Assembly (NCBI GenBank): GCA_024654535.1
Contig: JANLHL010000038.1
Location: 1-39,580 of the forward strand
Direction: 5' to 3'
DNA from: Candidatus Roizmanbacteria bacterium
Lineage (GTDB): Bacteria > Patescibacteriota > Microgenomatia > UBA1406
Length of the DNA stretch: 39,580 nucleotides
The notes under the pieces were generated by a model that saw only the letters and a list, made by a program, of their open reading frames with translations, was not told the origin of the DNA and ran no database searches. Position numbers and translations under genes: made by a program. Positions 1 to 39,580 of the stretch are shown piece by piece. The first letter of the stretch is position 1. Every line of letters starts with the position of its first letter.

Positions 1-1
1 T

Positions 2-125
2 ATGGGGTTAAAATCATCTGTCAAAAGGTGGGTTTTTAGCTCGTTCCTCACTAAAAATCCTTTTTGACTCTGCTTTGCTCCGCAAAAACTTTTGACAGAC
101 CACTTTCGTTTGATTTTCACCCCAT
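2..125. repeat. Large branched inverted repeat upstream of radC
   Basis: 2-16 pairs with 111-125 (14/15), TCTGTCAAAAG 17-27 pairs with CTTTTGACAGA 89-99 (11/11), and 30-39 pairs with 51-60 as an inner hairpin. Confidence 0.8.
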
Positions 126-203
126 GCCCCTTTTTTTGCATGATAGGAATAAAAATCTTATCTGCACATTATTAATTTATTAAAGAAAGGGGGTGAGATC
201 GAG

Positions 204-620
204 ATGATTATCAAACTGCAAGATGCCAAAGTATCAGTAGCGAGTCCTAAGTGTGTATTTGAGCTGTTAAAAGCTTACTTTAAGACACTTGATGATTTTG
301 ATCAAGATAAAGAACACTTTTTTGTTTTTCATCTGGATATTAGAAACAAAATCAAAATTATGGATTTGGTTAGCGTTGGGACTCTGACACAGTCGTTAGC
401 GCATCCAAGAGAGGTATTTACAAGAGTTATTCATAAGAGAACACCAGCGATAATACTTGCCCATAATCATCCATCAGGTGAAACAAGTCCGTCTTATGAG
501 GACATAAGCATAACTAAACGCTTGTGTGAAGCTGGAAAGATACTCTCAACAGATGTAATAGATCACATCATTTTTACTGATAAAGAGTTCTATAGCTTTA
601 AAGAGCATGAGCTGATTTAG
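204..620 (+). CDS. radC: RadC-like JAB-domain protein
   Basis: KEHF..., AHPREVF, and JAB motif HNHPSG..PS..D, VIDHII. SD-like GGGGGTGA upstream. Confidence 0.92.
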   Translation: MIIKLQDAKVSVASPKCVFELLKAYFKTLDDFDQDKEHFFVFHLDIRNKIKIMDLVSVGTLTQSLAHPREVFTRVIHKRTPAIILAHNHPSGETSPSYEDISITKRLCEAGKILSTDVIDHIIFTDKEFYSFKEHELI

Positions 621-663
621 AGGTAGTAGTTATTAATTTATTCCCTTAAAGGAGGTGAAAGTT

Positions 664-981
664 ATGAAATTATTAACAAAGGAGTTGTTACTGAGATTTG
701 AGAAGGTTGGTAGACAAGAGGATGATAAAGATCCGATTGTTATTGCAAAGTTCTTTAATCCAACAGGAGCAGGTACTTGGCTTGCAACCGAATATGATCC
801 TAATTCAAAAGAATTTTTTGGATTTGTATCGATATTTGGTGATTACAATGATGAGTGGGGATACTTTTCTCTTGATGAGCTAGAAAGCTATGTTGGTAGA
901 TTTGGCTTAGGCATTGAGAGAGATCTGCATTTTGCCGAGCAAAGAATGAGCAAAGTAATGCCAAGTGCGATATTAGAGTAA
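664..981 (+). CDS. DUF2958-family protein
   Basis: KFFNPTGAGTWLATE, EWGYFSLDEL and IERDLHF motifs. ATG 664 follows the SD GGAGGTGA (651-658). Confidence 0.85.
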   Translation: MKLLTKELLLRFEKVGRQEDDKDPIVIAKFFNPTGAGTWLATEYDPNSKEFFGFVSIFGDYNDEWGYFSLDELESYVGRFGLGIERDLHFAEQRMSKVMPSAILE

Positions 982-990
982 GTTAAAATT

Positions 991-1028
991 AATCCGTGGG
1001 TAGCGAAAGTTACCTGCGGATTGTTTTA
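991..1028 (+). terminator. GAAA-capped hairpin, copy 1
   Basis: AATCCGTGGGTAGC-GAAA-GTTACCTGCGGATT followed by GTTTT. Confidence 0.7.
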
Positions 1029-1063
1029 CAAAGTATAATTAGTAGTTAAAGGATACAAAAATT

Positions 1064-1222
1064 ATGATAAACCCATTACTAACCGAACCGTTTGAAAGTG
1101 AGATTTTAGAACTGATTGAAAATAGAGACGAGTTTACGACCAGTGATCTGCAGGGTGTTGTAACGGTACTGGTAAACAAGATCATGGAGCGAGGGCACGA
1201 GATACTTAAAGAATCAGAGTAG
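1064..1222 (+). CDS. 52-aa acidic hypothetical protein (below the ORF-track cutoff)
   Basis: Hand translation MINPLLTEPFESEILELIENRDEFTTSDLQGVVTVLVNKIMERGHEILKESE. TATAAT at 1034 and AAAGGA at 1048 upstream; fills the space between the two hairpins. Confidence 0.65.
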   Translation: MINPLLTEPFESEILELIENRDEFTTSDLQGVVTVLVNKIMERGHEILKESE

Positions 1223-1230
1223 GTTAGATT

Positions 1231-1271
1231 AATCCGTGGGTAGTTGGAAACAGCTACCTGCGGATTTTTTT
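1231..1271 (+). terminator. GAAA-capped hairpin, copy 2 (intrinsic terminator)
   Basis: AATCCGTGGGTAGTTG-GAAA-CAGCTACCTGCGGATT plus a T-run, between convergent genes. Confidence 0.8.
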
Positions 1272-1279
1272 ATGTTCAG

Positions 1280-2413
1280 TTATTCAGGAAGTATTGAAGC
1301 ATCATCTCCATTTGACCAAATCCTAGCACGTTCAAAGGGCTTAAAATTTTCTGGTTGATGATACGACCTTCTAGATTCACCCAAATTAAAGGCATGGTAA
1401 TTTACCATTGCGATATCAGCACGTTTTAATAATCTATATTCTCCATGTTCAAGATAATCGTGCTCATGACCTGTGGTTGCATATGCCTTGAGGTTTCTGT
1501 ATTGTACACGTGCTGGTAAACTTTCGTACATTCTTCCCGCAAGAATCAAGCCATATGGATTAGGATCCGGAAGTTCATACCCATGGTAAAGACTCACGCT
1601 ATCCATTGAAACGAAATTTAACGCTAATCCTTCTTCGGGTGTAATGCCAAAAACAAGGTTTGACGTGATTATTGGGTCTGTGGTCTTATAAGATTGTGGT
1701 ATTGGAAATCGTTTTGCAGGCTCTCTGCGCTTGAATGGTCTGAGTTGATAAATTAGAAATGGATTTAAACCAATTTCCATTTGATAAACCCAATCAGGGT
1801 CAATTATTCCACTAGCTTCTACCTCTCGATAAATTTTCATTGCATCAGAAATTTGATCTCTAGTTATTCCCCAATCTTCGTGGGTCTGCCACAATCCTTG
1901 GTCATCAGTATATCGGGCAAGTGTATGCACGGGTTTCCAGTCTGACTCTCTATATTCTTTTCTATCTATATATTGCATATCAACTCTATCCATAACGTGA
2001 GGATGCCTTAGCATGCTTCCAGCTATGTTGCTTTTAGATTGCTCTTGTAGAAGAACATGCACTTCTGGGGTAAATGACTGACCCCAGTCTGCAGCATGCA
2101 TTTGCAACTCTTTACTCGAGGCAGTTTCTTTAATCAATCGAATCGCACTAGCAAGATCTTCTTCTGTTGTGACATCTCGAACAGTAGGCAAAACATCAAT
2201 ATAACCATGCATATCGTTTTCGTGTGATCCGCGAACGATTAGTGGCTTTGGTAAATCTCTAAATGCTGCTCCAAGAATATTTGGTCTTCCAAGATCTGGA
2301 TAATATAAGTACCGAGACTTAGGAACGGGAAATCCAGCTTCTTCGAGAGCCCGAATACCCTCTAATTTTCCTCCCCCTCGATCGATTGGTATTGGTGGAC
2401 CTTCTTTAAACAT
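1280..2413 (-). CDS. PEP synthase/PPDK N-terminal (ATP-grasp)-like protein
   Basis: GGK...L..AGFPVP, LIVRGS, VLLQEQ, QMEIG and IYQLRP motifs of the PEP/pyruvate-binding domain. Confidence 0.7.
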   Translation of the reverse strand: MFKEGPPIPIDRGGGKLEGIRALEEAGFPVPKSRYLYYPDLGRPNILGAAFRDLPKPLIVRGSHENDMHGYIDVLPTVRDVTTEEDLASAIRLIKETASSKELQMHAADWGQSFTPEVHVLLQEQSKSNIAGSMLRHPHVMDRVDMQYIDRKEYRESDWKPVHTLARYTDDQGLWQTHEDWGITRDQISDAMKIYREVEASGIIDPDWVYQMEIGLNPFLIYQLRPFKRREPAKRFPIPQSYKTTDPIITSNLVFGITPEEGLALNFVSMDSVSLYHGYELPDPNPYGLILAGRMYESLPARVQYRNLKAYATTGHEHDYLEHGEYRLLKRADIAMVNYHAFNLGESRRSYHQPENFKPFERARIWSNGDDASILPE

Positions 2414-2465
2414 AGTATGATCTAATTTGTGCTATTATAGCAAATTTTTTTGAAACACTAGAGTA

Positions 2466-3254
2466 CTATAAGTCTAAGTTCACCTCACTCCATACATCTC
2501 CAGTTGCGCCTAGTTGTCTAATTTGTTCTTTAGTAGTTATTTGAAATGTTAGATTATCTATTTGTTCGTTTCTACAGACTAGTTTTACCTTTTTAGTAAC
2601 ATACTCTTCAATTTCATTGTTTGGGCAGATGAATAGGATTATTGGTGACTGTTCTTGATTGACCCAGTCTCCTTTTGTAAAGAAGGCTATATATTGGTTT
2701 ATCCGGTTGAGAATGAAAAAACGAGGTTTTTCTGGAAATATCTCTGTTACTAAGTATGGTTTCGTCTTCCCCTTGCGGAAGACGAAGAAGGGAAAAATTT
2801 CCTTGATGATTCCGTCTAGTGAATATTCTGATCTTGTGTAAAAGGTAAATCCTTCTTTTGTGCCGTATTTTTTTAGTAAGTCGATATAAATATCTGCAAT
2901 TAGAACACAGTTTTCAATAAATTTAACTGACCTTGTATCTTCTTGATATAGCTTTGCAATATATGATTTTTCTGCATAATCTTGCGTTTTAATAAACTTC
3001 ATTCCATTTGTTTTAAGATAGTAAACCGCAGGTTGATTATTTATTTTCGATTCTGTATCTAGTTTTTGTCCTATGTAGTTTTTATCTGTAAGATCTTTTA
3101 GCCATGCATTTATTCTGTTATGTCTTTTGTGGTTAAGTAATGTTTGTATCTGGGTTCTATTTAGGAATCTGAATTTATAGAGTAAGTAAAGTATAGTTTT
3201 TTGTTTATTTGTTATTGTAGGTAGATTCATTTTTTTATTTAATGATTCGTTCAT
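2466..3254 (-). CDS. Replication-relaxation family protein (wHTH plus nuclease-like domain)
   Basis: N-terminal ILYLLYKFRFLNRTQI...LKDL...YI...PAVYYLKTNG pattern; lies downstream of the coupling protein. Confidence 0.7.
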   Translation of the reverse strand: MNESLNKKMNLPTITNKQKTILYLLYKFRFLNRTQIQTLLNHKRHNRINAWLKDLTDKNYIGQKLDTESKINNQPAVYYLKTNGMKFIKTQDYAEKSYIAKLYQEDTRSVKFIENCVLIADIYIDLLKKYGTKEGFTFYTRSEYSLDGIIKEIFPFFVFRKGKTKPYLVTEIFPEKPRFFILNRINQYIAFFTKGDWVNQEQSPIILFICPNNEIEEYVTKKVKLVCRNEQIDNLTFQITTKEQIRQLGATGDVWSEVNLDL

Positions 3255-3349
3255 TTTGTTAGTACGAATTTTTCTTTTCCTTATTCATAAGGAATAAAGA
3301 ATACAAAATATTTTTTACTTTCCTTGTTGTAGCAACCAATACTCAAAAT

Positions 3350-3376
3350 ATTTTGTGTCAGCTGCTGACACAAAAT
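3350..3376. repeat. Perfect 13-bp inverted repeat
   Basis: ATTTTGTGTCAGC-T-GCTGACACAAAAT. Confidence 0.85.
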
Positions 3377-6054
3377 TAGATTGATTTTCTTCTCGATTCA
3401 CCCTGCTTACTACTGTCTTTTTTCTTATGTTTTGACTTTTGAATCTTTGCCGCAGGTTCAACTATTTTCAACTTCTCATCTAACTTTTTTAAAGTTTCTT
3501 GATCTGCTCCGTATTTAGCTCTTGAATTTTCAATAACTAATTGTTTGGTTTTATCATCTTTAGGAAAAGTAAAATCGTATGTACTACCAGTAAAGGCATC
3601 TTGTGGAATTACGCCATTGATTTTTATGTAAAAGTTAAACGAAGGTAAGTTGGCTATTTGGTGCTCTTTAACATGCGGAGCAAATAAGGGCAAAATAAAA
3701 TCTTCATCTGTTGGGTTACTTGTTCTATACGAAATAACAGTACCTACATTAGCTAAAATTACCTTTAGTAGATCCTTATCTTCAATCTGTGAAATAGTTT
3801 GGTGAGCAAGAATAGTATCAAGCCTGTATTTTCGTGCTTCAGATAATATTTGAGCAAAAGTCATAGTGGCAAAGTTTTGAAACTCATCTATGTATAAGAA
3901 AAAGTCTTCTCGTTTTTCTTGGGATATATGGACTCTATTTAAAGCTGCAAGTTGAAGTTTTAGTATTAAGAGACTTCCCAAAAACGAAGAAATATCCTCA
4001 CCTATTTTCCCTTTTGATAGATCGCAAATGAGTATCTTTTTATTATTCATAATATCGTCAAAATCAAGTTTGCTTTTTTCTTGAGTGAGAATGTTTCTAG
4101 TTGTTTTAGTAGTAAAAAACCTGCCTAATTTATTGGTAATAGGAGAAATAAGCTCAGCTCGTTGAAAGCTTCCAAAACCTTTAAACTCTTTCTCCCAAAA
4201 CTCTTTAAGCAGAGGGTCTGTAAGGTTAGAAACAATTTTATCTCTCAAATTCTTATCGACTAGCATTTTGTATGCAGTAAGTAATGTGGGATTTTCTGTT
4301 GAAAGAATAGCTAAAATAGTATTTCGAAGTACATGTTCCATTCGAGGGCGAGCGGTATTAGATGGGTAAAGTTTTAAAAATACTGAAATAAGGCTTGAAA
4401 CAATAAGATCCTTTTCTCTTTCCATTTCAATATCTGATAAGCCTTTTGTCATTTGCAAGACATTTAGACCAAATGGATGCTCAAGGTCATACGGATTAAA
4501 GTAAACTACGTCATCAATTCTATCTTTTGGGATAACGCCAATAAGTCGGGTGGCTAGGTCTCCATGTGGATCCATAACTGCAACACCTTTTCCGTTTTTT
4601 ATATCTTGATAAATCATTTGCAAAAGTAGCGTTGTTTTACCCATTCCAGTAGCACCAATCAGATACATGTGTCTGCGTCTTTCGTCAAGTGTTAGCCCTA
4701 TTGGAGTAATACTTTCGCCATGTATATTGTGAGCAAACATAATATCTAGGTTTGTGGGGTTTTTGAGAGAAAGTGGTGCTGGTAGGTGGGACGACTTTAT
4801 TGACTGTAAATCTTCAGTTTGTGTAGTTAGTGTAAATGGAAAGTGATAAATAGTTGAAAGTTCTGATACTGAAAAGATTGGATTAGAAGTAAACGAGAAC
4901 AATCGATACTTAAGACGTAAAAAGTTTAATTTGGTAAAGAGTGAATTAAAATATGTTGACTTAACCTTTAGAGCCTGATAGCTAAGATTGGTATATGTTG
5001 CAAAGTTTCCTATAATTCCTTTTTTTCTAAGCTCAATATTCTTTTCAGAAGTTCCAACAACTAAAAGTCGCATAGTTACTTCAAATAAATCTTGATTAAT
5101 TTTTGACTCTACAACTTCTTGTATCTGGCTTTGTTTTGGAGTTAGTTCAATTATTTGATCAGTTGTACTCTTTTCTTGTTCAAGAATATATTTGCTTGGA
5201 TATTTTGGCGATGCCATTGTAAAATCCATTACCCACTTTCCAAGGTCTTTAAGTATGGTGCCCAAAAGGTTAAAGATAAATAAAAACCCTGCCTGTAATA
5301 AATGCAGGACATTATCTAGTTGAGTATTCTGAAGATATGAAACAATTTCTTTGCCTTCATAAATTCGTTTTTGCAATCTAAATAAATAATCTGTTATATG
5401 AGCATGAAAAGTTGGAGTTATTGGAGATGTTACCAGTTGCAAAGAAATGAGCTCGGAGGGCTCAAGTTTAGTCATTTGCCCTGTGATATATGCAATAGGA
5501 TCGTGTTCTCCAAGAACGCCCTGTTCCTTTAAAGGCAAAACATAGGAGTTTTTAAATTTAAATTCTGAAAGTGAGTATTTTTTATTTGATAAAGTTTCTA
5601 TTGAGTTTGGTAAATAGTCAGGCGTTTCTTTTATTTCAATGCCAGGCAAATACGAAAGTAGATTTTTGCGAATAATCGAAACATCCTCTTTTGAAGTGTA
5701 AATTAAGTAGCGAATTCCTTCATTTCTGCTTGAAGCTATTTCATAACTGATTCGTTTTTTGTTTTTAAGTAGTCGATCTAAAAGTGTCGGTTTTGAATCA
5801 AAAGAATGGAGAATAGTAAATAGCTGTTTAGTAGTAAATGCCGTTTGTAACGATATAGATGGAGGTTTTATTTCTAATAACACATACGAGCCTTGAAGTG
5901 ATTTTTTAAACTGTACATATTTAATAACAATAAGACCGATAAAAAAGAATAAAGTGGCGAATAAAAGTACAGTAACCCATGAAATATTGGTTCCTATTAA
6001 AATTAGTTGGGTAAGGGTTGGTGGGATTACATCAGACCAGTTTATATTTTTCAT
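3376..6054 (-). CDS. VirD4/TraD-like type IV coupling ATPase (HerA/FtsK superfamily) with N-terminal TM
   Basis: RRRHMYLIGATGMGKT (Walker A), DPHGD, FFLYIDEFQNF (Walker B), SEARKY, AHQ. Confidence 0.88.
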   Translation of the reverse strand: MKNINWSDVIPPTLTQLILIGTNISWVTVLLFATLFFFIGLIVIKYVQFKKSLQGSYVLLEIKPPSISLQTAFTTKQLFTILHSFDSKPTLLDRLLKNKKRISYEIASSRNEGIRYLIYTSKEDVSIIRKNLLSYLPGIEIKETPDYLPNSIETLSNKKYSLSEFKFKNSYVLPLKEQGVLGEHDPIAYITGQMTKLEPSELISLQLVTSPITPTFHAHITDYLFRLQKRIYEGKEIVSYLQNTQLDNVLHLLQAGFLFIFNLLGTILKDLGKWVMDFTMASPKYPSKYILEQEKSTTDQIIELTPKQSQIQEVVESKINQDLFEVTMRLLVVGTSEKNIELRKKGIIGNFATYTNLSYQALKVKSTYFNSLFTKLNFLRLKYRLFSFTSNPIFSVSELSTIYHFPFTLTTQTEDLQSIKSSHLPAPLSLKNPTNLDIMFAHNIHGESITPIGLTLDERRRHMYLIGATGMGKTTLLLQMIYQDIKNGKGVAVMDPHGDLATRLIGVIPKDRIDDVVYFNPYDLEHPFGLNVLQMTKGLSDIEMEREKDLIVSSLISVFLKLYPSNTARPRMEHVLRNTILAILSTENPTLLTAYKMLVDKNLRDKIVSNLTDPLLKEFWEKEFKGFGSFQRAELISPITNKLGRFFTTKTTRNILTQEKSKLDFDDIMNNKKILICDLSKGKIGEDISSFLGSLLILKLQLAALNRVHISQEKREDFFLYIDEFQNFATMTFAQILSEARKYRLDTILAHQTISQIEDKDLLKVILANVGTVISYRTSNPTDEDFILPLFAPHVKEHQIANLPSFNFYIKINGVIPQDAFTGSTYDFTFPKDDKTKQLVIENSRAKYGADQETLKKLDEKLKIVEPAAKIQKSKHKKKDSSKQGESRRKSI

Positions 6055-6158
6055 ATAAATCAGGGCAATTTATGCTTGGAGTATATCAAAGCCTATAGAG
6101 AATGGGAAGGGAAATACAATTTCTAATCTACTCAGTACTTTCTTGGTACAATTGGAAT

Positions 6159-7010
6159 GTGAAAAAATTGATAGCAAAAACTAGCGATGAGCTTCTTGTG
6201 GAGGATGTACGCGGATTAGCAGCTGATGAAGTTGTTGATGCAATTGCCACCTCCATCCCAGGAATCGATATCGCTTACAAACTTGCAAAGGCATATATGG
6301 GGCGGGGAATGAAGCTACGTCAACAGAGAGTGCTCGAGTGGGTTGAGTTTGTTAGAGATAATCTCGGTGAGTTTAGCAAGCAACTTTTTGATAATGAGCA
6401 GTTTCAAGACTGCTTTGTTCTGCTGATAGAGGGTTATGTTAAAGAGAGGGCTGAGAGAAAACGTAAGCTACATCAACAAATATTATTAGGAATAGCAAAA
6501 CTCACCCCTGAGGAGCTTGAGAAATATCAACTTGAACGGATGCTAATGGTAACTAACCAAATTTCTCTCGAGGCGTTAAATGTTTTAATTTTTATCAGAT
6601 CAAAACTTCTGAAAAAAATTGAAGAGGGTGTACAAGAACAGTTAAAAGATTATAAAGACAAAGAGGGAGTTGAGGGTGTAAGGCTTGAAGATATAACTCG
6701 AAAACGGATAATTGTTTCTGATTATATCAGTAAATGGATACATGAACGGTATAACAGTAATAGCGAAATCGTCAAGAAAAAATACAATTTAACAAGTGGA
6801 TCTTCTAAAGAGCTGAGAAATGAGATTGTATATAAAGAACACCTAAAAGAGATTGAATTAATGGGCCCACTTCCAGAGTTGGCAAATCTAGATTTGCTTA
6901 TAAGGAAAAATGGGGTTGCCACTTGGGGCGGTTCTGTTGGATCTGGATATTCAATATCTGAATTTGGGTATGAATACATTAATTATTTAGGAAATGCAAA
7001 TAATGTATAG
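6159..7010 (+). CDS. Hypothetical protein, Abi-alpha/DUF4393-like
   Basis: N-terminal SIPG helix region, EQFQDCF...KRK, and a C-terminal wHTH-like LANLDLL...ISEFGYEY. GTG 6159 chosen because TGGTACAAT lies 6 nt upstream. Confidence 0.5.
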   Translation: MKKLIAKTSDELLVEDVRGLAADEVVDAIATSIPGIDIAYKLAKAYMGRGMKLRQQRVLEWVEFVRDNLGEFSKQLFDNEQFQDCFVLLIEGYVKERAERKRKLHQQILLGIAKLTPEELEKYQLERMLMVTNQISLEALNVLIFIRSKLLKKIEEGVQEQLKDYKDKEGVEGVRLEDITRKRIIVSDYISKWIHERYNSNSEIVKKKYNLTSGSSKELRNEIVYKEHLKEIELMGPLPELANLDLLIRKNGVATWGGSVGSGYSISEFGYEYINYLGNANNV

Positions 7011-7806
7011 CCAAAGAAGTATTTACTGGCCAGCCTATACCTGGAAAGTACAAACATCATATGCATCTTCTATTAAGGGTAAGTTGTCTAATGAATTCAA
7101 GATATCAGAGGCTGACTTTGAAAAAATATATTTTGACATTTTTGATAAGATCAACGCAAGCTTTTATCATCTAGAACGCTTAAAAGAAAATGAAGAAATC
7201 GCTATTAAGATAGGTACGGAACTCGAAAAAGTTCACATGCCTGGTACTGAGGGAATGGTTGGCATTGTTGCTTCTCCATATGAGCCTATTGGATACGAAT
7301 ACGAATCATTTCTAGTAACATCTAAGTCAACTTTAGATTTCATAGCAATCCTAATAGCAAAAGGTTTTGGTAGAGCCGAAGATAATATTATTTCACTTCT
7401 TAATGAAGTCCAATCAGCAAACTACACCTTAGGCTCCCTAGAAGAGAAGGTTTGTAAATTGTTGCAAAATAATAAGTTTTCAGCTTTATTCCTAGAATAT
7501 AGGAACATAGATAAGGATCAAAAGTCAAAACGCAACTATGCGACTCACAAGGGTTCTCTACCAATAGGAACAATAAATATACCAATTAATAATCCTAAGG
7601 GTGTTTTGCTCAGATCAAAAGCATTAAATCCAAATTCTCCTATTCAACATTCAAATATCCTAAACTCACAGAATCTCGTCGAATATTGTCAAGACCAGTT
7701 TTATCAGATTTGTGATTTGCTTATTGAAACCTTGTCACTGATTACTTGCAGTCTAATCAAAAGTGGGCCGAAAAGTAGTGTGTATCAACAAAGTAGATCG
7801 TCCTGA
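6994..7806 (+). CDS. HEPN-domain protein (Cthe_2314-like), putative RNase
   Basis: YESFL...KSTLD helix and RxxxxH motif RNYATH; overlaps the upstream stop codon. Confidence 0.6.
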   Translation: MQIMYSQRSIYWPAYTWKVQTSYASSIKGKLSNEFKISEADFEKIYFDIFDKINASFYHLERLKENEEIAIKIGTELEKVHMPGTEGMVGIVASPYEPIGYEYESFLVTSKSTLDFIAILIAKGFGRAEDNIISLLNEVQSANYTLGSLEEKVCKLLQNNKFSALFLEYRNIDKDQKSKRNYATHKGSLPIGTINIPINNPKGVLLRSKALNPNSPIQHSNILNSQNLVEYCQDQFYQICDLLIETLSLITCSLIKSGPKSSVYQQSRSS

Positions 7807-7854
7807 GTATGTAATTTTTCGCTGTTTTACTTTGCTTGGAGTTTTTGTGAAGTT

Positions 7855-8043
7855 TTAAAACGGCAGCACTTCTGACGATTTTACTTTTAGTGCTTTGCAA
7901 ATATTCTCTATAACCGCAAAGGTTGGGTTTTCTTCTCCACGTTCTATACCTGCATAATAAGTTACAGATATACCACTAGCTTTGGCTACTTCTTCCTTAG
8001 AACTGCGTAACTTTTCGATTTTTTTACTATGATCTAATTCCAT
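7855..8043 (-). CDS. XRE-family HTH regulator
   Basis: EEVAKASGISVTYYAGIERGEENPTF...ICKAL. Start could be 8043 or 8055. Confidence 0.8.
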   Translation of the reverse strand: MELDHSKKIEKLRSSKEEVAKASGISVTYYAGIERGEENPTFAVIENICKALKVKSSEVLPF

Positions 8044-8055
8044 GAATAAATACAC

Positions 8056-8103
8056 TTGACAACTATCGTTATTTAGATATATACTATCTATATATCGATA
8101 GTT
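8056..8103 (+). promoter_or_regulatory. Sigma70 promoter overlapped by a 19-bp inverted-repeat operator
   Basis: TTGACA 8056-8061, 18-nt spacer, TATACT 8080-8085. IR arms 8061-8079 and 8085-8103 match 17/19. Confidence 0.75.
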
Positions 8104-8111
8104 TTAAACTT

Positions 8112-8441
8112 ATGGAACGACCACTTTTTAATACAAGAGAATTAACACTAGAACAAGAAGTTACTACTGAAACTCAGCCTTCTTATCAAATCCCTGTCTA
8201 TAAACCTACATCTGAAATTTCCCTACAAAACGTTCTGAATAGAGCCTTCCCAAAGCAAAGTGAAGAAAATAAATTTACTCGAACAAGACAGCTGCTGGGA
8301 GAAACAGCTAAGACACTTCCTAATGAACAAATAGAAACTATCGTGACAGAATTTCAATTTCTTATTGATACATGGCTTGATGAGTATGAGAAAGATGTAT
8401 TTAAAGGGCTAACTTTAAAAGAAGTAATAAATGAACCATGA
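8112..8441 (+). CDS. Hypothetical protein coupled to the recombinase (possible directionality factor)
   Basis: ATGA overlap with the recombinase start. Function inferred from position only. Confidence 0.6.
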   Translation: MERPLFNTRELTLEQEVTTETQPSYQIPVYKPTSEISLQNVLNRAFPKQSEENKFTRTRQLLGETAKTLPNEQIETIVTEFQFLIDTWLDEYEKDVFKGLTLKEVINEP

Positions 8442-10057
8442 CTATGCAATTAGAAAAGAACCATAATGATATTAAGACAGCAGTAATTTACCTTCGGGTA
8501 TCTACTGAGGAACAAGTAGATAATTTCTCTTTAGATACACAGGCAGATATCTGTACTAAAGAAGCTCAAAGGCGAGGTATTGAGATAATCAAAGTCTTTA
8601 GAGAAGAAGGAAGATCGGCAAAAACAATTACTGGTAGACCTGTACTTATTGAATTATTAGAATTCTGCAGGAAAAATAAAAAAACATTAGATGCTGTAAT
8701 TGCATATAGGCTTGACCGCATATCCCGACAGACTTCAGATTATCTTGCTATCCGTAAAAAACTATCTGAATCTGGAATTTCGCTAATATCTGTTACAGAA
8801 CCAACCGGAAATAGTCCTACAGAAAAATTAGTAGAGACTATCTTAGCTGGATTTGCTCAACTTGATAATGACGTGCGAGGTGAACGTGCACGGAATGGGT
8901 TACGAGCACGTTTTTTCGCTGGACTTCCATGTGGAACACCACCTTTTGGTTATATAAACGAGAATGGGTATGCTGTTAAAGATCCCAAAACATGGGACAA
9001 AGTAAAGACAGCATGGGAACTTATGGCAACTGGAACAAAAACGCTATCAGAAATGGCACGTATTATGAATGAATGGGGTTTATGCCAAACTTCTAGGAGT
9101 AAAGAACGACCATTATTACCACAAACTATTAATCGTATATTTCGGAATAAATTTTACATAGGTATATTAACTTCTAAACGTCATCCTGAAGAAGTAAAAG
9201 GACAACATTTACCCATGATTTCTGAAGCTATCTTTTATCGAGTTCAAGCTGCTCTTGATGGTAGGAATACCAATATTAATGTGCCTTTAGCAAGGAAAAA
9301 CAGAGATAATACAGAGTTTCCACTACGAAGGATAGTACTCTGTCGTAACTGTGGAACGCCATTAACTGGAGCATGGAGTAAAGGGAAACGCCAAAAGTAT
9401 GGATATTATTTTTGTCGGAAAAGGTGCGGTATGTCATCTATTCCAATGGATGATATGAATAATGCCATGATTCATTTTTTATCGACAATTACTCCTACAA
9501 AAGGTTGTTTAGATGCTTTTATTGCACTGTTAAGAAGGACTTATTACCAGCGGATTAAACAATTACAGAAACGAAAAGAAGAAGCTGATAGTGAACTAAA
9601 AAAACTTCAAACCCTTCGGCAATCATTGATTCAGAAAAATCTAACTGGTGTCTATTCTGATGAAATATTTAAAGATCAAAATAAACTTATTGAGGAACAG
9701 ATACTATCTTTACAAATAGCAAAAAGTGACGAATCGTTAGCAAAATATAATCTTGAATCGATTGTTAAGTTTATGCAGGAGAAATTTAATAATTTAGGTA
9801 GAACGTATCAAATGTCTAACTTGAGCCAGATTAGAGTTCTCTTGTGTTCGATATTTCCATCTGGGATGGTATGGAGCTATCCGGGCTATTCGAACACCTC
9901 AATTAGCCCATTATATCAATCTATTCGTATGTTTGAGGATGATAGCATCACTTCTGGCGGAGGAGGCGGGATTCGAACCCGCGAGCTCTTGCGAGCGCAC
10001 GCTTTCCAAGCGTGTGGAATAAACCGCTATCCGACTCCTCCAAAGATAAGTTGCTAA
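8438..10057 (+). CDS. Large serine recombinase
   Basis: IYLRVSTEEQ catalytic Ser, LDRISR, PPFGY recombinase domain, CRNCG/YYFC zinc ribbon, coiled coil. Confidence 0.93.
   Translation: MTMQLEKNHNDIKTAVIYLRVSTEEQVDNFSLDTQADICTKEAQRRGIEIIKVFREEGRSAKTITGRPVLIELLEFCRKNKKTLDAVIAYRLDRISRQTSDYLAIRKKLSESGISLISVTEPTGNSPTEKLVETILAGFAQLDNDVRGERARNGLRARFFAGLPCGTPPFGYINENGYAVKDPKTWDKVKTAWELMATGTKTLSEMARIMNEWGLCQTSRSKERPLLPQTINRIFRNKFYIGILTSKRHPEEVKGQHLPMISEAIFYRVQAALDGRNTNINVPLARKNRDNTEFPLRRIVLCRNCGTPLTGAWSKGKRQKYGYYFCRKRCGMSSIPMDDMNNAMIHFLSTITPTKGCLDAFIALLRRTYYQRIKQLQKRKEEADSELKKLQTLRQSLIQKNLTGVYSDEIFKDQNKLIEEQILSLQIAKSDESLAKYNLESIVKFMQEKFNNLGRTYQMSNLSQIRVLLCSIFPSGMVWSYPGYSNTSISPLYQSIRMFEDDSITSGGGGGIRTRELLRAHAFQACGINRYPTPPKISC
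9955..10041 (-). tRNA. tRNA-Ser(GGA), CCA encoded
   Basis: GGAGGAG acceptor, CACGC-TTGGAAA-GCGTG anticodon arm, long variable arm, GTTCGAATC, ending GCCA. Confidence 0.95.
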
Positions 10058-10154
10058 TGGGGGTAATTATACCAACTTAGAACCCCTTTATTGAGAGATT
10101 GAAACGCCATTTGATTTAGCACCATACTCGATGTATGCTTTGTAACTAATTACT

Positions 10155-11168
10155 ATGCACAGCAACAAAACAACAATTGTCGTTAGTGGCAGCATAGCCT
10201 TTGATCATATAATGAATCTCAAAGGGAAATTTGCTGATTATATTTTGCCCGATCAGATACACAAACTGAACGTTTCTTTTCTCATGGATACGGTCAAAAA
10301 GGAATTTGGTGGCACAGGAGGAAACCAGGCCTATTCTCTTGCGTTGCTGGGAGAGCATCCTCATCTTCTTACAACTGCCGGAAATGATTTTACGTCATAT
10401 AACACATATCTACAGAACGTTGGGGTAAATACCGATCAGGTTGAGATACAAAGAGCCATGCCCTGCGCGGTAGGGTTTGCGATGACCGACCTCAATGATA
10501 ATCAAATATGGGGATTTGGATCTGCGGCATCTGGCGAGATAACTAAATACAAACCGGATCATTTTTTACACACATTTACGGATAAAAAAAATCTCTTCGT
10601 CATACTCGCTCCACAGCATCAAGACGCGATGATTCGTTGGGCGACGTATTGCCGCACAAATAATATCCGCTATATGTTTGATCCTGCATTTCAGATTCCA
10701 CAGATTTCCAATACGCAGTTAGAACGAGCAATTGCCGGAGCGGAACTGCTATTTGGCAATGACTATGAGCTCGCCTTGATATCTTCAAAACTCAAACTGG
10801 CCACTCTATTTGATATTTTTCGTAAAAACGCAAAGACGAAAGTTGTCGTAAAAACACTCGGTCCAAACGGTTCTATTGTCTACGATCTTATACACAAGAA
10901 AGAATACCGAATTCCAGCAGTACGTATTGCGAAGGTTGTGGATCCTACGGGAGCCGGAGATGCATACAGATCTGGATTTATTACTGGTTATTTAAATCAC
11001 AGGAGCTTAACCCGGTGCGGGTGCATGGGATCTGTTGCCGCAAGCTACGCTGTTGAACACTATGGAACGATTAACCATACGTTTACACACACGCAATTTA
11101 ATAAAAGGTTGAAAGATAACTATGCGGATATGTTAGAATTACATCCTAAAACACACTATGAACTATAG
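10155..11168 (+). CDS. PfkB-family kinase, adenosine-kinase-like
   Basis: GSIAFD, GGTGGN, FDP, DPTGAGDAY; overlaps ahcY. Confidence 0.88.
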   Translation: MHSNKTTIVVSGSIAFDHIMNLKGKFADYILPDQIHKLNVSFLMDTVKKEFGGTGGNQAYSLALLGEHPHLLTTAGNDFTSYNTYLQNVGVNTDQVEIQRAMPCAVGFAMTDLNDNQIWGFGSAASGEITKYKPDHFLHTFTDKKNLFVILAPQHQDAMIRWATYCRTNNIRYMFDPAFQIPQISNTQLERAIAGAELLFGNDYELALISSKLKLATLFDIFRKNAKTKVVVKTLGPNGSIVYDLIHKKEYRIPAVRIAKVVDPTGAGDAYRSGFITGYLNHRSLTRCGCMGSVAASYAVEHYGTINHTFTHTQFNKRLKDNYADMLELHPKTHYEL

Positions 11169-12450
11169 CATAGCCGACTTAAAACTAGCTCCTAAAGGGA
11201 AAAAAAGGATAGATTGGGCAAATCTACGAATGCCAGTTCTGGCAACTATCGCTGCCCGTTTTTCCAAAACAAAACCGCTGAAGGGTTTGCGTATAGGAGC
11301 ATGTCTCCATGTAACCACAGAGACGGCCAACTTGATGATCGTCCTAAAAAGCGCAGGGGCATCGGTGTATTTGTGTGCATCCAATCCGCTGTCTACACAA
11401 GACGATACTGCCGCAGCACTTGTCCGTTATTTCAATATTCCAGTTTTTGCTATATACGGCGAAGATAAGAAAACCTACTACCGTCATTTGGAACACGTTT
11501 TAAATGTACAACCACATATTACTATGGATGACGGTGCTGATCTGGTTTCGTTATTGAGCACTTATTCCATAGCTGAAGAGAATAAACGGTATACGATAAA
11601 AAACAAGAGCAACAAATCTTGGAATTTCTACGGTAGTAGCGAAGAGACAACGACTGGCGTTATTCGTCTGAAGGCTATGGAAAAAGATGGTGCGCTTAAA
11701 ATACCGGTACTTGCGGTGAACGATTCGTATACAAAGTATTTATTCGATAACCGTTATGGGACGGGGCAATCAACCATCGATGGTATTTTACGTGCTACAA
11801 ATATTTTACTCGCTGGAAAAAAGGTTGTCGTTGCTGGGTACGGTTGGTGTGGAAGGGGCTTTGCCACAAGGGTGAGAGGTATGGGTTCACACGTCATTGT
11901 AACTGAAGTAGATCCAGTTCGGGCACTGGAAGCCGTAATGGACGGCTTTCAAGTAATGCCCATGAATAAGGCGGCAAAGATAGGTGATTTATTTGTAACT
12001 CTAACGGGTGATAAATCAGTTATCACCCTTTCGCATTTGCGTTCGATGACAAATGGTGCAATTGTTGCAAATTCCGGTCATTTCAATGTTGAAATTGAGG
12101 TAGATAAACTAGAGAAAGCTGCTCAATCTAAGAGAGAAATCCGTGAAAACATGGTGGAATATGTACTAAATGGTAAAAAGATATATGTTTTAGGTGAAGG
12201 AAGATTGATCAACTTAGCCGCCGCAGAAGGTCATCCTGCAGAAGTGATGGATCTGAGTTTTGCCAATCAAGCGTTGGCCGCGGAATGGTTATACAAGAGT
12301 CGTGGTACACTGTCGCCTCGTGTCTATAAATTACCTGAAAAATTAGATACTACGGTTGCAAAGCTTAAGTTGAAGGCTATGCATATCCAGTATGATACGC
12401 TAACCCAAGAACAAAAGAAGTATTTAAACAGCTGGCAAGAGGGAACATAG
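11158..12450 (+). CDS. ahcY: Adenosylhomocysteinase
   Basis: ACLHVT, SNPLSTQD, EETTTG, FDNRYGTGQS, GYGWCG, GHPAEVMDLSF. Confidence 0.97.
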   Translation: MNYSIADLKLAPKGKKRIDWANLRMPVLATIAARFSKTKPLKGLRIGACLHVTTETANLMIVLKSAGASVYLCASNPLSTQDDTAAALVRYFNIPVFAIYGEDKKTYYRHLEHVLNVQPHITMDDGADLVSLLSTYSIAEENKRYTIKNKSNKSWNFYGSSEETTTGVIRLKAMEKDGALKIPVLAVNDSYTKYLFDNRYGTGQSTIDGILRATNILLAGKKVVVAGYGWCGRGFATRVRGMGSHVIVTEVDPVRALEAVMDGFQVMPMNKAAKIGDLFVTLTGDKSVITLSHLRSMTNGAIVANSGHFNVEIEVDKLEKAAQSKREIRENMVEYVLNGKKIYVLGEGRLINLAAAEGHPAEVMDLSFANQALAAEWLYKSRGTLSPRVYKLPEKLDTTVAKLKLKAMHIQYDTLTQEQKKYLNSWQEGT

Positions 12451-12620
12451 GTAGAAAGTTCGTTATCTGCAAAACTATTTTAAATATGCTATACTATATC
12501 TTAAGATAGTAAGAAACTTCTGATAATCGTAGTAACTACACGATCAACTGAGCTCTCTTTTTTTCAATAAATAGAGCTTATATAAGCTCTTACTCTCAAT
12601 TATATATTTATACATATTGT

Positions 12621-13859
12621 ATGTTTAATAGAAACAGAAGGCCAGTTGGCCCACGTAGGTTCGGTTCGTCAGGTCCGTCGAAGTTTGGTAGTAATGGGAG
12701 TCGTTTTAGACAATCTTCACGCGGTGGAGGTCGGTATGGTAATAAGTTTGTTTCATACGACATGGTCCAGCGTTACATAGAACGCGCATCGGCAACAAAA
12801 AATACTGCTGTTGCAGAAGAAGAGGAGACAAGACCGTTTTCTGTGTTGACTTTGCAAAGCAGGCTGAAAGAGAACATTAAGGCAAGAGGATACGAAAAAA
12901 TGACACCTATTCAAGATAAGGCCATTTCCCAAATTCTAGAGAATCGTGACGTTATTGGTATAGCCAATACTGGCACAGGTAAAACAGGAGCCTTTTTGAT
13001 TCCCATAATAGAGCGAATAACAAAAGATTCTAGCTATAAAGCACTTGTCATAGTGCCGACGAGAGAACTTGCTATACAAATTCGCGATGAGCTTCAACAT
13101 TTTTCAGCGAATATGTCTATTTATAGCACCGTATGCATAGGAAAATCATCTATGTACAGCCAAAAACAGCAACTACGCCGTAATCCTCATGTGGTTATAG
13201 GCACACCAGGAAGATTGAAAGATCTTATAGAGCGCAAAGATTTAAATTTAAGTATGTTCCGCGTTGTTGTACTAGATGAAGTTGATCGTATGTTAGATAT
13301 GGGTTTCGTACAAGATGTTCGACATATCATTGGGTTTTTGCCTCCTGTGCGACAATCTCTGTTTTTTTCAGCGACAGTTTCTGCAGAAATAAATAGCCTC
13401 ATTCAAAGCTTTGTGAGAAATCCAGTGTCTATTTCAGTAAAGACACATGAGACAACGAGTAATATCGAACAAAAAGTGATGCGTGCGAGTGGAGAGTCAG
13501 CAAAAATAGAGCTTTTACATTCACTATTGTCAAAAGAAGAATTTGGCAAAGTGTTGGTATTCGGAAGAACGAAACGCAATGTAGACAAGCTTACAAAAGC
13601 ACTGTTTGAGAAGGGGTATAAAACTGCCTCTATTCACGGAGACAAGCCACAAGCTAATCGCCAACGTGCAATACAGATGTTTAAGCAAGACGAGGTGAAG
13701 ATCTTGGTAGCAACCGATGTTGCAGCACGGGGCTTAGATATTGCAAATATTACCCATGTCATAAACTTTGATGCGCCCGAGACATTTGAAGACTATGTAC
13801 ATCGTATCGGAAGAACGGGAAGAGCAGATAAACTGGGTATTGCGGTGACGTTTGTGTAA
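12621..13859 (+). CDS. DEAD/DEAH-box RNA helicase
   Basis: Q motif TPIQ, TGTGKT, PTRELA, TPGRL, DEVD, SAT, ARGLD, HRIGRTGR; RG-rich N-terminus. Confidence 0.95.
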   Translation: MFNRNRRPVGPRRFGSSGPSKFGSNGSRFRQSSRGGGRYGNKFVSYDMVQRYIERASATKNTAVAEEEETRPFSVLTLQSRLKENIKARGYEKMTPIQDKAISQILENRDVIGIANTGTGKTGAFLIPIIERITKDSSYKALVIVPTRELAIQIRDELQHFSANMSIYSTVCIGKSSMYSQKQQLRRNPHVVIGTPGRLKDLIERKDLNLSMFRVVVLDEVDRMLDMGFVQDVRHIIGFLPPVRQSLFFSATVSAEINSLIQSFVRNPVSISVKTHETTSNIEQKVMRASGESAKIELLHSLLSKEEFGKVLVFGRTKRNVDKLTKALFEKGYKTASIHGDKPQANRQRAIQMFKQDEVKILVATDVAARGLDIANITHVINFDAPETFEDYVHRIGRTGRADKLGIAVTFV

Positions 13860-13879
13860 TGGAATAGGAGTGGTGACTT

Positions 13880-14152
13880 ATGTATACTATGCGCATGAGC
13901 ATAGAAAAGGAGAATGTTCGGTTTAAGTTGGATCAATTACGAAAAGATAAGATTATTTATGCGATTGAGTCCTGCGCCACTAATACAATCTGTCTTTTTG
14001 GTTTTTTATTTTCGAACCAATACTTTCACAATCCGCTAAGAGATACTGTGAATATATTACTACTGCTAATTGCGATCGGATACACGCTCTATATGGGAGT
14101 TGGAAACAGTAAGCGTTTGTTAAATATAAAAAAACTGGAAAAAACCATTTAA
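13880..14152 (+). CDS. Small two-TM membrane protein
   Basis: Two hydrophobic segments; TAATG coupling to the next gene. Start could be 13880 or 13895. Confidence 0.65.
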   Translation: MYTMRMSIEKENVRFKLDQLRKDKIIYAIESCATNTICLFGFLFSNQYFHNPLRDTVNILLLLIAIGYTLYMGVGNSKRLLNIKKLEKTI

Positions 14153-14682
14153 TGCCCAAACGTATCTCTGAAAAAACCATTTTTGAAAAAGGTCGTTTTT
14201 TGTTGAAGGACATTACTATCCAACTTGATTCAGATAAGACAGTGACCTATCAAATGTGGGACAAACCTGATACCGCAATGATAGTGCCTATTACTGAGAA
14301 CGGAGATTGTATATTCATACGTGAGTATCATGCCGCACTGGATTCTACGATTGTTGCTTTGCCAAAGGGAAGGGTAGAGAGTGGAGATTTAGCACTTGAG
14401 GCAGCAAATAAAGAATTACAGGAGGAAGTTGGCTATGGTGCCGGCACATTAACTCACATAGCTACGTTTAGCGTAATCCCTGGATATATTTCTGGATTAA
14501 CGCACGTATATCTGGCCCAGAACCTTATTAAAAGCGAGAAGAAGGGTGACGAACAGTGGGAATTACCCATGTTTCTACACCCTCTAAAAGAGTTCGAAAA
14601 ACTTATCGACGATAAGATGCTTACAGAAGCGCGCATGATAGCGGCACTCTATGAAGTTCGACGGTTTTTATATAATAAGTAA
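14152..14682 (+). CDS. NUDIX hydrolase, NudE/ADP-ribose pyrophosphatase-like
   Basis: PKGRVESGDLALEAANKELQEEVGYGA Nudix box, resembling NudE. Confidence 0.85.
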   Translation: MPKRISEKTIFEKGRFLLKDITIQLDSDKTVTYQMWDKPDTAMIVPITENGDCIFIREYHAALDSTIVALPKGRVESGDLALEAANKELQEEVGYGAGTLTHIATFSVIPGYISGLTHVYLAQNLIKSEKKGDEQWELPMFLHPLKEFEKLIDDKMLTEARMIAALYEVRRFLYNK

Positions 14683-14690
14683 ATACATCA

Positions 14691-15107
14691 ATGCCAAACG
14701 TTATTGCATCAGTTAAAGCCTTCATATTACACAAAGAGAAAGTACTTATGGTATATGAAAAGTTACGTAAAAATGGCACGTGGGATTTACCCGGTGGCAA
14801 GATAGAATACGGAGAGACTCCTTACCAGGCATTGAAGCGGGAAATTCATGAAGAGCTGAGGATTGAAATTGAAATCAAAAAACCTCTTGGCTTGTATTGG
14901 TTTTATTCAGAACATAACAAACACGAAGTTATCTGTAGCACTTTTTTATGCACTGTGAAAGAAAATTGTGTTATTGATATCACTCAAAATCCAGCAGACG
15001 AAAAGATAACCGAGTACAGGTGGGTGACGAGAAAAGACATTGTTACAAACAATATAGTACCCATTACTGAAAGCCTCATGGAATTGTTATCTGCTTCAAT
15101 TTTTTAA
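14691..15107 (+). CDS. NUDIX hydrolase
   Basis: WDLPGGKIEYGETPYQALKREIHEEL. Confidence 0.9.
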   Translation: MPNVIASVKAFILHKEKVLMVYEKLRKNGTWDLPGGKIEYGETPYQALKREIHEELRIEIEIKKPLGLYWFYSEHNKHEVICSTFLCTVKENCVIDITQNPADEKITEYRWVTRKDIVTNNIVPITESLMELLSASIF

Positions 15108-15132
15108 GATATTGAAATACAGATTACCCCAA

Positions 15133-16620
15133 TCATTTTCTATACACAAGTAGCCATTCGTTGTCGATACGTATTTTTTTAACCATGTGTAACCCTTTTG
15201 TTGCAGTGAATTCCCAGCGCTGTTCTTTAAGTGTTTTCTGCTCAGATTGGGTAATGACGTAAAGCGTGTTTAAATTTTCATACTCTTTTTCTGAGGCTGG
15301 TTTTACAGCTGTGTCTCGTTCTAAAAAGTATCGAAATGCGGTAGCTTGCGCATCACCAATAATATTCTCAGTAATGTTATAGGGAGGTTTGGGGTTATCC
15401 TTTCGTATTAATGTGCTAATTTTTTCTATTTCACGTATGGGTATATATCCATACGGCGACCGAGCCGGAGTGACAATTATACTCAAGCTGCTTACGAGAG
15501 CGTATACTGTTAAAAACAGTAATAGTACCGTTGTTGACTTATAGTTCAAAAAGGCAAAAATTACTAAAAAAAGTAAGAAAGGATATATCGCAAATAAATA
15601 ACGCATAAAATATTCAGAGAATCCCGAGGCGAGTGCCGTCATAATAAAAGCAAAAGTAGTCACAATAATTCCTGCGTAAATAAAAGATGTATGTAATATT
15701 TTGTTTCTTGTTGTATGGAGCCATAGTGTAATAGAAATACATAAAAGAGTGCCCATACTTGCCGTAAAAACACGTGGTAATTGCAATAACTTTTTATAGT
15801 GAAATTCAGCGTCATATATTCCAAAAGGTACGAGAAGCCCATGGTCAAGCCTTGATAATCTGTTCAGTATGGTGCGATATCCTGTTGTTGTGCCATTTGT
15901 AAGATGTTGAATAAATCCTTGCGTAAGATACCACGAGTGTCGAAATTCAAAAAGTATGAGGGGCATACTTGCCAAGATGAATCCACCAACAAACCAAAGG
16001 GCGGACAGCCTCCACGACTTTATACGAAGTATAGGAATAAGTAGTAATGGTAACGCCGCAAAATAGTGAAGATTAAAAATAATCCCTACAAGCATACCTG
16101 CTAAAAATATCCACAGCGATTGACGCTTCTTGCTATAGGTGTAATAAAAGCAGAGCCAAAAGAATACAGAGAGCGAAAGAATGGGGCTGGGGTTCCAGAA
16201 AATCCTGGTATAGATGACCGAAACTGGCGAGGCTGCAAAAATGGCAGTAGCAAGTAACCGTTGCCACGATTTTTTAGTAGCTGAAGCAGTAAGTGCATAA
16301 AACATAGGTATGGCAATGAGCATAAGGAGTGCGTTCGGTATGGTGGCTGCTGTCACTTGAAATTTTTGCAATAACAATCCTGCCATCCCTATATAGTAGT
16401 GTAATGACCCGAAATACAAAACATGGGTTCCATACTGACCAAGCGAGATAGGAGGACCAATGAGAGTGAGCTTCTTGTTCTGATAGAGTCGTAAAACTGC
16501 CAACATATCTCGGGCAGTATCTTCTTTAAAAATATAGCCCGTATCTAAGTTAAATCTGTATAAAAATAAACCTAAACACATAATGGCTACGATATAAAAC
16601 CAAGTTGTCAATTTCGACAT
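15133..16620 (-). CDS. GT-C fold (ArnT/PMT-like) membrane glycosyltransferase
   Basis: Multiple TM helices, EDTARD loop, IGPP, SP...R..WNP. Confidence 0.75.
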   Translation of the reverse strand: MSKLTTWFYIVAIMCLGLFLYRFNLDTGYIFKEDTARDMLAVLRLYQNKKLTLIGPPISLGQYGTHVLYFGSLHYYIGMAGLLLQKFQVTAATIPNALLMLIAIPMFYALTASATKKSWQRLLATAIFAASPVSVIYTRIFWNPSPILSLSVFFWLCFYYTYSKKRQSLWIFLAGMLVGIIFNLHYFAALPLLLIPILRIKSWRLSALWFVGGFILASMPLILFEFRHSWYLTQGFIQHLTNGTTTGYRTILNRLSRLDHGLLVPFGIYDAEFHYKKLLQLPRVFTASMGTLLCISITLWLHTTRNKILHTSFIYAGIIVTTFAFIMTALASGFSEYFMRYLFAIYPFLLFLVIFAFLNYKSTTVLLLFLTVYALVSSLSIIVTPARSPYGYIPIREIEKISTLIRKDNPKPPYNITENIIGDAQATAFRYFLERDTAVKPASEKEYENLNTLYVITQSEQKTLKEQRWEFTATKGLHMVKKIRIDNEWLLVYRK

Positions 16621-16666
16621 GAGAAAATAATAACATTAGTGGTAAATTTGGAGCAGAGCAGAAAAT

Positions 16667-18001
16667 TTAATGTAGCAATAGCCGTTTTATTGCAGCCAAT
16701 AAGTACATAGATCCGGTGACCACTACGATATCACTTGAGAGCGCAATAGCTTTTTCAAGAGCCTTTTTTTGATTAGGTTCTTTGATGCATATGCTTTTCA
16801 TCTCGTCAGATATTTTTAGGTATAGGTCATTTGCAGAGCTTGAAATTTGTGGAATATCCATTGTTTCGAATGCAAATTCCGTTAACACTATATGCTGTGC
16901 ATTTATTAAGCAATACCGCAACATTATTTTTGAATTTTTGTCATTCTTCACTGCAATACAATAGGTAATTTTCTTATTTTGGTAAACCTTACTTAGTGTT
17001 TGCACGAATGCCTTCATTTTTTGTGGATTATGTGCGCTGTCTAGTATCAGTAATTTTTTCTTGTAGTTTATAGTTTCAAACCTCCCAGGAATAGTTGTAT
17101 GTGCAAATATATTTTGTGCAGTTTTGTGAGAAAATGTCCATGCATCTCGCTTACTGACATACTCTACTCCAGCGAGCGCTAAGCTCGCATTTTGAGCTTG
17201 GTAATAGCCGATTGTTTTAAGGGCGTACTGTACGTACGAGTCTGAGAGCATATATCTGAAAAAAGTACCGAGCGGTGACACCTGTATAGTGTTATATGAA
17301 GTAGGGTTTGTGACAAAAGACAATGAGGCTTTATTTTTTTGTGCGGCACGAGTAAACACAGCTTGTACTGTAGGGCTCTGATCACAAGAAAATACAACGT
17401 TTTTTGCGTAAATTATACCAGTCTTTTGTGCAGCAATTGCCTTTGTAGTTTTTCCAAGTACCGAGGTATGGTCAAGGCCAATTTTTGTTAAGAGACATAC
17501 TTTATCAGTTCTCTCGACAACGTTAGTTCCATCAAACAAACCTCCGACTCCTGTTTCGATGACAGCATAATCAACCCGTTCTTCATAAAACCACACGTAT
17601 GCTATTGCGACTAATATCTCAAAATAGGTTGCCGAACCGTACCTAGCTGTTTCCAGGTGTTTAAGGGCATCTCTTACCGACTGTAAGATAGCAACAAAAC
17701 TTTTTTTCGCTATCATTTGTCCATTTATTTGTAGGCGCTCACGTATATCTACAAAATGTGGTTTTACATGCAAACCAGTTTTTTTACCATGTGCTGATAA
17801 AAGCGAGCTTACAAAAGTTGCGGTCGATCCCTTTCCTGAAGTTCCGGCAATATGAATTATGCGCAGCTTATTCTGTGGATTTCCTAGAAGTTCCATTATG
17901 CGCTTCATGCGAAGCAGACCTAGGTGTGCTGGAAATTTTGTCTTGCGTGTTTGTGGTATCGTCGAGTACATGTACTCGACGGCCTCATCAAAGGTTTTCA
18001 T
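16667..18001 (-). CDS. folC: Folylpolyglutamate synthase/dihydrofolate synthase
   Basis: IHIAGTSGKGST, ETGVGG..DGTN, GLDHT, PGRFE, LDSAHN, TGSMYL. Start re-assigned to MKTFDEA. Confidence 0.92.
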   Translation of the reverse strand: MKTFDEAVEYMYSTIPQTRKTKFPAHLGLLRMKRIMELLGNPQNKLRIIHIAGTSGKGSTATFVSSLLSAHGKKTGLHVKPHFVDIRERLQINGQMIAKKSFVAILQSVRDALKHLETARYGSATYFEILVAIAYVWFYEERVDYAVIETGVGGLFDGTNVVERTDKVCLLTKIGLDHTSVLGKTTKAIAAQKTGIIYAKNVVFSCDQSPTVQAVFTRAAQKNKASLSFVTNPTSYNTIQVSPLGTFFRYMLSDSYVQYALKTIGYYQAQNASLALAGVEYVSKRDAWTFSHKTAQNIFAHTTIPGRFETINYKKKLLILDSAHNPQKMKAFVQTLSKVYQNKKITYCIAVKNDKNSKIMLRYCLINAQHIVLTEFAFETMDIPQISSSANDLYLKISDEMKSICIKEPNQKKALEKAIALSSDIVVVTGSMYLLAAIKRLLLH

Positions 18002-18041
18002 ATGCGACATTATACACGAGTAGAGTGTGTATAATAAAACA

Positions 18042-18974
18042 ATGCCCACAACAAGCTCAAAAATACGTGTTGCAATTCTTACTGGAGGAGATAACGAAGA
18101 GAGAAGTATCGCACTCAAGTCAAGTCTCTACATAAAGGATTGTTTACACGGCCGCTACAATTATTCAATCTATGATTTTCCAAGAGATAGAGATTTATTC
18201 ATTCAAGAACACAGAAGTATAGATGTTGCCATCCCAGTTTTTCACGGAAAAGGTGGAGAAGATGGGACCGTGCAAGGTTTTTTGCAAACGCTCAAAATTC
18301 CATATGTTTTTTCAAACACAGAAGCTCACGCTGTTGGAATGAATAAAGAGCTTTGTAAGATTATTGCAATTTATAACGCTATTAAAACAGCACGATGGAT
18401 TCGCTGTTTGACAAGTGAATATCCTGCAAAACCACCTTTCTTACCCGCGGTAATAAAACCAATAGATAACGGCAGTTCGATCGGTGTCTCAATAGTACAT
18501 ACCATTGAGCAATACATCTCTGCAATGAAGTTTGCTAGTAAATTCACGTCGGAAATATTGATCGAACAGTATATAAAAGGAAGAGAATACACAATAGCTG
18601 TTACCGATGGTCGTAACAGGAAGACGCAGGCACTTCCTGTTATTTATATAGTACCCACTTCGGGTTTTTTTGATTACAACAATAAGTATAATGGGACAAC
18701 GAAGGAAATCTGTCCGGCTCCAATAGACAATAGTTTGGCAGAGAAACTTAAGTTAGTTGCAACAACAATGCACCGAGCTATTGGAGCTCGTCATATCAGT
18801 AGAACCGACTGTATAGTTGACGAAAAAGGAGCACTGTACTTTTTGGAGATAAATACTATTCCTGGACTTACCGCTCAATCGCTAACCCCTAAGACGATTG
18901 CTACTGCAAATATAAAATTCGCGTCACTACTTGATCAATGGATTAGCGAGGCAATAGAGGGTTCTGTTGCATGA
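18042..18974 (+). CDS. ddl: D-alanine--D-alanine ligase
   Basis: GG..EERSI, HGKGGEDG, GSSIG, FFDYNNKY, EINTIPGLT. Confidence 0.95.
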   Translation: MPTTSSKIRVAILTGGDNEERSIALKSSLYIKDCLHGRYNYSIYDFPRDRDLFIQEHRSIDVAIPVFHGKGGEDGTVQGFLQTLKIPYVFSNTEAHAVGMNKELCKIIAIYNAIKTARWIRCLTSEYPAKPPFLPAVIKPIDNGSSIGVSIVHTIEQYISAMKFASKFTSEILIEQYIKGREYTIAVTDGRNRKTQALPVIYIVPTSGFFDYNNKYNGTTKEICPAPIDNSLAEKLKLVATTMHRAIGARHISRTDCIVDEKGALYFLEINTIPGLTAQSLTPKTIATANIKFASLLDQWISEAIEGSVA

Positions 18975-19605
18975 TTTTTTCTAACCTTGCAAACCGCGTT
19001 TTGGGATCATGTGCAGTTGTGAGGTAGCTTCCTACTGCAATCATATCGGGTAAACACTGTTGCGACAAGACTGTAGGAAGTGTCTTACTATTAATCCCTC
19101 CGTCGAGAAGAATTTTTCCTTGGAATCCTTTCTTCTTTAGTTGTGCTATTTTTGGAAGGTTATCTGGTAGAAATGTGCCTCCTTGTTCTCCAGGTATTAT
19201 CGTCATAATTTGCACTGTATGAAATTTTTTTGCAAGCATGAAATCTATATTTTCACTTGGGTTATAAACGATGCATTGATAACTCTTAGGCTCTTCATCG
19301 ACTGGCCAGACGAGTTTATGTATGAGGATGAGGCCAATAGTAACTAGATCTCGGATAGCAATTATTTTCTTTTGCACGCTTTCCCAGTCTTGTACCATGA
19401 GGTGAAAATCAATCGTGTGATTTTGAAAGAGAGTTTTATTATTCTTGAGATATTTTACTATGTAATCTGTTGAGACAGTTGTATTGGGTACGAGTAGTCC
19501 ATCTGCAATATCTATTTGAATACGAGGGGACAGAGGCAGTAATATATTGCACTGCTCGCGGAATTGTTGTTCAGTGGTCGCAAGAACAGCCGGCACAATC
19601 ATCAT
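18943..19605 (-). CDS. rpe: Ribulose-phosphate 3-epimerase
   Basis: QIDIADG, DFHLMV, MTIIPGEQG, LDGGIN; coupled to rpiB. Confidence 0.85.
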   Translation of the reverse strand: MMIVPAVLATTEQQFREQCNILLPLSPRIQIDIADGLLVPNTTVSTDYIVKYLKNNKTLFQNHTIDFHLMVQDWESVQKKIIAIRDLVTIGLILIHKLVWPVDEEPKSYQCIVYNPSENIDFMLAKKFHTVQIMTIIPGEQGGTFLPDNLPKIAQLKKKGFQGKILLDGGINSKTLPTVLSQQCLPDMIAVGSYLTTAHDPKTRFARLEKIMQQNPLLPR

Positions 19606-20041
19606 GTGAATGTTCGTTTAACTTCTCAAGTCGACGTATGTATTTTCCCTCATTTTTGAATTGTGTCGTAAGGAATATATCGACCAGACTTTTGGATAGT
19701 TCAAACGATGCGAAATCTGAAGCAATAGCGAGCACATTTACATCCTCGTCTTGGCGCGCATCTTTTATTTGTGTTACATCAAACCCAAGGGCGCAACGAA
19801 TGTGTGAATATCTATTTGCAGAAATACTTACTCCTACGCCAGACCCGCAGATAACGATACCCCTATCGGTGACTTGCGTCATATTTTCTGAAAGAGAGAA
19901 CACAAAATCTGGATAATCATCGTGTATATCAAGCTCTTTGTTGCTCTCGTCTTTTACGTCGTATTTTTTAGAAACGAGATAGTGTACAAGATCATTTTTT
20001 AACGAAAACCCTCTGTGGTCTGCTGCAATATATATACGCAT
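19571..20041 (-). CDS. rpiB: Ribose-5-phosphate isomerase B
   Basis: IAADHRG, DDYPD, ICGSGVG. Start at MRIYIAA. Confidence 0.92.
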   Translation of the reverse strand: MRIYIAADHRGFSLKNDLVHYLVSKKYDVKDESNKELDIHDDYPDFVFSLSENMTQVTDRGIVICGSGVGVSISANRYSHIRCALGFDVTQIKDARQDEDVNVLAIASDFASFELSKSLVDIFLTTQFKNEGKYIRRLEKLNEHSHDDCAGCSCDH

Positions 20042-20075
20042 TTCTATACAAGAGTATATCGTATATACTTGTGAG

Positions 20076-20639
20076 ATGTCTGCGAACATGAAAAAAGAAC
20101 TCGAAAAAGCGATCACAGATTTATATGCCATGCCGCACGTGAAGAAAGAAACACTTGAGGAATTTTCAAAACGAATAGAACATGGCGCTCCATTTACGAA
20201 AGAAGAATATACCTCTACACATTTTTGCTCATTTTTTTTACCATATAACGCGCTCACACATTCTGTCTATGTCGTTCATCATAAAAAAGCTAATGATTGG
20301 ATACCCCCAGGTGGTCATTTAGATCCAGGAGAATCACCTCTACAGACGGTAGTGCGTGAATGTAAAGAAGAACTTAGTGTTACTCTTGAAAAAGAGCCTA
20401 TTCGGTTAATTAACGCTTCAATCACTGACATAACTCAACCTCAAGGATTTTGCACAAAGCATTACGACTTTTGGTATGCGGTCGCAACAGAAAAATTAGA
20501 TTTTTCATACGATAAGGGAGAATTTTACGATGCGGGGTGGTACGAGTTAAATTATGTTTGGCGAAACAAAACGAAGCGAGCCAACATAAAGAGTACTCTT
20601 CAACAATTGTCGATCATCCTGCCTAATGAGTTTAAATGA
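20076..20639 (+). CDS. NUDIX hydrolase
   Basis: WIPPGGHLDPGESPLQTVVRECKEEL. Confidence 0.88.
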   Translation: MSANMKKELEKAITDLYAMPHVKKETLEEFSKRIEHGAPFTKEEYTSTHFCSFFLPYNALTHSVYVVHHKKANDWIPPGGHLDPGESPLQTVVRECKEELSVTLEKEPIRLINASITDITQPQGFCTKHYDFWYAVATEKLDFSYDKGEFYDAGWYELNYVWRNKTKRANIKSTLQQLSIILPNEFK

Positions 20640-20657
20640 GCGTGGTACAATATATGT

Positions 20658-22301
20658 ATGAGTAAGAAGATTTTGGTTGCTGTTGCGTGGCCATATGTGA
20701 ATGGTGACTTACATATAGGGCATTTGGCAGGCTACTTGCTTCCAGCTGATATTTTTGCTCGTTTCCAAAGATTGAAAGGCAATGAAGTACTCATGGTATC
20801 TGGTTCAGACTGTTATGGCACCCCTATTACCGTAGAAGCAGAGAAGCGTACTATCACTCCTCAAGAAGTGGTAGATCTGTATCATCCACACCATCTGAAA
20901 TTGTTTGAACAATATGGGATATCATTCGATTTGTTTACAAAGACAGCCACTGAAAATCATAATTCTATTGTCCAAGATATGCTCGTTGCAATGGCAAAAA
21001 ATGGCTTTATCTATAAAGACACGACTCAACAATACTATGGAGAAAAAGAGCACAAGTTTTTACCAGATCGTTATGTCGAGGGTATCTGTCCTTACTGTGA
21101 ATACGAGGGTGCTCGTGGTGATCAGTGCGATAGCTGTGGTAGAGTCCTTGAATCTGGACAATTGAAAAGTCCAAAAAGTAAATTAAGTGGGTCAGCGGTT
21201 GTATTGAAAAATACAGATCATTTATTTGTGGATTGGCCAAAATTAGAACAGTTCTTAAAGGAATATACAACAAAAACGGGTAAAAACTGGAAGAACTGGA
21301 TCAATCGCGAAACACAGGGGTGGTTAACAAAAGGCTTGAAGCCAAGGGCTATAACGAGAGATATACAGTGGGGAGTTCCAATTCCGAATGATCGTTTGCC
21401 AAAAGAAATACAGTTAGACGAATCTGAATCGAAACGAATCTACGTGTGGTTTGATGCAGTAGTTGGCTATTTGTCTGCTTCGATAGAATGGGCTAATGGT
21501 TCTGAAAAGTGGAAGAAGTATTGGTATCCAGATAAATCTGACAGCGTTTCTCATTATTATTTTATGGGCAAAGATAACTTAGTATTCCACGCATTGTTTT
21601 GGCCAGGTCAACTACACGGTTTTGATAAAAGTATCCATTTACCAGACGTAGTATCTATAAATCAATTTCTTAATCTTGGCGGGGAAAAATTTTCTAAGAG
21701 CAGAAATGTGGTTATTGACTCTGCAGAAATAGGCAAGAAATATGGCGTAGACTCAGTGCGGTTTTATCTTGCGTATATTATGCCTGAGCATGCAGATTCA
21801 AGCTTTTCGTGGGAAGACTATTTCCGTTTTCACAATACAGTACTTATTGGCACGTTCGCGAACTTTATAAACAGAGTACTTACATTGGCGAAAGGCGTAA
21901 CTATTGGAACAGCAGACGAAGAAACAGCTCGTTCTATAGACGTATTTTTGTCGTCAGCGGCTTTGCATATAGAGAAATGTGAATTTAAACTATACGCACA
22001 GCGCATCATCGAATTTTCTCAAGAGGGCAATAAATATATAGATACTACCTCTCCGTGGAAATTAGAAAAGACAAGTGCGCAATATGCACAGGTAGTTACA
22101 AACGGTATAGCCAAAGTTGTTGCCATTACCATAGCTATATCACCTATTATTCCTCACGCAGCCAATACCGTGGCGCATATGTTAGGAATCTCAATTCGCC
22201 AATGGGGCATCGATACCGACTCATTAATCAGCAGTTTATTAAAACAGGTTGATCTGCAGGATATTGCACCACTTTTTTCAAAAATAGAGAAAAAAACATG
22301 A
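20658..22301 (+). CDS. metG: Methionine--tRNA ligase
   Basis: WPYVNGDLHIGH, CPYC/CDSC knuckle, YVWFDA, KFSKS. Confidence 0.97.
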   Translation: MSKKILVAVAWPYVNGDLHIGHLAGYLLPADIFARFQRLKGNEVLMVSGSDCYGTPITVEAEKRTITPQEVVDLYHPHHLKLFEQYGISFDLFTKTATENHNSIVQDMLVAMAKNGFIYKDTTQQYYGEKEHKFLPDRYVEGICPYCEYEGARGDQCDSCGRVLESGQLKSPKSKLSGSAVVLKNTDHLFVDWPKLEQFLKEYTTKTGKNWKNWINRETQGWLTKGLKPRAITRDIQWGVPIPNDRLPKEIQLDESESKRIYVWFDAVVGYLSASIEWANGSEKWKKYWYPDKSDSVSHYYFMGKDNLVFHALFWPGQLHGFDKSIHLPDVVSINQFLNLGGEKFSKSRNVVIDSAEIGKKYGVDSVRFYLAYIMPEHADSSFSWEDYFRFHNTVLIGTFANFINRVLTLAKGVTIGTADEETARSIDVFLSSAALHIEKCEFKLYAQRIIEFSQEGNKYIDTTSPWKLEKTSAQYAQVVTNGIAKVVAITIAISPIIPHAANTVAHMLGISIRQWGIDTDSLISSLLKQVDLQDIAPLFSKIEKKT

Positions 22302-22319
22302 AACGGAAAAAAGTTTTGA

Positions 22320-23309
22320 TTAGAATTCTTTTATACTCTTATACACTGCCGTCGACACCTCTTGTATGGTTTTTTTTAGTGACGGAAAATCAGACCCTTG
22401 AGTCATAATGCAAATTAAGTAAGGCTTGTTTGGGTAATAGACTATGCCACAGTCGTGAAGTTGGGTTACGACATTTCCATACATATCTGTATATCTTCTC
22501 TCGCCAAACTTGTGTGCGATGGGTACCGATTTGGGGATTCCAGCAACTAGCCCGGATTTAAAATCGGTTTTGCTTAATAAAGTCAGTGCCTTTTCCGATG
22601 AGTCTTTATCAATATATGATGCATTGTAGAGTACCCGGAAGAACGATGCATATTCTTGCACGGTCATGAAATTTGTACCATCTGGATTAGAAGCTATTTC
22701 AACCCCTATTTCTTTGAGCATGTTTGTATACTTGACGTCATCAAGATGTTCTAAGAGCGTGTTTTTTGCATTGTTGTCTGAGTAAAGAATCATATAATCA
22801 AGTAATTGTTTTACGGTGAGCACTTCGTTATTTTTAACTGCAAAAGTAGGTTTAAAATTTGGACTTACTCCTTCGTCAGCGACTTTTACGGCATATACTG
22901 TATTGAGTATTGAAGGATTAGTTTCTGCTTTTTTGAGATAGTACATTAGAATTGGCACTTTTAGCATGCTTGCTGGTGCAAAATCCACATCTTTATTTAT
23001 TCCAAACCACGGACCATTATTCATATCTCTAAAATAGACACCAACACGTATTACTCCAGATGTTTTTATTTGTTTGTCTATCACTTTTTGAACATTGTTT
23101 TTCACGCTGAGCACTGACAGCAACGATGAAGCGTTTTCTGGTTCGCATTCGAGCAGAGGGCTTGTAAATGCTCTACCTTTGAGTCGTGTTTCTGATAGAT
23201 TTATAGTTGGTATTTTTTTTTGATAAGATATACCCAATCCTATTAAGAAACCTACCAACAGGAATACAAAATAAATGCCATACGTTCGATAGTCTTTTGT
23301 TACATGCAT
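22320..23309 (-). CDS. Membrane-anchored class A beta-lactamase-like serine hydrolase
   Basis: N-terminal TM, SMLK (SxxK), SDN, HKFG. Confidence 0.82.
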   Translation of the reverse strand: MHVTKDYRTYGIYFVFLLVGFLIGLGISYQKKIPTINLSETRLKGRAFTSPLLECEPENASSLLSVLSVKNNVQKVIDKQIKTSGVIRVGVYFRDMNNGPWFGINKDVDFAPASMLKVPILMYYLKKAETNPSILNTVYAVKVADEGVSPNFKPTFAVKNNEVLTVKQLLDYMILYSDNNAKNTLLEHLDDVKYTNMLKEIGVEIASNPDGTNFMTVQEYASFFRVLYNASYIDKDSSEKALTLLSKTDFKSGLVAGIPKSVPIAHKFGERRYTDMYGNVVTQLHDCGIVYYPNKPYLICIMTQGSDFPSLKKTIQEVSTAVYKSIKEF

Positions 23310-23380
23310 ATAGTGTATGATTGTATATATATTTCCATCATAGTCAATCTACAAATAGACTAGTATGGTAAGCTGAACAT

Positions 23381-23836
23381 GTGAATAGGTATACACAACT
23401 ATTTTATCCGCCCACAGTCTTTAGTAATATGACGTTTGATTGTATGTTCGAATACATACGAAAAACAGTGTCAAGTTGTGTGAAGGAAGAGACACAGCAT
23501 AAAATTGGGATGGCATCAGGTAGTATAAATTCCGACGGAGCAGTCTATAAGCAAAGAAATATAAGAAGGCTTATGGTGTATTCACAAACAGTACAACAGA
23601 GAGTACTTTTCCCTGTATTTTGTGCGTCAAATTTTTTTGACGATGCAGTTTATTCTTGTTTTAAGCAGCAAGGAGCAGTGTATGAAGACTTTATGTTTTT
23701 CTGGCGCAGAATATTAAAATCAAGACTTGTCACAGATATTTTTATGATGGAAGGATGGGAGAGGTCCAGAGGCGCACAAGATGAATATAATACGGCAAAA
23801 AAGTGTAACATTATGATCCACATTGAATCGGCTTGA
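23381..23836 (+). CDS. DUF4406/nucleoside deoxyribosyltransferase-like protein
   Basis: C-terminal MMEGWERSRGAQDEY..A motif. Confidence 0.6.
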   Translation: MNRYTQLFYPPTVFSNMTFDCMFEYIRKTVSSCVKEETQHKIGMASGSINSDGAVYKQRNIRRLMVYSQTVQQRVLFPVFCASNFFDDAVYSCFKQQGAVYEDFMFFWRRILKSRLVTDIFMMEGWERSRGAQDEYNTAKKCNIMIHIESA

Positions 23837-23860
23837 CATTTTTTTATTTTTCTCCATACT
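23833..23860 (+). promoter_or_regulatory. Sigma70 promoter for a probably leaderless gene
   Basis: TTGACA-16 nt-CATACT, 6 nt before ATG 23867. Confidence 0.7.
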
Positions 23861-23866
23861 TATACT

Positions 23867-24205
23867 ATGGCAAAGAAAAAACTTGTTTCAAGAAAGTCGA
23901 GAGTGGTTCACGGTAAGGGAAGTGATAGTGTTTTGTTTAGCGTAACTCCTGTTTCAAAGGGAATTGCCTTTGCCCTTTTTATAGTTTTTCCGCTTATTGC
24001 TTTTGCGCTTGGAGCACAATACTTCCAAAAAATGAGCGTTGTAGAGAGAGAGCAAATAATGGAACAACCTCAGTATGTATGTCCAGCCGTTCAAAAAGTT
24101 GACTGTGCTGTTCCAGTAGCCGAAGAGAACAAAGAAATGTGCAATCCACAATTTCTGACATGGGCAAAAGCCAATTGTCCAGCTTTTGAAGGCGCTTCGT
24201 ACTAA
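23867..24205 (+). CDS. Single-TM protein with a Cys-rich external domain
   Basis: Basic N-terminus, TM helix, four Cys at the C-terminus. Confidence 0.75.
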   Translation: MAKKKLVSRKSRVVHGKGSDSVLFSVTPVSKGIAFALFIVFPLIAFALGAQYFQKMSVVEREQIMEQPQYVCPAVQKVDCAVPVAEENKEMCNPQFLTWAKANCPAFEGASY

Positions 24206-24210
24206 TATTA

Positions 24211-24711
24211 ATGCTCACTTGTTTATTTGAAGACGGTGGGAAAGGATTTCTTCGTCATTGTACGGTCGGTAGCATTCTTTTAAACCAAGATAAAGATGCT
24301 ATACTTTTAGTGAGGAGAGCAAAAGAGCTTTCAGAAGGCGGCAAACTTGCTTTTCCAGGTGGCTATATGGAAAGAAATGAGACGCTCGTACAAACGGCAC
24401 TGAGGGAAGCTCAAGAAGAGACTGGATTTAACGTTGAAATACATAACCTGTTTCGTATTAATGATAACCCCAATCGTCCACGTGAAGACCGGCAGAATGT
24501 CGACTTTATTTTTATTGGACAGATACTAAACAAAGAATCAAACCCAGATGATGAAGTGAGCGAGCTCGTATGGCACAAGCTAAATAGTGAGCTTAATAGC
24601 GACGAGATTGCCTTTGATCACGCAGAAACCATTAGTCTTTATAAAGACTATATTAAAGAACCATTCGTGTTGCCGGTAATAGCGGGCGGCGTCTTTACGA
24701 AAGATAGCTAA
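24211..24711 (+). CDS. NUDIX hydrolase
   Basis: FPGGYMERNETLVQTALREAQEETG, IAFDH. Confidence 0.9.
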   Translation: MLTCLFEDGGKGFLRHCTVGSILLNQDKDAILLVRRAKELSEGGKLAFPGGYMERNETLVQTALREAQEETGFNVEIHNLFRINDNPNRPREDRQNVDFIFIGQILNKESNPDDEVSELVWHKLNSELNSDEIAFDHAETISLYKDYIKEPFVLPVIAGGVFTKDS

Positions 24712-24713
24712 TC

Positions 24714-25832
24714 CTATTTTTTAAGTCTTTTAGGTATCAAGAACAGGAATAGCAGAAAAATAGGGATTAGTAGTAGTATATATTTATTCTTTTTTGTTTG
24801 ATTTGATAAGTTAGAGTTATTATTTTGGAGAATATTTTTTAAGAAACCTTCTTTTTTTTGAGGTGTTTTTGATACTGATTCTCCCAAGACTGAGCCTGTA
24901 GGCGTAGGTTGTGAGTTATCATATTTTGGTGATTGGTCAGAAACTGTTGATACATTGTCTACGGAATCCGTTTGTTCGCTTGTACTCAATGTTTTAGTAA
25001 TCTGATCTGTACTTATCGAACTTTGAGGTGTTGGCACGTTGATAGATACTTCATTTGAATATGAGGATACTGAACATCCGTTACCCGCTTGAATTGCAAA
25101 GTAGTACTGTTTATCCTTATCAAGCCCACTCAAGGCATACGAGGTGGTGTCGTGTCCTCCTGCGTTAGTGTTGAACGCTGTATAGGAGCCAGTAGTTGAT
25201 CCATACGCTATGGAATAGTAACTCACTGGGTCTTGTGCAGGTTGCCAATTGAGAGTAAATCCATATGCGTCCTGCATTACCGAAACTAATTCTGGAGCCT
25301 TCTGTGGCGCTATATCTTCACAAAGTGTACTCATTTGAGATCCTTCTGAGGTTTCTAGATAAATATCGAGTCCAAAAGAAGTTGATGAGTTTTGGCATTC
25401 GTCCGGGCTCTCTTGATTGAAGGAGATTATAAATGAATATTCTTGTGTATTTTTTGCAGAAATCAAGGACAGAGGTACTGCATTGACATTTGAGTAAAAG
25501 TCGCGCAAGCTACCACCCCACAGAACAGTTTTACTTGATGAGTTAAACACAGAGAGAATCATCTGTTTTTCAAGTTGACAGCTCGATGTGTCGAGCTCCT
25601 GTTCTATTGGTTTAATTTTTACAAAGATACTATCTTTACTATTGGTATTTTTTACTTCAAGTGTCTTTTTCACCCACATACCCGGATACCAGTTCTTCGT
25701 TGATCCAAAAAGTCCTAGCTTTTCATTGGAGCAGGCATTACTATTACAGTTTATTGATATATCTGATGCATAAACGGAAGTGGTCATAAATAAAAAAACT
25801 AGAACAAACAAAACATATTTTATACGCATCAT
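24714..25832 (-). CDS. Secreted, C-terminally anchored surface protein with an Fn3 domain
   Basis: Signal peptide (VYA-S), Fn3 pattern LNWQ...Y.I.YG...L.GL....YYFAI.A.N, S/T linker, TM and basic tail. Confidence 0.8.
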   Translation of the reverse strand: MMRIKYVLFVLVFLFMTTSVYASDISINCNSNACSNEKLGLFGSTKNWYPGMWVKKTLEVKNTNSKDSIFVKIKPIEQELDTSSCQLEKQMILSVFNSSSKTVLWGGSLRDFYSNVNAVPLSLISAKNTQEYSFIISFNQESPDECQNSSTSFGLDIYLETSEGSQMSTLCEDIAPQKAPELVSVMQDAYGFTLNWQPAQDPVSYYSIAYGSTTGSYTAFNTNAGGHDTTSYALSGLDKDKQYYFAIQAGNGCSVSSYSNEVSINVPTPQSSISTDQITKTLSTSEQTDSVDNVSTVSDQSPKYDNSQPTPTGSVLGESVSKTPQKKEGFLKNILQNNNSNLSNQTKKNKYILLLIPIFLLFLFLIPKRLKK

Positions 25833-25859
25833 CGGAACATATTTTACTATAATTGATGC

Positions 25860-26624
25860 ATGCAGTTGAGTATAGGAATTGTACAGACTTTCATCTCCGA
25901 AAATATTTCAGAAAATGTGGCTAGTGTCTGTAAATTCATTGTACAGAGCAATAAAACACAAGTTCTGCTTTTCCCGGAAGGCATGATCTCTGGGTACTAT
26001 CCGAAAAACCCAAACTATTTAAAGAATTTGAATAAAGACGTACTAGACGAAGCAATCCAAAAAATTGGCAGCGTAATTCAAGAAAAACATGTTAACGCGA
26101 TTATTCCTACGGCTTTATCTGAAGATGGGAAATGGTTTAATGTTTCTTTGTGGTTTGATACAAACGGAAGAGTAAAACATGTATATAAAAAATGCAATCT
26201 TTCAAATTTGGACCGCAACTATTTTTTACCCGGAAATAAACTAGAAACGTATGTAGTAGAGGGAGTAAGCACTGCGATACAAATGTGTCGGGAAATAAAA
26301 TATCCAGAACAGTGGTTGTATTTAAAATTACAGGGCGCTCGCGTTATTTTTCACCTGAACAATAACCAAGATGGAGATTCATATTGGGAAAATTTGTATA
26401 AAGCGAGGGCGTATGAAAATCAGTACTTTATTGTGAGTGTCAACCCTTCTCATGCGGGACAAAAATTGTTTAGCTATATCGTATCGCCACAGGGCAAAAT
26501 AGTTCTTCAAACCGAAAATACCCAAAAAATATACTATGCGACGCTGGACCTTGACAGTGTGAAGAACGATTCCATCGATCAGCGAAGAAAAACCGTCGTA
26601 GACCTTGTGTATACAGGAATTTAA
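25860..26624 (+). CDS. Carbon-nitrogen hydrolase (nitrilase family)
   Basis: Glu-Lys-Cys triad contexts FPEG, YKKCNL, QMCRE..YPE; RAYENQ. Confidence 0.9.
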   Translation: MQLSIGIVQTFISENISENVASVCKFIVQSNKTQVLLFPEGMISGYYPKNPNYLKNLNKDVLDEAIQKIGSVIQEKHVNAIIPTALSEDGKWFNVSLWFDTNGRVKHVYKKCNLSNLDRNYFLPGNKLETYVVEGVSTAIQMCREIKYPEQWLYLKLQGARVIFHLNNNQDGDSYWENLYKARAYENQYFIVSVNPSHAGQKLFSYIVSPQGKIVLQTENTQKIYYATLDLDSVKNDSIDQRRKTVVDLVYTGI

Positions 26625-26647
26625 ATATAATATCGCTCGTAGAAACA

Positions 26648-27556
26648 TCAAGCGAGTTCCAATATGGAGGCATTTGGATCCTCTGGCAATATTGTTGCAG
26701 TAATTTTATCTTTCAAGAATCCAATAGCTCTTTCAAGTGTTGAGCGCACATGATGCATGACTTCCTCGTCTCTACGTGCTGGGTACTGAGTTGTTTCAAA
26801 ATTGACATTTATTAATGTCTGATGTACATAACCAAGTTCAAGTATGTCGAGCTTTAATGAAGTAGGGAATAAATCAGGGTGTTCATCTACAAGTTGCAGA
26901 TATGTTACCATGCTTTCTGTTGCCACATCATCGATAGCACCAAAAGTTGCGTTTTTAATGAGCCCATCGAGTAAATATCTTGCCTGTTGTATAGGAGGAA
27001 GGGTTGCTATATAAGTCCTTTGCCGTTCAAACTCTTCTGAATTATCTGCGGAGACTTGTGGTTTTAATCCTGTATAAATGTGTACCTCTGGGATATGGGA
27101 CATGAAACGAAGGTGTGCTAATAAGCTAGCATTTCCGATTGAGTCCTTTGCAGTGGATAATGGAGAAAACTCATCATCTGCACTTAGGGGATCTACTAAA
27201 TGACCAATACAGTTATTTATATGTTGAATGGCTGCAAAACTGGACAAATCAAGCTGCACTAAGAGCTGGGGTTCGTGAATTTCCGCAATTTTTTCACCGA
27301 GAATAGCCATAGCAGCGAATACATCTGCCACCGTCTCTAAAGGGGTAAGTAAAGTGGGGTCTGGTCCAAAAGAAGTTGTTCCATCAAGCCAACCGTTATT
27401 TGCTGTGTGCCATGCATGGTTCATCATGTCTACAGCTATATCCGCTCCTGAAGAAGGGGAATGTGTTCGCGTCATTCTCTTTTCATATGTGCGTACAAGG
27501 TTTTCCACTGCCGTTTCGTTTGACTTGAGATTCTCTTCTAATTCTAAATGTGGCAT
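26648..27556 (-). CDS. Hypothetical protein
   Basis: 302-aa ORF with a -10-like element just upstream; no recognised motif. Confidence 0.65.
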   Translation of the reverse strand: MPHLELEENLKSNETAVENLVRTYEKRMTRTHSPSSGADIAVDMMNHAWHTANNGWLDGTTSFGPDPTLLTPLETVADVFAAMAILGEKIAEIHEPQLLVQLDLSSFAAIQHINNCIGHLVDPLSADDEFSPLSTAKDSIGNASLLAHLRFMSHIPEVHIYTGLKPQVSADNSEEFERQRTYIATLPPIQQARYLLDGLIKNATFGAIDDVATESMVTYLQLVDEHPDLFPTSLKLDILELGYVHQTLINVNFETTQYPARRDEEVMHHVRSTLERAIGFLKDKITATILPEDPNASILELA

Positions 27557-27748
27557 AAGACTTATAGTATATCATAAAGTATAACAAACGATATATTATG
27601 CCAATCTCTTGTTCCTGAACGCAAAGCCAGAAGAGGTTTTGAGATATTTTTCAAGCGCAAAATGTACACGTAATGCATAAAGGGAAAGGTAGAAGATTAA
27701 GTATAGAAAACAACGGAATATATTCGATACTTGTTCATAGATTGAGCC

Positions 27749-27865
27749 CCACTTCGCTCTATCGAGCTTCGTTAGGGACACCACTTCTAGAATATTTTTC
27801 TAGTCTAGAAAAATAAAAGGTGCTGTGCACCTAACGTAGTCCCGATATTAATCGGGACGAAGTGG
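27749..27865. repeat. Nested palindromes at the tmRNA 3' end
   Basis: GTCCCGAT-ATTA-ATCGGGAC, CGTTAGG/CCTAACG and CCACTTCG/CGAAGTGG pairs. Confidence 0.6.
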
Positions 27866-28244
27866 TGGAGATGCCCGGAGTTGAACCGGGGTGCATAAAA
27901 GAAAAGCGAACAGACTTTTATTGAGCAAGTTTCAGTTTCGATTACTCAAAACAGGTGAAATCATTTTATCTTGGTGCTTGCACGATAGATTTCTTCTCTT
28001 GCAAGTCCGAAAGCCGAAGGTTTTCGCCACAGCTTGTGTATCGGCGTAAACAGTGTGACGTCTTAGCAAGCTAAGAAAGACAACTTCGTTTACGCTGTTG
28101 CGTAAGCGAATTGCATACCAGAGAAGTATTCTCTAGCTGCTGCTGCCTCTTCTGCTTCATTATTTGCAGTTGTTGTACTATTTAACGCAATAGATTCGAC
28201 TTGCAGTCCGAACGTATTCTTCCATGTCGATGCCCGACATCCCC
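27863..28244 (-). ncRNA. ssrA: tmRNA
   Basis: 5' GGGGATG...TCGAC, 3' T-arm CCCGG-TTCAACT-CCGGG then CATCTCCACCA. Tag frame 28167-28090; directly downstream of smpB. Confidence 0.95.
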
Positions 28245-28288
28245 AATAATGTATGAAACTCCAATATCCAATGTCAAATATCCAACAC

Positions 28289-28738
28289 CTACCGTTTTAG
28301 GTATTCTTTCAATTGTTCTTTTTCACGACGTTTTATGGTACGTGTTTTTTCAACACTTTTTATTTGATACTGTTTTCTACCCTTTGAAAGAGCTATCTGA
28401 ACCTTTATAAAACTGTGACTAGTATAGCATTTTAATGGGACGATTGTCAAGTTCTGGCGCTCCGTAAGCTTGGTTCTGAGCCGTGAAAGTTCTTTTCGGG
28501 ATAAAAGCAGCTTGCGGCTCCTATCTGGTTCATAGAGATCATCCTTTGTATACGCATAGAGAGGAATATTTGTGTTAATTAAAAACAGCTCATCACCCAA
28601 AAACTTAACATACGACCCCATAAAATTAAGGCGACCATTTTTTACCGACTTCACCTCCGGCCCGGTTAAAACAATACCAGCTTCATATTTGTCTAAAATG
28701 TCATATTCACGAAAGGCTAAACGATTTACTATTTCCAT
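28289..28738 (-). CDS. smpB: SsrA-binding protein
   Basis: NR.A..EY, EAGIVLTGPEVKS, RSRKLLL, IVPLK. Start at MEIVN. Confidence 0.96.
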   Translation of the reverse strand: MEIVNRLAFREYDILDKYEAGIVLTGPEVKSVKNGRLNFMGSYVKFLGDELFLINTNIPLYAYTKDDLYEPDRSRKLLLSRKELSRLRTKLTERQNLTIVPLKCYTSHSFIKVQIALSKGRKQYQIKSVEKTRTIKRREKEQLKEYLKR

Positions 28739-28781
28739 ATCTATATTGTAACATTCAAGTGCCAGCGGTATACTCAAGTCC

Positions 28782-29561
28782 ATGATGCAGGCAATTTTAT
28801 TGGGTATTGTTGAGGGATTAACAGAATTTTTACCAGTGTCTTCAACAGCGCACCTTATTATAGTTGCACACATTGTTCATATAACGCAAAGCGAGTACTG
28901 GAAATTCTTTGAGGTATTTATACAAGGAGGGGCTATATGTGCTGTCGGTGTGTCATTTTTCAAGTCGCTCATCGATAAAAAACTACTCATGAAGCTTGCT
29001 GCTAGTTTTTTTCCAACAGCTGTCGTTGGCTTTGTGCTGTATAAGGTAATCAAAACCATTTTTTTTGAAAGCACAGGATTAATTGCCTTTATGCTCATTG
29101 CGGTTGGTTTTATATTTTTGCTTGTGGAGTGGGCAATTCGCACAAAAAGGATTCGTCTTACAAAAGACATAATATCTCTCACGTGGCGCGATGCGGTTAT
29201 CATAGGCCTCGCGCAATCTATAGCGGTAGTCCCAGGGGTTTCTCGTGCGGGCGCAGTAATTGTTGCGGCACTATTATTGGGTTATCGCAGAAAATCAGCT
29301 GCTCTGTATTCATTTCTGCTTGCTGTGCCGACTATCATAGCTGCGGCAGGATATGATCTATTAAAAACAGATACGAGTATTATTTTTTCAAATAGTGGCA
29401 CAAGTGTTATTGGGCTTGTTGTTGCGTTTATCACCGCTTATATAGTGGTAAAGTGGTTTATTGGTTATATTCAACAGAATACGCTCGAGTTATTTGCCTG
29501 GTATCGCATAGCGTTGGGTATGGGTGTATATGCTATGCGTGTTTTTGGACTTTGGTACTAG
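28782..29561 (+). CDS. uppP: Undecaprenyl-diphosphatase (BacA)
   Basis: VEGLTEFLPVSSTAH, PGVSRAG, SFLL..P. Confidence 0.96.
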   Translation: MMQAILLGIVEGLTEFLPVSSTAHLIIVAHIVHITQSEYWKFFEVFIQGGAICAVGVSFFKSLIDKKLLMKLAASFFPTAVVGFVLYKVIKTIFFESTGLIAFMLIAVGFIFLLVEWAIRTKRIRLTKDIISLTWRDAVIIGLAQSIAVVPGVSRAGAVIVAALLLGYRRKSAALYSFLLAVPTIIAAAGYDLLKTDTSIIFSNSGTSVIGLVVAFITAYIVVKWFIGYIQQNTLELFAWYRIALGMGVYAMRVFGLWY

Positions 29562-30765
29562 CCCAGTTTTTGAGGGCTGTTTGTGTTTTTCTATAATTCG
29601 CAAGAGGTGTGAAACCAACCAAAGAAGAAATGCCATGTCCATATAATGGTTTGTATCGTTTTAATACTGTATTTTCTTGATAAAAATCGCCCACAGCTCC
29701 TCCATCGTCGGTATGTACATAACAGTAAAAGGCTACCTTTTCTTTTTCACATATTGTTTGTATGAGGGGAAGTAGCTCGTGTACTTTTATGCGAATTAAG
29801 CTGCCACTGCCAAGAGCAATACAAACAGGCTTTTTCTTATCAAAGGCAAGTATAAATCCGCTGATGTTTTTGGCTGGCGTATCGTTCCAATGGGCATGAG
29901 TAGCATTTTTTGCGGTGAGTAGTGCTATTGGATATATCACCCCTATAGTTGTCGCTTTTTCAAGATAAGAAAGCGTTGTTTTTGGTTGTACGATTTTCAT
30001 GTGCAGTGTGTTGTTTGTATTTTCAACTACCACAGAGCGGACAATGGGCGAGGAATTATTTTTTGCAAAGTGAATGCTTTTTACATTTTCACGAAAAGAC
30101 TCCTCTGCATATTTTTTTTGCAAAGCGTTACGGAAGAAGGAGGTATTTTTTAACCCTTGATTGAAGCCGGGGACAGAGGCAGTGGTTGTTATTAAAAGAG
30201 TTTGTAGCTGTTTTTGAGAAACACTGCGGTGGGTAGTGATTTTTTTTTGATACCCCAAGAGGTAATTAGAAGCCCATGCCATAGTTCGAAACCCGCTTAT
30301 TGACAGTGTACGAAGCGCCTTTTTTGCAAAATGCGTGTCTTGCATAGATGTGGCTATCGTTTTTTTATCTATCTGAAATGGCATGAACGGTATAGGGATA
30401 TGGTTTCGGTACACAACCGTATGCACAGAAGAGGGAAAAAATGCATACGTCTGAGAGTAGACGTCTGCAGGGTTGATTTTTTTCTGTGCAAAGCGATATG
30501 CAAACAATGCACGGAGTGGTGCAAGAGAGGCTCCTAACGCCACCGTAAGACCTATGACGAGCTGGTATGGCAAATAGTGGAGGACACTCATTACAGTACT
30601 AGTCTGTAAAATTTTGCCGAAAAAAATACGATTGTGCAGAAATAGCTCACTCAATTTTCTAAAAGATTTTTCAACACTCTTGGGCAGAGGTATATAAAGG
30701 GAAGATTCTTCAGTGAGCGTATGGATTTTTTCTGACAATTTATGAATAGTAAGTTTTTTTTCCAT
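29533..30765 (-). CDS. Hypothetical protein
   Basis: Long ORF, start probably MEKKLT at 30765; one hydrophobic segment; divergent from the glycoside hydrolase. Confidence 0.6.
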   Translation of the reverse strand: MEKKLTIHKLSEKIHTLTEESSLYIPLPKSVEKSFRKLSELFLHNRIFFGKILQTSTVMSVLHYLPYQLVIGLTVALGASLAPLRALFAYRFAQKKINPADVYSQTYAFFPSSVHTVVYRNHIPIPFMPFQIDKKTIATSMQDTHFAKKALRTLSISGFRTMAWASNYLLGYQKKITTHRSVSQKQLQTLLITTTASVPGFNQGLKNTSFFRNALQKKYAEESFRENVKSIHFAKNNSSPIVRSVVVENTNNTLHMKIVQPKTTLSYLEKATTIGVIYPIALLTAKNATHAHWNDTPAKNISGFILAFDKKKPVCIALGSGSLIRIKVHELLPLIQTICEKEKVAFYCYVHTDDGGAVGDFYQENTVLKRYKPLYGHGISSLVGFTPLANYRKTQTALKNWASTKVQKHA

Positions 30766-30789
30766 AGGATCGTTTAGTATTGGTATTGC

Positions 30790-32004
30790 ATGCCTATTAC
30801 AACTGATTATACAAAAGCCGTTTCTATTGCCTCTCGCTCTCTTCGAGCATGCGTGACTCCACAGGGTATTATCGCAGGTACACACCACTTTGTCGACCTG
30901 TGGGCGCGTGACAGCTTGTTTGCAGTGTGGGGTGCTCTAGAAATTGGTGAGTATAGCGCAGTGCGCAATACTATAGATGCATTTTTACATACACAAAGAT
31001 CAGATGGCTTGATTGCACACCGCATACTGCGTGCGCGAGTATCTCCGCTGCGATACTTTGGTGTAATCTCTTATTACAAAAATCCAGTTGCCAATTTTCG
31101 GTCATACCAATCGGGCGGGCTCGTATTGGATGGTGGTTTACTGACTATTATTGCTGTTGCTCGATATGTACGTGCTACGAACGATATACGGTATGTTAAA
31201 AATAGATATAACTCACTCTTTCATGCAATAGAATGGCATTTGAAACGATTTAAAGGAGATGTCCTTTCAGAATGGTATTTGTGTGAATGGATGGATGCAG
31301 TATACAAAAGAGGATCTACACTATACACAAACACTCTTTACGCTAAAGCTTTACATGATATGTCATATTTAGCCCAGACAGTTGGCAAAAAGAGAGATGC
31401 GTATATATTCGAAGGGAAAGCGAATTTCATAGAAAAAAAACTTAATCTGCTTTTTTGGAATGGCACCTATTATGTCGATTGGATTTCTCGCTTTCAAAAA
31501 AAACATGCCTTTTTTAACTCACATGCGAATATGTTGGCGGTGAATTTTAAAATAGCCACGCCTGTACAAGCAAAATCTATATGTACGTACGCGCTCCATA
31601 AATGCGTTGTCGACTTTACTTTAGAGAGCTCTACTCCTCGTTATCCATGGTGGAGGATACCACCCTACAACCATATAGCAGGTATTGGTGATTATCACAA
31701 TGGGTTGCGCTGGTTACAACCAGGAATACACTATGCTCTTGCTCTCTATACTCTTGGAGAGGCGCGACGTGCACAACGAATGATGCGGGTGATTGCGGAG
31801 CATATTAATCATTATGATGGCGTCTACGAAGTTTATGAAAAATCTGGCGAACCAGTACGAAGACTGTTATATAAAGCCGAAGAGCCATTTGCATGGTCAG
31901 CCGGTTTATTTTTATATGCAACTGGCGTGATAATGAAAAGTAAATTGTTTAAACATGACTGTTCTCATGGTACAATAGCTATCAAGAAAGATTGTGAAGG
32001 GTAA
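30790..32004 (+). CDS. Six-hairpin glycoside hydrolase (amylo-alpha-1,6-glucosidase/invertase-like)
   Basis: LWARDS, EWMD, YHNG..W, YE, FAWSAG. Confidence 0.8.
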   Translation: MPITTDYTKAVSIASRSLRACVTPQGIIAGTHHFVDLWARDSLFAVWGALEIGEYSAVRNTIDAFLHTQRSDGLIAHRILRARVSPLRYFGVISYYKNPVANFRSYQSGGLVLDGGLLTIIAVARYVRATNDIRYVKNRYNSLFHAIEWHLKRFKGDVLSEWYLCEWMDAVYKRGSTLYTNTLYAKALHDMSYLAQTVGKKRDAYIFEGKANFIEKKLNLLFWNGTYYVDWISRFQKKHAFFNSHANMLAVNFKIATPVQAKSICTYALHKCVVDFTLESSTPRYPWWRIPPYNHIAGIGDYHNGLRWLQPGIHYALALYTLGEARRAQRMMRVIAEHINHYDGVYEVYEKSGEPVRRLLYKAEEPFAWSAGLFLYATGVIMKSKLFKHDCSHGTIAIKKDCEG

Positions 32005-32049
32005 GAGTTTTTGCTGATAGTGAAGAGCAAATAGCTGATAGCTAAGTTT

Positions 32050-32125
32050 GCCGAGGTAGCCAAGGTGGTCACGGCGGTGGTCTGAAAAACCTCAGATGTG
32101 TGTTCGACTCACACCCTCGGCACCA
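32050..32125 (+). tRNA. tRNA-Phe(GAA), CCA encoded
   Basis: GCCGAGG/CCTCGGC acceptor, CT-GAA-AA loop, GTTCGACTC, ACCA; one T-T mismatch in the anticodon stem. Confidence 0.92.
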
Positions 32126-32169
32126 AATAAGCTATTAGCTTTTAGCAATTAGCTATTAGACAAAACAGT

Positions 32170-32514
32170 ATGTATAAATTTGAGAAATTGGTGGTGTGGC
32201 AAGAATCTCTTATATTAATGCGGTTGGCGTATGCGCTCTGTAGCAAATTGCCAAAGCAAGAGTATGGCAATTTGATAGATCAATTAAGAAGAAGCGCAAC
32301 GTCTATAAATTTGAATATAGCAGAAGGTAGTGGATCAGAGAATGATAGAGAATTTGGTCGTTATTTGTACATCGCAAGAAAATCATTATATGAAGTAGTC
32401 GCTATACTAAAAATAGTAGAAGTTATACATAATATTAATGAACAAGAGATAAAGCTACAGACAGAGAAAGTTGGTAAAATATTGAGCGGCTTGATACGAA
32501 AGATAAAGAGTTGA
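32170..32514 (+). CDS. Four-helix-bundle protein (23S rRNA IVS/S23-like)
   Basis: FEKLVVWQ, LP..E...L.DQLRRSA.SI..NIAEG, IARKSL.E. Confidence 0.92.
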   Translation: MYKFEKLVVWQESLILMRLAYALCSKLPKQEYGNLIDQLRRSATSINLNIAEGSGSENDREFGRYLYIARKSLYEVVAILKIVEVIHNINEQEIKLQTEKVGKILSGLIRKIKS

Positions 32515-32584
32515 TCTCGAGAATAATTTTGTTTTGTAGTTATAATGTCTGACAGCTAAAAGCAAATCGCTAATAGCTAAACAT

Positions 32585-32655
32585 GCGGGGTTAGTATACC
32601 GGTAGTACGTCACCTTGCCAAGGTGAAAGAGCGAGTTCGATTCTCGTACCCCGCT
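32585..32655 (+). tRNA. tRNA-Gly(GCC), CCA not encoded
   Basis: GCGGGGT/ACCCCGC acceptor with T discriminator, TCACC-TTGCCAA-GGTGA, GTTCGATTC. Confidence 0.93.
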
Positions 32656-32914
32656 CACGCGACTTGAATAGGAAGTTCGGTAGATAGGTATTTATTCAAA
32701 AACTGAGATCGTGGGTTTTTTTGTATTACCAGGAAGTATAAAGCAGATATTCAAAGAATATATACATATCCAGTATGCATTATTATAGGTAGTTAAATCA
32801 GGGGTTATTTTTAGTTAATTTGAGTCTATAAAAAGGCTTTGCAATAGATCATTAGGTCCATAATGTAGCATATAATCCATAGCATTTATAGGATAGATAT
32901 GGTTTATTACATAT

Positions 32915-33130
32915 ATGGCAATAAGTAGACCATTCAGAATACTAAAAGAAAATGTTCGACTTATTCGAAGACAAAAAGGCATGTCGCAGATACAGTTAGC
33001 TCTGCTTTGTGATTTAGATAGAACATATATTAGCCAAATTGAAAACGGCTCAGCAAACCCAAGTTTAAACTCGTTGCGCAGACTAGCAAATGCGCTTGAT
33101 GTAAGCCTGTACGAGCTTCTCGATTATTGA
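32915..33130 (+). CDS. XRE-family HTH regulator (C-protein-like)
   Basis: SQIQLA...LDRTYISQIENGSANPSL. Confidence 0.88.
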   Translation: MAISRPFRILKENVRLIRRQKGMSQIQLALLCDLDRTYISQIENGSANPSLNSLRRLANALDVSLYELLDY

Positions 33131-33175
33131 TTACGATATACCTATCGGTTACTAATCAGAACGGTTTAGATAATA

Positions 33176-34951
33176 TCACTTTACCGTTACACTTTTTGCA
33201 ATATTACGTGGTCGATCTATGTTATTTCCCAACTTTTTAGCCATATAATAGGCAAGAAGCTGTAGAGGTACCACGTGCATAATTGCGCTTGTTTCAGCCT
33301 CTTTTGGTACAGGTATATGTATGTCCATCCCTTCTTCTTTATCAGCGGAGATGCCTATGACCGTTGCGCCACGAGCTTTTACCTCATGCATCGCGTTCAT
33401 CATATCGCTGTATACAGAGTCGCGAGAGAGAGCGGTAACTACGATAACTCCTTTTTCCATGAGCGTAATAGCGTAGTGCTTTAGATCACCTGCAGCAATA
33501 GCGTGTGCGTGTTTATAGGTACCCTCTATAAATTTCACCATACCTTCCCTCACGATTTGCAGATTTTGATATTTACCCATGAGAAAGATATCGTGTTTTT
33601 TTACAAGTATACGTGCTACTTCCTTCAGCTGTTTATGTGTCTCTGGTTTTTGTAAGTAATCACCCATGTCGTGTGACAACTTTTCTAGCTGTTTAAGTGC
33701 GTCAGTCCGTTTATTTGCAACTGTTTTCGCAAGTAAGTATCCCCACGCAATCTGTGATACAAATATCTTGGTAGACATTACGCAGATTTCAGGCCCCGCC
33801 TGTGCCATAAATGCAAAATCAGAGAGCCTACTCATCATGGACCCTGGCATATTCACAAATGATGCTATGACTGCTTTCTTGATTCGTGCATGCTCGATTA
33901 CCTCAAGTACATCTGCGGTTTCACCGCTTTGAGATGGGGCAATGATAAGGTCATCTGGTGTAAAATAGTCGTAGTATTCTTTTGCGTCTGCACCTACTAA
34001 ACCAACGGCATCTATATGTGCGTATTCACGTAAATAAAATGCTATCTGAGCCGCTGCAATTCCTGCAGTGCCAGATCCAACTGCATACACTCTTCGAGCG
34101 CGTTTTATAGCTTGTGCTAGTCGTTCATATTCTTTTGCTGGTTGTTTGAGGAGTGCCGCTATGACCTGCGGATTTTCATGAATTTCTTTGAGCATATAAT
34201 GCTCATAACCCGCTTTGTCTACTTCGCTATGACGAGTCGAAACATGTTCATAGTGCATAGAAATAGATTTTCCTGTTTGTATATCCTGACAGCTAACCTC
34301 TGACTTAGTAGCACGTATGAGTTGTCCATTGTCTACCATATACATGCCATCGACGTATGGTGCAAAGGATAATGTATCAGATGATATATACAGAGTCCCA
34401 TTTTTTGTGTTTCTGCCAACTACCAAAGGTGAACCATTTCGTGCAGCGATTATTTCTCCTTCTGTAGTAATAAGAGCTATGGTATTTCTACCAGAAAGCT
34501 GCTTAAAAGCTTGTTTTACTGCATCAAGTAGTGATGTAGTCTTCGTTTGTTCGTATTCGATCAATCTCACGATAACTTCTGTATCTGTTTCTGTATGAAA
34601 TGTGTAACCAAGCTGAAACAATTGTTTTTGTAATTCTTTATAATTTTCGACAATACCATTTTGGGCAAGTGCAAATGATTTATCGGTCGAAAAATGTGGG
34701 TGTGCGTTGCGTTGTGTCACTCGTCCATGCGTAGCCCAACGAGTATGTCCTAGTCCAGCGTGAGACGACGGTAATGTGAGCGCTTTTTCTACGTCTCCAA
34801 TTGGTCCCACTTGTTTTACTACTGTAAGCGTATGTTTCGCTGCGACTGCAATTCCCCATGAATCGTATCCTCGATATTCAAGTCGTTTGAGTCCGCGAAC
34901 TATCATTTCAGAAGCGTTACTATCCCCAATATAACCAAATATTCCACACAT
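33176..34951 (-). CDS. glmS: Glutamine--fructose-6-phosphate aminotransferase
   Basis: MCGIFG, LEYRGYDS, GHTRWATHG, SQSGETAD, PRNIAKSVTV. Confidence 0.97.
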   Translation of the reverse strand: MCGIFGYIGDSNASEMIVRGLKRLEYRGYDSWGIAVAAKHTLTVVKQVGPIGDVEKALTLPSSHAGLGHTRWATHGRVTQRNAHPHFSTDKSFALAQNGIVENYKELQKQLFQLGYTFHTETDTEVIVRLIEYEQTKTTSLLDAVKQAFKQLSGRNTIALITTEGEIIAARNGSPLVVGRNTKNGTLYISSDTLSFAPYVDGMYMVDNGQLIRATKSEVSCQDIQTGKSISMHYEHVSTRHSEVDKAGYEHYMLKEIHENPQVIAALLKQPAKEYERLAQAIKRARRVYAVGSGTAGIAAAQIAFYLREYAHIDAVGLVGADAKEYYDYFTPDDLIIAPSQSGETADVLEVIEHARIKKAVIASFVNMPGSMMSRLSDFAFMAQAGPEICVMSTKIFVSQIAWGYLLAKTVANKRTDALKQLEKLSHDMGDYLQKPETHKQLKEVARILVKKHDIFLMGKYQNLQIVREGMVKFIEGTYKHAHAIAAGDLKHYAITLMEKGVIVVTALSRDSVYSDMMNAMHEVKARGATVIGISADKEEGMDIHIPVPKEAETSAIMHVVPLQLLAYYMAKKLGNNIDRPRNIAKSVTVK

Positions 34952-35013
34952 ATAAATTTTTAAATTAGTAATGGTGCGCATGTATGCGCACGCTCCGCAT
35001 GATAGGGAAGAAA

Positions 35014-35233
35014 CTGTTTTGAGTTTCCTTTGTCCCGTCTATTACTAAACGGTTTTGAGAAACACATAAAGACAAACAGCAAAATGCCTAAGGGTTTCCG
35101 CAGATTCTTCACATTCAAATTATTGAACATGAGTCCGATTCTCACCACGTTCATGTTATTTTGCTGAACGTGACAAGCCCTTTCCTCGTATTCCCACGTT
35201 CATGTACTATCACTGAATGTGGGACCACACGCC
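35014..35233 (-). ncRNA. glmS ribozyme, expanded variant
   Basis: In the glmS 5' UTR: GGCGUGUGG-P1-ACGAGG-AAGGG...AUCG...GCGGAAACCCUU, P3 GGCA/UGUC, P4 GUUUC-UCAAAA-CCGUUUA-GUAA-UAGACGG-GACAAAG-GAAAC, and pseudoknot CUGUU/AACAG. Confidence 0.8.
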
Positions 35234-35313
35234 GAAATTTAATTTTTTAAATTCTTCCACATCAAAGAGCTATGGGTATAGGATACCACACTGGAATATC
35301 CAATATCAAATAA

Positions 35314-35390
35314 CCCGTCTTCGCCTCGCTGAAGGTCGTCAAAGACGATCGAAAGCGGGCTTCGCACACTTTCCAGATTCGGCGGGCAAG
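35314..35390. repeat. REP-like nested palindrome
   Basis: CCCGTC/GGCGGG outer pair, GCCTCGCT/AGCGGGC, and GGTCGTC-AAA-GACGATC inner hairpin. Confidence 0.55.
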
Positions 35391-35439
35391 CCAATAATTA
35401 GTATTAAAGGGGGGAGAGTTGGCATTAGGCGGTACGTTG

Positions 35440-35511
35440 TGCACCCGCTTGGGATCGAACCAAGGACCCCCACTTTATAAGAGTGATGCTCTACCACTGA
35501 GCTACGGGTGC
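35440..35511 (-). tRNA. tRNA-Ile(UAU), CCA not encoded
   Basis: GCACCCG/CGGGTGC acceptor with A discriminator, TCACT-CT-TAT-AA-AGTGG, GGTTCGATCC. Confidence 0.9.
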
Positions 35512-35567
35512 GTACACGTTTTATTTTACCATGGAAATTCCAAAGTACTGAAAAATCTGTGTATCTG

Positions 35568-35639
35568 TGCCCCCTGAGCGAATCGGACGCTCATCTATGG
35601 TTCCGGAAACCATCACTCTATCCATTAAGCTAAGGGGGC
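35568..35639 (-). tRNA. tRNA-Arg(CCG), CCA not encoded
   Basis: GCCCCCT/AGGGGGC acceptor, ATGGT-TT-CCG-GA-ACCAT; T-loop TCCGATT. Confidence 0.88.
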
Positions 35640-35721
35640 ACAATGGGTTGTATTATAACGCAAACTGTTTCTGTTGTATCAAACTGTAAGTCGAAAGAGA
35701 TACTCATGATAAAATAGTAGT

Positions 35722-36393
35722 ATGCAACACGATAAGACGATAATTTTTGCAAGACATGGTGAAACAAATTTTAATATCAATAAGCAAATACAAGACCCTA
35801 TAGAGCCTTATTTAACTACAAAAGGGCATATGCAAGCTCAGTCTGTTGGAAAAAAAATAAAAGAACAAGGATGGCAATTTGATAGCGTCTTTTGTGCAGA
35901 TACAACGAGAACGAAGGAGACCCTTACTGATATAGATTTACCAAATGTAACTAAAAACAATAGTATCCATATTACACAGTTCCTAAATGAGCGATTTCAC
36001 AAAGAGCTAGTTGGAAAGAACAAAGATAACGTAAGTGCTTTAGTTGGGGTTATAAAAGATAGGCTTTCATGGGAGCTGTATTTTGAAGGCACTGATAAGT
36101 CTATTCTGACAGGAAGATTTCCCAATAATGAAACTTTACAAAATGTACAAACACGAGTTGAAAAATTGATGATACAGATATATAAATCAACGGCTTATTA
36201 TATACTGCTAATAGGTAGCTCAATAATAAATCAGTATATATTGGAATATATGCAGTATGGATCGATTGGTAATCAGCAAGTAAGGGATTTCAAAACTGGT
36301 CAGATATTAGATTTCCAAAAGAATAATGAATTGAGAATGGTTACTCTCGATGGGAATAATAAGATAAAGATTATTGAATCTATAGATTTATAG
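35722..36393 (+). CDS. Histidine phosphatase family protein
   Basis: FARHGET, LT..G..QA, R..ET, LNER; the second catalytic His is not evident. Confidence 0.8.
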   Translation: MQHDKTIIFARHGETNFNINKQIQDPIEPYLTTKGHMQAQSVGKKIKEQGWQFDSVFCADTTRTKETLTDIDLPNVTKNNSIHITQFLNERFHKELVGKNKDNVSALVGVIKDRLSWELYFEGTDKSILTGRFPNNETLQNVQTRVEKLMIQIYKSTAYYILLIGSSIINQYILEYMQYGSIGNQQVRDFKTGQILDFQKNNELRMVTLDGNNKIKIIESIDL

Positions 36394-36810
36394 TAAAGTC
36401 TTCAGCGACAATCCAAACTGTTCTTTATCATTTTGGTATGTCAATCGCGCGGGGACGAGCGATTCTTCGATGAATTGTGCATCTTCTACTTCAATATCGT
36501 GATCGTCGACAGATCCGCTCTCGTACTCCATAACAAAATACCACACTGTCTTTTGAACCTTTTCACCTCGCCAAGTATAATAATAACGGGAAGGTGTCAA
36601 AATTTTACTTTTAATTTGTGCGTAAACACCACCTTCTTCTTGTACTTCGCGCGCGGCTGCTTCTTCAAGTGTTTCTTCTGGATTATTATCTCCAACTAAA
36701 CCTTTTGGAAAACCCCAATGCCCTGTATTTGCTTGTTGTATAAGCAGCCATAAACGATTGTTTTCACTTTGCCTATAGACAATGCCGCCTGCTGAAATTT
36801 CATATTTCAT
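36388..36810 (-). CDS. NUDIX hydrolase, Ap4A-hydrolase-like
   Basis: EISAGGIVY, WGFPKG...EEAAAREVQEEGG, KTVWYF. Confidence 0.88.
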   Translation of the reverse strand: MKYEISAGGIVYRQSENNRLWLLIQQANTGHWGFPKGLVGDNNPEETLEEAAAREVQEEGGVYAQIKSKILTPSRYYYTWRGEKVQKTVWYFVMEYESGSVDDHDIEVEDAQFIEESLVPARLTYQNDKEQFGLSLKTLL

Positions 36811-37309
36811 GGTGTGTTGCATATTTTCTGCCAAGAATAAAAAGATAATCAGATAATCTATTAAAAAATGGAATGAATTTTTCAATGTTTCTATTTGTTT
36901 TTGCAAAGCTGCAATAAGAGCGCTCTAACGAACGTACTTTTGTTCGCACAAACTGACACCATGCCTCTATCTCGTTTTCGCCAGGAATAATGAATGAATT
37001 TTCGATAGGTGTCTGTTTCATTATTTTTTCATCTTCCAATTCAAGTTCATTTGTCCATTTTTGTATCTCGTGCTCAGGAATGAGTGATGCACCAGATAAT
37101 TCTCCCATGATACGATATATGTTTTTTTGGATTGTTGTAAGGATATCTTTTTCTTTCGATTCAGTGCGCATAGTTTTTAAAATACCCAACAATGACTGTA
37201 TTTCGTCATTTTCACCCAACAAACCAATTGTCGGCTCAGATTTATCTACGCGAGCTCTATTGAACAATGTTGTTACTCCCGCATCTCCTTTTTTTGTTGT
37301 GACTTTCAT
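36800..37309 (-). CDS. PduO-type cob(I)alamin adenosyltransferase family protein
   Basis: KVTTKKGDAGVT, G..DE, NRLSDYLF. Confidence 0.85.
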   Translation of the reverse strand: MKVTTKKGDAGVTTLFNRARVDKSEPTIGLLGENDEIQSLLGILKTMRTESKEKDILTTIQKNIYRIMGELSGASLIPEHEIQKWTNELELEDEKIMKQTPIENSFIIPGENEIEAWCQFVRTKVRSLERSYCSFAKTNRNIEKFIPFFNRLSDYLFILGRKYATHHEI

Positions 37310-37689
37310 TGGTTAAAAAATATATTGTACCATTGAATATAGGTTGGCTGAACGTGTGAAGTTTGTTTTGGAGCTTCGGTAGGAGTAGGAAATGAGCCCA
37401 CCACAATAATTTCTCCCTTTTTTGCGAGCGTTAATTCTCGTGCGTGTTTTTCTATATATTCTGGTGTTTTAGCCTGTTTTAATTTGAGCAATAACCTATT
37501 TTTTTCTTTCTGACTTTCAAGTTCTTGTATGTGTAATTTTGCAAGTGCCTGAGTTCTGTTGTGGTACTGAATGGTCAATCTGACTATTCCAACAATAAGA
37601 GTAATGGTGAAAAAGGAAAATATAATAAAGAACAAGAGGTTCCCTTTATTGTATTGCCTTTTATGTAAATGTTTGTTATTATAGGACAT
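37306..37689 (-). CDS. FtsL/DivIC-like septum formation initiator
   Basis: Short N-tail, TM, coiled coil, YIEK.AR.L.L.K.GE. Start could be 37689 or 37695. Confidence 0.75.
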   Translation of the reverse strand: MSYNNKHLHKRQYNKGNLLFFIIFSFFTITLIVGIVRLTIQYHNRTQALAKLHIQELESQKEKNRLLLKLKQAKTPEYIEKHARELTLAKKGEIIVVGSFPTPTEAPKQTSHVQPTYIQWYNIFFNQ

Positions 37690-38562
37690 ATGCATAATGA
37701 GAGTATCGTTTTCAGTGAGTACCTGGAAAAATTTATAGCACACCTGAAGGAGAAAGGCAAATCTGCCTACACAGTCGTGGCGTATAAAAAAGATATTGAG
37801 CAGTTCTTGGGTTTTTTGGCTAAAAAACAAGTAACTGTGATTACAGAGGTAAGAAAAGAGGAAATACAGCTTTTTATAGAAGGGCTTATGAAAGATGGGT
37901 ACACAAAGAAATCTGCATCACGTAAACTTAATTCAATAAGGACATTCTATCGGTTTTTGAAGAATGAGAATGTTATCACTATTAATCCGGCACTTGATGT
38001 AGCACATCCTCGATTTGAAAGCAGTGCTCCACGAATTTTGAGTAAGCTTGAATATCGTGCTTTACGTGACTACGCACGAGGCGATAAAAGAACGTATGCT
38101 ATCATTGAACTATTTTTACAGACGGGTCTTCGCATAGGTGAACTTGCCGATATTCGAATCGCCAACGTGCAGGTAGATACTTTGATTGTCGGTGAATATG
38201 GGAAAAATGAAAATAGAAGCATACAGTTAAATAAATTAGCAAAAAGAGCCATCGCTGAATACATTAAAGTACGTCCAGAAGCTACAGGAGAAGATCATCT
38301 CTTTATTACAAAAAATAAAAAACCCTTATTAATTAGGAACATCAGGAATTTGGTGGATCGTTGTTTTAGAGAAGTAGGTATAGAGGGAGCGAAGGTAAAT
38401 GATCTTCGCAATACCTTTATTGCTCATCAACTTGCCGCAGGGGTTCCTATTGCCTATGTATCAAAAGTAGTTGGTCATAAACGTTTATCTTCTACGGAAT
38501 CATTTTTAGATTTGGTGAAGTCAGAACAACCAGCCTCGCAAGTAAAGCTAAACGAACTTTAA
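37690..38562 (+). CDS. XerC/D-like tyrosine recombinase-family protein with a degenerate active site
   Basis: SAM-like N-domain (T...Y..D...F), RKL.SIR.FY, TGLRIGE, NDLRNTF, VGHKRLSSTESF. Confidence 0.88.
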   Translation: MHNESIVFSEYLEKFIAHLKEKGKSAYTVVAYKKDIEQFLGFLAKKQVTVITEVRKEEIQLFIEGLMKDGYTKKSASRKLNSIRTFYRFLKNENVITINPALDVAHPRFESSAPRILSKLEYRALRDYARGDKRTYAIIELFLQTGLRIGELADIRIANVQVDTLIVGEYGKNENRSIQLNKLAKRAIAEYIKVRPEATGEDHLFITKNKKPLLIRNIRNLVDRCFREVGIEGAKVNDLRNTFIAHQLAAGVPIAYVSKVVGHKRLSSTESFLDLVKSEQPASQVKLNEL

Positions 38563-38622
38563 TTTGTCATCATGATCTCCGACTCCCTTCTTTTGCTTTA
38601 AGCACGTGCTATACTTTCATTC

Positions 38623-39580
38623 ATGGTCGATGCGTATCGAAAAATGCTTATTTTTTTCTTATTTATTCTTTACTCGCTTTTCGTAGTCGAGTTATTTAAA
38701 AAAAGCATTGTTGCTGGGAACTATTATAGAAGACTATCTTCGGACAACTCGGTTCAGTCAGTCCCTATAAGCGCACCACGAGGTATTTTTTATGATAAAA
38801 ATGGCCTACCGTTAGTAAAGAACGAAAAAAAGTCAAATAAAAACACTCGTACTTATATATATGGAAACGAATATGCCCATATTCTGGGATATGTGGGCTT
38901 GCCAGATGAAAAATCACTAAAAGATATTTCATGCGGCACAAAGGCATCGAGTACACAATTTGTTGGGGTATATGGACTTGAAAAAACGTTCGAATGTAAA
39001 TTACGTGGAAAGCCTGGTTGGCAATATGTAGAAACAGATGCCCGAGGCGTACAACAAGCAGAGCTTGCAAAAGATCCACCCACTGCTGGTTCGGATATTC
39101 ACCTCACATTTGATACTGATTTACAAAAAGTGGCAAGAAAAGCATTTGGTAGTTTAATTGGCGCAGCAATAGCGAGCAATCCAAATACTGGAGAAGTATA
39201 TATGTTGTATTCTTCTCCTTCATTTGATCCAAATACCCTTTTGAGCAATGCAAATGAGTATGCTTCTCTATCTTCAGATATAAAAAAACCATTGCTTAAC
39301 AGAGCACTACTGGGAACATACCCGCCGGGGTCAGTTATAAAACCACTCATAGCGTTAGGAGCACTTGAAGATGGCATTATAGATACAAGTACAGAATTTG
39401 AAGACACGGGGGTACTGCGAATAGGAGATACATCTTTTGGTAACTGGTATTTTCTTCAATATGGAAAGAAAGAGGGAATGGTAAATGTTCGCAAAGCACT
39501 TGCTCGTTCGAATGATATATTTTTCTATCAAATAGGTAAAAAGAGTGGAATTGAACGGATGCATTCATGGTTTACCCAAT
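38623..39580 (+). CDS. mrdA: Penicillin-binding protein 2 (partial, runs off the window)
   Basis: Hand translation MVDAYRK...TM...APRGIFYDKNG...AHILGYVG...YPPGSVIK (SxxK)...ARSND (SxD). Confidence 0.9.
   Translation, partial: MVDAYRKMLIFFLFILYSLFVVELFKKSIVAGNYYRRLSSDNSVQSVPISAPRGIFYDKNGLPLVKNEKKSNKNTRTYIYGNEYAHILGYVGLPDEKSLKDISCGTKASSTQFVGVYGLEKTFECKLRGKPGWQYVETDARGVQQAELAKDPPTAGSDIHLTFDTDLQKVARKAFGSLIGAAIASNPNTGEVYMLYSSPSFDPNTLLSNANEYASLSSDIKKPLLNRALLGTYPPGSVIKPLIALGALEDGIIDTSTEFEDTGVLRIGDTSFGNWYFLQYGKKEGMVNVRKALARSNDIFFYQIGKKSGIERMHSWFTQ

Follow-up and report, generated by a model that had tools for sequence, protein, structure and literature searches.

A predicted glmS ribozyme of an expanded subclass, with three sibling hairpins, in a bacterium of the Patescibacteria/Microgenomates group

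The closest described relatives of the element reported here are the glmS ribozymes of Bacillus and Thermoanaerobacter. The glmS ribozyme of B. cereus is 142 nt long, and the canonical description comprises eight helices (PMC1635283). G1, C2, the CGA and UCG strands of P2.1 and GCGG are active-site and cofactor-pocket residues (PMC7125110, PMC8495972). The published pairs of P2.2 are C2-G56, G3-C55, C4-G54 and C5-G53, with position 6 bulged, and the pair 5-53 is poorly conserved (PMC7125110). With regard to the upstream sequence, a review states just the need for one nucleotide (PMC8495972). A literature search gave no paper joining the glmS ribozyme or riboswitch with CPR or Patescibacteria; the main comparative survey, McCown 2011, lay outside that search.

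The element studied here is located in the window, i.e., the whole stretch of 39,580 nucleotides that was analyzed (contig JANLHL010000038.1 of assembly GCA_024654535.1). It shares with the glmS ribozymes of Bacillus and Thermoanaerobacter the position before glmS, G1, the core letters ACGAGG, AUCG and GCGG, the topology of P1, P2, P2.1 and P2.2, the helices P3, P3.1, P4 and P4.1 with a GNRA loop and, presumably, GlcN6P as the cofactor; an RNase J homologue is likewise available for decay of the product. In contrast to these ribozymes, it has G rather than A at position -1, it has helices where the P2-P2.1 and P2.1-P2.2 linkers are single stranded, and a leader-trailer helix encloses the whole ribozyme. 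The carrier is a CPR bacterium of the Patescibacteria/Microgenomates group: its genome has a size of 1.27 Mb and is 98.5% complete, and its GlmS is 56 to 60% identical to proteins of metagenome-assembled genomes (MAGs) named Levybacteria, Daviesbacteria, Microgenomates and "Patescibacteria group."

A sequence-only reading of this DNA had recognized the elements of a glmS ribozyme on the minus strand, had proposed a 5' end at 35232 and had suggested a search with the Rfam model. Every element that it listed was indeed found in its place, and RF00234 matched at 35010-35192 (-) with 42.5 bits, the cut-off being 37 (E 8.9e-7 in a search of the entire window); this was the single match in the 1.27-Mb genome of the carrier. 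The Rfam alignment puts the 5' half of the ribozyme off by 52 nt. At face value, it reads the hairpin H2 as P1, places UGAGAA on the GACGAGGA core and leaves P2 non-pairing, a register that was overruled by the relatives and by a clade covariance model (R1). R1 was built from 64 relatives, and the window as well as its metagenomic sister lineage (L123/L145, about 90% identical over the whole leader) were left out. It matched at 35086-35240 with 79.6 bits (E 3e-20), set G1 at 35232, in agreement with the proposed 5' end, and aligned P1, ACGAGG, P2, AAUCGGAC, H3 and AUCUGCGGAAACCC in register. Of 20 related loci, 18 have the motif GCG[CU]G[UC]G[GA] at Rfam model position 13, and the same motif is located 52 nt upstream of that position in the window and 102 nt upstream in L020. 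The low and misregistered Rfam alignment of the window ribozyme is thus due to long insertions. From the R1 alignment, cleavage is predicted between G(-1) at 35233 and G1 at 35232.

The span from position -1 to the end of P3.1 is 220 nt, compared to 142 nt in B. cereus (PMC1635283), so the element is longer than characterized examples, as had been claimed. P3.1 ends at 35014 and the ATG of glmS is at 34951 on the same strand; thus, the ribozyme stops 62 nt before the start codon. The whole region folds with -71.5 kcal/mol (z -3.85), and the three hairpins P1, H2 and H3 are present in the minimum-energy structure. The core letters G1, C2, ACGAGG, (A)UCG and GCGG are all present in the window, and G1, C2, the CGA and UCG of P2.1 and GCGG are invariant in the 64-sequence alignment of relatives. 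Judged by its sequence, the element is a genuine glmS ribozyme upstream of glmS.

All parts of the leader are on the minus strand. A promoter-like site at 35280..35309 consists of TTGATA, an 18-nt spacer and TATCCT, with TG before the second hexamer; it comes from a consensus scan only (9/12 matches), and both hexamers are unchanged in L123/L145. Between tRNA-Ile and this promoter, the conserved stretch gave no significant structure (fold z -0.72). Transcription would start near 35273, and the leader from the promoter to G(-1) comprises about 40 nt. Its extreme 5' end, at 35252..35270 and upstream of the cleavage site, is the 5' strand of the leader-trailer helix, here called P0. The predicted cleavage site at 35232..35233 is followed by CGUGUGG, and 35226..35231 would be the 5' strand of P2.2, with C2, G3, U4, G5, a bulged U6 and G7 (pairs after PMC7125110). 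The P1 hairpin, the first of three siblings, occupies 35193..35223 (CCCACAUUCA / UGAACGUGGG); its stem of 10 bp contains one A.C mismatch and its loop has 11 nt, and it folds with -14.4 kcal/mol and pair probabilities of about 1. ACGAGG at 35184..35189 comprises the 5' strand of P2.1 (CGA) and active-site guanines and is invariant in 64 of 64 relatives. It is followed by AAGGG at 35178..35182, the 5' strand of P2, which pairs with CCCUU at 35090..35094; P2 covaries in the relatives. Between the 5' strand of P2 and A-AUCG lies the second sibling, H2, at 35141..35177 (CUUGUCACGUUCA / UGAACGUGGUGAG; 13 bp including 3 G-U pairs and an 11-nt loop).

In AUCG at 35136..35139, UCG forms the 3' strand of P2.1 and contributes to the cofactor pocket (role according to PMC7125110); none of the 64 relatives deviates in UCG, and 63/64 share the A. 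A separate stem of AUCG closed by CGGA and UCUG did not hold up, the UCG strand pairing with the CGA of ACGAGG. The third sibling, H3, at 35109..35132, fills the linker from P2.1 to P2.2 with 9 bp and a 6-nt loop (-8.0 kcal/mol); it is preceded by GAC and followed by AGAAUC-UGCGG-AAA. The 3' strand of P2.2 together with G57 is at 35098..35103 (C52, U53, G54, C55 and G56), where CUGCGG is invariant in relatives, and UGCGGA is present at 35097..35102. The peripheral domain at 35014..35089 comprises P3 (35070-35089), P4/P4.1 with a GUAA loop and P3.1, in which CUGUU (35075-35079) pairs with AACAG (35014-35018); the Rfam posterior probabilities of this domain (positions 88-167) are high. Downstream follow the 3' strand of P0 at 34992..35012, in which L123 keeps the pairing by G-U and G-C exchanges, and a trailer hairpin at 34974..34991, between P0 and the start codon, whose stem differs from that of L123 yet is kept (both judged by eye). 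The glmS coding sequence at 33176..34951 encodes 591 amino acids, starting with MCGIFGY, with the Pfam domains GATase_6/7 and SIS.

The extra hairpins had been taken as special, but the same two core sites are filled in many relatives. Within the same order, RF00234 matched in 22/61 genomes at E <= 1 and in 18/61 over the cut-off (the window's genome counted). Twenty motif-bearing loci comprised 10 minimal ribozymes, 1 with H3 only and 9 with both H2 and H3, the window being among the 9. Furthermore, at least 118 metagenome stretches matched a pattern that requires H2; a set of 80 was retrieved, of which 60 could be parsed fully. Since this pattern required GCGTGTG, ACGAGG and AATCG, the invariance of these motifs in that set is partly circular. 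The segments of H2 and H3 each fold as a single hairpin in all 68 distinct expanded sequences, with at least 5 pairs in 67/68 (H2) and 66/68 (H3). The flanks of the insertions are shared and read GGG-[H2]-A-AUCG-RAC-[H3]-AG(U/A)AUC-UGCGG-AAA. Accordingly, expanded ribozymes of the Microgenomates group such as L019, L020, L038 and L041 have the core letters, the two insertion sites and the flanks in common with the window. Compared to the canonical ribozyme with its eight helices and 142 nt (PMC1635283), the expanded subclass has ten helices. It is large and common in CPR bacteria of the Microgenomates group and, provisionally, appears to be undescribed. The proposal of a structurally novel variant is thus borne out insofar as the ribozyme is expanded and apparently undescribed, but the architecture is not specific for this locus and nothing indicated an extra layer of control.

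The sequence of P2.2 is another trait of the clade. Where the Rfam consensus has GCGCC with GGCGG, the window has GCGUG with UGCGG, giving by sequence the pairs C2-G56, G3-C55, U4.G54, G5.U53 and G7-C52; P2.2 does require two G-U pairs, as had been noticed. In 20 of 20 motif-bearing loci, A or G is followed by GCGUGUGG (in one case GCGCGUGG) with UGCGG opposite, and the combination of GCGUG and UGCGG was found in all 20 motif-bearing ribozymes of related genomes bar one with GCGCG. The metagenome set is silent on the spread of GCGUG since the search pattern required GCGTGTG. L140 has U4-A54 in place of the wobble; in general, P2.2 varies little and its covariation is weak. Of 100 distinct relatives, 89 have A at position -1 and 11 have G; the cases with G span several lineages and include L019 of the window's own family. 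In the sister lineage L123/L145, position -1 is A; therefore, the G at 35233 in the window is a recent substitution, of a recurring kind. The altered cleavage-site letters are hence found beyond this locus. In those parts of the literature that were covered, no measurement of a glmS variant with G(-1) turned up.

A decaying relic that no longer cleaves might be suspected from the replacement of the usual A by G at -1, from the many wobbles in P2.2 and from the insertions into the core, and the Rfam score is a mere 5.5 bits over the cut-off. However, the score is low because the long insertions upset the alignment, R1 giving 79.6 bits; several lineages have G(-1), which 11 of 100 distinct relatives carry; and, of the 68 modelled pairs, 67 are standard in the window, all but the A.C in P1, with compensatory changes relative to the sister. 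We therefore regard a relic as most improbable. A changed ligand dependence had also been considered. The pocket letters G1, C2, ACGAGG, AUCG and GCGG are kept, and active-site and pocket residues are invariant in 64 relatives; therefore, there is no basis for a changed ligand. As far as can be read from sequence, the element is very probably a real, functional glmS ribozyme of an expanded subclass with a wobble-containing P2.2.

Covariation among related leaders, the check suggested by the sequence-only reading, was measured on the 64-sequence alignment of relatives. The base of P1 was paired in 92.7% and P2 in 82.2% of the cells, each with double changes in 4 pairs, and H3 was paired in 92.6% of the cells, all 6 of its pairs showing double changes. 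The covariation score was 0.721, compared to 0.251 in shuffles, and none of 500 shuffles scored as high; when the partners were slid by one column, pairing dropped from 88.4% to 54 to 62%. H2 has two countable base pairs (79.2% paired) and rests mainly on per-sequence folding. On the MAFFT alignment, H2 was not called by RNAalifold because its register varies by one column. Covariation thus speaks for P1, P2 and H3 but, beyond two pairs, not for H2. The comparison with the sister lineage also revealed constraint on the structure. The window and L123 differ at 23 positions in the 224 nt of the ribozyme; 11 modelled pairs are changed, of which 9 stay standard in both. These include two double GC-to-AU exchanges, in P4 and P4.1 (35050/35037 and 35063/35023). 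The two other changed pairs are mismatched in L123 and paired in the window.

What sets the window apart from most expanded relatives, in which the three hairpins are unrelated to one another, is the likeness of P1, H2 and H3. P1 and H2 form a 28-nt direct repeat with 79% identity and a spacing of 49 nt, and the exact repeat that had been noticed, the 12-mer ACAUGAACGUGG, is found twice, at 35194-35205 (P1) and 35145-35156 (H2). H3 shares 7 of 8 letters in each arm with its siblings; its loop has 6 nt, those of P1 and H2 have 11 nt. L123/L145 carry the same three siblings, all with loops of 11 nt, so that the H3 loop of the window is 5 nt shorter than that of L123. By local-alignment score, P1-H2 is the only pair of the window that exceeds the 99th percentile; H2-H3 scored 9 (below 10.0) and P1-H3 scored 6 (below 9.0). 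The kinship of H3 in the window rests on the 7/8 matching arms and on the sister lineage. Three sibling hairpins, as described earlier, are thus real and shared with the sister, with a significant likeness of P1 and H2, but the pairs with H3 stay below the 99th percentile in the window. Among 68 distinct relatives, a likeness within the ribozyme above the 99th percentile of that between ribozymes was found for P1-H2 in 7, for H2-H3 in 4 and for P1-H3 in 1; any hairpin pair passed in 11 of 68. In L136, H2 and H3 are exact reverse complements.

Since the sister has the same three siblings, the triplication predates the split of the two lineages. Over 27 positions, orthologous copies in the window and the sister differ at 2 to 4 and paralogous copies at 4 to 6 positions (our own count), and therefore, the duplication is just slightly older than the split. 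The three siblings are best explained as paralogues that arose by local duplication. One hairpin would have been copied into all three slots by local duplication or conversion, shortly before the split from the sister. The slots of H2 and H3 are the two linkers of the core, P2-P2.1 and P2.1-P2.2, respectively.

The hairpins could also have come from a repeat dispersed in the genome. The hairpin pattern matched the 1.27 Mb at the three copies in the leader and at one other site, a match at chance level, and blastn-short over the genome gave no further full-length copy of the hairpin. A genome-wide REP-like repeat was thus ruled out for the window, where the siblings are confined to the ribozyme. 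The module CTGAGCGAAGCGAAGG was also rejected as a genome-wide repeat, its enrichment over the reversed-pattern control being weak (8 versus 2 and 6 versus 4). The situation is different in the relative G058, where a 15-nt palindrome exists in at least 15 exact copies across the genome, among them the P1 hairpin of the ribozyme; with <=2 mismatches, the two strands together gave 46 matches (reversed control, 0). Therefore, the hairpin slots of these ribozymes can hold hairpins derived from genome-wide palindromic (REP-like) repeats; the copies in the window, in contrast, arose locally. Together, these comparisons point to P1, H2 and H3 as sequence-free structural slots with rapid turnover.

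At the level of DNA, three inverted repeats with 8-bp half-sites within 112 bp could be operators for a dimeric transcription factor in the transcribed leader. But the spacers differ (11, 11 and 6 bp), the substitutions between the lineages pass through G-U pairs, which are sensible in RNA alone, the single other match in 1.27 Mb is not a regulon-like recurrence, and the same positions of the ribozyme hold unrelated hairpin sequences in relatives. We consider DNA operators hardly credible. As RNA, the three hairpins could all be bound by one and the same RNA-binding protein or oligomer, acting as a scaffold or gate of the ribozyme; a protein-binding role had been proposed for this leader. Three similar hairpins do project from one RNA, the arrangement is kept in the sister lineage and sibling hairpins recur in other lineages. 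However, the same slots hold unrelated sequences in sister genera, and the loops are not conserved among the copies, the H3 loop of L123 having 11 nt compared to 6 nt in the window. Moreover, the motif elsewhere in the genome amounts to one match at chance level, and no candidate protein was identified. Nothing in the analysis supports such a role, and a protein platform seems improbable.

The siblings can indeed cross-pair, as had been claimed: there is perfect 8-nt cross-complementarity of the P1 5' arm with the H3 3' arm and of the P1 3' arm with the H2 5' arm. If the arms P1 3'/H2 5', H2 3'/H3 5' or P1 5'/H3 3' were to pair in a shifted register, an inactive fold could be trapped and the siblings would act as a conformational or kinetic switch, i.e., a second layer of control. 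The stem of P1 has an A.C mismatch, and its 5' arm pairs better with the 3' arm of H3. In addition, the loop of H2 is complementary in 9 of 9 positions to the loop of P3, overlapping a strand of P3.1 (-11.4 kcal/mol, z -3.7). But cross-pairing is possible for any two hairpins of common descent and is therefore uninformative; the capacity for it results from the shared ancestry of the hairpins and not from a switch. The energies also argue against alternative folds of comparable stability that exclude each other: -35.9 kcal/mol is reached by the three local hairpins together, -16.2 kcal/mol by the best register-shifted alternative and about -6 kcal/mol by single long-range helices, so that the local hairpins, with pair probabilities of about 1, are about 20 kcal/mol more stable than the cross-paired forms. 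The substitutions relative to L123 keep the local pairs. The complementarity of the H2 and P3 loops is weaker in the sister lineage (-6.5) and not class-wide; kissing contacts among the loops of P1, H2, H3 and P3 were also rejected for the class as a whole, with no signal for cognate versus non-cognate loops (p 0.27 to 0.81). The proposal of an added conformational layer thus finds no support in the stabilities or in the differences from L123, and a switch, by whichever of these pairings, is quite unlikely.

A reading in which, in this lineage, the triplicated hairpins and the 9-nt complementarity of the H2 and P3 loops make up an extra control layer besides the sensing of GlcN6P, either as a folding gate that competes with P3.1 or as a repeated platform for a trans-acting factor, is also unlikely. 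Broader and likelier than such a control layer is a structurally distinct ten-helix glmS subclass of CPR bacteria whose slots have repeatedly been overwritten by internal duplication and by genome-wide palindromes, with the 5' end clamped onto the trailer; cleavage would then unmask the mRNA for decay. With good confidence, we take the element in the window to be a functional, GlcN6P-dependent ribozyme of the expanded subclass of CPR bacteria, and local duplication to have overwritten its hairpin slots.

The clamp would be formed by P0, in which 35252-35270 pairs with 34992-35012, just past P3.1, with 13-nt arms that are 85% complementary. The duplex has -21.7 kcal/mol, with z -2.7 against non-cognate trailers. 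A comparable helix of different sequence is found in relatives including L002, L004, L005, L006, L013, L041 and L069. Over 97 distinct leaders, the cognate duplex had a mean of -16.9 kcal/mol compared to -14.2 kcal/mol for non-cognate ones (Mann-Whitney p 6.7e-9) in a test that used restricted windows, long windows having given noisy duplexes with long loops; z was below -2 in just 19 of the 97 leaders, and the family L007-L015 shows none. We speculate that P0 could act as a clamp on the ribozyme and could keep the 5' end concealed up to the moment of cleavage.

The proposed course of events is as follows. Transcription would begin near 35273, and the RNA would take on the double-pseudoknot core (P1, P2, P2.1 and P2.2) and the peripheral domain (P3, P3.1, P4 and P4.1). 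The preformed pocket would bind GlcN6P and the RNA would be cut between 35233 and 35232, leaving a product with a 5'-OH. By analogy with Bacillus, this product would then be degraded through the encoded RNase J homologue, and the synthesis of GlmS would fall. The homologue encoded in the genome scored 394.3 bits, just under the curated 400, and covers positions 2-545 of the 546 positions of the profile. In this scheme, the start site, cleavage, cofactor dependence and decay route are predictions.

With the Rfam model, L019 (36.5 bits) and L020 (29.3 bits) stay under the cut-off and L096 is missed entirely, and the cleavage site is placed 52 nt off in the window and 102 nt off in L020; therefore, such ribozymes are under-called and mis-drawn. 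For annotation, this is a warning that the model misplaces or misses expanded glmS ribozymes. The interest of the finding is in the subclass and the turnover of its hairpins rather than in the window locus alone. It is a clear case of the turnover of peripheral hairpins in a structured RNA, by internal duplication in some lineages, this one included, whereas at least one relative has a copy of a genome-wide palindrome in a slot. Nature also shows that full helices can be accommodated in each of the two single-stranded linkers of the catalytic double pseudoknot, which is useful for ribozyme engineering and structural work. For the organisms themselves, feedback by GlcN6P through a ribozyme would extend to the ultrasmall bacteria of the CPR.

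The window glmS ribozyme is wholly enclosed by a helix that joins leader and trailer, in which nucleotides 35252 to 35270 pair with 34992 to 35012 on the minus strand, and the 5' strand of this helix lies at the inferred transcript 5' end. Analogous leader-trailer helices, built from other sequences, were found in several relatives (e.g., L002, L004, L005, L006, L013, L041, and L069) and are absent from other relatives (L007 to L015). Between the trailer helix and the glmS start codon, the minus strand holds a further hairpin of 7 bp (34974 to 34991), whose pairing is preserved in the approximately 90%-identical metagenomic sister lineage L123 despite a different stem sequence. No U-run follows this hairpin on its 3' side, and no Shine-Dalgarno sequence precedes the glmS ATG of the window. 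Many metagenomic relatives do have a Shine-Dalgarno-like AAGGAGG in the leader segment that lies 5' of the ribozyme cleavage site (L105, L110, L111, L113, L116, L117, L120, and L122), but the leader of the window does not.

Within the ribozyme of the window, the loop of the extra core hairpin H2 (35158 to 35166) is complementary to the P3 loop (35077 to 35085) at 9 of 9 positions, and this match overlaps a strand of P3.1. The loop-loop duplex has an energy of -11.4 kcal/mol (z, -3.7) in the window, whereas that of L123 is weaker, at -6.5 kcal/mol. When H2/P3 loop complementarity was looked for across the ribozyme class, no class-wide signal was detectable.

In the glmS ribozymes L040, L044, L047, L048, and L054, from metagenome-assembled genomes labeled Saccharibacteria or Dojkabacteria, the 5' end reads GCGGCUGG or GCGACUGG, opposite CAGCGG, a combination that does not match the canonical P2.2 register. 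Two other loci scored below the Rfam cut-off with RF00234 (L019, 36.5 bits; L020, 29.3 bits) and a third, L096, gave no match to this model; all three contain the full core motif and long inserts. In the genome of the relative G058 (L011 and L223 to L237), P1 of the glmS ribozyme is formed by a 15-nt palindrome with at least 15 exact copies genome-wide, the reversed control giving 0 matches. One copy, L230, lies in what may be the 5' region of a large-subunit rRNA. In the metagenomic ribozyme L136, H2 is the exact reverse complement of H3, so that each might fold into its own hairpin or, alternatively, both might pair with each other in a single 16-bp duplex.

Other RNA genes also lie on the minus strand of the window. 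A tmRNA (27863 to 28244) was recognized by Rfam with 76.8 bits, at an alignment accuracy of only 0.56, and a tag peptide of 25 residues was predicted for it by ARAGORN. Another is a tRNA-Ile with the anticodon UAU (35439 to 35511). A search of the corresponding 98.5%-complete genome for TilS (TIGR02432) gave no match; taken together, the anticodon and this result would fit a lysidine-independent reading of AUA.
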